From NCBI GenBank assembly GCA_963675595.2, contig CAXXLZ010000002.1, positions 1,792,001-1,856,000 of the forward strand: 64,000 bases of DNA, read 5' to 3'. Numbering within the stretch: the stretch's first letter is position 1; each line of letters starts with the position of its first letter. The position numbers and the translations under genes are program-made. The notes below the pieces were generated by a model, which had not been told where the DNA came from, did not search any database, and saw only the letters and a list, made by a program, of their open reading frames with translations. Below are positions 1-64,000 of the stretch, in pieces. Source of the DNA: Thermodesulfobacteriota bacterium. GTDB taxonomy: Bacteria > Desulfobacterota > Desulfarculia > JACQYL01.

Positions 1-282
1 GGGCAAGTGCGCCGGAGCCACTAGTCTCTTGGTCGACAAGAGGGAGGTAACCGTGGCATGACTGTCATAAAATCCAAGAAAATTCTCGTAGTTGTCACCC
101 GAATCCGCGTTGAACGCGGTGGGAGGAACGCTGTAGTACTTCGTCACCGTCTGCGCCGACTTCTCATAGAACATCGGTATCACCGCCACCTTGGGTTTGG
201 TTTGAGCATTAATACTTTGGGCCGAAAAAACAAAAAAACCCATCAACGGCAAAACAACAAGAAACAACCTGTGCGACTTCAC
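1..282 (-). CDS. Secreted hypothetical protein, partial (runs off the left edge of the window)
   Basis: Not in the ORF track; translated by hand. GTG at 282 follows an AAGGAG RBS. The frame is open to position 1: MKSHRLFLVVLPLMGFFVFSAQSINAQTKPKVAVIPMF...YYSVPPTAF...LVAPAHLP. The N-terminus looks like a signal peptide. Confidence 0.7.
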   Translation of the reverse strand, partial: MKSHRLFLVVLPLMGFFVFSAQSINAQTKPKVAVIPMFYEKSAQTVTKYYSVPPTAFNADSGDNYENFLGFYDSHATVTSLLSTKRLVAPAHLP

Positions 283-310
283 CCACGTACTCCTTTCACT
301 CGAAAAAATG

Positions 311-1024
311 CTACAATGTAACCCCAGACTCGAAAATCCTCCTTCCATGATTATAAAGCTGAATGTCCAGTTGGTTCGCCTCCCTTACGGCACTCTTAGT
401 GGCCTCATCCAACTCATCGACTTGTTTTCTTTCGCCCACGTTCAATCTCGGAACGGATTCGATTTCCGATTGCATGAGAGCAGCGAGTCTCCGCACCGAT
501 TCATCCATGAGCTCAAAGATGCCGAAGTGCCTGATATCGTGAACGAGCACCTTCAACGCCATGGCCAGCTTGGTCTTCTCATCGCTTCCGACGAGCCGAG
601 CACCCTTTTCATTCGGTACGAGTATGGAGGATAGTCGATTCACCTGTTGATTTCGAAAGTGAGGGATTTGAGCGAAATCTTTTATGGAGACGTTATTGTC
701 GTTGACATAGCGGTGCATATGATGTCCCGGCGATCTTTTGACGAAATAGTAAGCCGACAGGAATCTGTCCATCGGCTCCCTTAACATGCTGTAGTAGCAG
801 AAGGGATGATAGGTAACATTGAACGCGTGAATCCCGTAATAAATGTGACCCATGACGGCCTTACACGGCTTTCCTCTATGTTTCCCAAGGAAGTCGGAGA
901 GCTCTTTGATCGTACTGATGGCCGCGACGTTTTCCGCTCCGTATCTGCGCGTAAAAAGATCGCGCATGGAGGTGCCGGCCGTTTTTTCAAGATGCACGAA
1001 TATCATCGACTTGTAAATTTCCAT
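311..1024 (-). CDS. Sulfotransferase family 2 protein
   Basis: 5'-PSB-like motif FVHLEKTAGTS, 3'-PB-like motif LREPMDRFLSAYY, and C-terminal NQLDIQLY. Confidence 0.85.
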   Translation of the reverse strand: MEIYKSMIFVHLEKTAGTSMRDLFTRRYGAENVAAISTIKELSDFLGKHRGKPCKAVMGHIYYGIHAFNVTYHPFCYYSMLREPMDRFLSAYYFVKRSPGHHMHRYVNDNNVSIKDFAQIPHFRNQQVNRLSSILVPNEKGARLVGSDEKTKLAMALKVLVHDIRHFGIFELMDESVRRLAALMQSEIESVPRLNVGERKQVDELDEATKSAVREANQLDIQLYNHGRRIFESGVTL

Positions 1025-1121
1025 GTTGTCGCCTTGCTACGCACGAATGACTCGAAGCACCCCCGCGTGTGAATTAAATTTCCGTAATAGGCTGCTGAAA
1101 GACGCGATTCGCGGCTTTGAG

Positions 1122-3716
1122 TCAGGGTCGCGAAGCAAGCCGCCTGCAGGAATCAAGCTTTTCCCGGATGAATCCGCTGCGGGGAAACCGAGAAGCCCCG
1201 TCTTCCAGCACCTCAAGAGCCTCATCGAGCCGATTCCATTGGACGTAAAGGTCCGACAGCGCCTCGATGAGGTCCGATCCCGCATATCCGGCCTCCCGCG
1301 CCGTGAGGAAGGCGGACTCCGCATCCTCCTTCCGCCCCAATTGCACGGCGGCTTTGCCCAGAGCCGCCCAGGCTCGCCCGTTGGATTTGTCGAGAGCTAT
1401 GGATCGGTGAAGCGCAGGAACGGCCTCGGCCCACTTGCCCGCCTCCGACAGGTTCTCGCCCCTCAAACACCAAGCGTCGGAATCCTGTCCGAACTTACGA
1501 GCGTATTGGTCCAGCAACCGCCCGGCAAGATTCAGGTCCTTCGTACGGCTGTAGAATCGGATATCTTCCAAAAGCACCGCCCTCGCATCCCTGTCCGGTC
1601 CGGCGTGATACTTCTCCCGGACGTCGGCTACGACGGCATCCCAGGCGGCACCCCGCTCGCGCGCGAGGCGGACCGGATTGTCGGCTTCTTCGTCGAGGCC
1701 TGAGGCGGAGCCGAGTCCGCTCCCGTTGAGCACCATATCGAACCGGCCCAATTCAAGCAGAACCCGCGCCCACGGACTTCGCGCTTCTTCACGGCCCTCC
1801 TCCACGGCCCGCGACAACAGAAACAATGCGGGATTGAACAGCTCCAGTTCGGCCAATTCACGGGCGCGATCCACGAGTTCTGAAGCGCTTCGGGTCGCCG
1901 CCTCCCGTTCGACGGAAAGAAGCAGTTCCAGCGTTGTGTGCACCGCATCCAGGCCCTCCCTGATTTCAGGTCCCACCTCGCCCACGATGCGACAAAATTC
2001 GGAAGCCATACGCATGTCACGAGACAAGCGGGCCGCCAATTCAACGGGATTATCCCGATGAATCCATCGGAACAAAGGCGTCGACGCGGAGGAGCACAGC
2101 AACAAGGTCGACGCCAGGGAAGGCAGTGCATCGGTTAATACCTTTAAAGCCGTATTCCGGGCTTTCCCCCCCTTTTTCTTCTTCCCTGAAGCCGACACCA
2201 CGTCCCGGCATAAACGGATCAGCCGTGTCAGCCGTTCCGCCCGTTCTTTAACCTGCCCCGTGAGGCCGGCCAGGGCCTGTCCACGATCCCATCCCGCGGT
2301 CGGATGATTCCACCAGGCATCCCGCACCTCGGGCCGAGGCGTCGAGCAAAAGGCTTCCAGGGCATGTTTCAGGAGCATGGGCCGGTATCCTTCGAGGAGC
2401 AATCCCCCTTCCGTGGCGTTGATGAAGCGCCTCTCGTTGTGGGCGGCCTCTCGTTCGAACAACCGGGCCACCCCCTGAAACTGCTTCACCGTGCGCACTT
2501 CGTCGCCCCACATGTCCCGCGTGAACGTCATTCCCAGTTGCCGCGCGTCGTTGATGGTCCACGTATCCTGTCCCGAGGCGTGAGCCTTTTCCCCGGTGAA
2601 GGCCAAGTCCTGTCCCACAAGGATCACCGGATCGCATCCCATGGCCAGTGCCAGGTGCAACGACAACAACGCCACGGAACTCACCGACTGGAGCAACCCT
2701 TCTTCCCCGATGAGGCGCTCGTTCCACATCAGGTCCTGGGGCCCCCGGTGATGGAACAGAATGGGACCCGGGTAACGGGCCGGTATCTTGTATTGAACGG
2801 AGGGAGCGCAAACCAAAGCGATTTCCGAAGGGATGGGAACTCCTTCAAACTTCTTCAAGTTGGCCGGCGTCGGATCGATGGCCGTGATGAAGTGTGGTCG
2901 TATCCCCAAGGCGAGCGCGGGGCGGACGGCACTGTCGGAGCAAATGATCACGGCCCGCTCCTCCACTCCTCGGAGCAGATGAAGGTTTTTCTCGAGACTG
3001 GGACCTCCGGCCGCCAGAATGGCGGGCACGTTTCGAAACCGATTGAAAAGTTTCGCCACCCCGTGCTGAGTCACCCGGTGCACCAGATTCTTCAGACTGT
3101 TCCGCGTGGAAAGCACGCCCTGGGTGTCCACAAAGGCGGCGGAACCGGTGACCGTGTCCAAAACGTCGAGGATTTTCAAACGCAACGGTTCGTAGGCTTC
3201 GGGAAGCGCCTCGAGATACATGGGCCGAAACACGCAATTCACCTTGGTCGGCATGTGCTCGTACAAAAACCGGAATCCGTCTTCCAGTTCCGCTTGGCTT
3301 AAGACCCAATGAATTTCGGGATGTGACAGAAGCCCGGTGAAGTCCGAGTAGGTAAACGCGGCTTTGAGTATCGCGGGATCGAGCTCCACAATGAGAAAAG
3401 CATGGCCCGGGTCCATGTGCTTCACCGCCTCGGAAGCAAGCAGCCCCACGCCGAATCCCAACATGACCGTGGCGCGATCCGCCCCGTACATGCCCGAAGC
3501 CGCATCTCTACCGATAGACATTTCGGGACGGTTGCCTTTGAAAAGAGCGCGTATGGACCCGTCCGGCAAGGACACTCGGAGATTGGGAAAACCCTCTTCC
3601 GTGAAGAACAGCATACCGGGCGGCAGGTTCCCGGCCGCTCCAATCTTCCGGGCCGTGTCGGGATGGCGTTTCCCTAGAAGATTCAGATTTTGTTGAAGGA
3701 AATCCTTTGAATTCAT
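1122..3716 (-). CDS. Motility-associated factor (Maf/DUF115) glycosyltransferase with C-terminal TPR repeats
   Basis: Maf motifs GFGVG, AGGPSLEKN, GIRPHFITAID, VGQDLAF and FINATEGG. TPR-like helices after about aa 620. ATG at 3716 preferred over GTG at 3722. Confidence 0.85.
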   Translation of the reverse strand: MNSKDFLQQNLNLLGKRHPDTARKIGAAGNLPPGMLFFTEEGFPNLRVSLPDGSIRALFKGNRPEMSIGRDAASGMYGADRATVMLGFGVGLLASEAVKHMDPGHAFLIVELDPAILKAAFTYSDFTGLLSHPEIHWVLSQAELEDGFRFLYEHMPTKVNCVFRPMYLEALPEAYEPLRLKILDVLDTVTGSAAFVDTQGVLSTRNSLKNLVHRVTQHGVAKLFNRFRNVPAILAAGGPSLEKNLHLLRGVEERAVIICSDSAVRPALALGIRPHFITAIDPTPANLKKFEGVPIPSEIALVCAPSVQYKIPARYPGPILFHHRGPQDLMWNERLIGEEGLLQSVSSVALLSLHLALAMGCDPVILVGQDLAFTGEKAHASGQDTWTINDARQLGMTFTRDMWGDEVRTVKQFQGVARLFEREAAHNERRFINATEGGLLLEGYRPMLLKHALEAFCSTPRPEVRDAWWNHPTAGWDRGQALAGLTGQVKERAERLTRLIRLCRDVVSASGKKKKGGKARNTALKVLTDALPSLASTLLLCSSASTPLFRWIHRDNPVELAARLSRDMRMASEFCRIVGEVGPEIREGLDAVHTTLELLLSVEREAATRSASELVDRARELAELELFNPALFLLSRAVEEGREEARSPWARVLLELGRFDMVLNGSGLGSASGLDEEADNPVRLARERGAAWDAVVADVREKYHAGPDRDARAVLLEDIRFYSRTKDLNLAGRLLDQYARKFGQDSDAWCLRGENLSEAGKWAEAVPALHRSIALDKSNGRAWAALGKAAVQLGRKEDAESAFLTAREAGYAGSDLIEALSDLYVQWNRLDEALEVLEDGASRFPRSGFIREKLDSCRRLASRP

Positions 3717-3823
3717 GGACACTCCGCACCGGCTCCCGTGCCATCGGGCCTAGCCCGACGGGATATCAACGAGGAAACGAAGAAGGCTTCTTCCGGGTTG
3801 TGGAAATCGATCATATCACGCTG

Positions 3824-6800
3824 TCAGTGTATCCCATCTCCGCCGGATGCCAAGTTTGCGCAAAATTCCAGATTCTGTTTCGCTTCCGGATGATCGGGAT
3901 TCAGAGCCAAGCAATGCCGGAAGTGCTCGCAGGCCTCGTCGATACGGTTACGCCCCATGGACAGCACTCCGAGGTTGTTGTAAGGATCTGGAGACTCGCC
4001 CTGTTCGCGAAGTTCCCGGTGGAAATACTCCTCCGCCAGGTCGTATTGGCCGGTGAGGTAATAGAGCTCTCCGATGATGTTCCTGAGCTGCGGTTCCTCC
4101 GGGCTGACCCGCAGTAGATCTTCCAGCACACGCGCCGTCTCGAGGTTGTTCCCCGACTTCTCGAGCACCCGAGCCATGGCTTTCAAAGCTTCGGGGTCCG
4201 CCGGAAACCGTTCTACCGCCGCGCGGGCCGTGGTTTCCGCTTGTTCCGTTCGATCCAGATCCAGCAGGCCCTGGACTTTGTACAAACTGGAGCGAGAACT
4301 AAGCTCCACCCCTTCGGCCTCGAGGGAATCGTAGTATTCCACCGCGGCATCGGGATGTCCCGACCTGAGAAACAGCTCACCCACGCCCTCCTGCACTTCC
4401 GGGGAAGCGGCGTCCGCCAACCTGAGCCAAGTGAGCTCCCAACGTAACGCATCCCCGTCTCCGGCCTCCAGTAGGCCGGTCGCCTTTTCGAGACCTCGCG
4501 ACGATAGTCCGGGCTCGTCCGCGCAGATTACCCTCACCTTGCTCCGCGCTTCCTCCTCCCGGCCGATCTGAAGCAGAATATTCGCCATATTGTTCACCAG
4601 CAAAAGTCCGTCCATGGTAACGGTGTAGAAAGGCACGAACTCGCCGGACCGGTATTTCAAATACCACTGATGCGCTTCCTCCAGACAAGCCGCGGCTTCC
4701 TCCAACCGCCCTTCCTGAAAACGGCAATACGCCAAACTCACTTGAAGTTCGGGGTGGTGCGGGCAGACATTCAGTCCCTTTTCAAGCACGGACACCGCCT
4801 TGGGCCATTCGCCTTTGGAGATATACAATTGACCCAGCCGAGGATAGGTGTCCGCGTAATAGTTTTGGGCAAGATCCAGCTCCTTTTCCTCCGCCAACCG
4901 CAGCACCGTCTCACCCTCGGATACGGCGTCATCCAACCGACCCACCGACTGATAGGTATTGATCAGATAGTAATGAGCATCCATATCCTCGTAATTTTCT
5001 CCAATCCTCTTTTCCAGCAAACCGACGGTACGTTGATACTTCTTTCGCTTGACTTCGGGTCCCAGGTCGTACCCGTAATGATGGATCGCAACGGGAGAAT
5101 ATTCACACCGGCCCCGATAGATCAGCATGTTGTGCACGATTCCCGCATAGCGAAATCCCTTATGGTTGCGGAACAGACGCACCGAGTTCTGCTCCGCTTT
5201 TCGTCGTCCGTCGCTCAGGTAATTAAAGACCCGAAATGTCACCGCAGCTCTGTTGGTGTTCGACGCCTGCTCCCTCAGCGGCTCCACGCCCGAATCATCC
5301 AGTTCCTCGTCGGCGTCGAGAATGAGCACCCAATCGCCCCGTGCGTAACTCAAGGTGATGTTGCGCATACCGGAAAAATCATCGAACCAGGGATGTTCGT
5401 ATAATCTCGCACCGAATGAACGGATGATTTCAACGGTTCGGTCCTGCGAACCCGTGTCCACGACAATGATTTCGTCAACGGCTCCTGCGACGCTTTCCAG
5501 CGCCTTTTCGAGGTGCGCTTCTTCGTTCTTCACCATCATGCACAGGGACACCGTGGGCGCATTCTCCAGCGCCGCCTGGGATTTGAAAAAGGACTCTGCG
5601 TATTCTCTGTTGGCCGGTTCGAGATGGAGCGCCCTGGCCAGCCAGTCGAGAGCGTCCAAGCGCCGGTTACGGTTCCAAAAGAAACTTCCCAGGTTAAAGG
5701 CACCCAAAGCATAATCCTCGTGTCGTTGCACGAGTTTCACCAAGTCTTTTTCCGCCGATCGGTGGTCCCCGGCCTCGAGCCGAACCAGGGCCCGAGTCAA
5801 CAGGGCTTTCGGCGATTGAGGCGCCAAGTTCACGGCGGTTTCAGCATGCTCCAGCGCCCCATCATAATCCCCCAGACCTTTCAGCACCTCGGAAAGCACG
5901 ATGCGGGTATCGGCCCGCCGCCCATCCGCTTCCACGGACTTGGAGAGCCACACCTTGGCCGCCCCGAGATTGCCCTTGCGTTTCTGTATGACTCCGAGGC
6001 CTTCGTACGTCGGGCCCAGGATTTCAGCCAGAGCGCTGTTGGTCATCACCTCCCCGCGAAGCAGATCCTCAATGGTAAGCAGGGAACGTTCGGCCTCGTC
6101 GAAGTTGCCCCTGGCCATAAACCCGGCGGCCGTTTCCAAAACGGCTCTGGCCTTGGTCTCTCCGACTCCGGGTTCCCGCGGCACGGAATCCGGAGACACG
6201 AATCGCGTCACCACCTTGGTTCCGGTGCTTTGCAGCAGGTCCAGATTGTTGCGGGCCGGAAGGAACTGGGGATCCAGAGTCAAGGCCCTTTCCAGGAATC
6301 GCACCGCCACGGCTCGTTGCCCCTTCTGGGCCGCCGACTTGGCCAGAAGATTCAGGAAATAGGCCCCTTTGTCCTTGTTGTCCCACAGGTCTCCCACGGA
6401 ATCCTGAAGTCGGTCTTCCCGACCGGAATGAATCAGCGCTTCGCCGTGCATGTACACCGCGTCTTCATGCATGTGCACCATATGGAGGATATAAGGATAC
6501 CATTCGGGGTGTTCTTCATAAGACCTCCGGCACTTGAGATAGGTGGGGAAGAACCGAATGATTTCCTCCCATTCCTTGCGCTCGTGCCGGCAGGCAATGA
6601 TAATGAACGCCGCGTCGGGATTTACGGAGTGCAACTTGAGCAGCTTCGATGCTTCCTCGAAAGCCGTATCCAGCTCCTTCAAATTGAAGGCGTTGGCGGC
6701 GATCTGGTAATGCAGGTCGTGATAGACGGGGGATTCCGTCTCCTCCCCCAACATTTCGGCTCCCTTGCGCGCCGTTTCCAGGGCCTTTCTCAAGTCCTTT

Positions 6801-7420
6801 CGACTGGAATGAATCTTGGCCAACTGATAATAAGCGTAGGCTGCGTCGCCTCCTTCCGCGATCATCTTTTCCAGAAGAATTTCCGACCGCCTCCGCTTCT
6901 TTTCCATCTTCTCTTCTTCCAGATCGTATCCGTAATGCTTCACCGTGAACGGAGCCGTAGCCGCCGAATGGCCCTGACACATCAGTTGATTGTGAACGAT
7001 GCCCTGATATCGAAGCCCCATTCCGTTGCGGATGAGACGAATCTGGTTCAACGTGGAGGTCACGCGACCTTCGGCGGTGGTGTTTTCGAGATGGAACGCA
7101 TACAGGTTGGCGACCGGGTTCTTCAGAAAGTCTTTTAAGCCCAGGTCCGATTGTTGACGTACGAACTCGTCGTCCGCGTCCAGAATGAGAATCCATTCCC
7201 CCCGCGCATACTCCATGGTGATGTTCCGCATCCCGGAGAAATCATGAAACCATTCGTGAAAATAGATACGGTCCGTATACGCCCTGGCGATTTCCACGGT
7301 GCGGTCCGTGGAACCCGTGTCCACCACCACGATTTCGTCCACTTCACCACGAATACTCTCAAGGGCTCGACCGAGCATTTCCTCTTCGTTTTTCACCATC
7401 ATGCATGCGGAAATCAGCAT
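3824..7420 (-). CDS. Tandem GT2 glycosyltransferase with TPR repeats (GT2-TPR-GT2-TPR)
   Basis: Two copies of SxCMMVKNEE...VVDTGSxDRT...FSGMRN...LDAD...HYGYD, each followed by a TPR array. Confidence 0.92.
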   Translation of the reverse strand: MLISACMMVKNEEEMLGRALESIRGEVDEIVVVDTGSTDRTVEIARAYTDRIYFHEWFHDFSGMRNITMEYARGEWILILDADDEFVRQQSDLGLKDFLKNPVANLYAFHLENTTAEGRVTSTLNQIRLIRNGMGLRYQGIVHNQLMCQGHSAATAPFTVKHYGYDLEEEKMEKKRRRSEILLEKMIAEGGDAAYAYYQLAKIHSSRKDLRKALETARKGAEMLGEETESPVYHDLHYQIAANAFNLKELDTAFEEASKLLKLHSVNPDAAFIIIACRHERKEWEEIIRFFPTYLKCRRSYEEHPEWYPYILHMVHMHEDAVYMHGEALIHSGREDRLQDSVGDLWDNKDKGAYFLNLLAKSAAQKGQRAVAVRFLERALTLDPQFLPARNNLDLLQSTGTKVVTRFVSPDSVPREPGVGETKARAVLETAAGFMARGNFDEAERSLLTIEDLLRGEVMTNSALAEILGPTYEGLGVIQKRKGNLGAAKVWLSKSVEADGRRADTRIVLSEVLKGLGDYDGALEHAETAVNLAPQSPKALLTRALVRLEAGDHRSAEKDLVKLVQRHEDYALGAFNLGSFFWNRNRRLDALDWLARALHLEPANREYAESFFKSQAALENAPTVSLCMMVKNEEAHLEKALESVAGAVDEIIVVDTGSQDRTVEIIRSFGARLYEHPWFDDFSGMRNITLSYARGDWVLILDADEELDDSGVEPLREQASNTNRAAVTFRVFNYLSDGRRKAEQNSVRLFRNHKGFRYAGIVHNMLIYRGRCEYSPVAIHHYGYDLGPEVKRKKYQRTVGLLEKRIGENYEDMDAHYYLINTYQSVGRLDDAVSEGETVLRLAEEKELDLAQNYYADTYPRLGQLYISKGEWPKAVSVLEKGLNVCPHHPELQVSLAYCRFQEGRLEEAAACLEEAHQWYLKYRSGEFVPFYTVTMDGLLLVNNMANILLQIGREEEARSKVRVICADEPGLSSRGLEKATGLLEAGDGDALRWELTWLRLADAASPEVQEGVGELFLRSGHPDAAVEYYDSLEAEGVELSSRSSLYKVQGLLDLDRTEQAETTARAAVERFPADPEALKAMARVLEKSGNNLETARVLEDLLRVSPEEPQLRNIIGELYYLTGQYDLAEEYFHRELREQGESPDPYNNLGVLSMGRNRIDEACEHFRHCLALNPDHPEAKQNLEFCANLASGGDGIH

Positions 7421-7429
7421 GTTCTCATC

Positions 7430-9094
7430 CTATCCACGTTGCACGCCCGCCGTTCCCTCGCGGACGTTTTGTTTCACGGGACCCGCGGAATCCGAGCGTC
7501 GCCCTGCAGCGGAAGCGAATTCCACCGTCCCTGTACGCCGAAGAAACCTGAGGGCGGTCACGCTCTTGGAAGGCCAATGATCCGGGGGATGGTCCAGCCT
7601 GAAATGGCCGCCGATGCTTACCGGACGCGCCAGAGCCGCTTCCGCGACCCGGTTCAGAGTTCGAATCCTGTGGCGCCGGTCAAAATAGGTCGACGAAGTC
7701 AGTCGACCGTGGGACCAAAGATCGTCCAGCTCGGACATCAGGCGCTTCGTCCGTTCCATGGTCTTTCGAAGCTCCATGCCTTCCCTGACCACCGCGATAG
7801 ACCCGATGCCCTCCGCAAGGGCCTCCATGAGCCCATCAGGGAAAGCCTCGTCCGACTTCGGCCCCAAAAGTCTTTCTTCCACCGAAGGCAGAGAGGCCCT
7901 TGTTGCGGATTTCATGCTCCGCCGAGCCGCGCTTTCTCCGGCAACAGCCCCGAAAACCTGGGTCGAGGTCATCATGTTGCCGCCCAGCCGATCCGCTCCG
8001 TGCATCCCACCCGCCGCCTCGCCCGCGGCGAAAAGGTTGGGTACCGAAGTCTCTCCGCGAACGTCGACGGCCAATCCTCCGTTACAAGCATGGGACAAAG
8101 GAATCACCGGGACCCTTTCATCGCCGTCGGTCAATTCCACCCCCGGCCTTCCCGCTCCTCCCAAACTCACGGCGGCATCGATCACGCCCGAAACGTCTCG
8201 ACAACTGAAGGGAAAATGAGTGCCGCGGAGTCGTATCGCTTCCTCCGCCTGCTCCTCGGACTCGAAAAATTCGTTCCACAGATTTCTTCCCTGCGCATCC
8301 TTGAGCGCTTTTTGTACCGACAATCGTTCCGGGAGCAGAAAGCTCTTTGTTCCCCCGGAAACCGTACCCAGCATGAACTGGACGAATTCCGTGTGAATCG
8401 TCCGCGCTCCGACGTCCGTTCCGAGGCTCAGAGCATCTCCACACAAACCCGGATCGCAGAGGCTCATGGGATAAAGTCCCGCGAAGCCCCCCGCGGCCAA
8501 AACCAAGGCTCCGCTCCGGATGCGAAGCACCCCGTCTCCTTGAAGACCCGTGGCGCCCACGCACACGCCGTCCTTGATTTCCAGACGCACGGCACGAAAG
8601 TCCTGAACCAAACCGACGCCCCGGCGTTTCAACCGCTCCGACATGGCCCGTACGTACGAATCGATGGATTCCAAAACAAAGGCCCTGGGATACTTCCCAA
8701 AACAGCCCTTGATCCGCAGGAAGTCCCCTTCGACGCGCCTCCGAAACCTCACCCCCCAGGACATCAGGTCCCGTAATCTTTCCGGGGCGCGGGACACCAG
8801 TACTTCCACGAGCCCCGGATCGGCCAATCCCGATCCGGCCTCCAGGGTTTCCTCGAAATGCGCTTCCCGGGTATCGCCGGGCAGAGTCGAATCCCATGCC
8901 GCCTGTATGCCCCATCCCGGGGCAAGGCGGGCGAAAGAGGATCCATGATGCAGATAGGCGCCCTTACAGGCAAGGAGCACGCGCGCTCCCACGTCCGCCG
9001 CGGCCGCGGCGGCCCGCAATCCCGCCGCACCGGCCCCCAAGACCAGCACGTCCGTATCAAGGACCGAACTCTCGGCGCGACGTTCCGACCCCAT
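7430..9094 (-). CDS. FAD-binding oxidoreductase, succinate dehydrogenase/fumarate reductase/L-aspartate oxidase flavoprotein superfamily
   Basis: DVLVLGAGAAG Rossmann motif, LAAGG, EFVQF, NLFAAGEAAGGMHGADRLGGN and SIGGHFRLDHP. Confidence 0.85.
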   Translation of the reverse strand: MGSERRAESSVLDTDVLVLGAGAAGLRAAAAAADVGARVLLACKGAYLHHGSSFARLAPGWGIQAAWDSTLPGDTREAHFEETLEAGSGLADPGLVEVLVSRAPERLRDLMSWGVRFRRRVEGDFLRIKGCFGKYPRAFVLESIDSYVRAMSERLKRRGVGLVQDFRAVRLEIKDGVCVGATGLQGDGVLRIRSGALVLAAGGFAGLYPMSLCDPGLCGDALSLGTDVGARTIHTEFVQFMLGTVSGGTKSFLLPERLSVQKALKDAQGRNLWNEFFESEEQAEEAIRLRGTHFPFSCRDVSGVIDAAVSLGGAGRPGVELTDGDERVPVIPLSHACNGGLAVDVRGETSVPNLFAAGEAAGGMHGADRLGGNMMTSTQVFGAVAGESAARRSMKSATRASLPSVEERLLGPKSDEAFPDGLMEALAEGIGSIAVVREGMELRKTMERTKRLMSELDDLWSHGRLTSSTYFDRRHRIRTLNRVAEAALARPVSIGGHFRLDHPPDHWPSKSVTALRFLRRTGTVEFASAAGRRSDSAGPVKQNVREGTAGVQRG

Positions 9095-9097
9095 CGT

Positions 9098-10324
9098 TCA
9101 GCACATCCTCTCCCGGACTTGCCGGTCGGCTTGCGGTGCGCGACCTCTCCACGAGCCCGAAAGCACGTCCACCACCAAATCCAGTTCCGCCTCGACATTG
9201 TAGAAATGGGGAGACAATGCGTATCGGTCCCCCTTGGACACGACTTGGATTCCCGCTTGCTTGAGCCGGGCGCTCGGATCATCCCCCGAGGCTTTGGTCC
9301 TTCCTCGCACGATGCCGGACCGCTCCATTGGGGAAAGGGCGTCCAGGGGCCCCATGCCGTGCTCCCGCAATCGAAGGCACAGCGATTCCGCCAAGCTCCG
9401 AACACGCGCTTCGACCCGCTCCGGCCCCCAATCCGTGAACAGTTCCAAAGCACGATTCAAACCCAAAATGCCCGGTACGTTCAAAGCGCCTCTTTCGAAC
9501 CGAGCGGCCCCCTTCCGAAATTCCAGTTGATAATCGAGATATTGATCCCGATTGCGCACGCCGGCGGCCCCCGGATAGGCAACGGTCAGTCGTTCCAGGA
9601 GCCGTGGAGAACAGTACCAGAACCCCGCGCCCTCGGGCGCAAGCAGCCACTTTCGCCCCTCAACGACCAGGGCGTCCACAAAGTCCGCCGCCACGTCCAC
9701 CCGAACCTGACCCAAAGCCTGGGTAGCGTCCGCCACGAAAATGATTCCCCGTTCTCGGCAATGGGCTCCTATCTCGCGGAACGCGATGCGCTGACCCGTG
9801 ACAAAGGAAACCAGACTGAGGCAAACCACCTTCACGCGGGAGTCCAACGCCCGATATACGTCCTCCGGCCGGACCAATCCATCCCGTTCCCTCACCCGAA
9901 TCCAATGAACTTCCACCCCTTTGCGCGAAAGGTTCATCCAGGGGTACACCGAGGACGGATACTCCACGTCGGACAGCAGCACGCGCTCCCCCGGTTTGAA
10001 CTCCAATCCCTGCGCCACATGGTTGATTCCTTCGGCGGTGTTGGAGATGAACGCCGTATCCTCGGGTTTCGCACCGATAAACCGAGCGGCGTTCTTCCTA
10101 CAGGTTTCCACCGCTTGAAACCAGGACGACCCGTCCAGAAAGCCTCGATCCCTGCGTCCCTCGAAATAGGAAACCGCCGCAGCCGCAACGCTCGCAGGGA
10201 GGGGAGACCGAACCGCGTGGTTCAGGCAGACAAAATTCTCAGCGACCGGAAACTCCGAATTCCGAATCCATTCGATTTCAGACGAAGAAAAAGGATCCAA
10301 ACCCGGAGCCTCCAACGGGTCCAT
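9098..10324 (-). CDS. Aminotransferase class V PLP-dependent enzyme (cysteine desulfurase / C-S lyase-like)
   Basis: LNHAVRSP, NTAEGIN, DATQALG, GRKWLLAPEG (PLP lysine) and SPHFYN. ATG at 10324 avoids overlap with the upstream gene. Confidence 0.85.
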   Translation of the reverse strand: MDPLEAPGLDPFSSSEIEWIRNSEFPVAENFVCLNHAVRSPLPASVAAAAVSYFEGRRDRGFLDGSSWFQAVETCRKNAARFIGAKPEDTAFISNTAEGINHVAQGLEFKPGERVLLSDVEYPSSVYPWMNLSRKGVEVHWIRVRERDGLVRPEDVYRALDSRVKVVCLSLVSFVTGQRIAFREIGAHCRERGIIFVADATQALGQVRVDVAADFVDALVVEGRKWLLAPEGAGFWYCSPRLLERLTVAYPGAAGVRNRDQYLDYQLEFRKGAARFERGALNVPGILGLNRALELFTDWGPERVEARVRSLAESLCLRLREHGMGPLDALSPMERSGIVRGRTKASGDDPSARLKQAGIQVVSKGDRYALSPHFYNVEAELDLVVDVLSGSWRGRAPQADRQVRERMC

Positions 10325-10367
10325 TGTTTTCGTTAAGCACAGCCCGAATTCATCAACGGCTGCGCCG

Positions 10368-11708
10368 TCAGATCTCGGCGGATTGGGGCGACTCGTGGGA
10401 AGCCCGCTCTTGAGCCAAGCTGCGACAGGTCTCACAGGCCCCCACCAGAGTTTCCGCATCGAGGTCGGTCCACCCCTCAATCAGCATGGCCGTTTTTCGA
10501 CTGATCTCCTCATCCGGAGTCCGGGCGAACAGGCAATCCATGTCCAGCTCGTCGGGATCGAGCAATCCCTTGGAAGTCAACTCATCCCAAAGCGCCGTAC
10601 CCGGAAGCGGAACCAGCAGGTTGGCCGCCACGCCGTCGAAACCGGCTGCCTCAATGAGCCGGAACCGGGATTCCAGTGTCTCATGGTTCTCCCCCGGAAA
10701 CCCGATAATGAAGAAGCCGTAGGCTCGAAGGCCCGCACCATGAATATTGGACACAGCGCTCAGCACGATTTCGTCGGAAATCCTCTTCCCGATGAATCTC
10801 CGGTGGGACGGATGCGTGCTTTCCACTCCAATGGAAACGTACTCGCACCCCGCCTCTTTCATGGCGGCAAGCAATTCCGCATCACTGTCCACGGCGCTGG
10901 TGAGACAGCTCCACCGCACCGGGGGTCGCACTCGCGCCAATCGGTCCGTCACCGCTTTCACGTGCTTGCCCACCGCGGTGAACGTATCGTCCGAAAACCA
11001 TACGAAGCGCTCCCCGAAACCGCTGCGAAGGGCCTCGATTTCCTCCGCAATCCGGTCGGGGCTCCTCAAGCGCACCCGACGGCCCGCCACGGCGGTGGAA
11101 GCGCAATAGGCGCACCGATAGGGGCAACCTCGACTGGTCACCAGACCATAGCGCCGGTATACCTCCATGGGCAGCAAATGGTAGGCGGGTATAGGGAGAG
11201 CGTCCAAATCACGCGCCGGAGGAGCCGGACCGGAACCAACGGCTCCTTTACCGTGCAAACAAGCTCCGTGTACGTTCTCCAGGCAACCGCCCGTGTCCAA
11301 AGTTTCCATCAGCACACAAGAAGCCCGTTCTCCTTCCCCCCGGATCACCAGGTCCACGGCTCCGTCCGCGTCTCTCAGCAGGCGTTCCCAGTAGGCCGAA
11401 GCGTGATTTCCGCCCACGAAGACCGGCACCGGCATAACCTGCTTCACCATCTTGGCCAGGTCCACCGTGGCGTGGTGTTTGGTGATGTAGTTGCAGGATA
11501 TGCCCACGGCCGTGGGGGAAAACGATTCCATGCGCGACACCGTTTCCCGGACAGACAGATTCAAGGCGTCCGCTTCGACCACCTGCACCTCGTGGCCCGC
11601 CTCCTCCAGCACCGCCGCCACCAGTCCCACGGCAAGGGGAGGATCGCTGGGCGGTCCGAACAATTCCCGCATCCGGTAATTGGGCACCACCAAAGATACT
11701 CGGCTCAT
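10368..11708 (-). CDS. B12-binding domain radical SAM protein
   Basis: N-terminal PPLAVG...GGNHAS B12-binding domain, SRGCPYRCAYC cluster motif, DDTF, GVES and FIIGFPGE. Confidence 0.9.
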   Translation of the reverse strand: MSRVSLVVPNYRMRELFGPPSDPPLAVGLVAAVLEEAGHEVQVVEADALNLSVRETVSRMESFSPTAVGISCNYITKHHATVDLAKMVKQVMPVPVFVGGNHASAYWERLLRDADGAVDLVIRGEGERASCVLMETLDTGGCLENVHGACLHGKGAVGSGPAPPARDLDALPIPAYHLLPMEVYRRYGLVTSRGCPYRCAYCASTAVAGRRVRLRSPDRIAEEIEALRSGFGERFVWFSDDTFTAVGKHVKAVTDRLARVRPPVRWSCLTSAVDSDAELLAAMKEAGCEYVSIGVESTHPSHRRFIGKRISDEIVLSAVSNIHGAGLRAYGFFIIGFPGENHETLESRFRLIEAAGFDGVAANLLVPLPGTALWDELTSKGLLDPDELDMDCLFARTPDEEISRKTAMLIEGWTDLDAETLVGACETCRSLAQERASHESPQSAEI

Positions 11709-11926
11709 GGCAGGTTCCCGCCGCTCAGGTCTGTTCGCATGAATTCACTTTTCCGGGGTTGGTTTGCCAACATCTCCTCCCGGCCCCTCACCCAAAATTT
11801 GATGGCGGCCCCACCGCCCTCGGACAAGGAACTAATCGTGGAGCCGATTTTCACGTGTTCGGAAATCCATAATTGCGAAAAACTCAGGGCCGACCGCCGC
11901 ATGGACACGCGAAGATGTGAACTGCC

Positions 11927-12811
11927 TCAACAAGCGCAGGCGGACGCCGAGGTCGATCCCAGGCTCTCCAGGACCCGGTCCAAGCCCCATTCCAGGGAAG
12001 TGAATCGCAGGTCGGGAAGGAAGGACCGGAGCAGGGATATGTCGCCCAAAAGGTTCCAGCTAGGGGCTGCTCCCACTTCGAAGACCGGTGATCGGCCCAT
12101 CTTGCCGCCGATCTTCTCGGCCAGTTCCCGAATAGATACCGCCTCCGGCCCGCCCAAATTGATCGCCCCGGCGATTTGTTTCTCGACAATACCCTTGATC
12201 GCCTCCGCCACGTCGTCCACAAAGATCGGATTGATTCGTGGACTTCCCTGCCGATTGTTCAGGCGAATCCTCTCCCCTTCCATGACACGTCGCGCCAAGT
12301 TGGGAATCAGCCTGTTTCGCCGCCCCGGTCCGTAAGGAAAGAACGGCCTGACCAGAGTCAGGCACACGCCCTCCAAAGACCTCGTCAACAACTCCTCCGC
12401 CTGGACCTTGCTCCTTGAATAAGCGTCCTCCGGAGCGAGAGGCGCGTCTTCCCCAATGGGATCAAGGCCTCGTGCGTACACGCCCCCGGTGGAAAAGAAC
12501 ACGAAATGAGACACCTCGGCTTTGCCGGCGAACTCCGCCAGCACTCGGCACGGGTGCACATTGCACGCATGGTAGTCTTCTTCCGAGAATCCCGGTTGAT
12601 GTCCCACCGCCGCACCCGCGTGAATCACCACATCCACCCGATCGGGAAGCGATTCCATGGGGAGGGCGTCCAAGAAATCCCAGACTGCGGAGACCCCGTT
12701 TCCCGGCCGCCTGCCTAACCCCACGACCTCGTGTTCCTCACCCAAGACCTCGGCCAAGCGCCCCCCCACAAGACCCGACACGCCGGTGATCAGGATGCGC
12801 CGACGGGTCAT
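11927..12811 (-). CDS. NAD-dependent epimerase/dehydratase (extended SDR)
   Basis: ITGVSGLVG, STGGVY, YSRSK (YxxxK) and PYGPG. ATG at 12811 overlaps the upstream stop (ATGA). Confidence 0.88.
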   Translation of the reverse strand: MTRRRILITGVSGLVGGRLAEVLGEEHEVVGLGRRPGNGVSAVWDFLDALPMESLPDRVDVVIHAGAAVGHQPGFSEEDYHACNVHPCRVLAEFAGKAEVSHFVFFSTGGVYARGLDPIGEDAPLAPEDAYSRSKVQAEELLTRSLEGVCLTLVRPFFPYGPGRRNRLIPNLARRVMEGERIRLNNRQGSPRINPIFVDDVAEAIKGIVEKQIAGAINLGGPEAVSIRELAEKIGGKMGRSPVFEVGAAPSWNLLGDISLLRSFLPDLRFTSLEWGLDRVLESLGSTSASACAC

Positions 12812-13608
12812 GAATTCACCACCCTGGAAAGACGTGCCGCTCGGTATTTCTTGTCCAATTTCTTCCGGTCCTTGAGATATCGGCTGTTGTATCGGATGAA
12901 TTCCGTCACCCCCTGGGTGTAGCGGTCCTGTGTATTCCGACAGCTCTTCAATACCCGCTCTTCCCAATCGCCATCGCCGTTGACCCACCATACGGGGTGG
13001 ATCACCACCTGCATGTTCCGTCCTTCCTCCAGGTGCCCGCACCAGCATCCCGCCCGCCAGTTGCACCCGCTGTCGGAAAGATATTTGATCTCGCTGAAGA
13101 AGCGGTCGCTGAACGCGTCGTAAGGCGCACAGGAAGCGATGCGCAGTTCCGTCTCTCGCTCGATGAGATCCATGGTGGGCACGTGCCGCGCAATGGAGAC
13201 TACGGGTTCCCCCACCAAAGCCCCGAGAAGGGCCAGGTCTCGCTGAAATCCGGCCACGACCGGCTCATGGGTTTCCAGATAATAGGACACGTCGTAATGA
13301 AAACCGATTTCGTGCCCCATGGAACGAATTCTCTGGAGGCACTGATGGCCGTGCAGGTCCATGACGTTGTAGAAGGGAGAGCGAAGCTGCACGAAATAGG
13401 TGGACCGGATGAACAGGTCGTATTCGGCTTCCGCCATGACCACGGCGTCATCCAACGACAGATCCACATCGTGCCGGAGGAAGATGATGGGATCTTCGGC
13501 CACCCTCGGTCGGTCCGCGTCCTTGAAACGAAGGAACAGGTATCGCTTTCTGGCCAGTTCCAAGGTTTCCCTGAAGTGATTCAGACTGAACTCGCAGCCC
13601 TCCGCCAT
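12808..13608 (-). CDS. Polysaccharide deacetylase-like protein
   Basis: LRHDVD, STYFV, GHEIGFH and IHPVWW motifs. Confidence 0.75.
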   Translation of the reverse strand: MAEGCEFSLNHFRETLELARKRYLFLRFKDADRPRVAEDPIIFLRHDVDLSLDDAVVMAEAEYDLFIRSTYFVQLRSPFYNVMDLHGHQCLQRIRSMGHEIGFHYDVSYYLETHEPVVAGFQRDLALLGALVGEPVVSIARHVPTMDLIERETELRIASCAPYDAFSDRFFSEIKYLSDSGCNWRAGCWCGHLEEGRNMQVVIHPVWWVNGDGDWEERVLKSCRNTQDRYTQGVTEFIRYNSRYLKDRKKLDKKYRAARLSRVVNS

Positions 13609-13656
13609 GGTCTTCTCCCTCTCCCTGCTTGATGCCCCTTGAAACCGAAAAAAGCC

Positions 13657-14541
13657 CTACACGTTCTTTCTCAGAACCTTCGCGGGATTCCCGCATACCA
13701 CCACACCTGCTTCCACAGGCTTTGTGACCACACTCCCCATACCCACCAGCACGCGATCCCGAATCTCGATCCGGTCGATAAGACAGGAGTTGGGACCGAT
13801 CCAGCAATCGGACCCGATCTTGACGCTTCCGCTGATTTCCGCCCCGGCAATGAGCACCGTATTCTCGCCGATATGGACGTTGTGCGCGATGAACACCTGG
13901 TCGTCCACTTTGACGTACGAGGAAAGTACCGTATCGTCCAGACTCCCGCGCGCAATGCTGACCAACGCGCCGATCTCCACATGGTCGCCGAGCACCACGC
14001 CCCCCGAGTGGGGAAACCGCAAGGGACGGCCCTGTTCATCGAACTCAAAACCGAACCCCGTTTCTCCGATGACCGTGTTGGACCCAATGCGACAATGGGC
14101 GCCGATTCGGGTTCCTTGCCGAATCACCACGTGAGCTCCGATGCGGGTTCCTTCTCCCAACGAAACTCCGGTTTCGATCACGCTGAAATGCCCGATGGTC
14201 ACTCCCGAGCCGATGGTTGCCCCTTCCTCGACCACCGCGGTGGGAGCGATCCAGGCATCGGGGGCCGGGTCGAAAAACCGGCGAAGTGCCTTGACAAAGT
14301 CCAGCCTGGGTTTGTCGGTTCGGATATGAGGAACGGAAAGCCCGGCGTATTCCCTCGGGACAAGGACCAGCACGCGGCTCAGCCCTCCGATGATTTTATC
14401 ATCGGAAAAATCCGGATCATTAATGAAAAGCACGTCGCCTGGTGAAGCGGAATTGAGGGAGCCGGGTCCCCGGATGTCCACGTCCTCGCCCACCAGCGAT
14501 TTCCCCAAGAAATCGGCGATATCCGAAGCGCGCACCGTCAT
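13657..14541 (-). CDS. LpxD-like hexapeptide-repeat acyltransferase
   Basis: LpxD-type N-terminal domain, hexapeptide repeats, GFGF, IARG, KVDDQVFIAHN and GNPAK. Confidence 0.82.
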   Translation of the reverse strand: MTVRASDIADFLGKSLVGEDVDIRGPGSLNSASPGDVLFINDPDFSDDKIIGGLSRVLVLVPREYAGLSVPHIRTDKPRLDFVKALRRFFDPAPDAWIAPTAVVEEGATIGSGVTIGHFSVIETGVSLGEGTRIGAHVVIRQGTRIGAHCRIGSNTVIGETGFGFEFDEQGRPLRFPHSGGVVLGDHVEIGALVSIARGSLDDTVLSSYVKVDDQVFIAHNVHIGENTVLIAGAEISGSVKIGSDCWIGPNSCLIDRIEIRDRVLVGMGSVVTKPVEAGVVVCGNPAKVLRKNV

Positions 14542-14572
14542 GATGGGTTTCTCCTCGGGATTCGGCCCCAAC

Positions 14573-15526
14573 TCAGACCTTGTTCCCGTAGTATTCCGCC
14601 GTTCGGCGGATGCCGTCCTCCAGGTCCACCTTGGCCTCAAAATTGAGCAGTTGTTTCGCTTTTTTCACCGAGGGAATCCGCAGTTCCACGTCCGCATAGT
14701 CCCGCTGGGTAAACACTACTTGGGAGGAGGAACCGAGTACCCGAATCACCGTGTTGGCCAAACCGAAAATCGTGGTTACCGCCTTCTGGTTGCCGATGTT
14801 GAAGCTCTCGCCCACCGCCTTGGGATGAACCATGGTCAGAAGCACCCCGTCCACCATGTCGTCCACATAGCACCACGCTCGAATCTGAGTACCGTCCCCG
14901 TGGACCTCGATGGTTTGGCCCTTGATCGCCCTGGAAATGAAGGTCTTGAGCGCTCCTTCTCCCACCTGCCCGGGACCATACACGTTGAACGGCCGAACGA
15001 TGCTGATGGGCAGCCAGCGCTCCTGGTAGTAGGCCGTGGCCAAATGCTCCGTGCTCAGTTTGCTCACCGCGTAAGTCCATCGAGCCTCGCCCACCTTGCC
15101 CACCACCGAGTTGTCCGTTTCCGTGGCGCAGAAGGAGTACTGCCCGAAAACCTCGCTGGTGGAAAAACACACCACACGGTCCACACGGTTCAGGCGGGAG
15201 GCCGCTTCCAAAACATTGGCCGATCCCACCATGTTCACCCGCATGGTCTGCACCGGTTTGAGGATCACCGTGTCGATGCCGGCAATGGCCGCGCAGTGCA
15301 CCACGATATCCGAGCCTTCCATGGCCTCACTCAGCCCTTCGAAATCCAAGACGTCTCCGTGGACCAGCGTCAGGTTGGGATGGTCGCGGTAGGGCTTGTC
15401 TTTGAGCGAGTTGCGCGAAAGATTATCGTAGGCCGTAATGCGGTTCTTTTCCACCAGCCGCTCGATAAGACTCGAACCGATAAATCCGGCTCCCCCGGTA
15501 ATAAAGACTTTCTTGTCCTGAATCAT
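14573..15526 (-). CDS. NAD-dependent epimerase/dehydratase (UDP-sugar epimerase/decarboxylase family)
   Basis: ITGGAGFIGS, STSEVFG, YAVSK, RPFNVYGPGQ and GDGTQIR. Confidence 0.92.
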   Translation of the reverse strand: MIQDKKVFITGGAGFIGSSLIERLVEKNRITAYDNLSRNSLKDKPYRDHPNLTLVHGDVLDFEGLSEAMEGSDIVVHCAAIAGIDTVILKPVQTMRVNMVGSANVLEAASRLNRVDRVVCFSTSEVFGQYSFCATETDNSVVGKVGEARWTYAVSKLSTEHLATAYYQERWLPISIVRPFNVYGPGQVGEGALKTFISRAIKGQTIEVHGDGTQIRAWCYVDDMVDGVLLTMVHPKAVGESFNIGNQKAVTTIFGLANTVIRVLGSSSQVVFTQRDYADVELRIPSVKKAKQLLNFEAKVDLEDGIRRTAEYYGNKV

Positions 15527-15538
15527 GGCGCTTTGCTT

Positions 15539-18500
15539 TCACTCCCCGAACATCAAGGTGTCGTAGATTTCCTTCAATTGGGCGGCGACCGATCGGATGT
15601 CGTGAACACGCTCCACATAGGCTCTGCCGCGACGCCCCAGTTGCTCCCTGAGTTCTCGATCCAACGTCAACGACTTCAACCGTTCGTATAAGTTCGACGG
15701 ATCCGCGTTGACGATGGGCATGGGCTCGTAGCCGTGTTCTTCATGCTCCTCCAGATACCGGGGTTCGAGATAGCACACCGCCGGTTTGCCCAGGCTCATG
15801 GCCTCGATGGACACGGCCCCGTGCCACCCGGTGAGCAGCTGGTCCACGAACACGTCGCAGGCGTTGATCCACTCCCGGACCTCCTCAAAAGAAACACCTT
15901 CGAGCAGTTTCAGGCGCACGGAGTGCCCTTCGGCCTTGAGCCTGTCCACCGCCTCCACCACGTGCCTGCTGCCTTTGAGATCCGAAGCCGAGGGCGCGTG
16001 GCAGATCAGCACGCTTCTTCCTTTTCGTGGGAGGTCCACTGAAACGGGAAACGGCTTCCAGTACTCCAGGTCATACCCTAAAGGCAGGTACCGGTAAGGC
16101 TGCCGCAGGAGACCGGAATTCTCCGGATAGCTCAGAATCACGTCCGCGTGCTCCTCCCAGAAACCGGCAATGGCCCGCTTGTCTGAAGAACGGCACGGCT
16201 CGATACGACAAATCTCGCAGGGATTGAAGGCTCTCCCGTCCGTGAGCACGGCGTCTCTGGCGCGAATATCACACCCCACGAACTGCATGACGATCTTCTT
16301 GCCCAGTCGTTTGAGGAGGGGAACATCCGCGTACCCGGGCATGAGGGAACGGCCGTAAATGAAATGGAAAACGTCGAAGCGGTCGGCCAGGTCCTTGACG
16401 AGGACTTCCAGATTCGCCCGGTACTCCCGACCTTCACCCGAAATGCGGATGAATTCGTCGGAACCATACCGGAACCGATGGTCCCAGAAGGACACGGAGC
16501 GGGCCGCGACGCCCATCTCCCTGAGGGCCCGCGCGTTACGACGATTATATCCCACGATTTCACTGGGACCGAAAAAGACCCGATAACCCGCTCCCGGTTC
16601 GCATTCCGGCACCTCTTCGTCCCTTTGAACGACGTAGGGCACGGGCTTTTCCGAAACATGGCTCCGGAGGGACGGTGAGCCCTCCGGCGGAATCTCCGGT
16701 GAGCCGATTTCATCACCGCGGATACTCACCGCCGAGTCATCGACCGCTTCGACGGGATTCTTCCACCCGTCGGATACACGGGGAGCCGTCTCGCGCATTG
16801 TCCCCTTGGGCCGCAGGTACTCGCCTTCCCGCAGCAGACCGGTCCAGGTCTCGTAGGAAAACAGCCGCCACAAAGGCCAGCTCAAATCCTCCTTGCCCTC
16901 CGAATGCCGAACCAACATCTCCCGGATTCTTTGGGCCGGCATGATCTGGGTCACATTGGAATTGGGAGCCAGCAGCAGGGCCTCCAACTCGTTTCGGAAC
17001 CGGTCGGCCGCCCATTCCTTGAACGGGGTGGGAAAGCCCTTTTTGTCCTTCCGCCAGGCAATGGCTTCCGGAAGGAAATGCGCCGCCGCCTTTCGGAAGA
17101 CATACTTGGACCAACCATGGTGAACCTTGAACGCCGACGGCAACGAAAAAGCGAATTCCACGAGTCTGTGATCCAGAAAGGGGACGCGTGATTCAATGGA
17201 ATAGGCCATGCTGTTTCGGTCTTCGTTCCTCAGAAGGGCAGGCAGTCTCGAAAACGCGAGTTCCCGATACAGGAAATCGTTCAAACGGTCCTGAAATTTC
17301 CCAACGTCGCCGTTCTTCATTCCCTCGGCCGAAGCAATGCCTTGGGTCAGCTTATCCAAAGCGTGCACGCAACCGAAATGCTCGGTCATCCCCGAAACTT
17401 CGTGTTTGAGCGCCGTCAGACGACGCTCCCGGAACAGGCTCCCAAGGAAAAAGGGCAGGTAGAAGTCGTAACCCGCGAAAAGTTCGTCCCCGCCTTGACC
17501 GTCCAGCAACACTTTGACCTCCGAAGAGGCGAGCTTCATGATGAACCACTGGGGGATGATTCCGTAGGCCAGGGTGGGCTCGTCGAAGTACCAGAGCATG
17601 TCCCGCACGAGGTCCGACAGGTCGCCGGGTTCGACCTTGAGCCGGAACGGGCGTGTGGGAAACCGTTCGGCCGCCAGGTCCGCGTACGGCCGCTCATCGT
17701 AGTCCGGACCTTCATCGAAATAAGTGGTGAAGGTGTACACGGGCTCCACATGTTTCGAGGCCATGGCCACCACGGAACTCGAGTCCAATCCGCCGCTCAG
17801 GCACACGCCCAGGGGAACGTCGCTCCTCAGATGCAGACGGACCGATTCTTCGACCAGGGCCTCCAATTTCTCGGCCGTGTCCGAAACATGGGACGGCTCG
17901 TCGATGCAAAGACCGTCTCCGGCTTCAAACACGTCCCAATAGCGTTTTTTGAGGGACCCATCCGCGTCGCAAAGAAAATTGTGAGCCGGCGGGAACCGAC
18001 GGATGCCCTGAATCAGACAATCCTCGATCCCGTCCACAATGCCCGTTTGGAAGTAAGTCTGCACCGACTTGGAATTGAGCCCCAGCGGGAGTTTTTCGCG
18101 AGACAGATAGTAGAGCAGGGCCTTGATCTCCGACGCGAAAACGATGAATTCTTCTTTCAGATAATAATACAGGGGCTTGATGCCGAAGCGGTCCCTGCAC
18201 AGCCACAACCTTTGTTCGCGATCGTCCGCCAGCGCAAAGGCCCACATGCCCACGAAACGCTCGGCCGCTTCCGGCCCCCACTCTTCATAGGCATGGAGAA
18301 TCACCTCCGTGTCCGAATCGGATCGGAACCGATGCCCCCGAGCCGCCAGTTCCTTTCGCAGCTCGACGTAGTTGTAGATTTCCCCGTTGTAGGTCAACCA
18401 TAGGGAACCGTCCTCGTTGCACATGGGCTGGTGGCCGCGGGAAGACAGATCGATTATGCTCAGGCGGACGTGTCCCAAGGTCCAGTGGTCGCCCTGCCGG

Positions 18501-18619
18501 ATGCCCGAATCGTCCGGCCCCCGATGGGCCAACAGGTCCAGCATTCCCCGGACCATCCGGTCCCTGCCCTGAGGTTGTCCTTGATTCTTCAGATAATATA
18601 CCCCTGCGATGCCACACAT
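15539..18619 (-). CDS. asnB: Asparagine synthase (glutamine-hydrolysing)-like amidotransferase fused to a C-terminal GT4 glycosyltransferase
   Basis: MCGIAG, HRGPD, NGEIYN, SGGLDSS, DGQGGDE and RVPFLD, then a GT4 region (HAPS...KG, DQL, EAMSLGKP), all in one frame. Confidence 0.9.
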   Translation of the reverse strand: MCGIAGVYYLKNQGQPQGRDRMVRGMLDLLAHRGPDDSGIRQGDHWTLGHVRLSIIDLSSRGHQPMCNEDGSLWLTYNGEIYNYVELRKELAARGHRFRSDSDTEVILHAYEEWGPEAAERFVGMWAFALADDREQRLWLCRDRFGIKPLYYYLKEEFIVFASEIKALLYYLSREKLPLGLNSKSVQTYFQTGIVDGIEDCLIQGIRRFPPAHNFLCDADGSLKKRYWDVFEAGDGLCIDEPSHVSDTAEKLEALVEESVRLHLRSDVPLGVCLSGGLDSSSVVAMASKHVEPVYTFTTYFDEGPDYDERPYADLAAERFPTRPFRLKVEPGDLSDLVRDMLWYFDEPTLAYGIIPQWFIMKLASSEVKVLLDGQGGDELFAGYDFYLPFFLGSLFRERRLTALKHEVSGMTEHFGCVHALDKLTQGIASAEGMKNGDVGKFQDRLNDFLYRELAFSRLPALLRNEDRNSMAYSIESRVPFLDHRLVEFAFSLPSAFKVHHGWSKYVFRKAAAHFLPEAIAWRKDKKGFPTPFKEWAADRFRNELEALLLAPNSNVTQIMPAQRIREMLVRHSEGKEDLSWPLWRLFSYETWTGLLREGEYLRPKGTMRETAPRVSDGWKNPVEAVDDSAVSIRGDEIGSPEIPPEGSPSLRSHVSEKPVPYVVQRDEEVPECEPGAGYRVFFGPSEIVGYNRRNARALREMGVAARSVSFWDHRFRYGSDEFIRISGEGREYRANLEVLVKDLADRFDVFHFIYGRSLMPGYADVPLLKRLGKKIVMQFVGCDIRARDAVLTDGRAFNPCEICRIEPCRSSDKRAIAGFWEEHADVILSYPENSGLLRQPYRYLPLGYDLEYWKPFPVSVDLPRKGRSVLICHAPSASDLKGSRHVVEAVDRLKAEGHSVRLKLLEGVSFEEVREWINACDVFVDQLLTGWHGAVSIEAMSLGKPAVCYLEPRYLEEHEEHGYEPMPIVNADPSNLYERLKSLTLDRELREQLGRRGRAYVERVHDIRSVAAQLKEIYDTLMFGE

Positions 18620-18628
18620 AGTCGCGCC

Positions 18629-21541
18629 TTACCCTTCCAACGGCCGCCGGCAAAGGATGCCTTCGCCCGGTTGGGTTTCCGGCCGAACGGCTCCGAAAAG
18701 GTCCGTGGAACGCGTCGGCTTCTCGTTCCGAGTGCGGGAAGAAATTCCGGAGTTCGAATCCGCGTCGCCCGAAACTTCCGCGAGCGCCTGCCATTCCACG
18801 AGAGAGCTCAGTCCGTGAATGCGATCACAGCCGAAAAGGGACTGCCGGCCCTCGGGCAAATCGTCCGGTCCGCCCGGAAGTGGGAACAAACCCTCGAACA
18901 CATTTCGAAGCGAATCTTGTTCCAGCACGCGTTCCGCGTCTTCCCGTGAAAGGATCGACTCCAAATATCCCATCCACGCGAGCCGGGAATGGAAGTTCCC
19001 TCCCCCCATGCCGGAAGCAGCCGCTTCCATGGACCAGAAGGAGGAGGTGATATCCGAGAAAAGGTTGTTGATCCGATCCTTCAACCCGGCGTAGCCCGAA
19101 GAAAGGCTGATTTGGTGCAAAAGATTCAGTCGTTCGAACAAGAGAGCGTAAGTCCGGTAGGCTCGGAGCTCGTCGCCTTCAGGGATGGAGTCCTTGTTGA
19201 ACTCAAGTCCGGCGAGAGCCTCCATGAGATTTTGCAGGCTCTTTTCTCTCAGGTCCGAGCCGGATTCGTCGTTGATCGCTTTCGCCGCTCGAAACGACAA
19301 ATCCAGAAAACGAAGCAAAGGAACATTAAGCTGAAGGAGGCCGGCCGCCCCGGAGCGGAACATAGGCTCCTTTCCCGGGATTCCCGCACGGTTCAGGCAT
19401 CCGATAACGTAGTCGTAAGCTTGCCGGAACCTTTGCTCCATGACGGGCTCTTTTCCCCCAAGATAACGGTCCAACCAACACGAGGCCAGGTAGGTATTCT
19501 CCTCCACAAGGAACGGAAGGAGGCTCGAAGCCTCGGGTGCGAGATTTCTTGAGCGGTACCACTCGGCCGGGGCGTGGGCTTGAACCCCGTGTTCATCCAG
19601 CCATTCCGAGCATCGTGGTTCCAGGGGCTCCTTCAACAACAAATCCGGCGCCACCCGCGCAATCTTTGTACACAACGACCCCAGCAACCCCACAAAACCG
19701 GGAAGCACGCAAGGCGTAACGGACAGGACTTCCCTCAGTTCCAGGGGATAAAGCCGCTCCTGCTCCCGCAGGCTCCGCGCGGTCGGCTCCGCAACGACCT
19801 CACCCCGCAGGCGGAGATTCTCCAGAAAAATCTCAAGGTCCCAAGGATGATATGCCTTCCAGTTTTCGGGCATACCGAGTTCGCTCAGTTTTTGTCGCAA
19901 CGCATCCCGCAACCGTCGGCCGGAGCCTGCCGGTTTGGACGGCGGCTTCGCCGTTTCATTCGGCGAACCGGGCCCCGTCCCGAAGCCCGTCATGTTTGCG
20001 GGTACGATCTCCGGCTGCGCCCGGCCTTCTTTGAGCACCTTGGCGTACACAGCCTCCACGAGACCGACCTGTTCTTCGAAGATAAAGGGCACATTGTCGG
20101 GCAGAGAGCGGGAAAAACTTCTGATCTTCTCCGCGATCTCCCCCGGATTTCGGTACAGGACCCCCACGGGATGTGTACCGAAGAACTCCCTGATGCTCTG
20201 CAGGTCATTGGCGATCACCGGCAGACCGGCGGCCAGGTATTCGAACAGCTTGTTGGGCATGGCCGAATGCAGATGCCGCTCGTTTTCAGGAGTCACCACA
20301 AAGGGAACGATACCGAAATCATAGCGGGTCATTTCGAAAACGATGCGCTCCGGAGACACGGGAGCGTGGTAGTGCAGATAGGGGTTGAGACTCGCTTCGC
20401 GCTCATACTCGGGATTATGGAAAGAAGGATACATGTGGAGGTGGATACGCGCGGAGGTCAGTTCCCGAAAGACGGGCAGATAGTAGCGATGAGGCACGCG
20501 CACCGACCCCAATCCGCCCTCGTACACCACGTGAATTTCTCCATCGCCGGAAGAGAGCTTGGGCAAACCGGCCTCCGGCACCATGGCCCGGAGGACGTAG
20601 TTGTGCACCACCGCCGAGGTTTCCAAATCGATACCGTAAAGCGTCAGGGCTTGGTCACGTTGGTAGGACGATACGTAGATGCGACCCGCCGCACCCCGGT
20701 TGGCGATCCCCTCCAGATAGACCAGGTTGGAGTCTCCCCCGTGGCGCAGGGAAATCAGGTCGTGGGTATCGTGAATCACCGGGGTTTTCCCGGCCAAGGC
20801 CGCCACGGTCAACTGATCCGGCTCGTTGTGGCAGTGAATCAGATCGTAGCCGGCGGACAGGTCCCAGAGATGCCGAAGTCCCTTCAGCGGAATGCATTGG
20901 TGGTAAACATCGTCGCTCAGAGCGGGGTACACCTGGCTGAGCCGGGCTCTGGTATAGGCCAGTGAAATACGGTGCCCTCGAGAACGAAGGGCCGTGGCCA
21001 TCTTGTAGTTTCGGATGCACGGGGCGTCCTGCACGAAGAGAATGTTCAAAGGCCGGAGGTCGGCCGCTTCTGAAACGAGTGTTCGAACCGGTTGCTCTTT
21101 CGGTTGCGTCGGCGTCGGATCCCAATTCACCGGTGTCTCGGGCGGGAGGTTCGCGCTCACTTCCGATGCGGGCGCAGGGGCCGAGACCCGCTCGGTTTCC
21201 GGTTCCCTCGGTTTGTCGCCGGAATCCCCGGACCCTCGCTCCACCTTGCGGGCTTTGTCGTATAATTCCAGAGCCTCGGCGGCACGACCCGTCTCTTCGC
21301 AAAGCGCCGCCAGATTCCGCAACGCGTCCGCATGTTCCGGCCGTACGCTCAATGCTCTTCGAAACAAGGACTCCGCTTCCGCCGCGCGACCCCCGCGATG
21401 GTGAAAGACCCCCAGATCGTTCAACGCTCGAGGGTTGTCGGGCTCGTACTTCAAGATCAACTCGAAGATCTCGGCCGCCTGATCTTTGAGTCCCTGACTG
21501 TAAAGAGCTTCGGCACGGTCGAGTTGCCGGGAAAAATCCAT
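18629..21541 (-). CDS. TPR + GT4 glycosyltransferase with an uncharacterised C-terminal extension
   Basis: N-terminal TPRs (ALNDLGV), HCHNEPD, DTHD and PNKLFEYLAAGLPVI. About 430 further residues have no motif I recognise. Confidence 0.85.
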   Translation of the reverse strand: MDFSRQLDRAEALYSQGLKDQAAEIFELILKYEPDNPRALNDLGVFHHRGGRAAEAESLFRRALSVRPEHADALRNLAALCEETGRAAEALELYDKARKVERGSGDSGDKPREPETERVSAPAPASEVSANLPPETPVNWDPTPTQPKEQPVRTLVSEAADLRPLNILFVQDAPCIRNYKMATALRSRGHRISLAYTRARLSQVYPALSDDVYHQCIPLKGLRHLWDLSAGYDLIHCHNEPDQLTVAALAGKTPVIHDTHDLISLRHGGDSNLVYLEGIANRGAAGRIYVSSYQRDQALTLYGIDLETSAVVHNYVLRAMVPEAGLPKLSSGDGEIHVVYEGGLGSVRVPHRYYLPVFRELTSARIHLHMYPSFHNPEYEREASLNPYLHYHAPVSPERIVFEMTRYDFGIVPFVVTPENERHLHSAMPNKLFEYLAAGLPVIANDLQSIREFFGTHPVGVLYRNPGEIAEKIRSFSRSLPDNVPFIFEEQVGLVEAVYAKVLKEGRAQPEIVPANMTGFGTGPGSPNETAKPPSKPAGSGRRLRDALRQKLSELGMPENWKAYHPWDLEIFLENLRLRGEVVAEPTARSLREQERLYPLELREVLSVTPCVLPGFVGLLGSLCTKIARVAPDLLLKEPLEPRCSEWLDEHGVQAHAPAEWYRSRNLAPEASSLLPFLVEENTYLASCWLDRYLGGKEPVMEQRFRQAYDYVIGCLNRAGIPGKEPMFRSGAAGLLQLNVPLLRFLDLSFRAAKAINDESGSDLREKSLQNLMEALAGLEFNKDSIPEGDELRAYRTYALLFERLNLLHQISLSSGYAGLKDRINNLFSDITSSFWSMEAAASGMGGGNFHSRLAWMGYLESILSREDAERVLEQDSLRNVFEGLFPLPGGPDDLPEGRQSLFGCDRIHGLSSLVEWQALAEVSGDADSNSGISSRTRNEKPTRSTDLFGAVRPETQPGEGILCRRPLEG

Positions 21542-21601
21542 GACGAATCCTTGACGGTTACCGGAAGTGTGGCGTCGGCTTCATGGTCGTCGGTCCGACC
21601 C

Positions 21602-21988
21602 TCAAAACTCGTCCGACCCCGTATCCTCGCTTCGCATCTTCCGAAAAAAGGAAAAAATCTCGGAACGAACGGCCTCCGCGACCCGATCCGCCAGAACGGT
21701 CACGGCATCGGGTTCGAGGAGCTGGGGAAGACGAGCGGGAAGCTGTGGGTCATTGAGAGTGCGTTCGATGAGGTCGAGGGCCACGCCCCGACTTCGAAGC
21801 CGTTTGATGCCTTGGATTACCTCAAGATGCCGCGGACCATAGCGACGTTGGCCCCCCGAAGTCCTCTCCGGAGTCAACAATCCCGGCAACTGTTTTTCCC
21901 AAAAACGCAGGGTGTGCTCGGGCACACCCGTAATCTTTCCGGCTTCACGTATGGTGAGCCTGGTATCTTCTTCCATCGCCTTTCCCAT
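21602..21988 (-). CDS. MerR family HTH transcriptional regulator
   Basis: LTIREAGKITGVPEHTLRFWEKQ...PERTSGGQRRY. No cysteine metal-binding motif. Confidence 0.9.
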   Translation of the reverse strand: MGKAMEEDTRLTIREAGKITGVPEHTLRFWEKQLPGLLTPERTSGGQRRYGPRHLEVIQGIKRLRSRGVALDLIERTLNDPQLPARLPQLLEPDAVTVLADRVAEAVRSEIFSFFRKMRSEDTGSDEF

Positions 21989-22002
21989 ATCGGATGAACT
22001 GG

Positions 22003-22024
22003 AACTTCACTTTAGCTTCAGGTT
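22003..22024. promoter_or_regulatory. Imperfect palindrome, candidate MerR-family operator
   Basis: Minus strand reads AACCTGAAGCTAAAGTGAAGTT, resembling the SoxR box CCTCAAGTTAACTTGAGG. It lies between the sigma54 -12 element and the merR start. Confidence 0.5.
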
Positions 22025-22025
22025 A

Positions 22026-22041
22026 AGCAACATCCATACCA
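22026..22041 (-). promoter_or_regulatory. Sigma54 (RpoN) -24/-12 promoter
   Basis: Minus strand reads TGGTATGGATGTTGCT, with exact GG-N10-GC spacing and a close match to TGGCACG-N4-TTGCW. It sits upstream of the merR-glycosylation operon. Confidence 0.7.
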
Positions 22042-22324
22042 GACGGCCGACATATTAGCAAGTAACTAAAATATCAGATTGAATGAGAGACCGAGGTGAT
22101 GCCGGCAGGTTCAAGAGCTGAATTCAAACCGGGCAAGAATGTCCGTCGATGGAAAAAAACGTCTTGATGGGCAGGGCGTTTCGGAAAATTCATCCTGCGC
22201 CACTTGTCCGAATCGCCCTTCATGTTTTCTTCATGTCGCCCTCTTATAGTGCCGCTGAAGATGCAGGAAAACGGAAGCTCGCTTCGAAGATCGAGCGAAA
22301 ACCCTTTTAATGAGAGGTCACATC

Positions 22325-22726
22325 ATGAAAAAGAAATGGATTGCTTTTCTCGTAGGTACGGTCTTGGTCGGCGGTTTTGTCGTCTTGGGAGCAAAATTTG
22401 CGAAATCGGAAAGTACGGAAGTTCACGGCGGCACCATTCGCATCGAAAATCAGGCTGAGGCCCAATTCCCATCAATGGCGAAGATATCTCTGGAGCAGGC
22501 GGCTCGGGAAGCTTCGACTTCGGTCCAAGGCCGGGTTCTAAAGGTGGAGCTCGAGAATGAGGACGGTTTTCTCGTCTATGAGGTTCGGTTGGCGGGCGAC
22601 GATAAGTCCGTCTCGGATGTGATGGTGGATGCCGGTTCGGGAAAAGTGCTGGGCGTGGAACACCTAGGAAAGGCCGGCGAGCATCAGGAATCCGGCGATC
22701 AAGGCGAGGGAGAATGTGACGACTGA
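22325..22726 (+). CDS. PepSY domain-containing exported protein
   Basis: Signal peptide MKKKWIAFL..., AKISLEQA, VELENEDGFLVYEV and VDAGSGKVL. Confidence 0.85.
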   Translation: MKKKWIAFLVGTVLVGGFVVLGAKFAKSESTEVHGGTIRIENQAEAQFPSMAKISLEQAAREASTSVQGRVLKVELENEDGFLVYEVRLAGDDKSVSDVMVDAGSGKVLGVEHLGKAGEHQESGDQGEGECDD

Positions 22727-22995
22727 TCCAAGGACACCCGCGGGCCGGCCTGTAATGTTCTTGGCGGCCGGGACGACCGTAATTCCTTGAGAATTTAACC
22801 GGTTCGTGACCCGGCCGCACATGCGGGTGCCGAGGGGGAGAGATGCGGACAATCACGTCCCGTCGTTTCCGAGTCCGCTCTCTCTCCGCTTCCCGGCAAT
22901 GACGTTCGACTTCCGGCCGGCCGGCCGCCTCGGTAGGATTGGAGAAAGGACATCGGGATGCTGATCCGCCCGTTGAAGAAGGAGGAAAAAGACGC

Positions 22996-23769
22996 ATGAA
23001 CGTTGTAAAAGTAAACCACGATGCCGAAACGGCTTTGAGCAAGGTGCCTGAAGTCACTCTGCTGTTCTGGATCATGAAAATCACCGCCACCACCCTGGGC
23101 GAAACAGGGGGAGACGCGGTATCCATGTCCATGAACTTGGGCTACCTGGTGGGCACGGGAATCTTCGCTGCCGTCTTCCTGGCGGCCGCGGCCGCCCAGA
23201 TCAAGGCCAAACGCTTCCATCCCGTGCCGTACTGGACGACCATTGTGGCCACCACCACCGTGGGCACGACATTGGCCGATTTTGCCGATCGTTCGTTGGG
23301 CATCGGCTATGCGGGCGGGACAACCCTTCTGCTCGCACTGTTGGCGGCTTCGCTGATTGCTTGGTATTGCTCGACAGGATCGGTGTCCGTGAATACGGTT
23401 AGTTCACCCAAGGTGGAAATGTTCTATTGGATCACTATCATGTTCTCACAAACACTGGGCACGGCCTTGGGCGACTGGACCGCCGACACCGCGGGATTGG
23501 GCTACGGCGGCGGAGCGCTGGTGTACTCCGGCCTGCTGGCATTGATGGTTGCGGCCTACCGGTGGACGAACATTTCCCGGACGGCGTTGTTCTGGGGAGC
23601 GTTCGTGCTGACGCGACCGCTGGGCGCCGTACTGGGCGACCTTTTGGACAAGCCGCTGGATCAAGGCGGCATGGCTCTGAGCCGCTACACCGCATCCATC
23701 GTGCTGATGGTTTCCATCAGCGCCTGTATTTTGTTGTTTCCGCATCGGGCAAGCAGCAGAGCCCATTGA
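22996..23769 (+). CDS. COG4705/DUF347-repeat membrane protein
   Basis: SKVPEVTLLFWIMKITATTLGETGGD, FYWITIMFSQTLGTALGD and LTRPLGA. Confidence 0.85.
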   Translation: MNVVKVNHDAETALSKVPEVTLLFWIMKITATTLGETGGDAVSMSMNLGYLVGTGIFAAVFLAAAAAQIKAKRFHPVPYWTTIVATTTVGTTLADFADRSLGIGYAGGTTLLLALLAASLIAWYCSTGSVSVNTVSSPKVEMFYWITIMFSQTLGTALGDWTADTAGLGYGGGALVYSGLLALMVAAYRWTNISRTALFWGAFVLTRPLGAVLGDLLDKPLDQGGMALSRYTASIVLMVSISACILLFPHRASSRAH

Positions 23770-24009
23770 GAAAGGACGCCGCTTCGCCCGCCGCATGAGT
23801 GCCCGGCGACCGGAGCCCCCTTGCGATACCGCGAAGCGGGACGTCCAGAAGGATTCGGCGTTTGCGTCTCCGGTCGTCATGCGAACGGCATGAGGCCGGC
23901 GCCGCAGGCTGCCGCGGGCCTGGCCGAGGACGAGAAGTAAAAGAGGTTCTTGAATGCGGACGTGCCGGCACGCAAGACTTGAGACCCAGTATGCCGATTG
24001 GGTGAAACG

Positions 24010-24693
24010 ATGCGAATATTAGTCGTAGACGATGAGCAGACTTTGTTGGACCAACTCAAGCATGCGCTCGAAGAGCAACGTTACATGGTCGAAACCTCGC
24101 TGGACGGGGAAGAGGCCCTGGACAAATTGTTTGAGAACCCGCCCGACTTGATCATACTCGACATCATGCTGCCCAACCAGGACGGCCTGTCGGTTCTTCG
24201 AGAAATCCGACGGGCGGGCATCACCACACCGGTTCTCATGTTGACCGCCAGGGTGGCGGTGGACGACAAAATCAAGGGGCTCGACTTGGGCGCGGACGAC
24301 TATCTGGCCAAGCCGTTCTCACTGGATGAGCTCTTGGCGCGCATCCGGGCCCTGTTCAGACGCGCCGCGGGACAGGGGCATTCAACCCTGCAAGTCAAGG
24401 ATCTGCGACTCGATACCGTGAGCCGCGAAGTAACCAAGGGAGGTGAGGCGGTGGAATTGACCGCCAGGGAATTCTCCATCCTGGAATTCCTCCTTTACAA
24501 CAAGAACAGGGCCGTATCGCGTTTCAGCCTGGCCGAGCACGTCTGGGGCGACGCTTTCGACCCTTTCAGCATGTCCAATTTTATGGACGTACATATCAAG
24601 AACCTTCGAAAAAAGATTGGGGACTCAGGCGGCGGGGGCATCATCCGAACCGTCCGGGGAGTAGGCTATATTGTCAAGGATGAAGCGGAATGA
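24010..24693 (+). CDS. OmpR-family response regulator
   Basis: ILVVDDE, LDIMLP, GADDYLAKPF and winged-helix IRTVRGVGY. Confidence 0.95.
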   Translation: MRILVVDDEQTLLDQLKHALEEQRYMVETSLDGEEALDKLFENPPDLIILDIMLPNQDGLSVLREIRRAGITTPVLMLTARVAVDDKIKGLDLGADDYLAKPFSLDELLARIRALFRRAAGQGHSTLQVKDLRLDTVSREVTKGGEAVELTAREFSILEFLLYNKNRAVSRFSLAEHVWGDAFDPFSMSNFMDVHIKNLRKKIGDSGGGGIIRTVRGVGYIVKDEAE

Positions 24694-26081
24694 CCGTTCG
24701 GCAAAAGATTACCCTGCTGATCACCGCGGCCGGTTTTCTGTCCAGTCTGGTGTTCTCCTGCACCATACTGTGGGAAATGCTGGAGCAGCCCTTCCATATT
24801 ATTGACTCGGACTTGGAGGCTGCGGGAAGGCGGGCCGTACGTGCCGTTCTTGGCGGCGATCGAGGGAAAGAGCCGGAGCCCAACCGGTCCATGGGCGATG
24901 AAAGATATTGGCTGGAAATCAGAGATCCGGACTCCGGCAAATCGATCTACCGAACGGACTTGGCCAAGACATTCGATATCCCGGAACCCGCTCTCGGCTC
25001 CGCCGCCACCGTCAGGGTCACCATCCCCGGGGAAGCAGTCGACTTGGGGCAAAATCGGCGCAACGAAGCAACCTTTCGAGTGCGGAAGTCTCGAATATCA
25101 CTCGACGGAAGGACGTTTTTGGTTTGCGTGGCTCGCCCCATAGAAAATCTGGAACAAGAGCTGTGGGAAACCATGATCGGCGTCGGCGGCGGCCTCCTCT
25201 TATCGGTGCTCTTGCTGATGGTGCTCAGCTATGTTGTGGCCGGTATCATTCTCAAACCGGTCAGGACCATTAATGATCAAGCACGGGATATCAGTGAAAA
25301 GCACCTGGATCGAAGAATGCCGGTATCCGGCGGCCACGATGAATTCAACGCCTTGGCCCAAACGCTCAACAAGGTTTTCGACCGATTGCAGCACGCCTTC
25401 ATGCGACAAAAGAGACTCCTCGCCGACGCGTCGCACGAATTGAAGACGCCCCTGACCATGATGCGGCTAGCGTTGGATGGGCTACGTTCCGACCACACCG
25501 AAACACAATCCGACACCCAAATAGAAAGCCTCGAGCGGATAACCGAGCAAGTGCTGCGCATGGAGCGGCTTGTCAAAAGCCTGTTGGATTTGTCATCTTT
25601 TGAAATGGAGGCTGCCGCGGCAAAGAATCCGATAGACTTGGCGGAAATATTATCGTCGCTGGTCGCTGATTACCGAACACTGGCCGAGTCGCGAAACATT
25701 TCCATAAGCGCCGATCTTCCCACGCCATTGGAGGCGACGGGAGACACGGAGAAATTAAGGAGGGCCTTTTCCAACCTGCTGGACAATGCCGTCAAATACA
25801 ACATGGATGGGGGACAAGTTGCGTTGGCTCTTGATCGATCCGACGTCCGTCTCACCATCACCATAAGCAATACGGGGCCCGGCGTGCCCGAAAAAGAAAT
25901 CCCCAAAGTGTTCGATCAGTTCTACAGAGTCGACCCCTCAAGATCGCTTCGGCACGGCGGTGCCGGGTTGGGCTTGGCCATCGTCAAAAGGATTATCGAA
26001 CTTCACGGCGGCGATGTGAATCTCGAAAGCCGATCGGGGGGTTGGACGCGAGTTACCGTAAACCTGCCTCGACACCGCTAG
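24690..26081 (+). CDS. HAMP-containing sensor histidine kinase
   Basis: Two TM segments, HAMP, ASHELKTPL H-box, NLLDNAVKY and GAGLGLAI. ATGA overlap with the regulator gene. Confidence 0.95.
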   Translation: MTVRQKITLLITAAGFLSSLVFSCTILWEMLEQPFHIIDSDLEAAGRRAVRAVLGGDRGKEPEPNRSMGDERYWLEIRDPDSGKSIYRTDLAKTFDIPEPALGSAATVRVTIPGEAVDLGQNRRNEATFRVRKSRISLDGRTFLVCVARPIENLEQELWETMIGVGGGLLLSVLLLMVLSYVVAGIILKPVRTINDQARDISEKHLDRRMPVSGGHDEFNALAQTLNKVFDRLQHAFMRQKRLLADASHELKTPLTMMRLALDGLRSDHTETQSDTQIESLERITEQVLRMERLVKSLLDLSSFEMEAAAAKNPIDLAEILSSLVADYRTLAESRNISISADLPTPLEATGDTEKLRRAFSNLLDNAVKYNMDGGQVALALDRSDVRLTITISNTGPGVPEKEIPKVFDQFYRVDPSRSLRHGGAGLGLAIVKRIIELHGGDVNLESRSGGWTRVTVNLPRHR

Positions 26082-26379
26082 ACGGTATGGGAATGAAAGA
26101 GCCGGCGTAGATGTTCGCCATTACCGAAACCGAACAAGTCCTCTGCTCCGGAAAATTAAGGTGCCCAAGAGCTCGGTTATGCTGTATCTCAAAAACAAAT
26201 CCACAATTCCAGGTAATACAATAGACGTTCACGCTTCACCGTCGGAGGGCCGGCTTACCGGAAAGCGGAAAATTCCGGACATTACCTTGTGAATTGGGGT
26301 AAGATGTGGGCTCCATCGAACTCGGGGCGAAACATACGCCGTGTTTTCCACCCAATCCTCCCCGAAAAGGAGCGCTTCC

Positions 26380-27354
26380 ATGATAGAGCCGATAGATTCG
26401 AACCTGTTTCGGCTGGAAATACCTCTCCCGGAGAGCCCGCTAAAGTACACTAATTCGTATGTCCTGTTGGATACGGAAAGAAATCTGATCATTGATACGG
26501 GATTCAATCGGTCGGAATGTCTGGACGCCATGATGCGGGGTCTCGCCGAACTCGATGTGGACCTCCGAAAAACCGATTTTCTGATCACTCACCTTCATGC
26601 GGACCATTTCGGACTTGCGGCGAAACTGGCATCCGAGACTTCCAGAATCTACTTCAACCGACCTGATGCGGAAGCCCTGCAAAACTGGGGTAACTGGGAC
26701 CCGATCATCACCTACGCGGGTCGGAACGGATTTTCGAAAGATGAGCTTCAGTCCGTCATCGGCAGACATCCCGGCATCATTTACGGCCCCGAATTCATCC
26801 CCGAGATGACGTTCCTGGAAGACGGCGACACCCTACGCGCCGGAGGTTACCTCCTCCGGTGCATTCAGACTCCCGGCCACACCAGAGGCCATCTCTGTCT
26901 GTACGAACCCCAAAAAAAGATGCTGTTTTCGGGGGATCACATTCTCCTCGACATCACTCCCAACATCCTGTGCTGGTGGGAGGATGAGAATCCGTTGAAA
27001 AACTACCTATCCAGCCTCGACAAAGTGATGGAGCTGGAGGTCGAGCTGGTGCTGCCCGGACACCGGAGGCGATTTACGGATTGCAGGGAACGCATTCTGG
27101 AATTGAAGGAGCATCACGGGAATCGAATCCACGAGGTCATGGAGATTCTCGGCAGGGGTGCTCTAAGCCCCTATGAAACCGCTTCATACATGACGTGGGA
27201 TATTTCCTGCGACTCGTGGGATCAGTTTCCCGTGGCACAGAAATGGTTTGCCACAGGAGAAGCACTTTCGCATTTGAGGTTCCTCGAAGAGGAGGGAACG
27301 GTGGTGAGAGAAACGGAAACCCCGACCATCACCTACAAACTGAGTTCTCCGTAG
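26380..27354 (+). CDS. MBL-fold metallo-hydrolase
   Basis: THLHADH, TPGHTRGH, SGDH and LPGH. Confidence 0.92.
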   Translation: MIEPIDSNLFRLEIPLPESPLKYTNSYVLLDTERNLIIDTGFNRSECLDAMMRGLAELDVDLRKTDFLITHLHADHFGLAAKLASETSRIYFNRPDAEALQNWGNWDPIITYAGRNGFSKDELQSVIGRHPGIIYGPEFIPEMTFLEDGDTLRAGGYLLRCIQTPGHTRGHLCLYEPQKKMLFSGDHILLDITPNILCWWEDENPLKNYLSSLDKVMELEVELVLPGHRRRFTDCRERILELKEHHGNRIHEVMEILGRGALSPYETASYMTWDISCDSWDQFPVAQKWFATGEALSHLRFLEEEGTVVRETETPTITYKLSSP

Positions 27355-27624
27355 ACCATTTTCCTCCTTTGCCGCCGACTCCCAAGTCCACCGTTTTCTT
27401 GGAGTGTCCCCTCCGCCGAGAAAATCAAAGAAGAGAGTCGGCGTCTGAAAGAGCGGCGCAAAACGGGTCTCCCGGACTTTACCGATAGAGGCCGGGAGAC
27501 CCGCCGAGAAAGACGGATTCGCCAAACTGAAAGCCGATTATCTTCGAACGGTTGATTCCGGTACAAAGGGAACAAGTGATTCCAGCGTCGCCATTTTCCA
27601 TCGATTTGAATTGAGACTCACCCC

Positions 27625-27993
27625 TCAGATTTGGTGCGCACCGGGCATGGTGCGTTCCGCCGCACTTCCTTCCACAAAGGTGTGTTTCTTCTTTAACGTA
27701 TGGTGTGTGGCCAGGGAGTACTCTTCGATTTCCGTGGGACTTTCCAGGTAGGGCTGGATCTTGGCTTCGTTGGCGATCCGCATGGGACTCTCTTTCCATT
27801 CGTGCCAGTTTTCCAGACCGAGCCATTCACTGACCACGACCACCCGTTGAGGATCATTCTGATCGATGAGCGTCCTGCCGGATACGTAGCCTCTTTGCTG
27901 GACGGCCTCCCCGCGGAGCTTGTTCAGGAGGGCGAAAACCTCCATCGCCCTTCCGGCCTTGATTCGTCTTTTGATCAATACGGTGACCACCAT
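27625..27993 (-). CDS. Antibiotic biosynthesis monooxygenase (ABM) family protein
   Basis: VLIKRRIK...QRGYVSGRTL...VVVSEWLGLENWHEW. ATG at 27993 follows a purine-rich RBS. Confidence 0.75.
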   Translation of the reverse strand: MVVTVLIKRRIKAGRAMEVFALLNKLRGEAVQQRGYVSGRTLIDQNDPQRVVVVSEWLGLENWHEWKESPMRIANEAKIQPYLESPTEIEEYSLATHHTLKKKHTFVEGSAAERTMPGAHQI

Positions 27994-28403
27994 GGCCTGC
28001 CCCCTTTCTTTGGAATGGAAACCACGTTCGACCCATAACTGCCTATACAAAATTATAGTCAACCCACCCCGGATCCGGCAAGATTTCTCTTGAACCGACG
28101 TCAAAAGGCGTGAAAGCCGTTCCGCCCCGGAGGTTTCTTTGTGTTGGGAAACGCCTAAGGCTTGACGGATGGAAAGGATTGTTCTAGGCTTTTTTTCGTC
28201 CAAAAGGCTCGCATCCATGAAAGCCCCATACATGCCTTTTACCGTTCAGTCTTCACCAGGGGAGGACGACCTTGTTGTCGCCCTTTAGACGCGTTCCACC
28301 GCCGTCCGCGAGACTCCATGAACCGCCATACGCCCATCCCGGTCTAGCGGCGGTGGGTGTCGCGGGGGCCAGGTGGTTGCCTCATTCCGGTCTGGTGAGC
28401 CCC

Positions 28404-28703
28404 ATGTTTTCCCAAGTCTCCGAATTGATCGAATTGTTTAAAATCCGCCTAAGGGCAGGACAAGATAGGCAAGTGGACGCCTTTCGGACACTGGAAAGCG
28501 GGACCGTGGAAGAATTCGTGGTGGTGGAAATCGCCGAGGGAGTCAAGAAACTACTTTTTCGAGTCTGGCCCATATTCTACACCGATCGTCCGCGTATTGA
28601 ATACAGGGTCTATGCCCGTGACCCGAGCGTGGAAAACCTGGTAACGGATGTGCTGATGCTGGGAGCGCAGGCTCGGAACGCCCGACTGGTTCTGAAAGAC
28701 TAG
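28404..28703 (+). CDS. Hypothetical 99-aa protein, first gene of the MoxR-vWA operon
   Basis: Protein-like composition from ATG 28404. Co-oriented with the AAA gene and about 60 bp upstream of it. Confidence 0.6.
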   Translation: MFSQVSELIELFKIRLRAGQDRQVDAFRTLESGTVEEFVVVEIAEGVKKLLFRVWPIFYTDRPRIEYRVYARDPSVENLVTDVLMLGAQARNARLVLKD

Positions 28704-28762
28704 AGGACGGGGGCGAACGCATTCACAACCTGAAGCCGGTTCCGTCCGGAACCTGGAGTCCC

Positions 28763-30103
28763 ATGTCCCGGTCGTCCTTTCGAAAGATCGCTCAAGGCCT
28801 TTACGACTTCATCGCGGAGGACCTTTACCTGAACCGCCGTGACCTGGAGGTTCATGGGAACCGGTTCAACGCGTCCCTCTTATTCAGTCTCCTTACCGGC
28901 CTCTGCGGGGGAAGAATCCTGTTGGTGGGCGAACCCGGGATGGGCAAGACCACGTCGGCCGAGTATGTGAGCTCCCTTGTTTACCGGCTGCCCATTGAAG
29001 TGGTGTGGAAGGCCGAAATTTCGGGACATCCCGAACAGACCGAAGAAAAAATCGTGGGCCGCCCCGATCTGGGAAGTCTTAACCGGGGTCGGGAAGTCGT
29101 CGTATGGTCCTACTTCACTCTGCTGCCGAACAAGATCGTTGATGAAATCAACCGGCTGCCGGAAACCAAGCAAAGCCTGATCCTTGACGGAGTGGATCGC
29201 GGAAAATGGGAATATTTGAATGAATCGGTGATCAATCCGGAGTTCTGTCTTTTCGCCACCGCCAATTACCAGGATCGGGGGACTCATACCATCATCCCTC
29301 CCCTGCTGGATCGTTTCGACGTCTTGGCGGAGTCCAAGCATCCCGGGGCGAATTTGGCCTACCACATCGGCGGTAACGGCAAACGGGTTTCGCTTCTGCG
29401 GGACCCGGAACTGGAACGGGATTTCCATGAGGTCCTGACCTCATTCGCGCCTTACAAGGATCGCATGGATGAAATCGAAACCTTGAGCGGTCGGTTTGGG
29501 TCCCGTTTGACCGCGCAAGCCGGCTTGCCTACTTTCTCAAGGGCCGACCGCCAAAGCATCAGGGACGATATTTCCTCGATCCCTTGCGACCTGGACGCCA
29601 ACGCCTTCCTGAGATTCGCCATCAGCGAGCTTTCCTTCTGCCACGTATTTGGGCAAAAACGGTCCAATGAGGTTTGCGAAGAAGGATGCCATTTCTCTCA
29701 ATACCTCTGCCACGCGGTGCACAACTGCGTTTCCAACCGACTTCCCTTAAGCGCTCGGAATTACGCCCGCGCCCTGGCTTGGTTGTTGGGGCACGAACAA
29801 GTCGACGTCGGGCACCTGACCGCTGTTCTTCCCCACTGTCTGGCTCATCGAATTCAGTGGAAGGAGGAGTTTCTTGCCCGCCGGACAAAGGAGGCAAGAA
29901 GCGATCCCGTGCCCTTGCACATGGCACGACGGGCCGTCGGGGACATGCATCGCCGCTATACGGAGCAATCGGACCTCGTGAAAGACGCACTGGCCAAGGC
30001 TTTTCTAATTCTGGAGGAAGGAACCGGAGAACCGATCCGGGGCGAGCATCCCCTGTTCTGGGAAATCCGAAGAGACCTTGGGGAGGAGTTCAAAGCGGAA
30101 TGA
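28763..30103 (+). CDS. MoxR-like AAA+ ATPase with Cys/His-rich insert
   Basis: Walker A GEPGMGKT, Walker B IVDEINR, sensor I ATAN and arginine finger LLDRF. Insert CHVFGQKRSNEVCEEGCHFSQYLCHAVHNC. Confidence 0.88.
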   Translation: MSRSSFRKIAQGLYDFIAEDLYLNRRDLEVHGNRFNASLLFSLLTGLCGGRILLVGEPGMGKTTSAEYVSSLVYRLPIEVVWKAEISGHPEQTEEKIVGRPDLGSLNRGREVVVWSYFTLLPNKIVDEINRLPETKQSLILDGVDRGKWEYLNESVINPEFCLFATANYQDRGTHTIIPPLLDRFDVLAESKHPGANLAYHIGGNGKRVSLLRDPELERDFHEVLTSFAPYKDRMDEIETLSGRFGSRLTAQAGLPTFSRADRQSIRDDISSIPCDLDANAFLRFAISELSFCHVFGQKRSNEVCEEGCHFSQYLCHAVHNCVSNRLPLSARNYARALAWLLGHEQVDVGHLTAVLPHCLAHRIQWKEEFLARRTKEARSDPVPLHMARRAVGDMHRRYTEQSDLVKDALAKAFLILEEGTGEPIRGEHPLFWEIRRDLGEEFKAE

Positions 30104-30798
30104 GGAACCCTTTTTACGACTTCGGGCCGGACCGCTATGTAAGGCAAAAGGGAGCCGCCGAATCCTCCATGCGGAACAGGGAAAGGATTCTTGATCGGCT
30201 GATGAACGGCTATCGTCGGCTCATCGACGAGGAGGCTCAAAACCTGTTATGGCCTGTGGAACACGAACGAATTCTGAGAGCCTACACCGCTTCGATGGAA
30301 AGAATTGCAGATTTCATCCCCGAGGCCGGGGACATCGAGGAGTTTTGTGCCTTGTTGGATGGGGATGAATCGTCTCTGTGGGTTCCCGGACCCGCCGGAG
30401 TCTTTCTGTCCGCCCTGGTGAACGCTTCATCGGAAACGAAGCTGGAACTCAGGCTCAAAGACTATGGGCGGCGGTTCCACTTTTTGGGTTATCTCCTGCC
30501 CGAAGGCAAGACTCTGGAACTGAACGGAGATGCGGGAGATTTCTGCGGAGCCGCTCTTGACGGAGGCCGACTGGTGGTTGGCGGATCCACCGGTGATTGG
30601 TGCGGGGCCGGTATGTTGCGGGGAACAGTGCTCATCCGTGGGGATTCCGGCGAACACACGGGAATCTGGATGCAAGGCGGCATCATCCACGTGGACGGCC
30701 CCATCCGGGGCATGGGCGAGCCCCGATTCGGAGGGGAGATTCGGACCGGGGAGCCCGACTCCTCCGAAGAAGGCGCCGGGGCGACCTCTTCCTGCTAA
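30100..30798 (+). CDS. GXGXG-repeat (FwdC/GltB C-terminal-like) beta-helix protein with helical N-terminal domain
   Basis: GVFLSALVN followed by repeats NGDAGDFCGAALDGG, GGSTGDWCGAGMLRG, GDSGEHTGIWMQGG and DGPIRGMG. ATGA overlap with the AAA stop. Confidence 0.78.
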   Translation: MRNPFYDFGPDRYVRQKGAAESSMRNRERILDRLMNGYRRLIDEEAQNLLWPVEHERILRAYTASMERIADFIPEAGDIEEFCALLDGDESSLWVPGPAGVFLSALVNASSETKLELRLKDYGRRFHFLGYLLPEGKTLELNGDAGDFCGAALDGGRLVVGGSTGDWCGAGMLRGTVLIRGDSGEHTGIWMQGGIIHVDGPIRGMGEPRFGGEIRTGEPDSSEEGAGATSSC

Positions 30799-30881
30799 TG
30801 TCCGCCGTGCGAATTCACATCGCCTGAGACGTGCTCTTCGATCACCTCGAGCGAACGTCCCGGGGATGTTGGGATCGAGTC

Positions 30882-32462
30882 ATGCCCGACCTCGATAGAA
30901 TCCTTGAGGAAAGCTGGCGCCGTGTACGGCGGAAACATCTGTTCCCCGAACTGCCGGCACCCGTTTGGTCGGATGGGGACGACCGAGTGGGCCTGGACGT
31001 GCGCCGAAAGAGGATCCATCTTTCCCGGCCCTTCGTTCTCAGCGCTTCTCCGGAACTGGAAAACCATGAAGTCGTCGAGGGACTTCTGGACCACGCGGTT
31101 TCCCACCACACCTTCTGTCCCTGGAATTTTGCGGTACATTTGAGACTCTACGGCAGAGCCAAAGCCGTCCTGCGCAAGAAGGAAACGGCCTTGCGCGCCC
31201 TGGACGCCTTTATGGACGTTGCGGCGGACACCTATTGCGTAAACGCCAAGACCGGTCCTCTTCCCAAGATTTACCGCCACCTCTCCAGAAGCCCCTTGGA
31301 CGAAATTCTGCACGGCGTCTACCAGGAGCTGTGGCAGGTGGACCTGGGCATCGCCGGAACTTCCGATCTTTGCCGCCGCCTGAGCCGACTTCCCTATCTG
31401 GACCGTAGGAAATGGGACGATTCCGTTACCCGTTTCAGCAAATTGCTGCGACCGATTCTGGAAGAGACGGCTCGGGACTCCGGAGACGCCCCATGTGCCA
31501 TGGGTCGCCACGGGCTGTCCCGGTACGCTCCCGACGATATCGCCGCCGGCCTCGAACAGCTTGCCGCGGAATCGTCGGGACCTTCGGAATTCATTGAACT
31601 GGTGACCGATTTCCAGGATGAGATTCACGCGGCCGCCGAAGGATCGAGAAGCGGAATGGGCAGAGGAACGGGCCGTACCTTCAGCGCGGACAGGCTCTAC
31701 TATATGAAGCTGGCGGAAAGCTTCTCGCTCCCCGTACGCCGGATCACGACCGAACTGTCGGGTTCGCTCTATCCCCATCACCATACGCCTTGGGAAGCGG
31801 GGCAGCCCGTGCGGGACATGGACCCTTGGACCAGTTTTGGAAAGATTCTTCCCGGTATCACCCAAACCTGGACCCGAGTGGAAGGCCGGATTTCAGGACC
31901 CGAACAGAAGGTGCCCGATTGTCTCATCGTCATCGACTCTTCCGCCAGCATGAAGAATCCCGCCTTATGTCTGTCGCACGCCGTTCTTGGAGCGGCATGC
32001 GCGTGCGATGCCTATTTGAGGAACGGGGCCGAGGTAGCGGTATACAACTTCAGCGACGCTTCCGCGGGCGGAAAACGGCTCTTGCCGTTTTCCCGCAACC
32101 GAGAAGAAATCTACGAAACCCTTTGCCACTTTTTCGGAGGAGGCACCCGCATCCGACCGGAAGATATGGAACCCCTCCAGACCTCGCCTCCTGCAGACCT
32201 GTTTCTGATCACGGACATGCAGTTGACCAATCTGGACGTATTAATCCAATACCTGACCACCTGTCGAAATCGGGTCACCGCCGTTCATATCGGCATGAAC
32301 GAACAGATACACTCGTTTCGCGGGTCCGTCCAAGGTCGGAACAACGTGGACGTGCACGCCGTGGAACGTATGGAAGACATCCCCCGCATCGTTTTGGGGA
32401 AAGTCGGAGAGTATTTGGCCATACGGGAACCATTCCAAACTACGTCGGGAGGCAAGCCATGA
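30882..32462 (+). CDS. vWA-domain protein with degenerate N-terminal HExxH metallopeptidase-like domain
   Basis: LLDHAVSHH in place of HExxH. MIDAS-like IVIDSSAS, YNFS, GGGT and LITD. Confidence 0.8.
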   Translation: MPDLDRILEESWRRVRRKHLFPELPAPVWSDGDDRVGLDVRRKRIHLSRPFVLSASPELENHEVVEGLLDHAVSHHTFCPWNFAVHLRLYGRAKAVLRKKETALRALDAFMDVAADTYCVNAKTGPLPKIYRHLSRSPLDEILHGVYQELWQVDLGIAGTSDLCRRLSRLPYLDRRKWDDSVTRFSKLLRPILEETARDSGDAPCAMGRHGLSRYAPDDIAAGLEQLAAESSGPSEFIELVTDFQDEIHAAAEGSRSGMGRGTGRTFSADRLYYMKLAESFSLPVRRITTELSGSLYPHHHTPWEAGQPVRDMDPWTSFGKILPGITQTWTRVEGRISGPEQKVPDCLIVIDSSASMKNPALCLSHAVLGAACACDAYLRNGAEVAVYNFSDASAGGKRLLPFSRNREEIYETLCHFFGGGTRIRPEDMEPLQTSPPADLFLITDMQLTNLDVLIQYLTTCRNRVTAVHIGMNEQIHSFRGSVQGRNNVDVHAVERMEDIPRIVLGKVGEYLAIREPFQTTSGGKP

Positions 32463-32788
32463 CGTTGAATATCACCGCCAAGAATTTCGAGGAAGAAGTG
32501 ATCGGTTCGGACATTCCGGTCCTGGTGGATTTCTGGGCGCCCAACTGCTCCACCTGCATCGCGCTGAACAGCTTCGTGGACAAGCTGGCGAAAGATTTGG
32601 CGGATCGGCTCAAGGTGGTCAAGGTGAACGCCCTGTCGGACCGAAAAATCTGTGAGATGGCCGACGTGCTTTCAGTGCCGACGTTCATCCTATATCGGAA
32701 CGGAAAAGAGGAGAAGCGGCTGCTTAAGGACGCACCGCTCACGCTGGAAAAGATTCAGGAAATGGCCAGGGAAGCGGTGGGCGATTGA
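32459..32788 (+). CDS. Thioredoxin with atypical WAPNCSTC active site
   Basis: NFEEEVI...PVLVDFWAPNCSTC...VKVN...VPTF. ATGA overlap with the vWA stop. Confidence 0.88.
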   Translation: MTLNITAKNFEEEVIGSDIPVLVDFWAPNCSTCIALNSFVDKLAKDLADRLKVVKVNALSDRKICEMADVLSVPTFILYRNGKEEKRLLKDAPLTLEKIQEMAREAVGD

Positions 32789-32885
32789 TCCGGAGGACGA
32801 ACAAAGACGGGAGCTTGGGGAGCGGTCGCTTCCCCACGGCGAATTCCCGTGGAATCGCCCCATCGGGCCCCTCGGGAGGGGGGCT

Positions 32886-33131
32886 TCATCGGAACGCTTT
32901 TCCGGGCGAGTCTTTTTCCTGGAAATAGGTGAGCTCCCAGGTCCACGTCTCCGTTTCGTGGCGAAGGATGTAGGTCGCCCCATCGTCGCCGATCACTTTG
33001 AAATATCGATGGTCCGGGGATATCCATCGGTCCGACACTTCGGCGACTTCGATTCTTCGGTCACCGATCCGGAAACATCGGGGGGATTCCTCTCCCCGAT
33101 GTCCCGCATAACATTCCACTTTGATCTTCAT
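32886..33131 (-). CDS. Small conserved hypothetical protein (DUF6504-like)
   Basis: KVECYAGHRGEESPRCF...DRWISPDHRYFKV...YILRH...WEL pattern, recalled as a widespread small beta protein. Confidence 0.7.
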   Translation of the reverse strand: MKIKVECYAGHRGEESPRCFRIGDRRIEVAEVSDRWISPDHRYFKVIGDDGATYILRHETETWTWELTYFQEKDSPGKAFR

Positions 33132-33233
33132 GTCCCAACCCGGATTACGAAACGCGAGCCCGGCCGCCCGAGACCGAATCGCGCATTGCCGCCATGGGCT
33201 TCGAACCGCTGCACGCCGCTCCTCCGAAGGCTT

Positions 33234-34937
33234 TCATCGTGAATCAATGGCCGCGTTATCCGGTTGGCCCAGTTCCCGGCGGCACGAGGCGATGAATCGC
33301 CCGGCTTGCTCCGAAGCGGAAAACGGCGACAATTTCCTCAGCGCGTTGCCGTATTCTCCGAGATTCATATAACTGACGCCGAGGCAAACGGCCAGGTCTT
33401 CATTTTCCGGAAACCGATCCGTTCCCCTTTCGAGCACCTCGATGGAATCACGAAAATCCCGTCGCCTCTGCAACAGCATACCCAGGCCCAGATAAGCTCT
33501 CGCGTCCGGCGCATATTTGAGTGCTTTCCGGAAAAGCAGTTCCGCGGTTTCCTCCTTGTTGCTCACCGCGTCGACTTTCGCGTAATCACCGTGGCTGAAG
33601 GTCAGCCCCAGTCTCGAAAGAAAGTCGGCATGCATGGAATACAGCTCCGGCAGGTCCGCCAACTCCACCGACGCGGCGTATTCGTGGAGATTTCCGAAAA
33701 ACTCGTTTCTCAATTCCTCCCCGAAGGCCAGAACCTCCTCTTTGGACAATCCGGGATCGGTTTCCCAGTACATGATATCCTCGATGGGATTGAGCCAGAC
33801 GTCGTCCGTGGCTCCGGTCCTTTTGAGGAAATCGTCGTACAAGGTGGTGCCTGGAAAGATGTCCAAAATATAGAAGATAGCACCGAGCGGGCGGATGCGA
33901 TGCATGAGGGACACGGTTTCACGAATGGTTTCCCGCGTCTCTCCCGGGCACCCGTAAATGAAGTAGGCGCGCGGCAGAATCCCGTAGCGCGTGGTCAGCC
34001 GGAAAGCCCGTTCGATGTTCTCGTCGCTCGTTTCGCGGCCCAAAGCCCGTCGGATTTGGGGGGATCCGCTTTCCACGCCATAGCTGATCTGGATGCATCC
34101 CGCCCTTCTCATCCAGTAGAGGACGTCTTCGTCCACGTGGTTCACATGGGAAATCGCATACCATTGCACATCCAACTCCCGCCGGACAATCTCCCGGCAG
34201 ACGGCAACGGCGTGGTCTTTGTTCAGAGTGAACATATCGTCGGACACGTAGAAGAAGGATTCTCCTTTTTCCCGCAAAGTCTTTATTTGGGACACGAAGT
34301 AGTCCGGAGAATGGAATCGGACCTGTTTCCTCCACCAGCGAGGAGAACCGCAGTAGACGCATTTCCCGACGCATCCCCTCGAGGAAATCAGGTGACGAAA
34401 AGAGCTCATTTGCGCAGGGTCCGGCAATTCGTCCAGGTTGCGAACGGGTGGGGCGTCCTCCATCCGAACCACCCGATCCTCTTTCCGGAACGCGATGCCT
34501 TTCAGGCTCCCGGGATCGCCCCCCTTCTCCAGCAAGGCGGCCAACGCCGGGAGAGTGATTTCGCCCTCTCCGATCACCACGAAATCGATGACCGGAAACC
34601 GGGTCAGAAAATGTTCCCAGAGAAAGGTGGGGGCGGGTCCGCCGAAGACAACCCGCGTCTTGGGTTCGACCTTCTTGACGATATGTGCGATTTCCAGGCC
34701 GCCCCAGCGGTTGGCATTGAAAATGGACAGTCCCACAAGGTCCGGTTTTTTCTCCTTTATGGCGAACTCCATTTGCTCCGACCGGCCCTTCATGTGGTGC
34801 CAGTTCAACACCTCGACGTCGTGGCCGTCCTTCAGAAGCAACGCCGACAGGGTCCAAAGGCCGATGGGGACCGTTTGCGCGTCCTCCGCCTGGACCCGTT
34901 CATCCAAAGTATATGGGTAGATAAGCAAAATCTTCAC
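33234..34937 (-). CDS. B12-binding radical SAM protein with C-terminal TPR
   Basis: KILLIYP, VFGGP, GEGE, SRGCVGKCVYC, GVESGS and C-terminal TPRs. GTG start at 34937. Confidence 0.9.
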   Translation of the reverse strand: MKILLIYPYTLDERVQAEDAQTVPIGLWTLSALLLKDGHDVEVLNWHHMKGRSEQMEFAIKEKKPDLVGLSIFNANRWGGLEIAHIVKKVEPKTRVVFGGPAPTFLWEHFLTRFPVIDFVVIGEGEITLPALAALLEKGGDPGSLKGIAFRKEDRVVRMEDAPPVRNLDELPDPAQMSSFRHLISSRGCVGKCVYCGSPRWWRKQVRFHSPDYFVSQIKTLREKGESFFYVSDDMFTLNKDHAVAVCREIVRRELDVQWYAISHVNHVDEDVLYWMRRAGCIQISYGVESGSPQIRRALGRETSDENIERAFRLTTRYGILPRAYFIYGCPGETRETIRETVSLMHRIRPLGAIFYILDIFPGTTLYDDFLKRTGATDDVWLNPIEDIMYWETDPGLSKEEVLAFGEELRNEFFGNLHEYAASVELADLPELYSMHADFLSRLGLTFSHGDYAKVDAVSNKEETAELLFRKALKYAPDARAYLGLGMLLQRRRDFRDSIEVLERGTDRFPENEDLAVCLGVSYMNLGEYGNALRKLSPFSASEQAGRFIASCRRELGQPDNAAIDSR

Positions 34938-35168
34938 GGACTCTTCCCCTTTCCATCCTCTTTCCATACACCAACGAATAGCCTCCCGCAACCGGCGCAG
35001 ACATCGCCGCGCCGCACCCGCCGGCCGAGGAGTCTCCGATTAGCGCAAGTCCGTAGCTCTGGCTCTTCAGCCGGTGATCGGCGCCAAGCCGAAGCCTATC
35101 TATTTGTTATTATGATAAAACTATTAATTGAGCACGTGATGGAACAGGCGAAGGAGCGAAGTTATGTT

Positions 35169-35185
35169 TTGCAACTTGGTTGCAT
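35169..35185. promoter_or_regulatory. Candidate Zur box
   Basis: TTGCAACTTGGTTGCAT matches, at all but one defined position, the ATGCAAC-N3-GTTGCAT motif I recall for Desulfovibrio Zur. It lies upstream of zinc-uptake genes. Confidence 0.7.
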
Positions 35186-35265
35186 CTATGATAACAAAAC
35201 GCCACGTCATTCAGCGCCGGCCGAAACCAACGCCGGCATACACCGTACCCGCAGCGGATTCCATC

Positions 35266-36225
35266 ATGTCCATCTCCTTCATCCAGGACCTCCGATTCTT
35301 CGCATCCATCACCCTTGCCATTTTCCTGGAAGCCGCTCCCTTTCTGTTGTTGGGCTCCTTGGTGTCTTCAATCTTCGAGATCTACGTGCCATCGGATTTC
35401 CTCGCCAAAAGGATGCCCAAACGCGTTTCCACCGGCATCGGAATGGGACTCCTGGGTGGTTTGATCATGCCCACGTGCGAATGCGGAGTGGTTCCCATCG
35501 CCCTCCGACTCATGCGCAAGGGAGTCCCTTCGCATGCGGCCGTGGCCTTCATGTTGGCCTCTCCGGTCATCAACCCCATCGTACTGACCTCGACCTACAT
35601 GGCCTTTCGAGGCGATTGGACCATGGTGGCGGGACGAGTTGTCTTGGCGTTGATCCCCGCAGCCTGCGTGGCCTGGTCCCTGTCCGGAATCCCGCCGGAA
35701 GCCCTTTTGCGAAATCGATGGGGCGGCGCTCCTTCGGGCGGCACAGGGAGTCTGCCCATGTTCCCCGATCACGCCGAGGGCGTGTGCTGTGCTCACGGTC
35801 ATCACGCAGAGCACGGGTCTTCCTCCAAACCCATGCGGCTCCTGCTCCACACCGGTTCCGAATTCTTGGACATGAGCCGTTACCTGCTCTTCGGCTGTAT
35901 TGCCGCCGGGCTGTTCAAGACTTTCGTACCCCTGGACATCGTCTTCCATATCCAGGAAAAACCGCTGCTTGCCGTGGGAGGCATGATGCTGCTCGCAATA
36001 CTGCTTTCCGTGTGCTCCGAGGCGGACGCATTCGTGGCCGCCTCCTTTACCGCGTTTCCCAAGGCGGCCCAGCTCTCCTTTACCGCCATCGGCCCCATGG
36101 TGGACCTCAAGCTTGCGGCGGTGTTTTTTTCCTTTTTTCACAGAAGAGTCGTGGGGGTGCTGCTGCTCACCCCAACGTTCATCATCTACGTCCTTTCTCT
36201 AGTGCTCATGCGTTACATTGGGTAA
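35266..36225 (+). CDS. Permease, DUF318/ArsP (YcgR-like) family
   Basis: FLEAAPFLLLG, PTCECGVVP, ASPVINP, His-rich loop CCAHGHHAEH, VCSEADAF and GPMVDLK. Confidence 0.9.
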   Translation: MSISFIQDLRFFASITLAIFLEAAPFLLLGSLVSSIFEIYVPSDFLAKRMPKRVSTGIGMGLLGGLIMPTCECGVVPIALRLMRKGVPSHAAVAFMLASPVINPIVLTSTYMAFRGDWTMVAGRVVLALIPAACVAWSLSGIPPEALLRNRWGGAPSGGTGSLPMFPDHAEGVCCAHGHHAEHGSSSKPMRLLLHTGSEFLDMSRYLLFGCIAAGLFKTFVPLDIVFHIQEKPLLAVGGMMLLAILLSVCSEADAFVAASFTAFPKAAQLSFTAIGPMVDLKLAAVFFSFFHRRVVGVLLLTPTFIIYVLSLVLMRYIG

Positions 36226-36346
36226 CAACGGAAGGAAAATCCGGTCTCGGCACAGCGGGAATACCGGAGGCCCGGTATGGGGAATGATCGAGGTGAAGGC
36301 TGCGGCGAGCCCCGCGCTTTGGGCTCCTCCGGAGTTCGGGTAGGAT

Positions 36347-37132
36347 ATGGAATCGACACAACAAACAAACCGACGACACAAATCTCTCTGGGGACTCGCA
36401 CAAGGAGCGGTGCTCCTGGGAATGGGCCTTTACCTGGTGAGCCTGGTTTTGGGAGACGATTACTGGCTTCTCCTGAACCCCCGGTTCCGCTGGGTCAGCG
36501 CCACGGCGGCGTTTGTACTCCTGGTGGTGGGCACGGCCTCCCTGATCCGCCCCCCCGCGAACGCCAAGTTTTCCCACTTGATCGGTTTTCTCGTCCTTTT
36601 CGCGCTGGCGGGCGTTCAACACCACGATCCCGCCAACGAGGCGTTCAAGGACCCGATGAGTCCTCTGAGAGCTGAGAACCCGGAGCCTCGTGTTTCCATT
36701 GATGGAACGGAATACATCAAGCTGAACACTGCGGAGCTCTTCCTCATCGCCGAGCAGCACAAAGATCGCATTCCCTTGAAATACGCAGTGCGCGGGATCG
36801 TGGTCCGTAGCCCCGAGCTGGACCGTCGCAACCGCTTCGCCCTGTTACGAGTCCACATGTTCTGCTGCTTGGCGGACGCGGTGGCCGTGGGATTCCTGGT
36901 TCCGTACGACAAGGTGGGCACCCTGCAAACCGGGCAGTGGGTGCGGGCGGCCGGCACCCTCAGACCCGAGACCCCGAGCAAGGCCGACCAGCAGTCCATC
37001 CACCTGGAAAACATCGCGTTCACCGCGATCAACGAGAATTACGCCTTGGAGCCGGACCACGTGGACCCGGTGGAAGCTCCGGAGTTTCAGTTTATCTTTG
37101 AATTCCGGGACAAGGAACCTTACGCCTATTGA
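36347..37132 (+). CDS. DUF1980 / TIGR03943 (YcgQ-like) permease partner
   Basis: N-terminal TM segments and RVHMFCCLADA...GQWVRAAG motif. Follows the DUF318 gene. Confidence 0.85.
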   Translation: MESTQQTNRRHKSLWGLAQGAVLLGMGLYLVSLVLGDDYWLLLNPRFRWVSATAAFVLLVVGTASLIRPPANAKFSHLIGFLVLFALAGVQHHDPANEAFKDPMSPLRAENPEPRVSIDGTEYIKLNTAELFLIAEQHKDRIPLKYAVRGIVVRSPELDRRNRFALLRVHMFCCLADAVAVGFLVPYDKVGTLQTGQWVRAAGTLRPETPSKADQQSIHLENIAFTAINENYALEPDHVDPVEAPEFQFIFEFRDKEPYAY

Positions 37133-37234
37133 CCGGATCGTTCGGTTGCCGGATTTCGTGAAGGCCTTTCCCCCGTGACGTGGTCCGAGGGCCGTTCAAT
37201 TCAAACGCAGGTCCGCCTGCAGAAGGAGTCAGCC

Positions 37235-38134
37235 ATGCGACGACCGCTCGTTTTCATGCTCGCTCTCTTTGTCCTGTCGTCTTTCCACACGGCCTTGGCC
37301 GCACCGGTCCGGGTCTTCGTGAGCATTCCCCCGCAGAAGTACTTTGTGGAGAAGATCGCCGGTCCTTTGGTGGACGTGGCCGTGATGGCGCCTCCGGGAG
37401 CCAACCCTCACGCCTATGAACCCAGGCCTCGGCAGATGTCGGAACTCTCCCACGCCCGCGCGTTCCTCGCGGTGGGCGTGCCTTTCGAGCACACCTGGCT
37501 GCCGCGTTTCGCGGCGCTGAACAAGAACCTGCTTATCGTGCACACCGACCGAGGCATCCGGAAACGAGAGATGAGCGCCCACTCCCACGGTTCCGAGGAC
37601 GAACCGCACCACGGCTCCCACGAAGAAGAGGACCATAAACACGGAACGGACCCCCACATCTGGGTGTCGCCACCCCTGGCGCTTCTTCAGGCCCGCAACA
37701 TCCTCGCCGCCCTGGTGGAAATTCTCCCCGGAGAGCGCCAAACCCTGTACGAGAATTACGGACGCTTCATCGGAGAAATTGCGGAACTGGACACGGAGAT
37801 CATGAACCTGTTCCCACCGGGCAAGGCATCGCGTCCGAGTTTTCTGGTGTTCCACCCCGCTTGGGGCTATTTCGCCGAGGCCTATGGTCTGGAAGAAACC
37901 GCCGTCGAAGTGGAGGGCAAGGAACCCAAACCCGCGGAGTTGATAAAGCTGATCGAAAAAGCCCGTGAGATGGGGGTCAAGGCGATTTTTGTTCAACCGC
38001 AGATGTCCACGCGAACGGCGGAGACCATCGCCGATGCCGTCGGAGCCGTCGTGACCGTCGCGGACCCGCTTGCGGAACAGTGGGCGTCGAATTTAAGGAC
38101 CGTGGCCCGAAAGATCGCGGGGCGACCGGAATAA
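37235..38134 (+). CDS. znuA: Zinc ABC transporter substrate-binding protein
   Basis: Signal peptide, PHAYEP, His/Glu-rich loop, DPHIWVSP, VFHPAWGYFA and EGKEP. Confidence 0.9.
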   Translation: MRRPLVFMLALFVLSSFHTALAAPVRVFVSIPPQKYFVEKIAGPLVDVAVMAPPGANPHAYEPRPRQMSELSHARAFLAVGVPFEHTWLPRFAALNKNLLIVHTDRGIRKREMSAHSHGSEDEPHHGSHEEEDHKHGTDPHIWVSPPLALLQARNILAALVEILPGERQTLYENYGRFIGEIAELDTEIMNLFPPGKASRPSFLVFHPAWGYFAEAYGLEETAVEVEGKEPKPAELIKLIEKAREMGVKAIFVQPQMSTRTAETIADAVGAVVTVADPLAEQWASNLRTVARKIAGRPE

Positions 38135-38403
38135 CGTCGATGCGGTTCCGTTCTTGATACGAGTTCCGGGCGAATCCCGGGGTCCTTTCAGCCTCTTTCT
38201 CAGGTATTCAAGGGGAAAGACTTCCGGAAAATGATCACCTGCGGGTGGAGCCGTTCTCAGGCGGCCTCACCGCCTTGGGCGGAGGGGCCTATGGAGAAAT
38301 AAACTTCCTTACTTAAAACCAACGTTCCGCCCATTCCTTGAATCGGCCGAGGAATGCCATAGTCCGGCTTCGTCGCGGGCCGGCCGGACGGAAGTATGCG
38401 CGT

Positions 38404-39303
38404 TCACCCGCTGAAGACCGACGTGAGCGCCTCCCGCAATTCCGGATAATCGAAATGAAAGCCCTGATCCTCGAGTCTTCGAGGCGTCACCCGCTGCCCT
38501 TTAAGCACCACGGAGCCGAATTCCCCCATGACCAACCGGACCATAAAACCGGGAACGGGCACAATGGCGGGACGGTGCAATACGGCTCCCAAGGTCTTGG
38601 TAAACTCACCATTGGTGACCGGGTTGGGCGCACAAAGATTGAAGGGCCCCTCCAGTTCGGCATGCGCCGTCAGAAAACCCAAGGCTCGAACCAGATCCTC
38701 CATGTGAATCCAGGAGAACCACTGTCGACCGTTTCCCAGCGGTCCTCCCAGCCCGGCCTTGAATAAGGGCGCCATCATTTTCAGAGCCCCGCCCGACTTA
38801 CCCAACACGATGCCGAACCGGGTCACCACCACACGAATTCCTCGATTTCTTGCCTGAATCGCTTCACTTTCCCAGTCCAGGCAAAGTCGGGCAAGGAAAT
38901 CTCCTCCGGGCTCATCGGCCTCCGAAAGAGCCTCGTCCCCATGAAAGCCGTAATAGCCGACCGCGGATGCATTGCACAGGACACGACCCGCTTCCTCCCT
39001 CATGGCCTTCACGATGTTCCGTGTGGTCAAGATGCGGCTGTCGCGCATCAGTTTTCGGGTTCGGTCGTTCCAACGTTGAAAGATGGACGCTCCGGCCAAG
39101 TTGATCACCGCCTCCGCTTGGCGGATTTCCGTCTGCCAGGAACCGGGCAGCGTGGTATCGCCGGATACGTAGGTCACCTCGTCGGGCAGGTTCCCACGAT
39201 CGGCGGATCGGCTGACGGCGACCACCGAATGCCCTTCCCGAACATATTTGATGCAAAGTTGCGTCCCAATGACTCCTCGTCCCCCCACAACGGCGACCTT
39301 CAT
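38404..39303 (-). CDS. TIGR01777 family NAD-dependent oxidoreductase (YfcH-like)
   Basis: GGRGVIG, VINLAGA, SAVGYYG, RFGIVL and QWFSWIH. Confidence 0.92.
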   Translation of the reverse strand: MKVAVVGGRGVIGTQLCIKYVREGHSVVAVSRSADRGNLPDEVTYVSGDTTLPGSWQTEIRQAEAVINLAGASIFQRWNDRTRKLMRDSRILTTRNIVKAMREEAGRVLCNASAVGYYGFHGDEALSEADEPGGDFLARLCLDWESEAIQARNRGIRVVVTRFGIVLGKSGGALKMMAPLFKAGLGGPLGNGRQWFSWIHMEDLVRALGFLTAHAELEGPFNLCAPNPVTNGEFTKTLGAVLHRPAIVPVPGFMVRLVMGEFGSVVLKGQRVTPRRLEDQGFHFDYPELREALTSVFSG

Positions 39304-39430
39304 GGTTTCCTCCCCGAATTATCGGACCATATGGGTTGTCGGCAGGCGACCCGGGTGTCCAGGCCGGTGTGCGGATCACCGCCGACCGATTCCATGGGAC
39401 CGGAACAGCGGAGAATCCGGTGATCGAACG

Positions 39431-39982
39431 TCAGCGTCCATCTCTTGCCGTCGGACGAAACCGATCCTGTTCACTGTAAATGCAGCCGCAGTACTCCTGC
39501 CGGTACAGGCCCAACTCCTTGGAAGCCTCAATGCCCTCTTTCCAACCCCGGCGGAAGTCTTCGTAATGGAAAGCCACTCCCCACTTCTTTCCGAGGCTCT
39601 CCCCAATTTCGGCGATGAGATCATGCTTCTGGCGTTTGCTGTAAAGCAGGCTGCTGGTAAAGGCATCGAACCCGCTCTTGGAAGCGGTTCGTGCGGCCGC
39701 CTCCAAGCGTCGATGGTAGCAATGCGCGCAACGACGGTTTTCTCGAAATACGACTCGCCGTAGAAATTCATCCAGATCATACTCGTCCCGCACGATCAGT
39801 TCCAGCCGTGTCGCTTGAGCCATCATGCGAGCCGTGTCCATCCTCCGTTCATATTCCCTTACCGGATGCACATTCGGATTGTAATAGAATCCGAACACGC
39901 GTTCATAACTCTCCCGGAGCCGTGCAAGAGGATATAGGGCGCACGGCCCGCAACACATATGCATCAAAACGCTCGAACTCAT
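39431..39982 (-). CDS. queH: Epoxyqueuosine reductase QueH
   Basis: HMCCGPC, YNPNVHP, RCAHC and YRQEYCGCIYS. Confidence 0.92.
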   Translation of the reverse strand: MSSSVLMHMCCGPCALYPLARLRESYERVFGFYYNPNVHPVREYERRMDTARMMAQATRLELIVRDEYDLDEFLRRVVFRENRRCAHCYHRRLEAAARTASKSGFDAFTSSLLYSKRQKHDLIAEIGESLGKKWGVAFHYEDFRRGWKEGIEASKELGLYRQEYCGCIYSEQDRFRPTARDGR

Positions 39983-40134
39983 TCCATCTTCCCCGCCAAG
40001 GAGCCGGCCGACAGGGTCCGAGTCCGTCCTCGGCCGCCCAAACTACTTGACTCAAAAGGATAAATTATAGTACGAGATAAAATAGTTACCGACAATTCTT
40101 CACTATGTGACGCATCCTGCTATCGGTGGAATCC

Positions 40135-40455
40135 ATGGGCAACATTATATCGAATTTCCTATTCGCCGTCGCCAAAGTCATCGACACGGTACTCTATTTG
40201 TACATGATTATCGTTATCGCACGAGCCGTTATTTCATGGGTCAGCCCGGACCCGTACAATCCCATCGTTCGTTTTTTATACGCAGCCACCGAGCCGGTGT
40301 TGTCGAGAATTCGAAGGTGGCTCCCCTTCAACTTGGGCATGATCGACGTTTCTCCCATTATCGTTTTTTTGATTATCATCTTTCTGCAGAATTTCCTCGT
40401 ATCTTCTCTCATGGAGTTGGCTTTGCAGATAGGGGGCGGTAGGCCCATCCCTTGA
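40135..40455 (+). CDS. yggT: YggT family membrane protein
   Basis: ISWVSPDPYNPIV...TEPVL...IDVSPI. Confidence 0.92.
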   Translation: MGNIISNFLFAVAKVIDTVLYLYMIIVIARAVISWVSPDPYNPIVRFLYAATEPVLSRIRRWLPFNLGMIDVSPIIVFLIIIFLQNFLVSSLMELALQIGGGRPIP

Positions 40456-40474
40456 GCAGAGGAGAATGGTATCC

Positions 40475-40978
40475 ATGCACGACTTCACTACTGAAGAAAT
40501 CCGCGGGCATAAGTTCAAGACTCGGTTCCGAGGGTACGACACGAAGATCGTACAAGAGTACCTGGACGAACTCGCCGACGAACTCGATCGAATCGCAGCC
40601 GAAAATCAAACGCTCCGAAACCAGGTTATGGAGAAGACCCGAAACCTGGAACAGGCGTTGGATCAGAACCGAAAGTTGACGGACAGCCTGGGGGCGGTCC
40701 GGGACAGCTCCCTCGCCATTGAGGAACGGGCCCAGAAGCAGGCCGACCTGATTATTTCCAAAGCGGAGCTGACCGCGGAGAAGATACTGAACAACGCTCA
40801 CCAACGTGTAGCGCAACTTCACGAAGATCTGGCGGAACTCAAACGCCAGCGCACTCATTTCGAAGTGAAGCTCAGGTCATTTATCGAGGCGCAATTGAAA
40901 TTCCTCGATATGGAAAAGGAGAATCATCAGGCCACCGACGAATTGGACGCCAAGGTCCGCTTTATCAGCAAGACATGA
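40475..40978 (+). CDS. divIVA: DivIVA domain protein
   Basis: EEIRGHKFKTRFRGYD...V..YL followed by coiled coil. AGGAG RBS spacing favours ATG 40475. Confidence 0.9.
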   Translation: MHDFTTEEIRGHKFKTRFRGYDTKIVQEYLDELADELDRIAAENQTLRNQVMEKTRNLEQALDQNRKLTDSLGAVRDSSLAIEERAQKQADLIISKAELTAEKILNNAHQRVAQLHEDLAELKRQRTHFEVKLRSFIEAQLKFLDMEKENHQATDELDAKVRFISKT

Positions 40979-41030
40979 GCCGAGCCTCATGTCAATCCGT
41001 TGAGGTCGTTTCACGACTTTTTCCGAGACT

Positions 41031-41210
41031 ATGACCACGAAAAGAGTCCGCATGGAAGATATCAAGAGTTTGGAGTCCCTGCAGCAGGTCGTGTTGGCGC
41101 AGGTTCATCTCCTGGAAGCGGTGTTGTCGCTGCTGGAAGAGAAAGGTGTCGTCACTTTGGATGAAGTGACCCGACGGGTCGAAGAACTCAAAAAGAGACC
41201 CAAGTCCTAA
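41031..41210 (+). CDS. Small 59-aa hypothetical helical protein (absent from the ORF track)
   Basis: Hand translation: MTTKRVRMEDIKSLESLQQVVLAQVHLLEAVLSLLEEKGVVTLDEVTRRVEELKKRPKS*. Amphipathic helix pattern, co-oriented between divIVA and yggU. Confidence 0.7.
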   Translation: MTTKRVRMEDIKSLESLQQVVLAQVHLLEAVLSLLEEKGVVTLDEVTRRVEELKKRPKS

Positions 41211-41361
41211 GCACTCGTCCGAGACGTCGTACACGCAGAAACGAGAGCGGTACCCCACGGGAAAGAACCGTTCGCTCTCGTGGACGTATCTCTTTTGTGT
41301 CCATGGTCGCAACAGGCCCGCACGGACTTCTTAACCGCCTTCACTCGTTCAAGATTGCGCC

Positions 41362-41667
41362 TTGGAAACTCCCCTCTCAACTTGCCTATCCGAGTCCCCG
41401 CGTGGAACCCTGATCCGGGTCGTGGTTCAGCCCAGGAGTTCCAAGAACCTCGTGGACGGAGTCTTGGGTGACCGACTCAAGATTCGCCTGACCGCACCTC
41501 CGGTGGAAGGCGAGGCCAACCAGGCCCTAATCGCTTATCTGGCCAAGGCTCTTGGAATCCCGAAGAACGAAGTGATATTGGCTCAGGGAGGAAAATCGAG
41601 AAAAAAGGTCGTCGCGGTTTCCCTTTCCCTGACGGAAACTCAGGCCAAGTTAAGGGCGTTGCTCTAG
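41362..41667 (+). CDS. yggU: DUF167 / YggU family protein
   Basis: VVQPRSS...LKIRLTAPPVEGEAN...G.KSRKK. Confidence 0.9.
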   Translation: METPLSTCLSESPRGTLIRVVVQPRSSKNLVDGVLGDRLKIRLTAPPVEGEANQALIAYLAKALGIPKNEVILAQGGKSRKKVVAVSLSLTETQAKLRALL

Positions 41668-41785
41668 CCGACGGGAGAAAAACGCGCCCCGTCTCCTCCG
41701 CGCTTCCGCGTCCCCCGTCCACAACATCGTCATGCGCCGATGAACCGTCCCGCCGATACGGCCGGTCCCGGTTCAGTGCCTTGCG

Positions 41786-42577
41786 TCAATTTGTCTTCTT
41801 CAGTTTTTCCGCAACGTTCGGAGGCATCTGCTCCCGGTTGAGGAACAGCTCATAGGAGGCCCCGTCGGGCTCCTCACGGCCGTCCGATCCGTTTTCTTTC
41901 GGGGACCGAATCCCCGACGAGGCGTACCCCTGGGCGGATAGGATTCCTCTGACCCTATCGCTCAGCGTGGACTCCTCAATGCGAATAACGGCGGTCTTGC
42001 GCGTACCCTGGATCACATCTCTCAAGGCATAGGCAAACCCTTCGTCCTTTGGGTTCCTAAGCCTCACCCGATGCTTCGGTATATCCGGAAGCGACCACGA
42101 GGCGTCCTCTTCCGGCCCTTCGAGACGCATTTGACGGACGCCGCCCGATGCGATCACTTCCTGCATACGAGTTCTGGCCAGAGCGCGCTTCAGCAGAACG
42201 CAGACGTCGTTCTCCCCCACGCGTACGCTCAGAGCTCCGTCTTTTACGGAGAAGCCGAAGCCGGCGGCTCGACGAATGATCAAACCCGGATTGATGGCCA
42301 GGTTCAGACTCAAATTGACTTTCCGAATCTGCTCTTCAATGAGGGGCCCGACCTTGTCCTGGGCCACCTCGATCTTCACGCGTTTCACCTCGGACGGATC
42401 CGCGTACTTGCGCCTGAGGTAGTCGATCATGGTCACGATGGCGTCCAGGCAGATTTTGCTAACCAACTCGTCGGCGGCGAGCAAACTCGAATCCGAAAGC
42501 CGCTCTCCTTCCAATCGATCTTCCAACCGCAGGGAAACCGGCGAGGGGCCCGGGCCGGTGGAATCAGCCGCTGCCAT
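41786..42577 (-). CDS. Hypothetical protein, last gene of the gcdA operon
   Basis: 263-aa ORF with a GGAGG RBS, starting 18 bp after the lyase stop. No motif recognised. Confidence 0.65.
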   Translation of the reverse strand: MAAADSTGPGPSPVSLRLEDRLEGERLSDSSLLAADELVSKICLDAIVTMIDYLRRKYADPSEVKRVKIEVAQDKVGPLIEEQIRKVNLSLNLAINPGLIIRRAAGFGFSVKDGALSVRVGENDVCVLLKRALARTRMQEVIASGGVRQMRLEGPEEDASWSLPDIPKHRVRLRNPKDEGFAYALRDVIQGTRKTAVIRIEESTLSDRVRGILSAQGYASSGIRSPKENGSDGREEPDGASYELFLNREQMPPNVAEKLKKTN

Positions 42578-42595
42578 CCGATCCTCCAGATTCTC

Positions 42596-43891
42596 TCACA
42601 GAAGGTGTTCCAGAAACGGTGAAGGAGGAACCTCCGAAACAAGGGATTCCGCCCTCGATAGTCCCCAATGGCCCGACTGTAAGTAAATGGACAGGGAATG
42701 GAAAAGCATATCCAAGTTTTCTTTCAGCAAGGGTTCTTGAGATTCGCCCGGTTGGGTCAGACGAGAAGCCGCGCGATCCACCAGTTGTTTCACGGACACA
42801 TCCCCACTCCGCAGACCGATCAGATCATCCTTGGGTATCCCCGTGAACTCCTGGATGTTCTTCAATACCGTTTCCATGAGGGCCGGATGAATCCTCAGGT
42901 ATTCGTCCCGAAACAACCGACCGACGCCGAGGAGTCTTGCAATATCTATGCCCGTTTTTACGCCCATGGCTTCCAGCATGACCACCAGGTCTTCCGTCCC
43001 CACCAATCCGCTCAGCAAGTGCTCTTTGTGGTAATACTGACCGGTACCCCGGATGAGAACACCGTCGTGCATGTTGGCGGGTTGCCCCCCGATTCCGCTC
43101 AAAGTGGATTCGAAGCGACGAATTCCCGTCATGAGTGTCGCCATTACGTTGGCTAGACCCATGCCGCGACTGGTGTGAAAGTGCGCCAGATGGTACTTGG
43201 GATCGGCCCACTTGCCCATGTATTCAGGATCCAAAATCATGCTGAAGTACTCGTAGGATCTTTGCGGATCGGCCGAGCCGTCATGATCCGCCTGCTCGAT
43301 ATAAGCCGCGCCCATGTCCAGGTAGATTTTCGAAAACTCAACCCCTTTCTTCAGGTCCGTCACGCGACTGCCCTGCATGGGACTACCCCAGATGGTGCTC
43401 ACCGTCCCGCACATGCCCACGTTTTGTTCCGCAGCCATGCGGATGCATCGTTCCGTCATCTTCCAGTAGTCGTCCAGCTCCATGCCGGAATTGGTCTTGT
43501 GGTGAACAGGATCGGTGGAGACCATCTGCAGCAGATAGTCCGGTCCGAAACCCCGCTTGGTTTTATACTCCAGCGCCCGGTTCACCGCCCGTTCGTTGAT
43601 GGTCACCACGGTAACCCAAACGTTCCCGCCGTTGGCTCTGAGTTTGGAGCCCACCCGCTCGCTGTTGAAGAGCCGGTCCAGCAGCTCCTCGGCGTCCTTG
43701 AACTGGGGCAGGTATTTAGGATGCCCGAAATTGGTGACCTCAATATGTTCCAGTCCCGCCAGCACAAGCTCTTCCGCCAGTCGCACCTTGTCTTCGACGG
43801 GAAAATAATGTTCCAGGGCCTGTAGCCCGTCACGAACCGTAATGTCCCCCACTTCCACCGAGGTGGGTAATGAAAGTCGCTTTTCGGCCAT
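42596..43891 (-). CDS. HMG-CoA lyase-like (DRE-TIM metallolyase / pyruvate carboxyltransferase family)
   Basis: DITVRDGLQ, HPKYLPQF, AHFHTSRGMGLAN, GIGG and TEDLV. Confidence 0.85.
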   Translation of the reverse strand: MAEKRLSLPTSVEVGDITVRDGLQALEHYFPVEDKVRLAEELVLAGLEHIEVTNFGHPKYLPQFKDAEELLDRLFNSERVGSKLRANGGNVWVTVVTINERAVNRALEYKTKRGFGPDYLLQMVSTDPVHHKTNSGMELDDYWKMTERCIRMAAEQNVGMCGTVSTIWGSPMQGSRVTDLKKGVEFSKIYLDMGAAYIEQADHDGSADPQRSYEYFSMILDPEYMGKWADPKYHLAHFHTSRGMGLANVMATLMTGIRRFESTLSGIGGQPANMHDGVLIRGTGQYYHKEHLLSGLVGTEDLVVMLEAMGVKTGIDIARLLGVGRLFRDEYLRIHPALMETVLKNIQEFTGIPKDDLIGLRSGDVSVKQLVDRAASRLTQPGESQEPLLKENLDMLFHSLSIYLQSGHWGLSRAESLVSEVPPSPFLEHLL

Positions 43892-43934
43892 GAGATCGCC
43901 TCCTTCCTGTTCAACGGTCCGCTCGTTCCGCGGC

Positions 43935-45668
43935 TCAGCCTCGAATGGTTCTGGGTAACAGCATCTGGTGATGCGGACAAATGCTCTTGGGCGTTTGATA
44001 TGCAGCTCGAACGAAACTTACGGCATATTCACGCAAGGAGGAAAACGAAACGATTTCGTCCACGAATCCACGCTGCGCACAATAAGCCGGTCGAGACTGC
44101 TCGTAATATTGTCTGGCCAAGGCGTTCATCTTGTCGATGACCGGCCCTATGTCTTTGCCTCCGTCCTTCTCTTTCACGAGTCGCCTAGCGAACGCGGCCA
44201 CAGAAGCGGTTTCTCCGTGCATTACGTAGATTTCCGTGGTCGGCACGCCGAGAGTAAAGGCATTGTTCCGTGTGGCCTGGGGGCCTCCCATGATGTAGTG
44301 AGCCGCGGCGGTTCCTTTCCTCAACACCACGCACATCATGGGAACCTGCGAAGATTCTATGGAATAGATGAGAGACTGGCCCAATCCAAGAAGCTCCGCT
44401 TTCTCCGCGATATCACCCACATCGATGCCGGAGGTATCCTGAAGCCAGATCATGGGTACCCGGTCCCGCCCGCAAAGGGTGACCAACTCGTTCATTTTGA
44501 TCAGGCCCCGACGATACAGCTTACCTCCGATTCCCGTGTAATCGGCATACTCGGGGTAATCCTTACCCAAGAAGCCCTGGCGGTTGGCAATCACGCCCAC
44601 AAGAAAGCCGTCCATCTTGGCCAAACCGCAATAGACTTCAGGACCGTAACCCGGACGATACTCGATGTGCTCGCTGTTGTCCAAGAAACGGCCCAGCACA
44701 TCTTCGATATTGTAGACCAGCTTCTGGTTCATGGGAACGATGTAGTCAATCTCATCGGGAGCATATTTCGGCGGTCTGGGCTCGTCCACCCGGAAGAAAT
44801 CCGGCTCATGACGAGGCATTCCGGACATGCACTTTTTCACCGCATCGAGAACGCCTTCCTCCGTATCGAACTTCTCCCTGAAAAAGCCGGTATGCTCGTA
44901 ATGGACTCCCACGCCTCCGGGGGGAGCCTGTTTGAAGGCGCGGGTAGCTTCGATGATCTGCTCGGCTCCCTCTACGTCGAAAGACCCTTTGGGACTCATT
45001 CCGCTCACGATGCCGCCGCCGCCCACCGCCATGTTGGCTTTCTCGTGAGCAAAAATGATTGCCGGACTGATGGCGTGATACCCACCTCCCGCAGGGTTGG
45101 TTCCGAACACGCCGCAAATCACCGGAATCCCTTTTTGGATCAATTCCGCATGGCGGAAGAAAGTGCGTCCGCCGGACCTGCGCCCCGCGTAGACTTCTTC
45201 CTGCTGAGTCAGCTTGACTCCCGAGCAGTTGAGAATCCAGACCAACGGAATGTTAAGACTTTCCGCAATGTCCTGAGCTCGAAAGATATTCTCCATCTGA
45301 CCCGGAATCCACGCACCCGCCAGGACTTTGTTGTCCGAAGCGATGATGGATGCGTATCGCCCGGAAATCCTGCCGATGCCGTTGATGACGCCCGTACTCC
45401 CTTCTTCATTGGACTCGGGATCGTAAATCGAGTTCAGAGGAAGCCAAGTTCCTGGATCCACCAGTTGCTCGATCCGGTCAAAACCGGTTTGTTCTCCACG
45501 CGATCGAACTTTTTCGGCGGGAATGCCCGCGCTCCTGACCTTCTCAATCACTTTCGCCACCAGGGCGTCCATCTCTCTCACCTGGGAGGCGTTGTCCTTC
45601 ATCTTATCTCGTTGTTTGTCTTTGAGGGGTTGACCAATGGGTGCCATGTTGCGGAAGTACTGTTTCAT
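43935..45668 (-). CDS. gcdA: Glutaconyl-CoA decarboxylase alpha subunit-like carboxyltransferase
   Basis: ASDNKVLAGAWIPGQ, GTNPAGGGY, QDTSGIDVG, KGTAAAHYIMGG, MHGETA and ICPHHQMLLPR. Confidence 0.9.
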   Translation of the reverse strand: MKQYFRNMAPIGQPLKDKQRDKMKDNASQVREMDALVAKVIEKVRSAGIPAEKVRSRGEQTGFDRIEQLVDPGTWLPLNSIYDPESNEEGSTGVINGIGRISGRYASIIASDNKVLAGAWIPGQMENIFRAQDIAESLNIPLVWILNCSGVKLTQQEEVYAGRRSGGRTFFRHAELIQKGIPVICGVFGTNPAGGGYHAISPAIIFAHEKANMAVGGGGIVSGMSPKGSFDVEGAEQIIEATRAFKQAPPGGVGVHYEHTGFFREKFDTEEGVLDAVKKCMSGMPRHEPDFFRVDEPRPPKYAPDEIDYIVPMNQKLVYNIEDVLGRFLDNSEHIEYRPGYGPEVYCGLAKMDGFLVGVIANRQGFLGKDYPEYADYTGIGGKLYRRGLIKMNELVTLCGRDRVPMIWLQDTSGIDVGDIAEKAELLGLGQSLIYSIESSQVPMMCVVLRKGTAAAHYIMGGPQATRNNAFTLGVPTTEIYVMHGETASVAAFARRLVKEKDGGKDIGPVIDKMNALARQYYEQSRPAYCAQRGFVDEIVSFSSLREYAVSFVRAAYQTPKSICPHHQMLLPRTIRG

Positions 45669-45671
45669 GAG

Positions 45672-46901
45672 TCAAACCTCCCTGAAGTCAGCTACGGTCT
45701 GTTCCAGTGTCGCCTCAATACCCACGATTAATCGGGAGTCTCTGTACAGGGCGGCATCCGCGTATGTTTCCGCCGCCACGAAGGCGTCCTCCTCGTAGTT
45801 CTCCGGATCCACCCCCGCAAAAAGACCCTCTAATGCCTTGATGGACTGAGGTGCCAAAGGCCTGCCGAGACGAGATAAGTCATCTCCGGCCTCTTTCAAG
45901 GACTTTCCCCACAAGCCGCTGTAATTCATAGGGTCGACGCGTCTTTCCACTTCTCTACGCACCGCCTCTTCGGGTCGCAGGAGTCTTCTCTGAAGTCCTT
46001 CCGCCTTTGGAACCGGGTTTTCGGGAACCGCGGCCTGCTCCAAGGCACGGCCCAGCAACTTTCTTCCCGTCTCATCATTGTTCCTTTCCAACGCCCGCAG
46101 ATATTCGGTTTTGTCCCTCATGGGATCATCGGTTCTCTTCATCCGCGGCAGCGGGTCCGATATCTCCACCAGCTCATCGTAAATCCCGATGTCCTTCAGA
46201 TCCGACGCCCCCACCACGGACGCCGTGGCCGCCATGGCCCGCGCATTCTGCATTCCGGCCTTGGCTATGACGCGCCCCACTCCCGACCAGCCGGGTATCA
46301 GCCCGATTTGGGTTTCGCTGAAGCACATGGCCGAACGCGAATCGCCTACCAGAACATCCGCCATGAGAGCAATCTCGGCCGAGCCTCCAAATCTCGTTCC
46401 ACCGCCGCAGACTCCGATAACTCGGAGCGAACCGGCCAGATCACGAATGATACGGTATAGAGCCAACCCTTTCTCCAAACGGCCGTCGGCCCATCCGTAC
46501 AATCGTTCGATCTCCTCCCTCTTCGCACCACAAGCCTCGAGCTCCGCTCTCTTCTGCTGAGTCTCTTTGAGCTTCGTCCGGCTTTCCTTCAAATCTCCTC
46601 CGGCATGCACCGGATCGTTCGAGCCGTACAAGATGAGGAATTCGATTTCTCTTCGTTTCTCGGACACCGCTTCAAGCGCGCTCAAGTAAGCGTCCAGCCC
46701 CGGGTTTCCCACCTGATGCACCGGTGGATTGCTATAACAGAGCAAGGCACCCCTTTTGCCGCGATATCGTATCAGCGCCCGGTATAGATAAGAGTCGCCG
46801 TATTCCCAGTAGCAGGCCGTATCCTCCAACTGAAGCCCTTCGAGCTGCCTGGAAGCGACCAACCGCATTGGACCGTTCATAGAGCACCACTCCGGTTTCA
46901 C
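45672..46901 (-). CDS. Enoyl-CoA hydratase/isomerase family protein
   Basis: SNPPVH, AGGDL, FGGSAEIALMAD and FSETQIGLIPGWSG. Confidence 0.82.
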   Translation of the reverse strand: MKPEWCSMNGPMRLVASRQLEGLQLEDTACYWEYGDSYLYRALIRYRGKRGALLCYSNPPVHQVGNPGLDAYLSALEAVSEKRREIEFLILYGSNDPVHAGGDLKESRTKLKETQQKRAELEACGAKREEIERLYGWADGRLEKGLALYRIIRDLAGSLRVIGVCGGGTRFGGSAEIALMADVLVGDSRSAMCFSETQIGLIPGWSGVGRVIAKAGMQNARAMAATASVVGASDLKDIGIYDELVEISDPLPRMKRTDDPMRDKTEYLRALERNNDETGRKLLGRALEQAAVPENPVPKAEGLQRRLLRPEEAVRREVERRVDPMNYSGLWGKSLKEAGDDLSRLGRPLAPQSIKALEGLFAGVDPENYEEDAFVAAETYADAALYRDSRLIVGIEATLEQTVADFREV

Positions 46902-46912
46902 GTTCAGGTTTT

Positions 46913-47350
46913 CTAGTCGGTTCCCATTGTCTCATTGCGGCTCAGGGGCCACTGACCGCGCTCCTGCAAGAGAGACTTGAGCACCTTCAGGCCGGAGTTC
47001 ACCACGGGTATCCCGGCATACACGCCCACTTGAAAAATAGCTTCCGCCAAGTCGTGAGGATCGCATCCCACATTCAAGGCCGCGTGCAAATGAAGTCTGA
47101 GCTCGTCCGTTCTCTCCAAGGCCGTGAGGGCCGCCACGGCGACCATCTGTCGCGTCGGATGGGGCAATCGCTCACGGGCGTACATTTGGCCCGTGATGAA
47201 GAGTGAAAAATCCAATGCCAATCGCTTATCAAAGGACGCCCACAGGTCGAAGGGTCTCTCTCCGGAATACCCGTCGAAATAAAGGTTGGCTGTGACGCTG
47301 GTCTTCTTTTTCAAGGACTTCAGATAGTCGTCCTGCATAAGATGAGGCAC
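46913..47350 (-). CDS. Carboxymuconolactone decarboxylase family protein
   Basis: RQMVAVAALTAL...LRLHLHAALNVG...QVGVYAGIP. Confidence 0.85.
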   Translation of the reverse strand: MPHLMQDDYLKSLKKKTSVTANLYFDGYSGERPFDLWASFDKRLALDFSLFITGQMYARERLPHPTRQMVAVAALTALERTDELRLHLHAALNVGCDPHDLAEAIFQVGVYAGIPVVNSGLKVLKSLLQERGQWPLSRNETMGTD

Positions 47351-47855
47351 TCCATAGCGTTGAGGTCAAGTTTTCGGAGGTGGAAATTCGCAACAAAGAA
47401 AATCATGCGCCGTCTTTCATGGCCGCCCATCGTCCCGGAACGGAACGCCGTCGGCGAACCTTTGAAAAGGAAAACCCGTTTCCTCGAAATCTCCGCACTG
47501 CCGGGGGAATGGAAACCGGCTTACGAGACTCCCCGGAGCCACGGAACATACCGGTATGCGACCTTCAGGCAGTCTATGGAGTCCCCCCCTTGTTTTCAAG
47601 CGAAAGGCGAGAGGCCGGAAGATTGGAACAATGCCTGGAGGTTGGACGAGGCAATGGTTTTTTCAGCGATGATAGAAGAAGGGCGAGGTCTTTTTGTGTG
47701 AGTCCGGGGGCGCCCGAAGTTCGAAAATGTCGACATCGTCGAGCGGAATCGAAGTCTTCGCGGCGGAAGTAGAGGCAGGCACGGTCCCTGCGGTATATGC
47801 ATCCACGGCAATCCATAATTCGGCGGGAAAACCCCGCCCGAGGAATCCTCCGTGA

Positions 47856-48326
47856 TCAGTTCTCCGTCAGAATATGCTCGTCGTATTCGATCTCGAAGTA
47901 AAGCTTGTGCTTCGCTTCCTCCTGTGCCAATTCAAGGAACGTGTCTCTCAGGTCGTCCGTGCCCGCCGCGTTCGCCAAGTCCGAATACAGCTTGAAGGAG
48001 GCTTTTTCCCTCTTCATGGCAACGATCAGGGCGTCCTGGTAATCCATGTTTTCCGGGCTCACACTCTCGTCGCTCACATTCATGTTCTCGAGGTAGTCGC
48101 CGATCTTCAGGTCCATGACTTTCTCATGGAACGGCGGCAGCAGGTTTCCATCACGAACCATTTCGAGTTTGGCCTTGTGGCGTTTCTCCTCTCGCGCGAA
48201 ACTTCGAAAGAGGTCCCGCATATTTGATCTTTCCGCCTTTTCGGCCCATCCGGAGTAGAAATCCACGGCCTCCTGCTCTTTGTCGATGGCAAAGTTGAGA
48301 ATTTCGTTCACGGATTTGAACTCCAT
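47856..48326 (-). CDS. Ferritin-like / rubrerythrin-family diiron protein without rubredoxin domain
   Basis: AIDKEQEAVDFY, EEKRH, AMKREKASFKLY and EEAKH. Confidence 0.9.
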   Translation of the reverse strand: MEFKSVNEILNFAIDKEQEAVDFYSGWAEKAERSNMRDLFRSFAREEKRHKAKLEMVRDGNLLPPFHEKVMDLKIGDYLENMNVSDESVSPENMDYQDALIVAMKREKASFKLYSDLANAAGTDDLRDTFLELAQEEAKHKLYFEIEYDEHILTEN

Positions 48327-48546
48327 TTCCATTTCTCCCAAAAAGCGAAACCGGCGGTCCACCCCGGCCTCATCGGACATATCGGGGACCCGCCACGCGG
48401 ATTAAGCGATTCGATGAGTGTGCGACCGTTGAAAAGAAAGCGGCACGCCCAACTTCGCCTCTCCCCTCCTGAGGAACGGACGGCCGAGCATTCCCGAATG
48501 AAAGCAAGGGGACAAGAAGGAAGACCGTTATCGAACCCTGATCAAA

Positions 48547-48642
48547 TGGCGGAGAGGGTGGGATTCGAACCCACGTGCCTCGCTCTTCACGAGACAAGGC
48601 GATTTCGAGTCGCCCCCGTTACGGCCACTTCGGTACCTCTCC
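48547..48642 (-). tRNA. tRNA-Ser(CGA)
   Basis: GGAGAGG/CCTCTCC acceptor stem with encoded GCCA end, anticodon arm GGCGA-CTCGAAA-TCGCC, long variable arm and GGTTCGAATCC T-arm. Confidence 0.96.
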
Positions 48643-48695
48643 GCAGGTAGTCGATCTTAGTGTCATGATGCCGTTCGCCGAGACAATTCTCAGTT

Positions 48696-49151
48696 TCAGC
48701 ACCTCTTCATCGCAAAGAAGTCCTTGAGAAGTCTGGAGCATTCCTCTTCGAGAATCCCGGCGACGACTTCGACCTGATGGTTCAATCTCTTATCGTAGAG
48801 CAATCTGTAAAGCGAATCTACGGCGCCGTAAGCGATATCCGCGGCACCGTAGACCAAGCGCCGGACTCTGGAATGAACCATTGCACCGGCACACATCAGA
48901 CAGGGCTCCAATGTTACATAAATCGTACAGCCGATCAACCGGTAATTCCCCAACCGAGCGGCCGCCTGCCTGAGGGCCGTCATCTCGGCGTGGGCCGTGG
49001 GGTCCATGGAGGTCACCGGTGAATTCCTTCCCCGGCCGATCACCTCGCCCGTCGGAGAAACCACCACCGCACCCACGGGGACCTCTCCTTCGGACATCGC
49101 CGAACGAGCTTGGACGAGGGCCTCTTCCATATAATGCCCGTAACCCGGCAA
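48696..49151 (-). CDS. tadA: tRNA adenosine(34) deaminase
   Basis: GEVPVGAV, DPTAHAE and TLEPCLMCAGA. Confidence 0.95.
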   Translation of the reverse strand: MPGYGHYMEEALVQARSAMSEGEVPVGAVVVSPTGEVIGRGRNSPVTSMDPTAHAEMTALRQAAARLGNYRLIGCTIYVTLEPCLMCAGAMVHSRVRRLVYGAADIAYGAVDSLYRLLYDKRLNHQVEVVAGILEEECSRLLKDFFAMKRC

Positions 49152-49158
49152 TGAAACC

Positions 49159-51456
49159 TCAATAGAGGATGCTGTTCTCGGGAGCCAAAGAGCGCTCCAC
49201 AGAGGAACGAAGGGATTCGACTTTCTGCCGAAATTCGGCGGTCACGAAATCGGCTTCCTCGATATGTTCGATGACACGAGGAGTCAACAACAGCATGAGC
49301 TCGGTCTTGGTCACCTTCTCCTCGTAATATCCGAACAGCCACCCCACACCCGGCAGCTTGCTAAGGCCCGGCACGCCGGAACGATTCCGCGTATTCTCCC
49401 TGCTGATCAGCCCTCCGATGAGGACGGACTGACCGTCCTGCACCGTCAAGGAAGTGGTGGCCACCCGTTTGTAAAACACCGGGGAATTCACCCCTTCCAC
49501 CACCGTGGTGGTATCCAGGTTACTCACTTCCTGGTTGAGTTCCAATTTTACCAGGCCCTGATCGTTGATGTACGGAGTTACGGTCAGAATAATGCCCGTG
49601 TCTCGATATTCGATGTTCTGATCCCGGGTCGTGGTTCCGCCGGTGGTGGTGGTCGTGGCGTTGGTCGTCGTGGTTTCGCTGGTGACGATGGGCACCTCGC
49701 GGCTGATATCGATCTTGGCCTCCTGGTTGTTCGAGGCGATAATGTGAGGAGACGAAAGCACGTTCACTTTGTTCTCCGCCGCATAAGCCCGCAAGGCGCT
49801 GACGAACTCGTTGACATAGTTGATCGTGTAAACGAGGCCCGAAGTAATCGGCGGGCTGGACCCGGAGAGGCCGCTGCTCCATCCGATCTGGGAGCCCGTC
49901 CCTTGTGCCCCCAGTTTTGTCCATTCGAAGCCGAAGGCGTTACTGTCGTCCAAAGTGATTTCAGCGATGAGCACTTCAATGAGTACCTGACGCGGATAAA
50001 CATCCAACTCTCGCAGGGTCTTTAATATGGACTTGTAGTCACGGGGCGTGGCTCGAATCAGAATGGCGTTGTTGGTCTCATCGAAAACGAACTTCACTTC
50101 GCCCGTGGTCACACCGCCCACATCCCCCGCTGCCGAAGAGGGAGACGGAGGAGGGGCCGGCTGCCCGGGTTTGTTCGTCGCCCGTCTTGTGGTGGTGGTT
50201 GAGGACTTCTTCTTGGAGCTCTCCTTCTTCCCCTCCCCATAGATTTGCTCCAACACATCCACGATATCTTCGGCCTTGGAGTTCTGAACCCGATAGACGA
50301 AAACGCGTTCTTCGTTTTCGTGGGCCTCCGAGTCCAAAGTGTTGATCACCATTTCTATTTTCTCGAACAGCTCCGGCATGGAACTCACTACCAGAATCGA
50401 ATTAATCCTGGGAATGGGGGTGAAGCTGAAAGTGAAGTCCTGCCCCATGCGTTCCATCAGTTTGATGGACTCGAAGGCCGCCTTGAAGTCATCTCCGACA
50501 TCTTCGACACTGGCGTTTTCCAGGGTGTATAGACGAAAGTGCACATCCGCGAAACTGTTGATGTCCAAGGCATCCACAATGCTCCGGATCCGGACGACGT
50601 TTTCCGGATCGTCGGCCAGAAGCAGCAAGTTCAACAGAGGGAATTCGTAAAGCCCCGCACCCTCGCTCAAGAATGGACGGACCAGTTTGGCCACTTCGGC
50701 CACATTGACATACCGTACATGAATGGCTTCGATCACCAGTTTCCCCGTTTCGAGGCCCTTCAATCTCCTGATTTCCGGGGAAGTGATCTCCCCGCGCTTC
50801 AATGCCTCTCCCAGAGGAATGATCTCGTAGTAGCCGTTCTTCTTAATGGCCGCCACGCCGTTGAGCTCCAGCACGGTGTAGAATATCGCCTCCAATTGCT
50901 CCCGATTCAATTTGCTCTTGGTGTGGATGGTCACTTTGCCCCTGACTCGAGGATCCACCGTGTACGTCATTTCGAGAATCTCGGAGAAAACCTGCAGCAC
51001 TTCGTAGATATCAGCGCTCTCAAAATTGAGGACAATGTCCGGTGTCTCATCACCTTTGGAGGATTTCACCTTGGGTTGCCGTTTCGGAAGAGGCGAAGGC
51101 TCCATTCCGGCACTGGTGTGACCTGAAGGCAGGTCTTTGAAAGGCTGTCTCAACTTTTCAGGAATCTTCGGCGGCTCGGTAACCGACTCTCGCTCGGCCC
51201 GCCGCGTAGCGGGTTCCATCGACGGTTCACGACGCGGCGGCGAAGTCGGCGGCTGAGTGGTTGCGATTTGATCGAAGGCCCGCTTGGTCACGCGCACCAC
51301 ACCCTCCTCGGAAACGACTCCCTCGTCCACGCCCTTCACCTCAGCCGTGACCGAAGCATCCTTCCTTTGCGGCGCAGAAGCGCACGAAGCCAAAAGGCAC
51401 ATCGCCGACAGCAAAACCAGCCACTTCTTTGTGTTCAGCCCCAACATCATCCCCAA
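49159..51456 (-). CDS. gspD: Type II secretion secretin, lipoprotein type
   Basis: Lipobox LASC, N0 LNFESADI, QVLIEVLIAEI, VLSSP, DTGIILTVTP and IGGLI. Confidence 0.93.
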   Translation of the reverse strand: MGMMLGLNTKKWLVLLSAMCLLASCASAPQRKDASVTAEVKGVDEGVVSEEGVVRVTKRAFDQIATTQPPTSPPRREPSMEPATRRAERESVTEPPKIPEKLRQPFKDLPSGHTSAGMEPSPLPKRQPKVKSSKGDETPDIVLNFESADIYEVLQVFSEILEMTYTVDPRVRGKVTIHTKSKLNREQLEAIFYTVLELNGVAAIKKNGYYEIIPLGEALKRGEITSPEIRRLKGLETGKLVIEAIHVRYVNVAEVAKLVRPFLSEGAGLYEFPLLNLLLLADDPENVVRIRSIVDALDINSFADVHFRLYTLENASVEDVGDDFKAAFESIKLMERMGQDFTFSFTPIPRINSILVVSSMPELFEKIEMVINTLDSEAHENEERVFVYRVQNSKAEDIVDVLEQIYGEGKKESSKKKSSTTTTRRATNKPGQPAPPPSPSSAAGDVGGVTTGEVKFVFDETNNAILIRATPRDYKSILKTLRELDVYPRQVLIEVLIAEITLDDSNAFGFEWTKLGAQGTGSQIGWSSGLSGSSPPITSGLVYTINYVNEFVSALRAYAAENKVNVLSSPHIIASNNQEAKIDISREVPIVTSETTTTNATTTTTGGTTTRDQNIEYRDTGIILTVTPYINDQGLVKLELNQEVSNLDTTTVVEGVNSPVFYKRVATTSLTVQDGQSVLIGGLISRENTRNRSGVPGLSKLPGVGWLFGYYEEKVTKTELMLLLTPRVIEHIEEADFVTAEFRQKVESLRSSVERSLAPENSILY

Positions 51457-51576
51457 TCCGTTCTGTAAACCCGTTCTATAGAAACGACTTGACCTGAAGG
51501 ATCAACGAAGGATCATCCGCCGACGTCGATTCCCGCACACCCGGCCGCAAGAGGTGTCCGCAAGCTTCTTCGGACC

Positions 51577-52167
51577 TCAGGGTTCTTTCTTCTTGTCGTT
51601 GTCCTCCGCGGGAACCACTCCTGCCTTGTCCTTACTCAAACGAACTTCCAGCTTGTCCTCTCCACGGGCCACCAATATCCCCTCGTCTTCCACTTTCTCG
51701 ATCAGGAAATCCCGAACCTTTTGTCCTTCCGATACCATTTTCGTGACCAGCTTGACCCGCTTGGTTTCCTTGTCTTTATCAAGAAAACTGATGAGAGCCA
51801 ATTTCTTTTGCCCCGTCACGGCCACCCCGAGCAACTTGAATTTCCGATCGAAGTCCTCCTCACTCTTGGCCTGGGTCCTGCCCCCCGACGACTTCGGGTT
51901 GTCCGTTTCAACCTCCTTGCGATCCATTCGGAACAAATTCAGGTCGATGACCTGTTGATAAAACTCAAACGGATGATCGGGGTTCGGAGTGAACAAACCC
52001 GTTGAGAAATCGGGAACTTCGATTTTGCCGGCGTCCGCGCGCGCTTCCTTCTCTTGAAGCCGGGGTTCCGGGTTGAAATTTTCCCATTGCTTCGTCAGCA
52101 GCACGGAGAGAAAGCCCACCACAACCAGAAGGAACAGGTTGATGGGAGCCAGGTAGTTCCGAATCAT
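51577..52167 (-). CDS. Type II secretion GspC/GspN-like bitopic protein
   Basis: One N-terminal TM segment, NLF and KLLGVAV...ALI (GspC HR-like). Lies between gspM and gspD. Confidence 0.65.
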   Translation of the reverse strand: MIRNYLAPINLFLLVVVGFLSVLLTKQWENFNPEPRLQEKEARADAGKIEVPDFSTGLFTPNPDHPFEFYQQVIDLNLFRMDRKEVETDNPKSSGGRTQAKSEEDFDRKFKLLGVAVTGQKKLALISFLDKDKETKRVKLVTKMVSEGQKVRDFLIEKVEDEGILVARGEDKLEVRLSKDKAGVVPAEDNDKKKEP

Positions 52168-52724
52168 GGCTGCACCGTCTTCATCAACCCGCTCACCGTC
52201 ATATCCACCCGAATGTAGGAATTCCCCCGCCCGGACGAGTTTACCTTAAATTCAGGGACCAGAAACAGGTACTTGTGGTTGAACAGCGCGTAAAGAATTT
52301 TCGACAGGCTGGTAACAGTGGAGTCCATTTCCACTTTGATCTTGATTTCCTGGTAAGGTCCCACGGTGCCTTCCTGGAGCATCCTGGTGCGTCTGATCGA
52401 AACACCTTCGGCTTCCGTAATCTCGCTGAGTATCTTCTGAATCTCGGCCCCGATCAAAGAAGGGCGCTCCCCCTTGAACATTCTCTTCTCAAGGTTTTCC
52501 AAAGTGGAGATGTGGGCCCGATACGCACTACTGAGCGATTCCGCATCCTGTAGACGACGGTGGGCCTGGTCCATCTTCGCACTCAGCAGATCGATACGGG
52601 TCAACGTGGCGCGATAATCGCCGTACAGCGGTTCCCAGGCCAGTAGATAAACGGCCGCCACTACCAGGACCACTCCCCCGACCATAATCAGAATCCGCAT
52701 CCTCTCGCTCATTTTGGAAAACAT
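52164..52724 (-). CDS. gspM: Type II secretion protein M (GspM/PilO-like)
   Basis: MSERMR + TM + coiled coil + ferredoxin-like C-terminus, plus operon position. Confidence 0.75.
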   Translation of the reverse strand: MFSKMSERMRILIMVGGVVLVVAAVYLLAWEPLYGDYRATLTRIDLLSAKMDQAHRRLQDAESLSSAYRAHISTLENLEKRMFKGERPSLIGAEIQKILSEITEAEGVSIRRTRMLQEGTVGPYQEIKIKVEMDSTVTSLSKILYALFNHKYLFLVPEFKVNSSGRGNSYIRVDMTVSGLMKTVQP

Positions 52725-52726
52725 GA

Positions 52727-54097
52727 CTAGTCTTCGATCTTCATCGTAATGTTGAAATTCTCGAGAGTTCCCCGTTTCACCACCGGCGATGTGAACTCCA
52801 CGTCCTTGAAATTGGGAGAATTCTCCAGCACCGGAATCAGCTCGGACGCGTTCTTTGAGTAACCTTGAATCTGGATGACGTCGTTTTTCAGCTCAAAGTT
52901 CTGGACCCAGGCATGCTCCGGCACCAGCGGCGTGAGATGCAGCAGAACGTTTAGTGCATTGTGTCTGGGCACACGCGTCAGTGCTTCCATATCCGAACGA
53001 ATGCGGTTGATTTGTTCGCGTTTCCGCTCCAGCGCCTGCAGTTGCGGCGCGAGCGCATTGTACTTCTGCTCCAGTATCTTGAGCGAATCACGAGCCTGCA
53101 GGTAGGGAGTCAATAGAATGGCCATCCCGGCCATCAGGGTCAGAACCCCCAGAAACGCGAACAGGTAGATTCCTCCCATCTTCTTTCGCCTGCGTTTTTC
53201 AGGAGGCAATAAATCCAGACCGGGGGAAGGGCTCCCCATCTCCCGCAGGCCCGCTCCCATTCCATGAAAGACCCCCGGCGTATACCGAGGCCAACCGGAC
53301 TGCTGAAACGTTTCGGCCAGGTCGAGGAGGTGAAAAGGCTCCGGAAGCTCCTCTTCGTTTCCGGTCTCATCGGCGCCCATTGAAACACAGAAAACGGACC
53401 GAGCCTGCTGCATACCGTTCATCACCGCTCTTCCCCGGTCGGATAGAAGCTCCTTCAGACTTTCGTCGGGATTTCTCGAAATCCTTTTCCATTCCAGAGC
53501 GGCAGGGTCGTTCCACAGGGAAATCTCCCAGGACTTATCATCAGGGTGAACCAGCATCAGAGGGAACTGGAGCCTCTTTTTGCGGGCCAGCCACGAGACC
53601 GCCGGGATCTTGGCCGACACGGCAGGTTCGATCCTGACCAGGTTCAAACCCATTCTTTCGGTAATGCCTCTGTAATACTCATAACGCGCTCTCTGCAACG
53701 TCGCCAGGAGCACATGGACGTCCTCGGAGACTCCCTTGGTTCGCTTCAACACAAGGAAATCGAACAGGGCGTCCTCCCTTTTGAACGGAAAGTAGTTCTC
53801 GAATTCATATTCGAGCACCTGATCAAGATTCTCGCTTGCGGCCGCCGGAAGCACGACCTTCTTGAAAAGAAGTTCCCGGTCCGGAATCACCAGTACCAAT
53901 TCCTTCGGTCTGATCCGGTTGATGAGCAAATACTCGACGATTTTCCCGGCAACGGCCTCCCTGGAACGGTCTCCGGTTTCATTGGGAGGATAGGGAAAGG
54001 AGGCGGTCCTTTTGACGACGCGCCTGCCGATGCCTGCGGTTAGGTGCACCAGCACCGCTTCCCGGGAATTGAAATATAAGGTGAGCGTTTCAATCAA
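52727..54097 (-). CDS. gspL: Type II secretion protein L (GspL/PilN domain)
   Basis: Actin-like cytoplasmic domain (YFPF), DLLPPEKR + TM and PilN-like IQGYSKNASELIPVLENSPNF. Confidence 0.8.
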   Translation of the reverse strand: MIETLTLYFNSREAVLVHLTAGIGRRVVKRTASFPYPPNETGDRSREAVAGKIVEYLLINRIRPKELVLVIPDRELLFKKVVLPAAASENLDQVLEYEFENYFPFKREDALFDFLVLKRTKGVSEDVHVLLATLQRARYEYYRGITERMGLNLVRIEPAVSAKIPAVSWLARKKRLQFPLMLVHPDDKSWEISLWNDPAALEWKRISRNPDESLKELLSDRGRAVMNGMQQARSVFCVSMGADETGNEEELPEPFHLLDLAETFQQSGWPRYTPGVFHGMGAGLREMGSPSPGLDLLPPEKRRRKKMGGIYLFAFLGVLTLMAGMAILLTPYLQARDSLKILEQKYNALAPQLQALERKREQINRIRSDMEALTRVPRHNALNVLLHLTPLVPEHAWVQNFELKNDVIQIQGYSKNASELIPVLENSPNFKDVEFTSPVVKRGTLENFNITMKIED

Positions 54098-54316
54098 AGC
54101 GTTTCAGTCCTTTTTGCTCATCTAACGGGCATTCCGGCTATTCCATTTCCATGCAGAGGAGTCTTGTATCCCATCGCCGTTCCAGGACAGGCTCAAGTGA
54201 TCGAGGCACGTCATGGGAACAAAGCTCAACCAACGTTCATGGATCCCGAAAATCGAATTCCTGCCATCGTGAAAAGCGGAGAGGCCTTTGGTGGCCTGCG
54301 GCGACATGCGTCTCCA

Positions 54317-55375
54317 TCAAAATGCCGCATCCACCCAGCGTAACACGGTGTAGGGGTCCTTCTTGGAATCCGCATTGAACTCGACCACTGCGTATATTTC
54401 CTGGACCGCCCCGTTTCCGGTAGTGCCCCGACTTCGAACGGTGAAGCGTTTTCCCGTCTTCTCCAACGATGCATACTCCTGAACCGCGTTGTATACGTCG
54501 TCGCCCAAAGCTCTGCGGTAATCGTCCGCATCCAGAAACTCGGCGCCGCGCGTGTCCCGCAATTCGAGTATCCGGTTCACTAGACCGGGAGTCAGAAAGG
54601 GAACGGCCAGCAAGACTTCTTTGGGGGCCGAGTTCAGATTGATTTTCCCCGAAGTGTTGTAAATGGTGAGGCAATCCGCGAACCGCACAGACGAAGAGCG
54701 GCGTTTCTTACTTTTTTCCTCGGAGTCCGATTTCAATTTGGGCAAATCGCCTTCTTTGGACAGGTCTCGATACATCAATTCTTCGGTCATGCCGCGGACC
54801 AGCAGCAACTCTTCCACACTTTCAAAATCCCCGTTGCGTGCTTTGTACGGCGGGTCCAGTTTCTCGTAGTAGTCGTCTTCCGCTCCGTTCATCCGATGTA
54901 GGTTATCAGCGTCCCGCCAATCCTCGATGGAGTCCAGCAGAACACTCCGGTCCTCGGATTCCAAGCCGGAAAGCTCCAGAAAACTGCGTAAAACGGTGGA
55001 ATTCGACTTATTCAGATCGATCTTGCCTTCTTCCGAGAACATCTGCAGGGTGATCCGGTCCTCTCCCACCTCAACCACGTTCTCCGTTCCATCGAACACC
55101 CAGAGGTCTTCCTTTTCCGTCTGTAATTCGCTCAAACTGTCGGTTTTGGACTTCTCAACATAATCGTTTCTGCGCTGAAACTCCGCCACAGCCAGATCCA
55201 GCCCGGACAGCGCCAAGAAGTAGGCCCTGGCCCCGTCCAGGTAATTCCTGCTGATCCGCGCCTCCAGCCTCATATTGGAAGCGAAGTCAAAAGCCATCAC
55301 CGTGAGGAACACCGCAATCCAAAGAACAATGATAAGAGCAAAGCCCTGCTGCTTTCGCACAGGATTCCCGCACAT
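54317..55375 (-). CDS. gspK: Minor pseudopilin K
   Basis: GFALIIVLW (no E5), GKIDLN, DWRDAD, EELLLVRGM and INLNSAP. Confidence 0.92.
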   Translation of the reverse strand: MCGNPVRKQQGFALIIVLWIAVFLTVMAFDFASNMRLEARISRNYLDGARAYFLALSGLDLAVAEFQRRNDYVEKSKTDSLSELQTEKEDLWVFDGTENVVEVGEDRITLQMFSEEGKIDLNKSNSTVLRSFLELSGLESEDRSVLLDSIEDWRDADNLHRMNGAEDDYYEKLDPPYKARNGDFESVEELLLVRGMTEELMYRDLSKEGDLPKLKSDSEEKSKKRRSSSVRFADCLTIYNTSGKINLNSAPKEVLLAVPFLTPGLVNRILELRDTRGAEFLDADDYRRALGDDVYNAVQEYASLEKTGKRFTVRSRGTTGNGAVQEIYAVVEFNADSKKDPYTVLRWVDAAF

Positions 55376-55493
55376 GCACCGCCTCTTTTCAAAGACGCGA
55401 AACACCCGGCGTTCGCGGCTGCCGTCGCTCCAAGCACGCCCCACTACAACCGGCGTCCCACGGGAAGCGCACACTCCATATTCCCCCGATCCG

Positions 55494-56216
55494 CTATTTC
55501 TTAACGGATTTCGTCCTGATAATCATTTGCATGGAATGGGACACATCGTCATCGGGATCCTCTTCTCCCAAAACCAGAGCGACCCTGCCGGGCATGGCTT
55601 TCTCGTCCTCATCCCAAGAATCCTCCCAGTCTCCCTCCTCTTCGCTCTCTTTGGCCGCGTCGCTCTTGAAGTAATGGAAAACCGGCATGGTCTTCACGGT
55701 GAACAAGGCCTCATAGTCATCCTCATCCACGTCTTCATCAAGCTGGTCCGCGTCCAGAAGTTGCTCCTCGTAAACCATGAGGTCGTAGGTTTCGTCCTCG
55801 GATTCCCGCACTTCGTAACGTACGCGAAACAGGCCCCTTCTGCCGCCCCAGCGGAGAGAATAGGCACTTACGAACTCGACGGAGTCCTCTTCTCCTTTGA
55901 AAGAAGTCGGACTTTTCTTTCCTTTGTACGGATAGGCGCTCCTGATTTGCCTGGCCAGTTGTTCCCAGCCGTACACCTGGTCCTGAGTCGCTTCGATAAT
56001 CTCGTCGGCTTTCTCATAGGAACGGGCCGCGACATGGAAGGTGCCGAAAACGGCGGCGACGATCATCGCCAGAATCGTCAGGCTGACCAACAGCTCCAGT
56101 AAGGTGAATCCCGCCTCCGAACCTACATCCGTTCGGGTCCAAGGCCATCCCCCGATTCTCGGGCCGTATGTGGTTTCCATGACGCGAGAAGAACGGTTCC
56201 CGGTCCCCGTGGTCAT
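55494..56216 (-). CDS. gspJ: Minor pseudopilin J
   Basis: GFTLLELLVSLTILA prepilin motif. ATGA overlap with the gspI stop. Confidence 0.82.
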   Translation of the reverse strand: MTTGTGNRSSRVMETTYGPRIGGWPWTRTDVGSEAGFTLLELLVSLTILAMIVAAVFGTFHVAARSYEKADEIIEATQDQVYGWEQLARQIRSAYPYKGKKSPTSFKGEEDSVEFVSAYSLRWGGRRGLFRVRYEVRESEDETYDLMVYEEQLLDADQLDEDVDEDDYEALFTVKTMPVFHYFKSDAAKESEEEGDWEDSWDEDEKAMPGRVALVLGEEDPDDDVSHSMQMIIRTKSVKK

Positions 56217-56644
56217 TTGGTCACCACCACCTCTGTGCCGCTTTTGGGAACCGTTTTGAAGGCTTTGAACTCGACGGATTTCGTCCGCTTTCCACTCTCC
56301 CAGCGGACCCTTAGAACACAAAGATAGACTTTCAGCGGGAAGGACTCTTCCTCATCTTCATATTTCGAGTAGGGAGTGATCGTCACGTCCCACTGGTAAC
56401 CGTCTTCCAGCTCTCCTCCGGCAGGCCAGTCTTCGTTTTTGAACATCTTATCGCGGTTCAGAAGCAGTTCAAACTCACGCTTGCCCAAGATGGAAGCCCG
56501 AGCGAACTCTTTGGAAGCGGATGCCGAATGCATCGATGTGGCCAGCAACTCCAAAGCCGTGGTCACAACAATGCCCATAATGGTCATGGCCACCATGACT
56601 TCGAGCAGGGTAAAGCCGCCGTTTTCACTCTTCTTCCTGCGCAT
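56213..56644 (-). CDS. gspI: Minor pseudopilin I
   Basis: GFTLLEVMVAMTIMG prepilin motif and gene order. Confidence 0.82.
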   Translation of the reverse strand: MRRKKSENGGFTLLEVMVAMTIMGIVVTTALELLATSMHSASASKEFARASILGKREFELLLNRDKMFKNEDWPAGGELEDGYQWDVTITPYSKYEDEEESFPLKVYLCVLRVRWESGKRTKSVEFKAFKTVPKSGTEVVVTK

Positions 56645-57251
56645 CCGTCAATCCGACCTTACCGTTCAGAGAGCTGATCCGGATCAAATATTCCTTGCCT
56701 CGGGAATCTTCAATCAGAAGTTCCCCACCACTTGAGGTGCCGAGAGGATAGAAAACGATCCGGGCCGGTTCGCCTTCCTCCCCTCCGTATTCCCCGGTTT
56801 CCACATCCTTGATCGTTAGAGAGGGGGGCAACTCTATCAGTTTGGGCTGGAACACGGGCCGATCATCACTCTCAACCGCGTTCTCTTCATCGGACGCCCC
56901 CTCATCGTTTTCATCGGATTCTTCAGCGCCTTCGTCCTTTTCCCGCATGACACGCAAAGTCCCGTTTTCCGCGTCAATCAGCACCAGCATGTTCTCGCCT
57001 CGAAACACGGCCTCCGCTCTGGCCTGCCGCATGGCGGCCATTGCCGCTCGTAATCCGCTCCGGTGCTGCAGGAAATCGAGACTCGCTCCGAACCTGGGAA
57101 TCACCAACGCCGCGGAAATGCCGATAACGACCAGGACGACCATCAGTTCCATGAGGGTGAACCCCCAAGGAACCCTGTTACTGGCCGAGGGCTTTCCAGC
57201 TGACGATGTCGACGCTGTTGCCTTCGCCTCCGGGTTGGCCGTCCTCACCAT
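56625..57251 (-). CDS. gspH: Minor pseudopilin H (start uncertain, overlaps gspG)
   Basis: GFTLMELMVVLVVIG, ARAEA and IVFYPLGTSSGG. Confidence 0.85.
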   Translation of the reverse strand: MVRTANPEAKATASTSSAGKPSASNRVPWGFTLMELMVVLVVIGISAALVIPRFGASLDFLQHRSGLRAAMAAMRQARAEAVFRGENMLVLIDAENGTLRVMREKDEGAEESDENDEGASDEENAVESDDRPVFQPKLIELPPSLTIKDVETGEYGGEEGEPARIVFYPLGTSSGGELLIEDSRGKEYLIRISSLNGKVGLTDAQEEE

Positions 57252-57612
57252 AGGAGAGGATGTCATAGTCTCCGTGCTCACCTGGATATACGTACACGTA
57301 TTCGTTGCCCCATGGGTCTTTGGGGATTTCTTTCTGCAGATAGGGACCCGCCCAGGATGTAACGTCCGAGGGCTTTTCCATCAGGGCTCCCAGTCCCTGA
57401 TCGGACGAGGGGTACTTGCCCGTATCCAGCCGATAGGTCTCCAAAGCACTCGAAAAGATCTCAATTTGGGCCTTTGCGGCCTGTTGCCTGGCCGTATCCA
57501 CCCTGCTGAACAGCCGAGGCCCGACGAGCGCCGCAAGCAACCCGATGATGATGAGGACCACGAGAAGTTCGATCAGGGTGAAACCCTTGGATCGGTCCAT
57601 CTTTTTCATCAA
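57178..57612 (-). CDS. gspG: Major pseudopilin G
   Basis: GFTLIELLVVLIIIGLLA, YRLDTGKYP, DPWGNEY and SYGEDGQPGG. Confidence 0.96.
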   Translation of the reverse strand: MMKKMDRSKGFTLIELLVVLIIIGLLAALVGPRLFSRVDTARQQAAKAQIEIFSSALETYRLDTGKYPSSDQGLGALMEKPSDVTSWAGPYLQKEIPKDPWGNEYVYVYPGEHGDYDILSYGEDGQPGGEGNSVDIVSWKALGQ

Positions 57613-57634
57613 TGACTTCCTCCTTTGGGATTGG

Positions 57635-58861
57635 TTAAACCGCCATCTGGTTAATGCTGAAAATAGCCGACAGCATGCTCACCACAACAAATCCAATCAG
57701 CACCGCCACAAGCAGAATCATCATCGGTTCCATCAGAGAAATCGTACGCTTCACGGCGTTACGAAACTCCTGGTCGTAATTATCCGCCACCTGAAGCAGC
57801 ATATTGTCCAATGTGCCCGTCTCCTCTCCCACCTGGATCAAATGCAGGGCCAGAGGAGGAAACACTTTGCTTCGAGCCAAAGGCACGGCGATCCCTTTAC
57901 CCCCCTTCACATCCGAGCTCACCGCGCCCAGTGCAAGGGCGATCACCCGGTTCTGAAGCACGTCCCTGACGATGTTCAGGGCCTGCAGGAAAGGCACGCC
58001 GCTACTCATGAGGGTGCCCAGAGTTCTCGCGAAACGAGCCGTTTCCACCTTTCGAACCAGCCCTCCCACAACGGGGAGGCGAAGTTTGAGTTGATCCCAC
58101 TGGAATCTGCCGGTTTCGCTTGAGACGTACCGGCGCACCACAATCCCCGCAGTGATCAGGAGGAGAGCCAAGGCCCACCAATAGGAGCGAACAAAGCCGC
58201 TCACGGCCAACAGGATCGTGGTGGAAAGCGGCAGAGACTGGCCCACGGTTTCAAAGATGCTCTGAAATTTGGGAATCACGTAGGCCATGAGAATCATCAT
58301 GGAAACTCCGCCCACCCCGATCAACAAGACGGGATAGACCAATGCGGAAGTGATGCTTTCCTTCAGATCCTGAAGTCTCGCCATGTACTCCTCCAGGCGC
58401 CTGAGCATCACATCCAGCACACCTCCCATCTCTCCGGACCGGACCATGGCGACGTAGAGTTTGGGAAAAATCCGAGGGTGCGCCTCAAACGCGTCGGCAA
58501 GACTGTCACCGCCTTCAACTTTGAGTAATACTTCCCGAATAATCCGGGCAAAACCTTTCTTCTCGGCGATTTCGGCAAGAATGGCCAAGCATCGGTCCAG
58601 CGGGATGCCGGCCTTGACCAGTGTGTGAAATTCTTGAGTGAAAATGAGCAGATCTTTCGGGGTGACCCGGTCGCCCAGTCCGGGCAACTTGATCTCCATC
58701 TTCAGAGAGAGCCCGGACCCTAATCCCCTTTCGCCGACGCGAAGGGGAATCTGCCCGGAAGCCTGGATCAACCGGATCGCCTCCGCCTTGTTGGCGGCCT
58801 CCAAAGCGCCCTCGGTGATCTTCCCGTCCTTCCCGGCCGACCTGTACTTGAACGTGGGCAT
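57635..58861 (-). CDS. gspF: Type II secretion inner-membrane platform protein F
   Basis: MPTFKY, AGIPL, GEMGG, ALVYP, GEETG and EP motifs. Confidence 0.94.
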   Translation of the reverse strand: MPTFKYRSAGKDGKITEGALEAANKAEAIRLIQASGQIPLRVGERGLGSGLSLKMEIKLPGLGDRVTPKDLLIFTQEFHTLVKAGIPLDRCLAILAEIAEKKGFARIIREVLLKVEGGDSLADAFEAHPRIFPKLYVAMVRSGEMGGVLDVMLRRLEEYMARLQDLKESITSALVYPVLLIGVGGVSMMILMAYVIPKFQSIFETVGQSLPLSTTILLAVSGFVRSYWWALALLLITAGIVVRRYVSSETGRFQWDQLKLRLPVVGGLVRKVETARFARTLGTLMSSGVPFLQALNIVRDVLQNRVIALALGAVSSDVKGGKGIAVPLARSKVFPPLALHLIQVGEETGTLDNMLLQVADNYDQEFRNAVKRTISLMEPMMILLVAVLIGFVVVSMLSAIFSINQMAV

Positions 58862-58865
58862 GAGA

Positions 58866-60389
58866 TCATTCTTCCAGCGTGACCCTGAGCAATTCCGCAA
58901 ACGAGGTGTGCCCCTGCAGTACACGCTCGAAACCGTCGGCGCGCAAAGTCCTCATGCCTTGCTCAACGGCGGCTCTCTTGATGGTCAAAGAGTCTCCCCG
59001 GTCCAGGATCAGTTTTCGGATTCTATCCGTCACCTTAAGGTACTCATAAATGCCCATCCGTCCCCGATAACCCGTGTGGCCGCACTCCTCGCATCCCGCC
59101 GGTTCATACACCCACAGATCGTTCACGTCCATTTCCACGTTCAGGGAACTCAGCATCCCCGCTTCGGCCCGGACTCTTTTCTTACATAAAGGGCACAGCA
59201 CCCGAACGAGGCGCTGCGCCATCACCGCCAGGAGGCAAGACGAAAGGAGGTAATCCTCGATGCCCATTTCCAGAAGCCTGGCCACGGCGCCGGCCGAATC
59301 GTTCGTATGCAGGGTGCTGAACACCAAATGGCCGGTGAGCGCGGATTGGATGGCGATCTCGGCGGTCTCCGCGTCCCGGATTTCACCGACCAGAATCACG
59401 TCCGGGTCCTGGCGCACGATGGAGCGCAGGCCTTTGGCGAACGTAAGCCCGATGGAAGACTTCACCTGAATCTGGTTGACCCCCTGCATCTGGTACTCCA
59501 CCGGGTCTTCCACCGTGATGATCTTCTTGTCCGGTTCGTTAATCTGTTCGAGGGCTCCATAGAGGGTCGTGGTCTTGCCGCTTCCCGTGGGACCCGTTAC
59601 GAGAACCATGCCGTAGGGTTTTCGAATCAGAAGGTCGAAATCCTTCTTGATGTCTTCGGGCAGGCCGAGTTGATGCAGGTCGAGGCGTACCGAGCCTTGA
59701 TCGAGAATTCGAAGAACCACACTTTCCCCGAACAAGGTGGGTATGGTCGAAACGCGGAAATCGACGGGTTTGCCCTGCACCGTCATCTTGATGCGCCCAT
59801 CTTGAGGAAGCCGGCGTTCGGCAATATCCAGCTTGGACATGATCTTCAGTCTCGAGATCACCGCCGATTGCAGTCGGCGAGGAGGCGACTCCATTTCGTG
59901 AAGCACCCCGTCGATGCGGTACCGGATTTTGAATCGGCTTTCAAAAGGTTCCAGATGGATATCACTGGCCTGCATATCTACCGCTTTGGAAATAATCAGG
60001 TTGACCAACCGGATCACCGGAGCTTCCGACGCCATGTCACGAAGATGCTCTACGCTGTCCTGCCCCGCCTCCTCGGCTTCTTCTTCCCCCATCTGACTAA
60101 CGATTCGTTCCATGGCGGACGCGCCCTGGCCGTACAAGCGCTCCACCGCATCCGCGATATCGTCTTCCGAGCCCGGTCTCGCCACCACCCGTAACTGGGT
60201 GGCAATTCTAACCGCGTCCAAGGTATCCATGTCATCCGGACGCGCCATGGCCACGACGAGTTCATCGTCCCGCCGGTCCAGGGGAACCAGCAGATTGTAC
60301 CGCATAAACTGGGGGCTGAGCCCTTCGACCAGGACGGGAGAGGTCGGATATTCTTTTTCGGACACTTCGCCCGGGGACTTGGGGTCCAT
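58866..60389 (-). CDS. gspE: Type II secretion ATPase E
   Basis: ASDIHLEP, ERRLPQDGR, GPTGSGKTT, RQDPDVILVGEIRD, TGHLVFSTLHTN and a CxxC...CxxC zinc site. Confidence 0.96.
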   Translation of the reverse strand: MDPKSPGEVSEKEYPTSPVLVEGLSPQFMRYNLLVPLDRRDDELVVAMARPDDMDTLDAVRIATQLRVVARPGSEDDIADAVERLYGQGASAMERIVSQMGEEEAEEAGQDSVEHLRDMASEAPVIRLVNLIISKAVDMQASDIHLEPFESRFKIRYRIDGVLHEMESPPRRLQSAVISRLKIMSKLDIAERRLPQDGRIKMTVQGKPVDFRVSTIPTLFGESVVLRILDQGSVRLDLHQLGLPEDIKKDFDLLIRKPYGMVLVTGPTGSGKTTTLYGALEQINEPDKKIITVEDPVEYQMQGVNQIQVKSSIGLTFAKGLRSIVRQDPDVILVGEIRDAETAEIAIQSALTGHLVFSTLHTNDSAGAVARLLEMGIEDYLLSSCLLAVMAQRLVRVLCPLCKKRVRAEAGMLSSLNVEMDVNDLWVYEPAGCEECGHTGYRGRMGIYEYLKVTDRIRKLILDRGDSLTIKRAAVEQGMRTLRADGFERVLQGHTSFAELLRVTLEE

Positions 60390-61811
60390 TTACATGCCTT
60401 TTCCCAAAAGCATTACCGGGATGGTTTTGAGGAGAATCTTGAGGTCCAGTTTGAGGCGCCAGTTGTCGATATACTCCAGGTCCATATGCATCCAGCGCTT
60501 GAAATCCACGGAATTGCGGCCGCTTACCTGCCACGAACAGGTGATGCCGGGTTTCATGCTCAAACGACGCATTTGCCAGCGTTCGTACCGTGCCACCTCT
60601 TCCGCCAACGGCGGACGAGGTCCCACCAAACTCATGTCGCCCATAAGCACGTTGAAGAGTTGGGGCAGTTCATCCACGCTGGTCCGGCGCAGCCACTTTC
60701 CCAGTCGGGTAATCCTTGGATCGTCCTTGATCTTGAAAACAGGGCCGTCCATTTCGTTTAACGCCTGCAAATCCCGCTTGAGCGCGTCCGCATTGGCCAC
60801 CATCGAGCGAAATTTATACATGATGAACTTCCTTCCGTGGAGCCCGCAACGTATCTGCCTGATGATCACCGGGCCGGGCGACGTCATTCTGATCGCAGCG
60901 GCAACCGTCGCCATCAAAGGTGAAAGCAGGACGAGCAGCGCCAAAGACAGGACACGGTCCATCACGGCCTTGAGGAGCAGGGGAAAGCCGTCACTGGGAA
61001 TGGTTGAAAAAGAAAGAAGTGGAATTCCGGACAACTGACTGAACTCAGTCCTGGCGATCACATTAGGGAAGAAATTCAACGCAACTCTGGCCTTGACTCC
61101 CACATCCTCCAGAAAGAGAAACACGTCTTCAAGTTCGGCCAGCTTCTGCCGGGTGACCAGAAACACCACCTCGTCCACCACTTCCTCCATGACGAACCGG
61201 TCGAGGTCGTCGATGGTCCCCAGGATGTGGTAGCGCTGCCGTATCTCCGGAATCACATCGTTCTTTCCCGGCGTCATGAAACCGAGGATTCGGATACCCC
61301 ACCAACGGGTCTGTTCCACCATTTCGGCGAACTGCAGGGCTCGATGGTCGTCCCCCACAACCACCATGTTCCTGAAATTGTACCCTTTCCTCCGCACCCA
61401 CCGGCTCACCAGACGTATGAAGATTCTCATACATACCAGAAAGGCCAGGTCAACAACGAGGAAGCACAAGATGAACATTCGACTCAGAATCTCGTTGTAC
61501 TTGAGAAGAAAGATGGCGAATCCCAGAACCAGCCCGGAAGTGAACACCACTTTGGTCAGGATCCAGGCTTCCGCCTTCAACCCGGTAGTCCGGTAGGATC
61601 GATAGGTCTTGAAAAACCGTAACAATATCGCCCAGGTGGGAATAATCAAAATCAGCAGTTTCACATAATGATGAATGGGAAACAGGGCGTTGAAATAGGA
61701 TTCAGGAAATTGATTTCGTATATAATAGGTCAGAAAGAAAGCGCCGGTTGTGACCAACAAATCCAGGAAGAACAAAATGTTTTCAATGAGTTTGGCTCGT
61801 TGTCTCAGCAT
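60390..61811 (-). CDS. Polyprenyl-phosphate sugar-1-phosphate transferase (WcaJ/WbaP-like priming glycosyltransferase)
   Basis: Four N-terminal TM segments, a CoA-binding-like domain, KFRSM, DPRIT, DELPQL, MSLVGPRP and KPGITCSWQ. Confidence 0.94.
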   Translation of the reverse strand: MLRQRAKLIENILFFLDLLVTTGAFFLTYYIRNQFPESYFNALFPIHHYVKLLILIIPTWAILLRFFKTYRSYRTTGLKAEAWILTKVVFTSGLVLGFAIFLLKYNEILSRMFILCFLVVDLAFLVCMRIFIRLVSRWVRRKGYNFRNMVVVGDDHRALQFAEMVEQTRWWGIRILGFMTPGKNDVIPEIRQRYHILGTIDDLDRFVMEEVVDEVVFLVTRQKLAELEDVFLFLEDVGVKARVALNFFPNVIARTEFSQLSGIPLLSFSTIPSDGFPLLLKAVMDRVLSLALLVLLSPLMATVAAAIRMTSPGPVIIRQIRCGLHGRKFIMYKFRSMVANADALKRDLQALNEMDGPVFKIKDDPRITRLGKWLRRTSVDELPQLFNVLMGDMSLVGPRPPLAEEVARYERWQMRRLSMKPGITCSWQVSGRNSVDFKRWMHMDLEYIDNWRLKLDLKILLKTIPVMLLGKGM

Positions 61812-62620
61812 GGCGGTTTTCCCATCTCTTCACTTCGTCGGACCGTTTTGAAGCCCCCGTGCTTCAGGCAGTACTTCAGGCAACTGACCAAGTGCGACCA
61901 GTTCTCTTTTCCCAAAGGGTTCCGGGCGCTGCCTCTTCTGTGATCATGGACCATGGTCGCGTGAGGATGGTAAATCACTTTCCAACCCCTTTTCCACATA
62001 TCCGTGCATAAATCCACATCCTCGAGATAAAGGAAATAGCGGTCATCGAACAAGCCGTGCTCGGGAGCGGCATCCCTGCGGACCATGAATGCCGCCCCCA
62101 GAGCCCAATCCACCTCGCGGGTCTCCGTGTGGTCGTAGTCCGCCATCAGGTGACTTCGGAGCCGCCGCCCACCGGCGGAACGCCCGAGGGGCGTTCTGCG
62201 AAGAACGATCGTCTGCCAGTCGTAACACCGCCGACAGGAATACTGGAGCGTGCCGTCGGGGTTGAGCAGTTTTGGGAACACGACACCCGTCTCCGGATTT
62301 CGAACCAGATGCTCATGCAGCCGGGCCACGGCATCACCGGAAACCAACACATCGGGGTTCAGGTTCAGGACATACTCTCCGCCGCTTTCGCGAAACGCGC
62401 GATTCGCGGCACAGGCCAACCCCTCGTTTCTTCCGCTCAGACGTAGCTTTACCGGATGCCGCGCGGAACTGCACAAGCTTTTCAGCTCACCGTCACATTG
62501 AGAGTAATTATCCGCTACCAGGATTTCCGTGGGTTCCGGCAGCTCCGCCGTGGACAAGGCGTCGAGACAGTCGGCGAGCCGCCCCGGAGTTCGGTAGTGC
62601 ACTATGATGATGGAGATCAT
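61805..62620 (-). CDS. GT2 family glycosyltransferase (WbbL-like)
   Basis: ISIIIVHY, DNYS, LNPD, GAAFM and YLEDVDLC. Confidence 0.9.
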   Translation of the reverse strand: MISIIIVHYRTPGRLADCLDALSTAELPEPTEILVADNYSQCDGELKSLCSSARHPVKLRLSGRNEGLACAANRAFRESGGEYVLNLNPDVLVSGDAVARLHEHLVRNPETGVVFPKLLNPDGTLQYSCRRCYDWQTIVLRRTPLGRSAGGRRLRSHLMADYDHTETREVDWALGAAFMVRRDAAPEHGLFDDRYFLYLEDVDLCTDMWKRGWKVIYHPHATMVHDHRRGSARNPLGKENWSHLVSCLKYCLKHGGFKTVRRSEEMGKPPC

Positions 62621-62656
62621 GGTTTCGGTCTTGCCTCGATTAAGCGCAAGAACTGG

Positions 62657-62685
62657 ATTTTATTTAAAAGATTCGAGATTGTCAA
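62657..62685 (-). promoter_or_regulatory. Sigma70 promoter
   Basis: Minus strand reads TTGACA-N17-TAAAAT, ending 36 bp before the GT2 ATG. Confidence 0.8.
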
Positions 62686-62767
62686 TCGAAGAGGATGCAT
62701 GGATCGTTCGGGTATCAAACCCTGAAGACCCGCGGGATGAGGTCTGGGAAGTCGTTCTAGAGGAAGA

Positions 62768-64000
62768 CTATTCCGTGGATTCTCGACACAAGCCGCACCT
62801 GTTGCACGATTCGGGTCGACAGTCAGGGGACGTCTTGGCCGCCATGGCACGCCGGTGCTCCGCAATCAGATACTCCTTTCGTATTCCCGTATCGACGAAA
62901 TCCCAAGGCAGAATCTCATCAAAATCTTTTCGACGATACACGAAGAAGTCCGGATTAACAGGCGTTCGTTTGAATGTATTCCACCATTTGCCCTCATTTT
63001 CGTGCACTTGCGCAAGCATACGTCCCACTCTACGATCCCCGGAAGAGAGCAGGGACTGGGTATAAGACCACTTGGGAACCTCAGAGAACACGGAGACGCC
63101 GCCGATGGACCGGCACTGCTTCTGCAACCGGACGATCCTCTTCTTCAGCAGATCGACGGACGCCAAGGGCTCCCACTGAAAAGGCGTGTGGGCTTTGGGC
63201 ACGAAACAGCTGACGCCCGCACTCAGACGGGGGAGGCCTTTCTCTTTTCGGGCTCCCTTCTTGAGCGCGTGGAAAATCTTCTTCAACAAGATCGGGATGG
63301 CGTCCACGTCTTCTTCGGTTTCCGTGGGCAGTCCCACCATGAAATAAAACTTGATGCCCGTCATTCCGGCTTCCATCAACCTGACCGCCGCATCGACGAT
63401 GTCCCGCTCTTCCAGTTTTTTGTTGATCACGTCCCGTAGACGCTGTGAGCCGGATTCCGGTGCGATGGCCACGCTTTTCTGACCACATCGGCACAGAAGG
63501 TCCAGCAATTCACCGCCGGCCGAATCGCCGCGAAGGGCCGATGCCGTCGCCTCACAGCCGGATTCCGCCAAATGCTTCAACAAAGGAAGAAGGTCGGGCA
63601 GGTCTCCTATAGCCGGACAAATAAGCCCGAACCGCTTTCCCAACGGCTTGAGTTCGGACAACATTTCCTGAAGGGTTTCTCCCGGATAGGCACGCGGAGG
63701 GCGGAACAAGTGGCCTTCGGCACAGAATCGGCATCCCCGACCGCAGCCTTTGCCCACTTCGAGAAGCACCGTATCCGAGAACTCCGTATCCGGCGTCATC
63801 ACGAAAGTGCGTGGAATCGGTACGGTCAACGCGGTCCTTCGAGCAGGAACCACTTTCTCGGGAGCCCCGTGCCTGCTCTCTCGCCCGGCGATCAACCCGT
63901 CCGGTCCGTATATCTCCTCGTACAAGCCCGGGGCGTAAACGCCGAGCTTTCCCACGGCCTCCCGCACAAGCCCTTCCCGTTCCAGGGGAATCGACTCTAC
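62768..64000 (-). CDS. Radical SAM protein (TIGR03960-like), 5'-partial
   Basis: EVGKGCGRGCRFC, APESGSQRLR, YFMVGLPTET, FVPKAHTPFQW and C-terminal CRPESCNRCGLC. The frame stays open to the window edge. Confidence 0.88.
   Translation of the reverse strand, partial: VESIPLEREGLVREAVGKLGVYAPGLYEEIYGPDGLIAGRESRHGAPEKVVPARRTALTVPIPRTFVMTPDTEFSDTVLLEVGKGCGRGCRFCAEGHLFRPPRAYPGETLQEMLSELKPLGKRFGLICPAIGDLPDLLPLLKHLAESGCEATASALRGDSAGGELLDLLCRCGQKSVAIAPESGSQRLRDVINKKLEERDIVDAAVRLMEAGMTGIKFYFMVGLPTETEEDVDAIPILLKKIFHALKKGARKEKGLPRLSAGVSCFVPKAHTPFQWEPLASVDLLKKRIVRLQKQCRSIGGVSVFSEVPKWSYTQSLLSSGDRRVGRMLAQVHENEGKWWNTFKRTPVNPDFFVYRRKDFDEILPWDFVDTGIRKEYLIAEHRRAMAAKTSPDCRPESCNRCGLCRESTE

Follow-up and report, generated by a model that had tools for sequence, protein, structure and literature searches.

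A conserved AAA+/GXGXG/vWA gene trio as a candidate ATP-driven protein-remodelling module of oxygen-avoiding bacteria and archaea

Three adjacent genes in the window (the whole stretch of 64,000 nucleotides analysed here, from a Thermodesulfobacteriota bacterium), encoding an AAA+ ATPase, a GXGXG beta-helix protein and a protein that joins a zincin-like to a vWA domain, are best read as an undescribed ATP-driven protein-remodelling module of many oxygen-avoiding bacteria and archaea. Literature searches, which covered articles outside their supplements, found no paper describing such a trio. By analogy, it could be a conserved NorQD-like machine for maturation or metal insertion, in which a beta-helix subunit docks a client encoded elsewhere, a reading to which we give roughly even odds. 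The thioredoxin and 99-aa genes at the same locus appear to be local passengers on this three-protein module.

Dedicated maturation motors of the MoxR–vWA type are widespread, and the client is known for few of them. The trio represents a further, well-delimited family of this kind, in which a beta-helix protein is the third and obligatory subunit, a peptidase fold has been turned into a putative metal-binding module, and the lid of the ATPase has a putative cysteine-liganded site. Whole lineages of anaerobes that matter in the environment have it fixed, namely Desulfobacterales, Desulfarculaceae, Syntrophaceae, Thermodesulfovibrionales, Archaeoglobus, Methanocellales and, judged by neighbouring genes only, possibly Methanothrix. 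The client, once found, could expose a new assembly step of an anaerobic metalloenzyme.

Locus layout and accessory genes

A preliminary description had presented the locus as a five-gene operon, with a dedicated thioredoxin for redox control. Its layout of five co-oriented genes between oppositely oriented neighbours agrees with the ORF calls (Table 1), direct reading of the sequence confirms the two ATGA overlaps, of the AAA stop with the GXGXG start (30100-30103) and of the vWA stop with the thioredoxin start (32459-32462), and its domain calls also held (AAA_5, AAA_lid_2, GXGXG and Thioredoxin, with VWA_2 weak but backed by fold and MIDAS). The start of the vWA gene is most likely the ATG at 30882 rather than the GTG at 30831, since an identical protein, listed at 526 aa, begins there. 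Promoter and terminator scanning of the locus returned sites no commoner than in shuffled sequence.

Table 1. Genes of the locus and its flanks, in window positions
Feature	Position	Strand	Length	Basis
Small accessory gene	28404-28703	+	99 aa	ORF call
Core gene 1, AAA+ ATPase	28763-30103	+	446 aa	ORF call, Pfam AAA_5 + AAA_lid_2
Core gene 2, GXGXG protein	30100-30798	+	232 aa	ORF call, PF01493
Core gene 3, zincin-like N-domain/linker/vWA	30831/30882-32462	+	543/526 aa	ORF call; vWA: VWA_2 (weak), fold, MIDAS
Accessory thioredoxin gene	32459-32788	+	109 aa	ORF call, PF00085
ABM-domain gene (flank)	27625-28233	-		
ORF (flank)	32886-33131	-	81 aa	
B12/radical-SAM/TPR gene (flank)	33234-34991	-		

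If all five genes formed one redox-controlled operon, its integral subunits would include both the thioredoxin and the 99-aa protein. The ATGA coupling of the vWA to the thioredoxin gene is consistent with this, as are the 99-aa gene lying 59 nt upstream of the AAA gene on the same strand and the conserved Cys cluster of the ATPase, a possible thioredoxin target. Nevertheless, a thioredoxin gene adjoins the module in none of 82 related loci, and in a metagenome scan, where the nearest relatives of the thioredoxin were at most 47% identical, none of 29 relatives lay beside module genes. The 99-aa gene was found in six of the 82 loci (by HMM, in six of the 77 loci whose upstream sequence spans 400 nt or more, its homologues directly upstream of AAA), and almost all hosts run the module without either gene. 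The five-gene system and its dedicated thioredoxin thus did not survive the comparison, and we regard this reading as very unlikely.

The accessory thioredoxin has the Trx fold and a CxxC motif (PF00085, E 3.6e-21, 75.5 bits), with an atypical active site, W-A-P-N-C-S-T-C, carrying CSTC in contrast to the CGPC of most relatives found, and it scores under the TrxA equivalog cut-offs. The genome has five Trx-like matches, this one included, which shares 33-35% identity with each of the other four. Across all that was searched, it occurs in this genome only and is read as a local recruit, and it may hold the cysteine sites of the module reduced. The 99-aa protein has no Pfam, NCBIfam or PADLOC match and belongs to no known family; DUF2303-type matches were not trusted, with a Protein Atlas recognition of 1723, under the useful range. 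Its gene is confined to a small sub-lineage, and may start at TTG 28272, giving 143 aa, as the alignment with its homologues extends past the ATG on the upstream side.

Conservation and distribution of the trio

Among the 82 related loci, AAA was found in all, GXGXG in 81 and vWA in 75, and every trio gene missed coincided with a contig end. Every one of the 75 close bacterial loci with room had the complete trio, as did 16 of 21 archaeal loci and 33/43 second-scan loci with at least 2500 nt downstream, a set that partly overlaps the 21 archaeal loci; a vWA partner adjoined AAA in 75/75 loci with room, and was likewise seen in loci of archaea and Nitrospirota. The trio is found again in Archaeoglobales, Methanocellales, Nitrospirota and probably a Methanothrix-like group, the last assigned from neighbouring genes only. 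Two gene orders, AAA-GXGXG-vWA and AAA-vWA-GXGXG, occur by subfamily, so that the linkage of the trio outlasts rearrangement. Clustering of flanking ORFs (83 bacterial loci including the window, and 21 archaeal) revealed nothing conserved past the trio, and the commonest neighbour gene stood beside the module in 14 of about 82 loci. A radical-SAM gene abuts AAA in 3/21 archaeal loci, and tblastn did not find it in the bacterial loci or in the window. Co-occurrence across loci therefore bears out the earlier proposal that AAA, GXGXG and vWA form a conserved, uncharacterised module.

The AAA family occurs in 46 of 401 genomes of the phylum. Three bacterial families have it in all their genomes (12/12, 6/6 and 6/6), and others have it in none (0/12 to 0/15). 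Elsewhere, the module adjoins gmk-like, rpoZ-like and YicC-like genes (named from sequence only) and genes for ribosomal protein S8e and MoaC (Pfam-confirmed). Its inheritance thus appears housekeeping-like, fixed in some families and single-copy in this genome. Only two of 40 close relatives of this genome carry an orthologue, so the copy in the window may have come by transfer.

The same patchiness among close relatives could fit an anti-phage or conflict system of vWA-MoxR type, the other role that had been suggested for the locus, in which the zincin-like domain would be an inactive effector and the beta-helix protein would act as a sensor. There is precedent in Kaur et al. 2020 (PMC7159879), who describe vWA-MoxR conflict systems whose effectors are peptidases, frequently without catalytic activity and in some instances metallopeptidases. 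However, PADLOC-DB 2.0 gave the AAA protein only P-loop-length IetA/TRIP13 matches (E 0.004-0.03), and none of its defence models matched the other four locus proteins. The flanks in the window contain no mobile or defence genes, the module is present in all sampled genomes of several families, at 52-65% identity across orders, and its single copy and housekeeping neighbours also argue against conflict; beta-helix or glutamate synthase domains have 0 occurrences in PMC7159879. A defence role is hence highly improbable.

The trio was also described as an archaeal-type module in a bacterium. Archaeal versions do exist, in Archaeoglobales, Methanocellales and probable Methanothrix-like loci, and archaeal lineages are basal in our tree, which is midpoint-rooted on uneven sampling with low support at several key nodes. 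The label fits less well in that the clade of the window is mainly bacterial. For the possible likeness of the AAA and vWA proteins to the archaeal pair MJ0812/MJ0811, also suggested earlier, the literature search turned up a single article with either name, a bile proteomics study that has no bearing on it.

Proteins of the trio

The AAA protein combines a MoxR-class core with an AAA_lid_2 lid, matching AAA_5 (E 4.7e-7, 30.3 bits, cut-off 22) and AAA_lid_2 (E 7.2e-6, 26.1 bits, cut-off 22.7). It contains Walker A (GEPGMGKT), a GHPEQTEEKIVGRPD loop, Walker B (VDEINR), an ATAN sensor and an Arg in DRF; GEPGMGKT, VDEINR, ATAN and DRF are invariant in alignments of 32 and of 83 sequences. It is accordingly predicted from its sequence to be an active, divergent MoxR/ChlI-class ATPase with all catalytic AAA+ residues kept. 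An insert in the lid domain carries Cys293, Cys305, Cys309 (followed by His310), Cys316 and Cys322, the first four of which are kept in 83/83 bacterial and 17/21 archaeal sequences. The lid thus has a four-cysteine site, for which Zn, an Fe-S cluster or disulfides are all possible.

Seven MoxR subfamilies, namely MRP, APE0892, RavA, CGN, APE2220/CoxD, PA2707 and YehL, have been named, and their MoxR-like AAA+ proteins are, as here, paired with vWA proteins and given a chaperone or maturation role (PMC3893208). On profile and PDB scores, the present ATPase may stand apart from these subfamilies: it matched AAA_3 (MRP-type) at 18.8 bits, under the cut-off of 27, its closest solved structure, 2r44, is a weak match (E 0.0016-0.0037), and its family profile is narrow. 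The Pfam scan gave no CbbQ_C or bpMoxR match, and without CbbQ_C the protein is not recognisably of CGN type. The family profile matched 582 cluster representatives among 1.84 billion proteins, few enough to indicate that it does not draw in mainstream MoxR proteins. Mg-chelatase ChlI/BchI was rejected as an identity (TIGR02030, 15.7 bits against a cut-off of 466.95), and 1g8p and 6l8d align to the lid only (E 0.2-0.3). In-frame stops fell within AAA matches in four cases (G258, G308, G347 and G377); selenocysteine was ruled out for G258 and G308, the two compared with ORF coordinates, in which the stop was the terminal stop at the match edge.

The GXGXG protein consists of an N-terminal helical domain (~10-109) and an FwdC-like right-handed beta-helix (~114-216). 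It scores over the gathering cut-off of PF01493 (E 2.5e-10, 40.7 bits against 32.5), and its AF2 model (pLDDT 88.3) has a beta-helix like those of FwdC, FhcC and GltS. A PDB profile search recovered FmdC/FwdC at 3.7e-21 to 7.7e-14 and GltS at 4.8e-5, and Foldseek aligned the model to 5t5i_C with probability 1.00 and an rmsd of 2.0 over 114 columns. FwdC/FmdC and FhcC are thus the closest relatives of the beta-helix half by profile and fold, but the protein is about half the size of FwdC, has a different helical N-domain, and is encoded without adjacent fwdA, fwdB or fwdD, in linkage with AAA+ and vWA genes. FwdC identity itself was rejected (50.6 against 130.65 bits for TIGR03122 and 38.5 against 340 for NF042910).

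A natural AAA-GXGXG fusion occurs in one Archaeoglobales protein of 620 aa (P0127; BLAST E 2e-10, HMM 4.5e-18). Co-folding of AAA with GXGXG scored 0.48 against 0.02 for the best control, with contacts agreeing by at least 79% over three runs and a partner pLDDT of at least 74, which the tool rates as 'weak support'; in calibration this mark was reached by 58/80 solved complexes and 2/110 mismatched pairs, and scores of 0.60 or below within it comprised only 7 of those 80 complexes plus both mismatched pairs. The natural fusion, with weak support from the co-fold, speaks for the GXGXG protein behaving as an attached subunit or adaptor of the ATPase, in line with the adaptor role proposed earlier.

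The third protein comprises a zincin-like N-domain, a linker and a C-terminal vWA domain. VWA_2 matched weakly and under its cut-off (E 0.004), and the domain is backed by its fold and by its MIDAS (DSSAS...GGGT...ITD in the window protein), of which DSSxS is present in every aligned sequence. The linker (~255-342) is conserved, modelled with low confidence, and contains the motifs GSLYP and SFGKIxPGI. The N-domain resembles the minimal zincins 3e11_B and 2ejq_B; a PDB profile search with the alignment of the vWA protein gave matches at chance level only. Its family motif is [D/H/E]-H-x3-H-x3-[C/H]-P, in which the [C/H] position is Cys in most lineages and His in the second subfamily. The window protein has D-H-A-V-S-H...C-P, reading H-A-V-S-H where a zincin metallopeptidase has HExxH with its catalytic Glu, and this Glu is found in none of 188 bacterial proteins, being replaced by Ala, Gly or Ser. 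The bacterial clade thus appears to have lost peptidase chemistry from the N-domain, which is predicted to bind rather than cut, and the pseudo-peptidase assignment stands for the clade of the window.

HExxH is intact in 10 of the 15 archaeal proteins aligning at the motif, comprising 5/5 of the first subfamily and 5/6 of the second (two further second-subfamily proteins did not align there), and this raises the possibility that the ancestral activity was proteolysis and not metal delivery. Together with the likeness to minimal zincins, it is also what could be expected of an ATP-dependent processing protease, a split FtsH-like system in which the AAA+ ring feeds the zincin domain and the bacterial forms are degenerate regulators or substrate traps; as a lead only, a neighbouring Atlas cluster has Peptidase_M48 in 13% of its members. 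Yet the Glu is absent throughout the bacterial proteins and is also missing from one second-subfamily archaeal protein (HALNH) and all four third-group proteins, while the His-His-Cys/His triad, the MIDAS and the ATPase motifs are invariant despite its loss, which points to a conserved function independent of peptide cleavage. Moreover, MoxR-class rings are known as remodellers and not as unfoldase-protease partners. A protease is for these reasons fairly unlikely.

Comparison with known systems and possible mechanism

DUF2201_N/DUF2201 proteins have a zincin-like N-domain and a vWA-like C-domain and are encoded beside MoxR genes. The third trio protein shares this order of a metallopeptidase-like and then a vWA domain, and its place beside a MoxR ATPase. 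It differs in that Pfam zincin and DUF2201 models matched none of 35 aligned homologues at E <=1, apart from one Zincin_2 match (0.058), in the extra GXGXG subunit, and in the missing catalytic Glu of the bacterial clade.

The closest mechanistic analogy is offered by NorQ-NorD, a MoxR AAA+ protein with a vWA partner that inserts the non-haem FeB into nitric oxide reductase; it is described as having a vWA finger in the AAA pore and a remodelled linker that is essential for metal insertion (PMC13036017). Unlike NorQ-NorD, the trio has no nor gene context and adds a beta-helix subunit, a zincin-derived N-domain and the Cys4 lid insert. By this analogy, the ATPase would assemble as a ring on which the vWA protein would dock, and ATP hydrolysis would let the ring pull or twist the conserved linker of the vWA protein. 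The movement of the linker would shift the putative metal-binding N-domain, which would deliver or release a metal or cofactor into the client, or remodel it, while the beta-helix protein would sit on the ATPase as the docking surface of the client, comparable to the FwdC and GltS scaffolds.

A more far-reaching version, which we consider quite unlikely, sees the trio as an ancient machine for cofactor insertion that probably arose in archaea. It would mature a core metalloenzyme with which sulfate reducers, syntrophs and methanogens run their anaerobic energy metabolism. In this scheme, the AAA+ ring would itself carry a Cys4 site for a metal or an Fe-S cluster, the FwdC-like beta-helix would serve for docking, and the zincin-derived domain would be a His-His-Cys metallochaperone tethered by the vWA domain, the switch from peptidase to chaperone having taken place independently several times. 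Candidate clients would include an Fwd/Fdh-type Mo/W enzyme or some other complex with a GXGXG scaffold. CODH/ACS was tried as a client and set aside, as CdhC does not discriminate, being present in 282/401 genomes of the phylum and in 40/46 genomes with AAA (a count read off a listing, over related and hence not independent genomes). The natural AAA-GXGXG fusion and the two gene orders provide clear constructs for biochemistry.

A conserved three-gene core

The five co-oriented genes and both ATGA stop/start overlaps of the preliminary description were confirmed: the ORFs run on the forward strand between reverse-strand genes (an ABM-domain gene, an 81-aa ORF and a B12/radical-SAM/TPR gene) and both overlaps are directly visible in the window sequence. 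The assignments of AAA, GXGXG, vWA and thioredoxin domains were also borne out with Pfam and NCBIfam, that of VWA_2 weakly, and the likeness of the GXGXG product to FwdC fell below threshold in these libraries. The vWA gene probably starts at the ATG rather than the GTG, because a listed protein with the identical sequence has 526 aa.

Coordinates of features in the window and in related loci (L, fetched locus; G000, the window's own genome)
Feature	Position	Strand	Basis or remark
202-aa ORF	27625-28233	-	ABM (antibiotic biosynthesis monooxygenase) domain spans residues 83-150 only; start may lie further downstream than called
Region upstream of 99-aa ORF	28272-28403	+	alignment with homologues of the 99-aa product extends into this region, ahead of the ATG; common motif R-[ILF]-[YH]-L
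99-aa ORF	28404-28703	+	ORF scan of window
AAA+ gene, 446 aa	28763-30103	+	Pfam AAA_5 and AAA_lid_2
GXGXG gene, 232 aa	30100-30798	+	Pfam GXGXG above cut-off
vWA gene	start ATG 30882 or GTG 30831, end 32462	+	VWA_2 match weak
Thioredoxin gene, 109 aa	32459-32788	+	strong thioredoxin match
81-aa ORF	32886-33131	-	no Pfam family; candidate gene between thioredoxin and radical-SAM genes
Gene for 585-aa protein	33234-34991	-	B12-binding, radical-SAM and C-terminal TPR repeats; just downstream, opposite strand
Radical-SAM gene upstream of archaeal ATPase	L122:7365-8282
Radical-SAM gene upstream of archaeal ATPase	L129:5053-5955
Radical-SAM gene upstream of archaeal ATPase	L130:3778-4758
Further GXGXG-domain ORF	G000:C3:63874-64290
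Further GXGXG-domain ORF	G000:C2:2843230-2843664

Of 349 ATPase relatives found by scanning one genome per species, the best 80, each 52-65% identical, were kept; the informative titles among these 80 were mostly Thermodesulfobacteriota (Desulfobacterales, Desulfarculaceae, Syntrophaceae, Syntrophobacterales), with two Latescibacterota and one Binatia from outside. Two loci from close relatives, one of which probably duplicates a scan locus, brought the set to 82, in which tblastn recovered the AAA gene in 82/82, the GXGXG gene in 81/82 and the vWA gene in 75/82, every absence lying at a contig end. The 99-aa gene was found in only 6/82 and a thioredoxin beside the module in 0/82. When the remaining flanking ORFs were clustered, no additional neighbour proved to be conserved, and the commonest one (14 loci) reflects local synteny of one sub-clade. 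This indicates a unit of three genes, not five: the MoxR/vWA-type module stands as a three-gene core conserved across loci, and the five-gene operon does not hold as the general unit.

The thioredoxin, proposed as a dedicated redox control, could not be upheld as a general feature of the module, because module genes were also found beside none of its relatives at 29 metagenome loci. Those relatives are at most 47% identical to it and mostly carry CGPC, the window protein having CSTC, and it is one of five thioredoxin-like matches in its genome, the other four being 33-35% identical. It may serve the cysteine sites in the window's organism, but is no part of the system in general. The 99-aa protein, detected by HMM in 6 of the 77 loci having at least 400 nt upstream, is the product of a real gene of narrow distribution and matched no known family; the gene may start at TTG 28272 (143 aa), as its homologues align upstream of the ATG.

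The ATPase and its beta-helix partner

The ATPase alignments show no variation in Walker A, the GHPEQTEEK loop, Walker B, sensor 1 or the Arg finger. Four lid cysteines (Cys293, Cys305, Cys309 and Cys316, spaced C-x11-C-x3-C-x6-C) occur together in 83/83 bacterial and 17/21 archaeal sequences and are wholly absent from more distant family members, an all-or-none pattern typical of a metal site, here a putative one for which Zn or Fe-S would be the candidate occupants. The closest solved structure is 2r44, at an E-value of only about 1e-3. From Pfam, NCBIfam and PDB matches, the ATPase was recognisable neither as a member of the MRP or CGN subfamilies of MoxR nor as ChlI. Among 1.84 billion proteins, its profile found 582 cluster representatives at E ≤1e-3 (213 at ≤1e-30), so that the family could be delimited without merging into mainstream MoxR proteins. 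One distant relative, P0261 (1275 aa), carries MgtE_N (Mg2+ transporter N-domain) repeats in front of its ATPase part, a fusion which hints that the wider family is linked to divalent-metal handling.

The AF2 model of the GXGXG protein (pLDDT 88.3) starts with a helical domain and continues as a beta-helix, whose fold matches FwdC (5t5i_C, rmsd 2.0 over 114 columns), FhcC and GltS. Its sequence profile likewise retrieved FmdC/FwdC (3.7e-21 to 7.7e-14) and GltS (4.8e-5), although the protein falls far below the FwdC equivalog cut-off. A natural fusion, an Archaeoglobales protein of 620 aa among the cluster representatives with the GXGXG protein as its C-terminus, joins it to the ATPase, and the vWA partner (37% identity to the window's protein, E 3e-121) is the product of the gene that follows. 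Since this independent fusion made binding likely beforehand, the co-fold of ATPase and GXGXG protein, built on custom alignments, was taken as modest added support: it scored 0.48 (runs 0.48, 0.42 and 0.49; best control 0.02), with contact agreement between runs of at least 79% and partner pLDDT of at least 74, and was rated 'weak support'. In calibration, the mark was reached by 58/80 solved complexes and 2/110 mismatched pairs, with 7 of those 80 complexes and both mismatches at ≤0.60. Of the client and adaptor roles suggested earlier for the GXGXG protein, the fusion and, weakly, the co-fold favour that of an adaptor or attached subunit. The window's genome also contains two further GXGXG-domain ORFs (658 aa and 781 aa), which may be glutamate-synthase-type proteins.

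The vWA protein and a working model

The model of the vWA protein (mean pLDDT 65) has a well-predicted N-domain (residues 1-250) and a moderately predicted C-terminal vWA domain, which matches vWA structures, NorD among them, and has a complete MIDAS. The linker between residues 255 and 342 is of low confidence (pLDDT <50) yet among the most conserved stretches. H-[A/G/S]-x-x-H, a motif without Glu, was present in 188/188 bacterial proteins, which supports the reading of the N-domain as a pseudo-peptidase in the bacterial clade. Archaeal members of the first subfamily (gene order AAA-GXGXG-vWA) have HExxH in all five cases, and those of the second (AAA-vWA-GXGXG) have HELNH or HELDH in five and HALNH in one, two being unaligned; a third group, probably Methanothrix-like judging from adjoining acetyl-CoA synthetase paralogues, has H-[L/I]-I-L-H (n=4). 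An invariant Cys-Pro four residues past the second His becomes His-Pro in the second subfamily, and such a Cys/His exchange is expected of a metal ligand, which this putatively is. In the 526-aa protein, the candidate metal ligands are His71, His75 and Cys79.

The closest working model is NorQ-NorD, in which a finger of the vWA protein is reported to insert into the AAA+ pore, and metal insertion to be made possible by an ATP-driven twist of the NorD linker (PMC13036017). By analogy, the conserved linker of the partner vWA protein could be what the ATPase ring acts on, and the resulting movement of the His-His-Cys domain could pass a metal or cofactor to a client whose gene lies elsewhere, or remodel that client, with the ATPase-attached FwdC-like beta-helix as a docking scaffold. 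The directly observed elements are confined to the parts list, conservation, fusion and motif states, and we infer all three steps. The trio is a genuine variation on the MoxR-vWA theme, conserved as three genes and so far undescribed: the literature searched contained no description of it, though supplements, outside that search, might list such neighbourhoods, and the vWA-MoxR conflict-system survey of Kaur et al. 2020 (PMC7159879) has zero occurrences of 'beta-helix' and 'glutamate synthase'.

Distribution, paralogy and the question of defence

The ATPase family is single-copy in the window's genome and present in 46/401 genomes of the phylum, where it is bound to families: three have it throughout (12/12, 6/6 and 6/6) and others lack it (0/12 to 0/15). 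A defence role, the earlier alternative, would agree with the patchiness among close relatives of the window's genome, only 2/40 of which have an orthologue, so that the window's copy may have come by transfer. Nevertheless, PADLOC gave P-loop noise only, and single-copy occurrence, fixation in families and housekeeping neighbours in other genomes are easier to reconcile with a cellular function fixed in lineages than with a mobile defence island.

Archaeal versions of the module do exist, as had been supposed. All three genes were present at 16/21 fetched archaeal loci, and 25/301 genomes in the phylum of the fusion-bearing archaeon match the ATPase profile, at three divergence levels. A scan with the second-subfamily ATPase gave 48 loci from Archaeoglobus/Archaeoglobales, Nitrospirota (Thermodesulfovibrionales), Syntrophobacteria, Desulfobacteraceae, Methanocellales and one Woesearchaeote; the trio occurred in 33 of the 43 whose sequence extends 2500 nt or more past the ATPase, a count that shares many places with the 21 archaeal loci and is not independent of the 16/21, and 26 of these 33 had the AAA-vWA-GXGXG order.

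In a midpoint-rooted FastTree phylogeny of 149 ATPases, some rows of which duplicate Methanocellales loci, archaeal sequences of the first subfamily are sister to 82 bacterial ones (clade support 0.981, the split itself weak). Bacteria of the second subfamily form a monophyletic group (0.995) inside an archaeal grade with weak internal nodes, and the third group sits on a long branch. Both subfamilies are present in three MAGs, raising the possibility that two paralogous trio machines may serve different clients. These MAGs, titled Syntrophobacter sp., Syntrophaceae and Deltaproteobacteria, are each represented by one contig pair (L076/L140, L044/L144 and L067/L152), and two genomes of the phylum, G530 and G347, have two ATPase matches each.

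At 3/21 archaeal loci, the second-subfamily ATPase is immediately preceded by a radical-SAM gene with CxxxCxxC; tblastn of the bacterial loci and the window gave no match to this gene. Some Archaeoglobales-type loci (L121, L122, L139, L145 and L153) carry two GXGXG beta-helix genes beside the ATPase and vWA genes.
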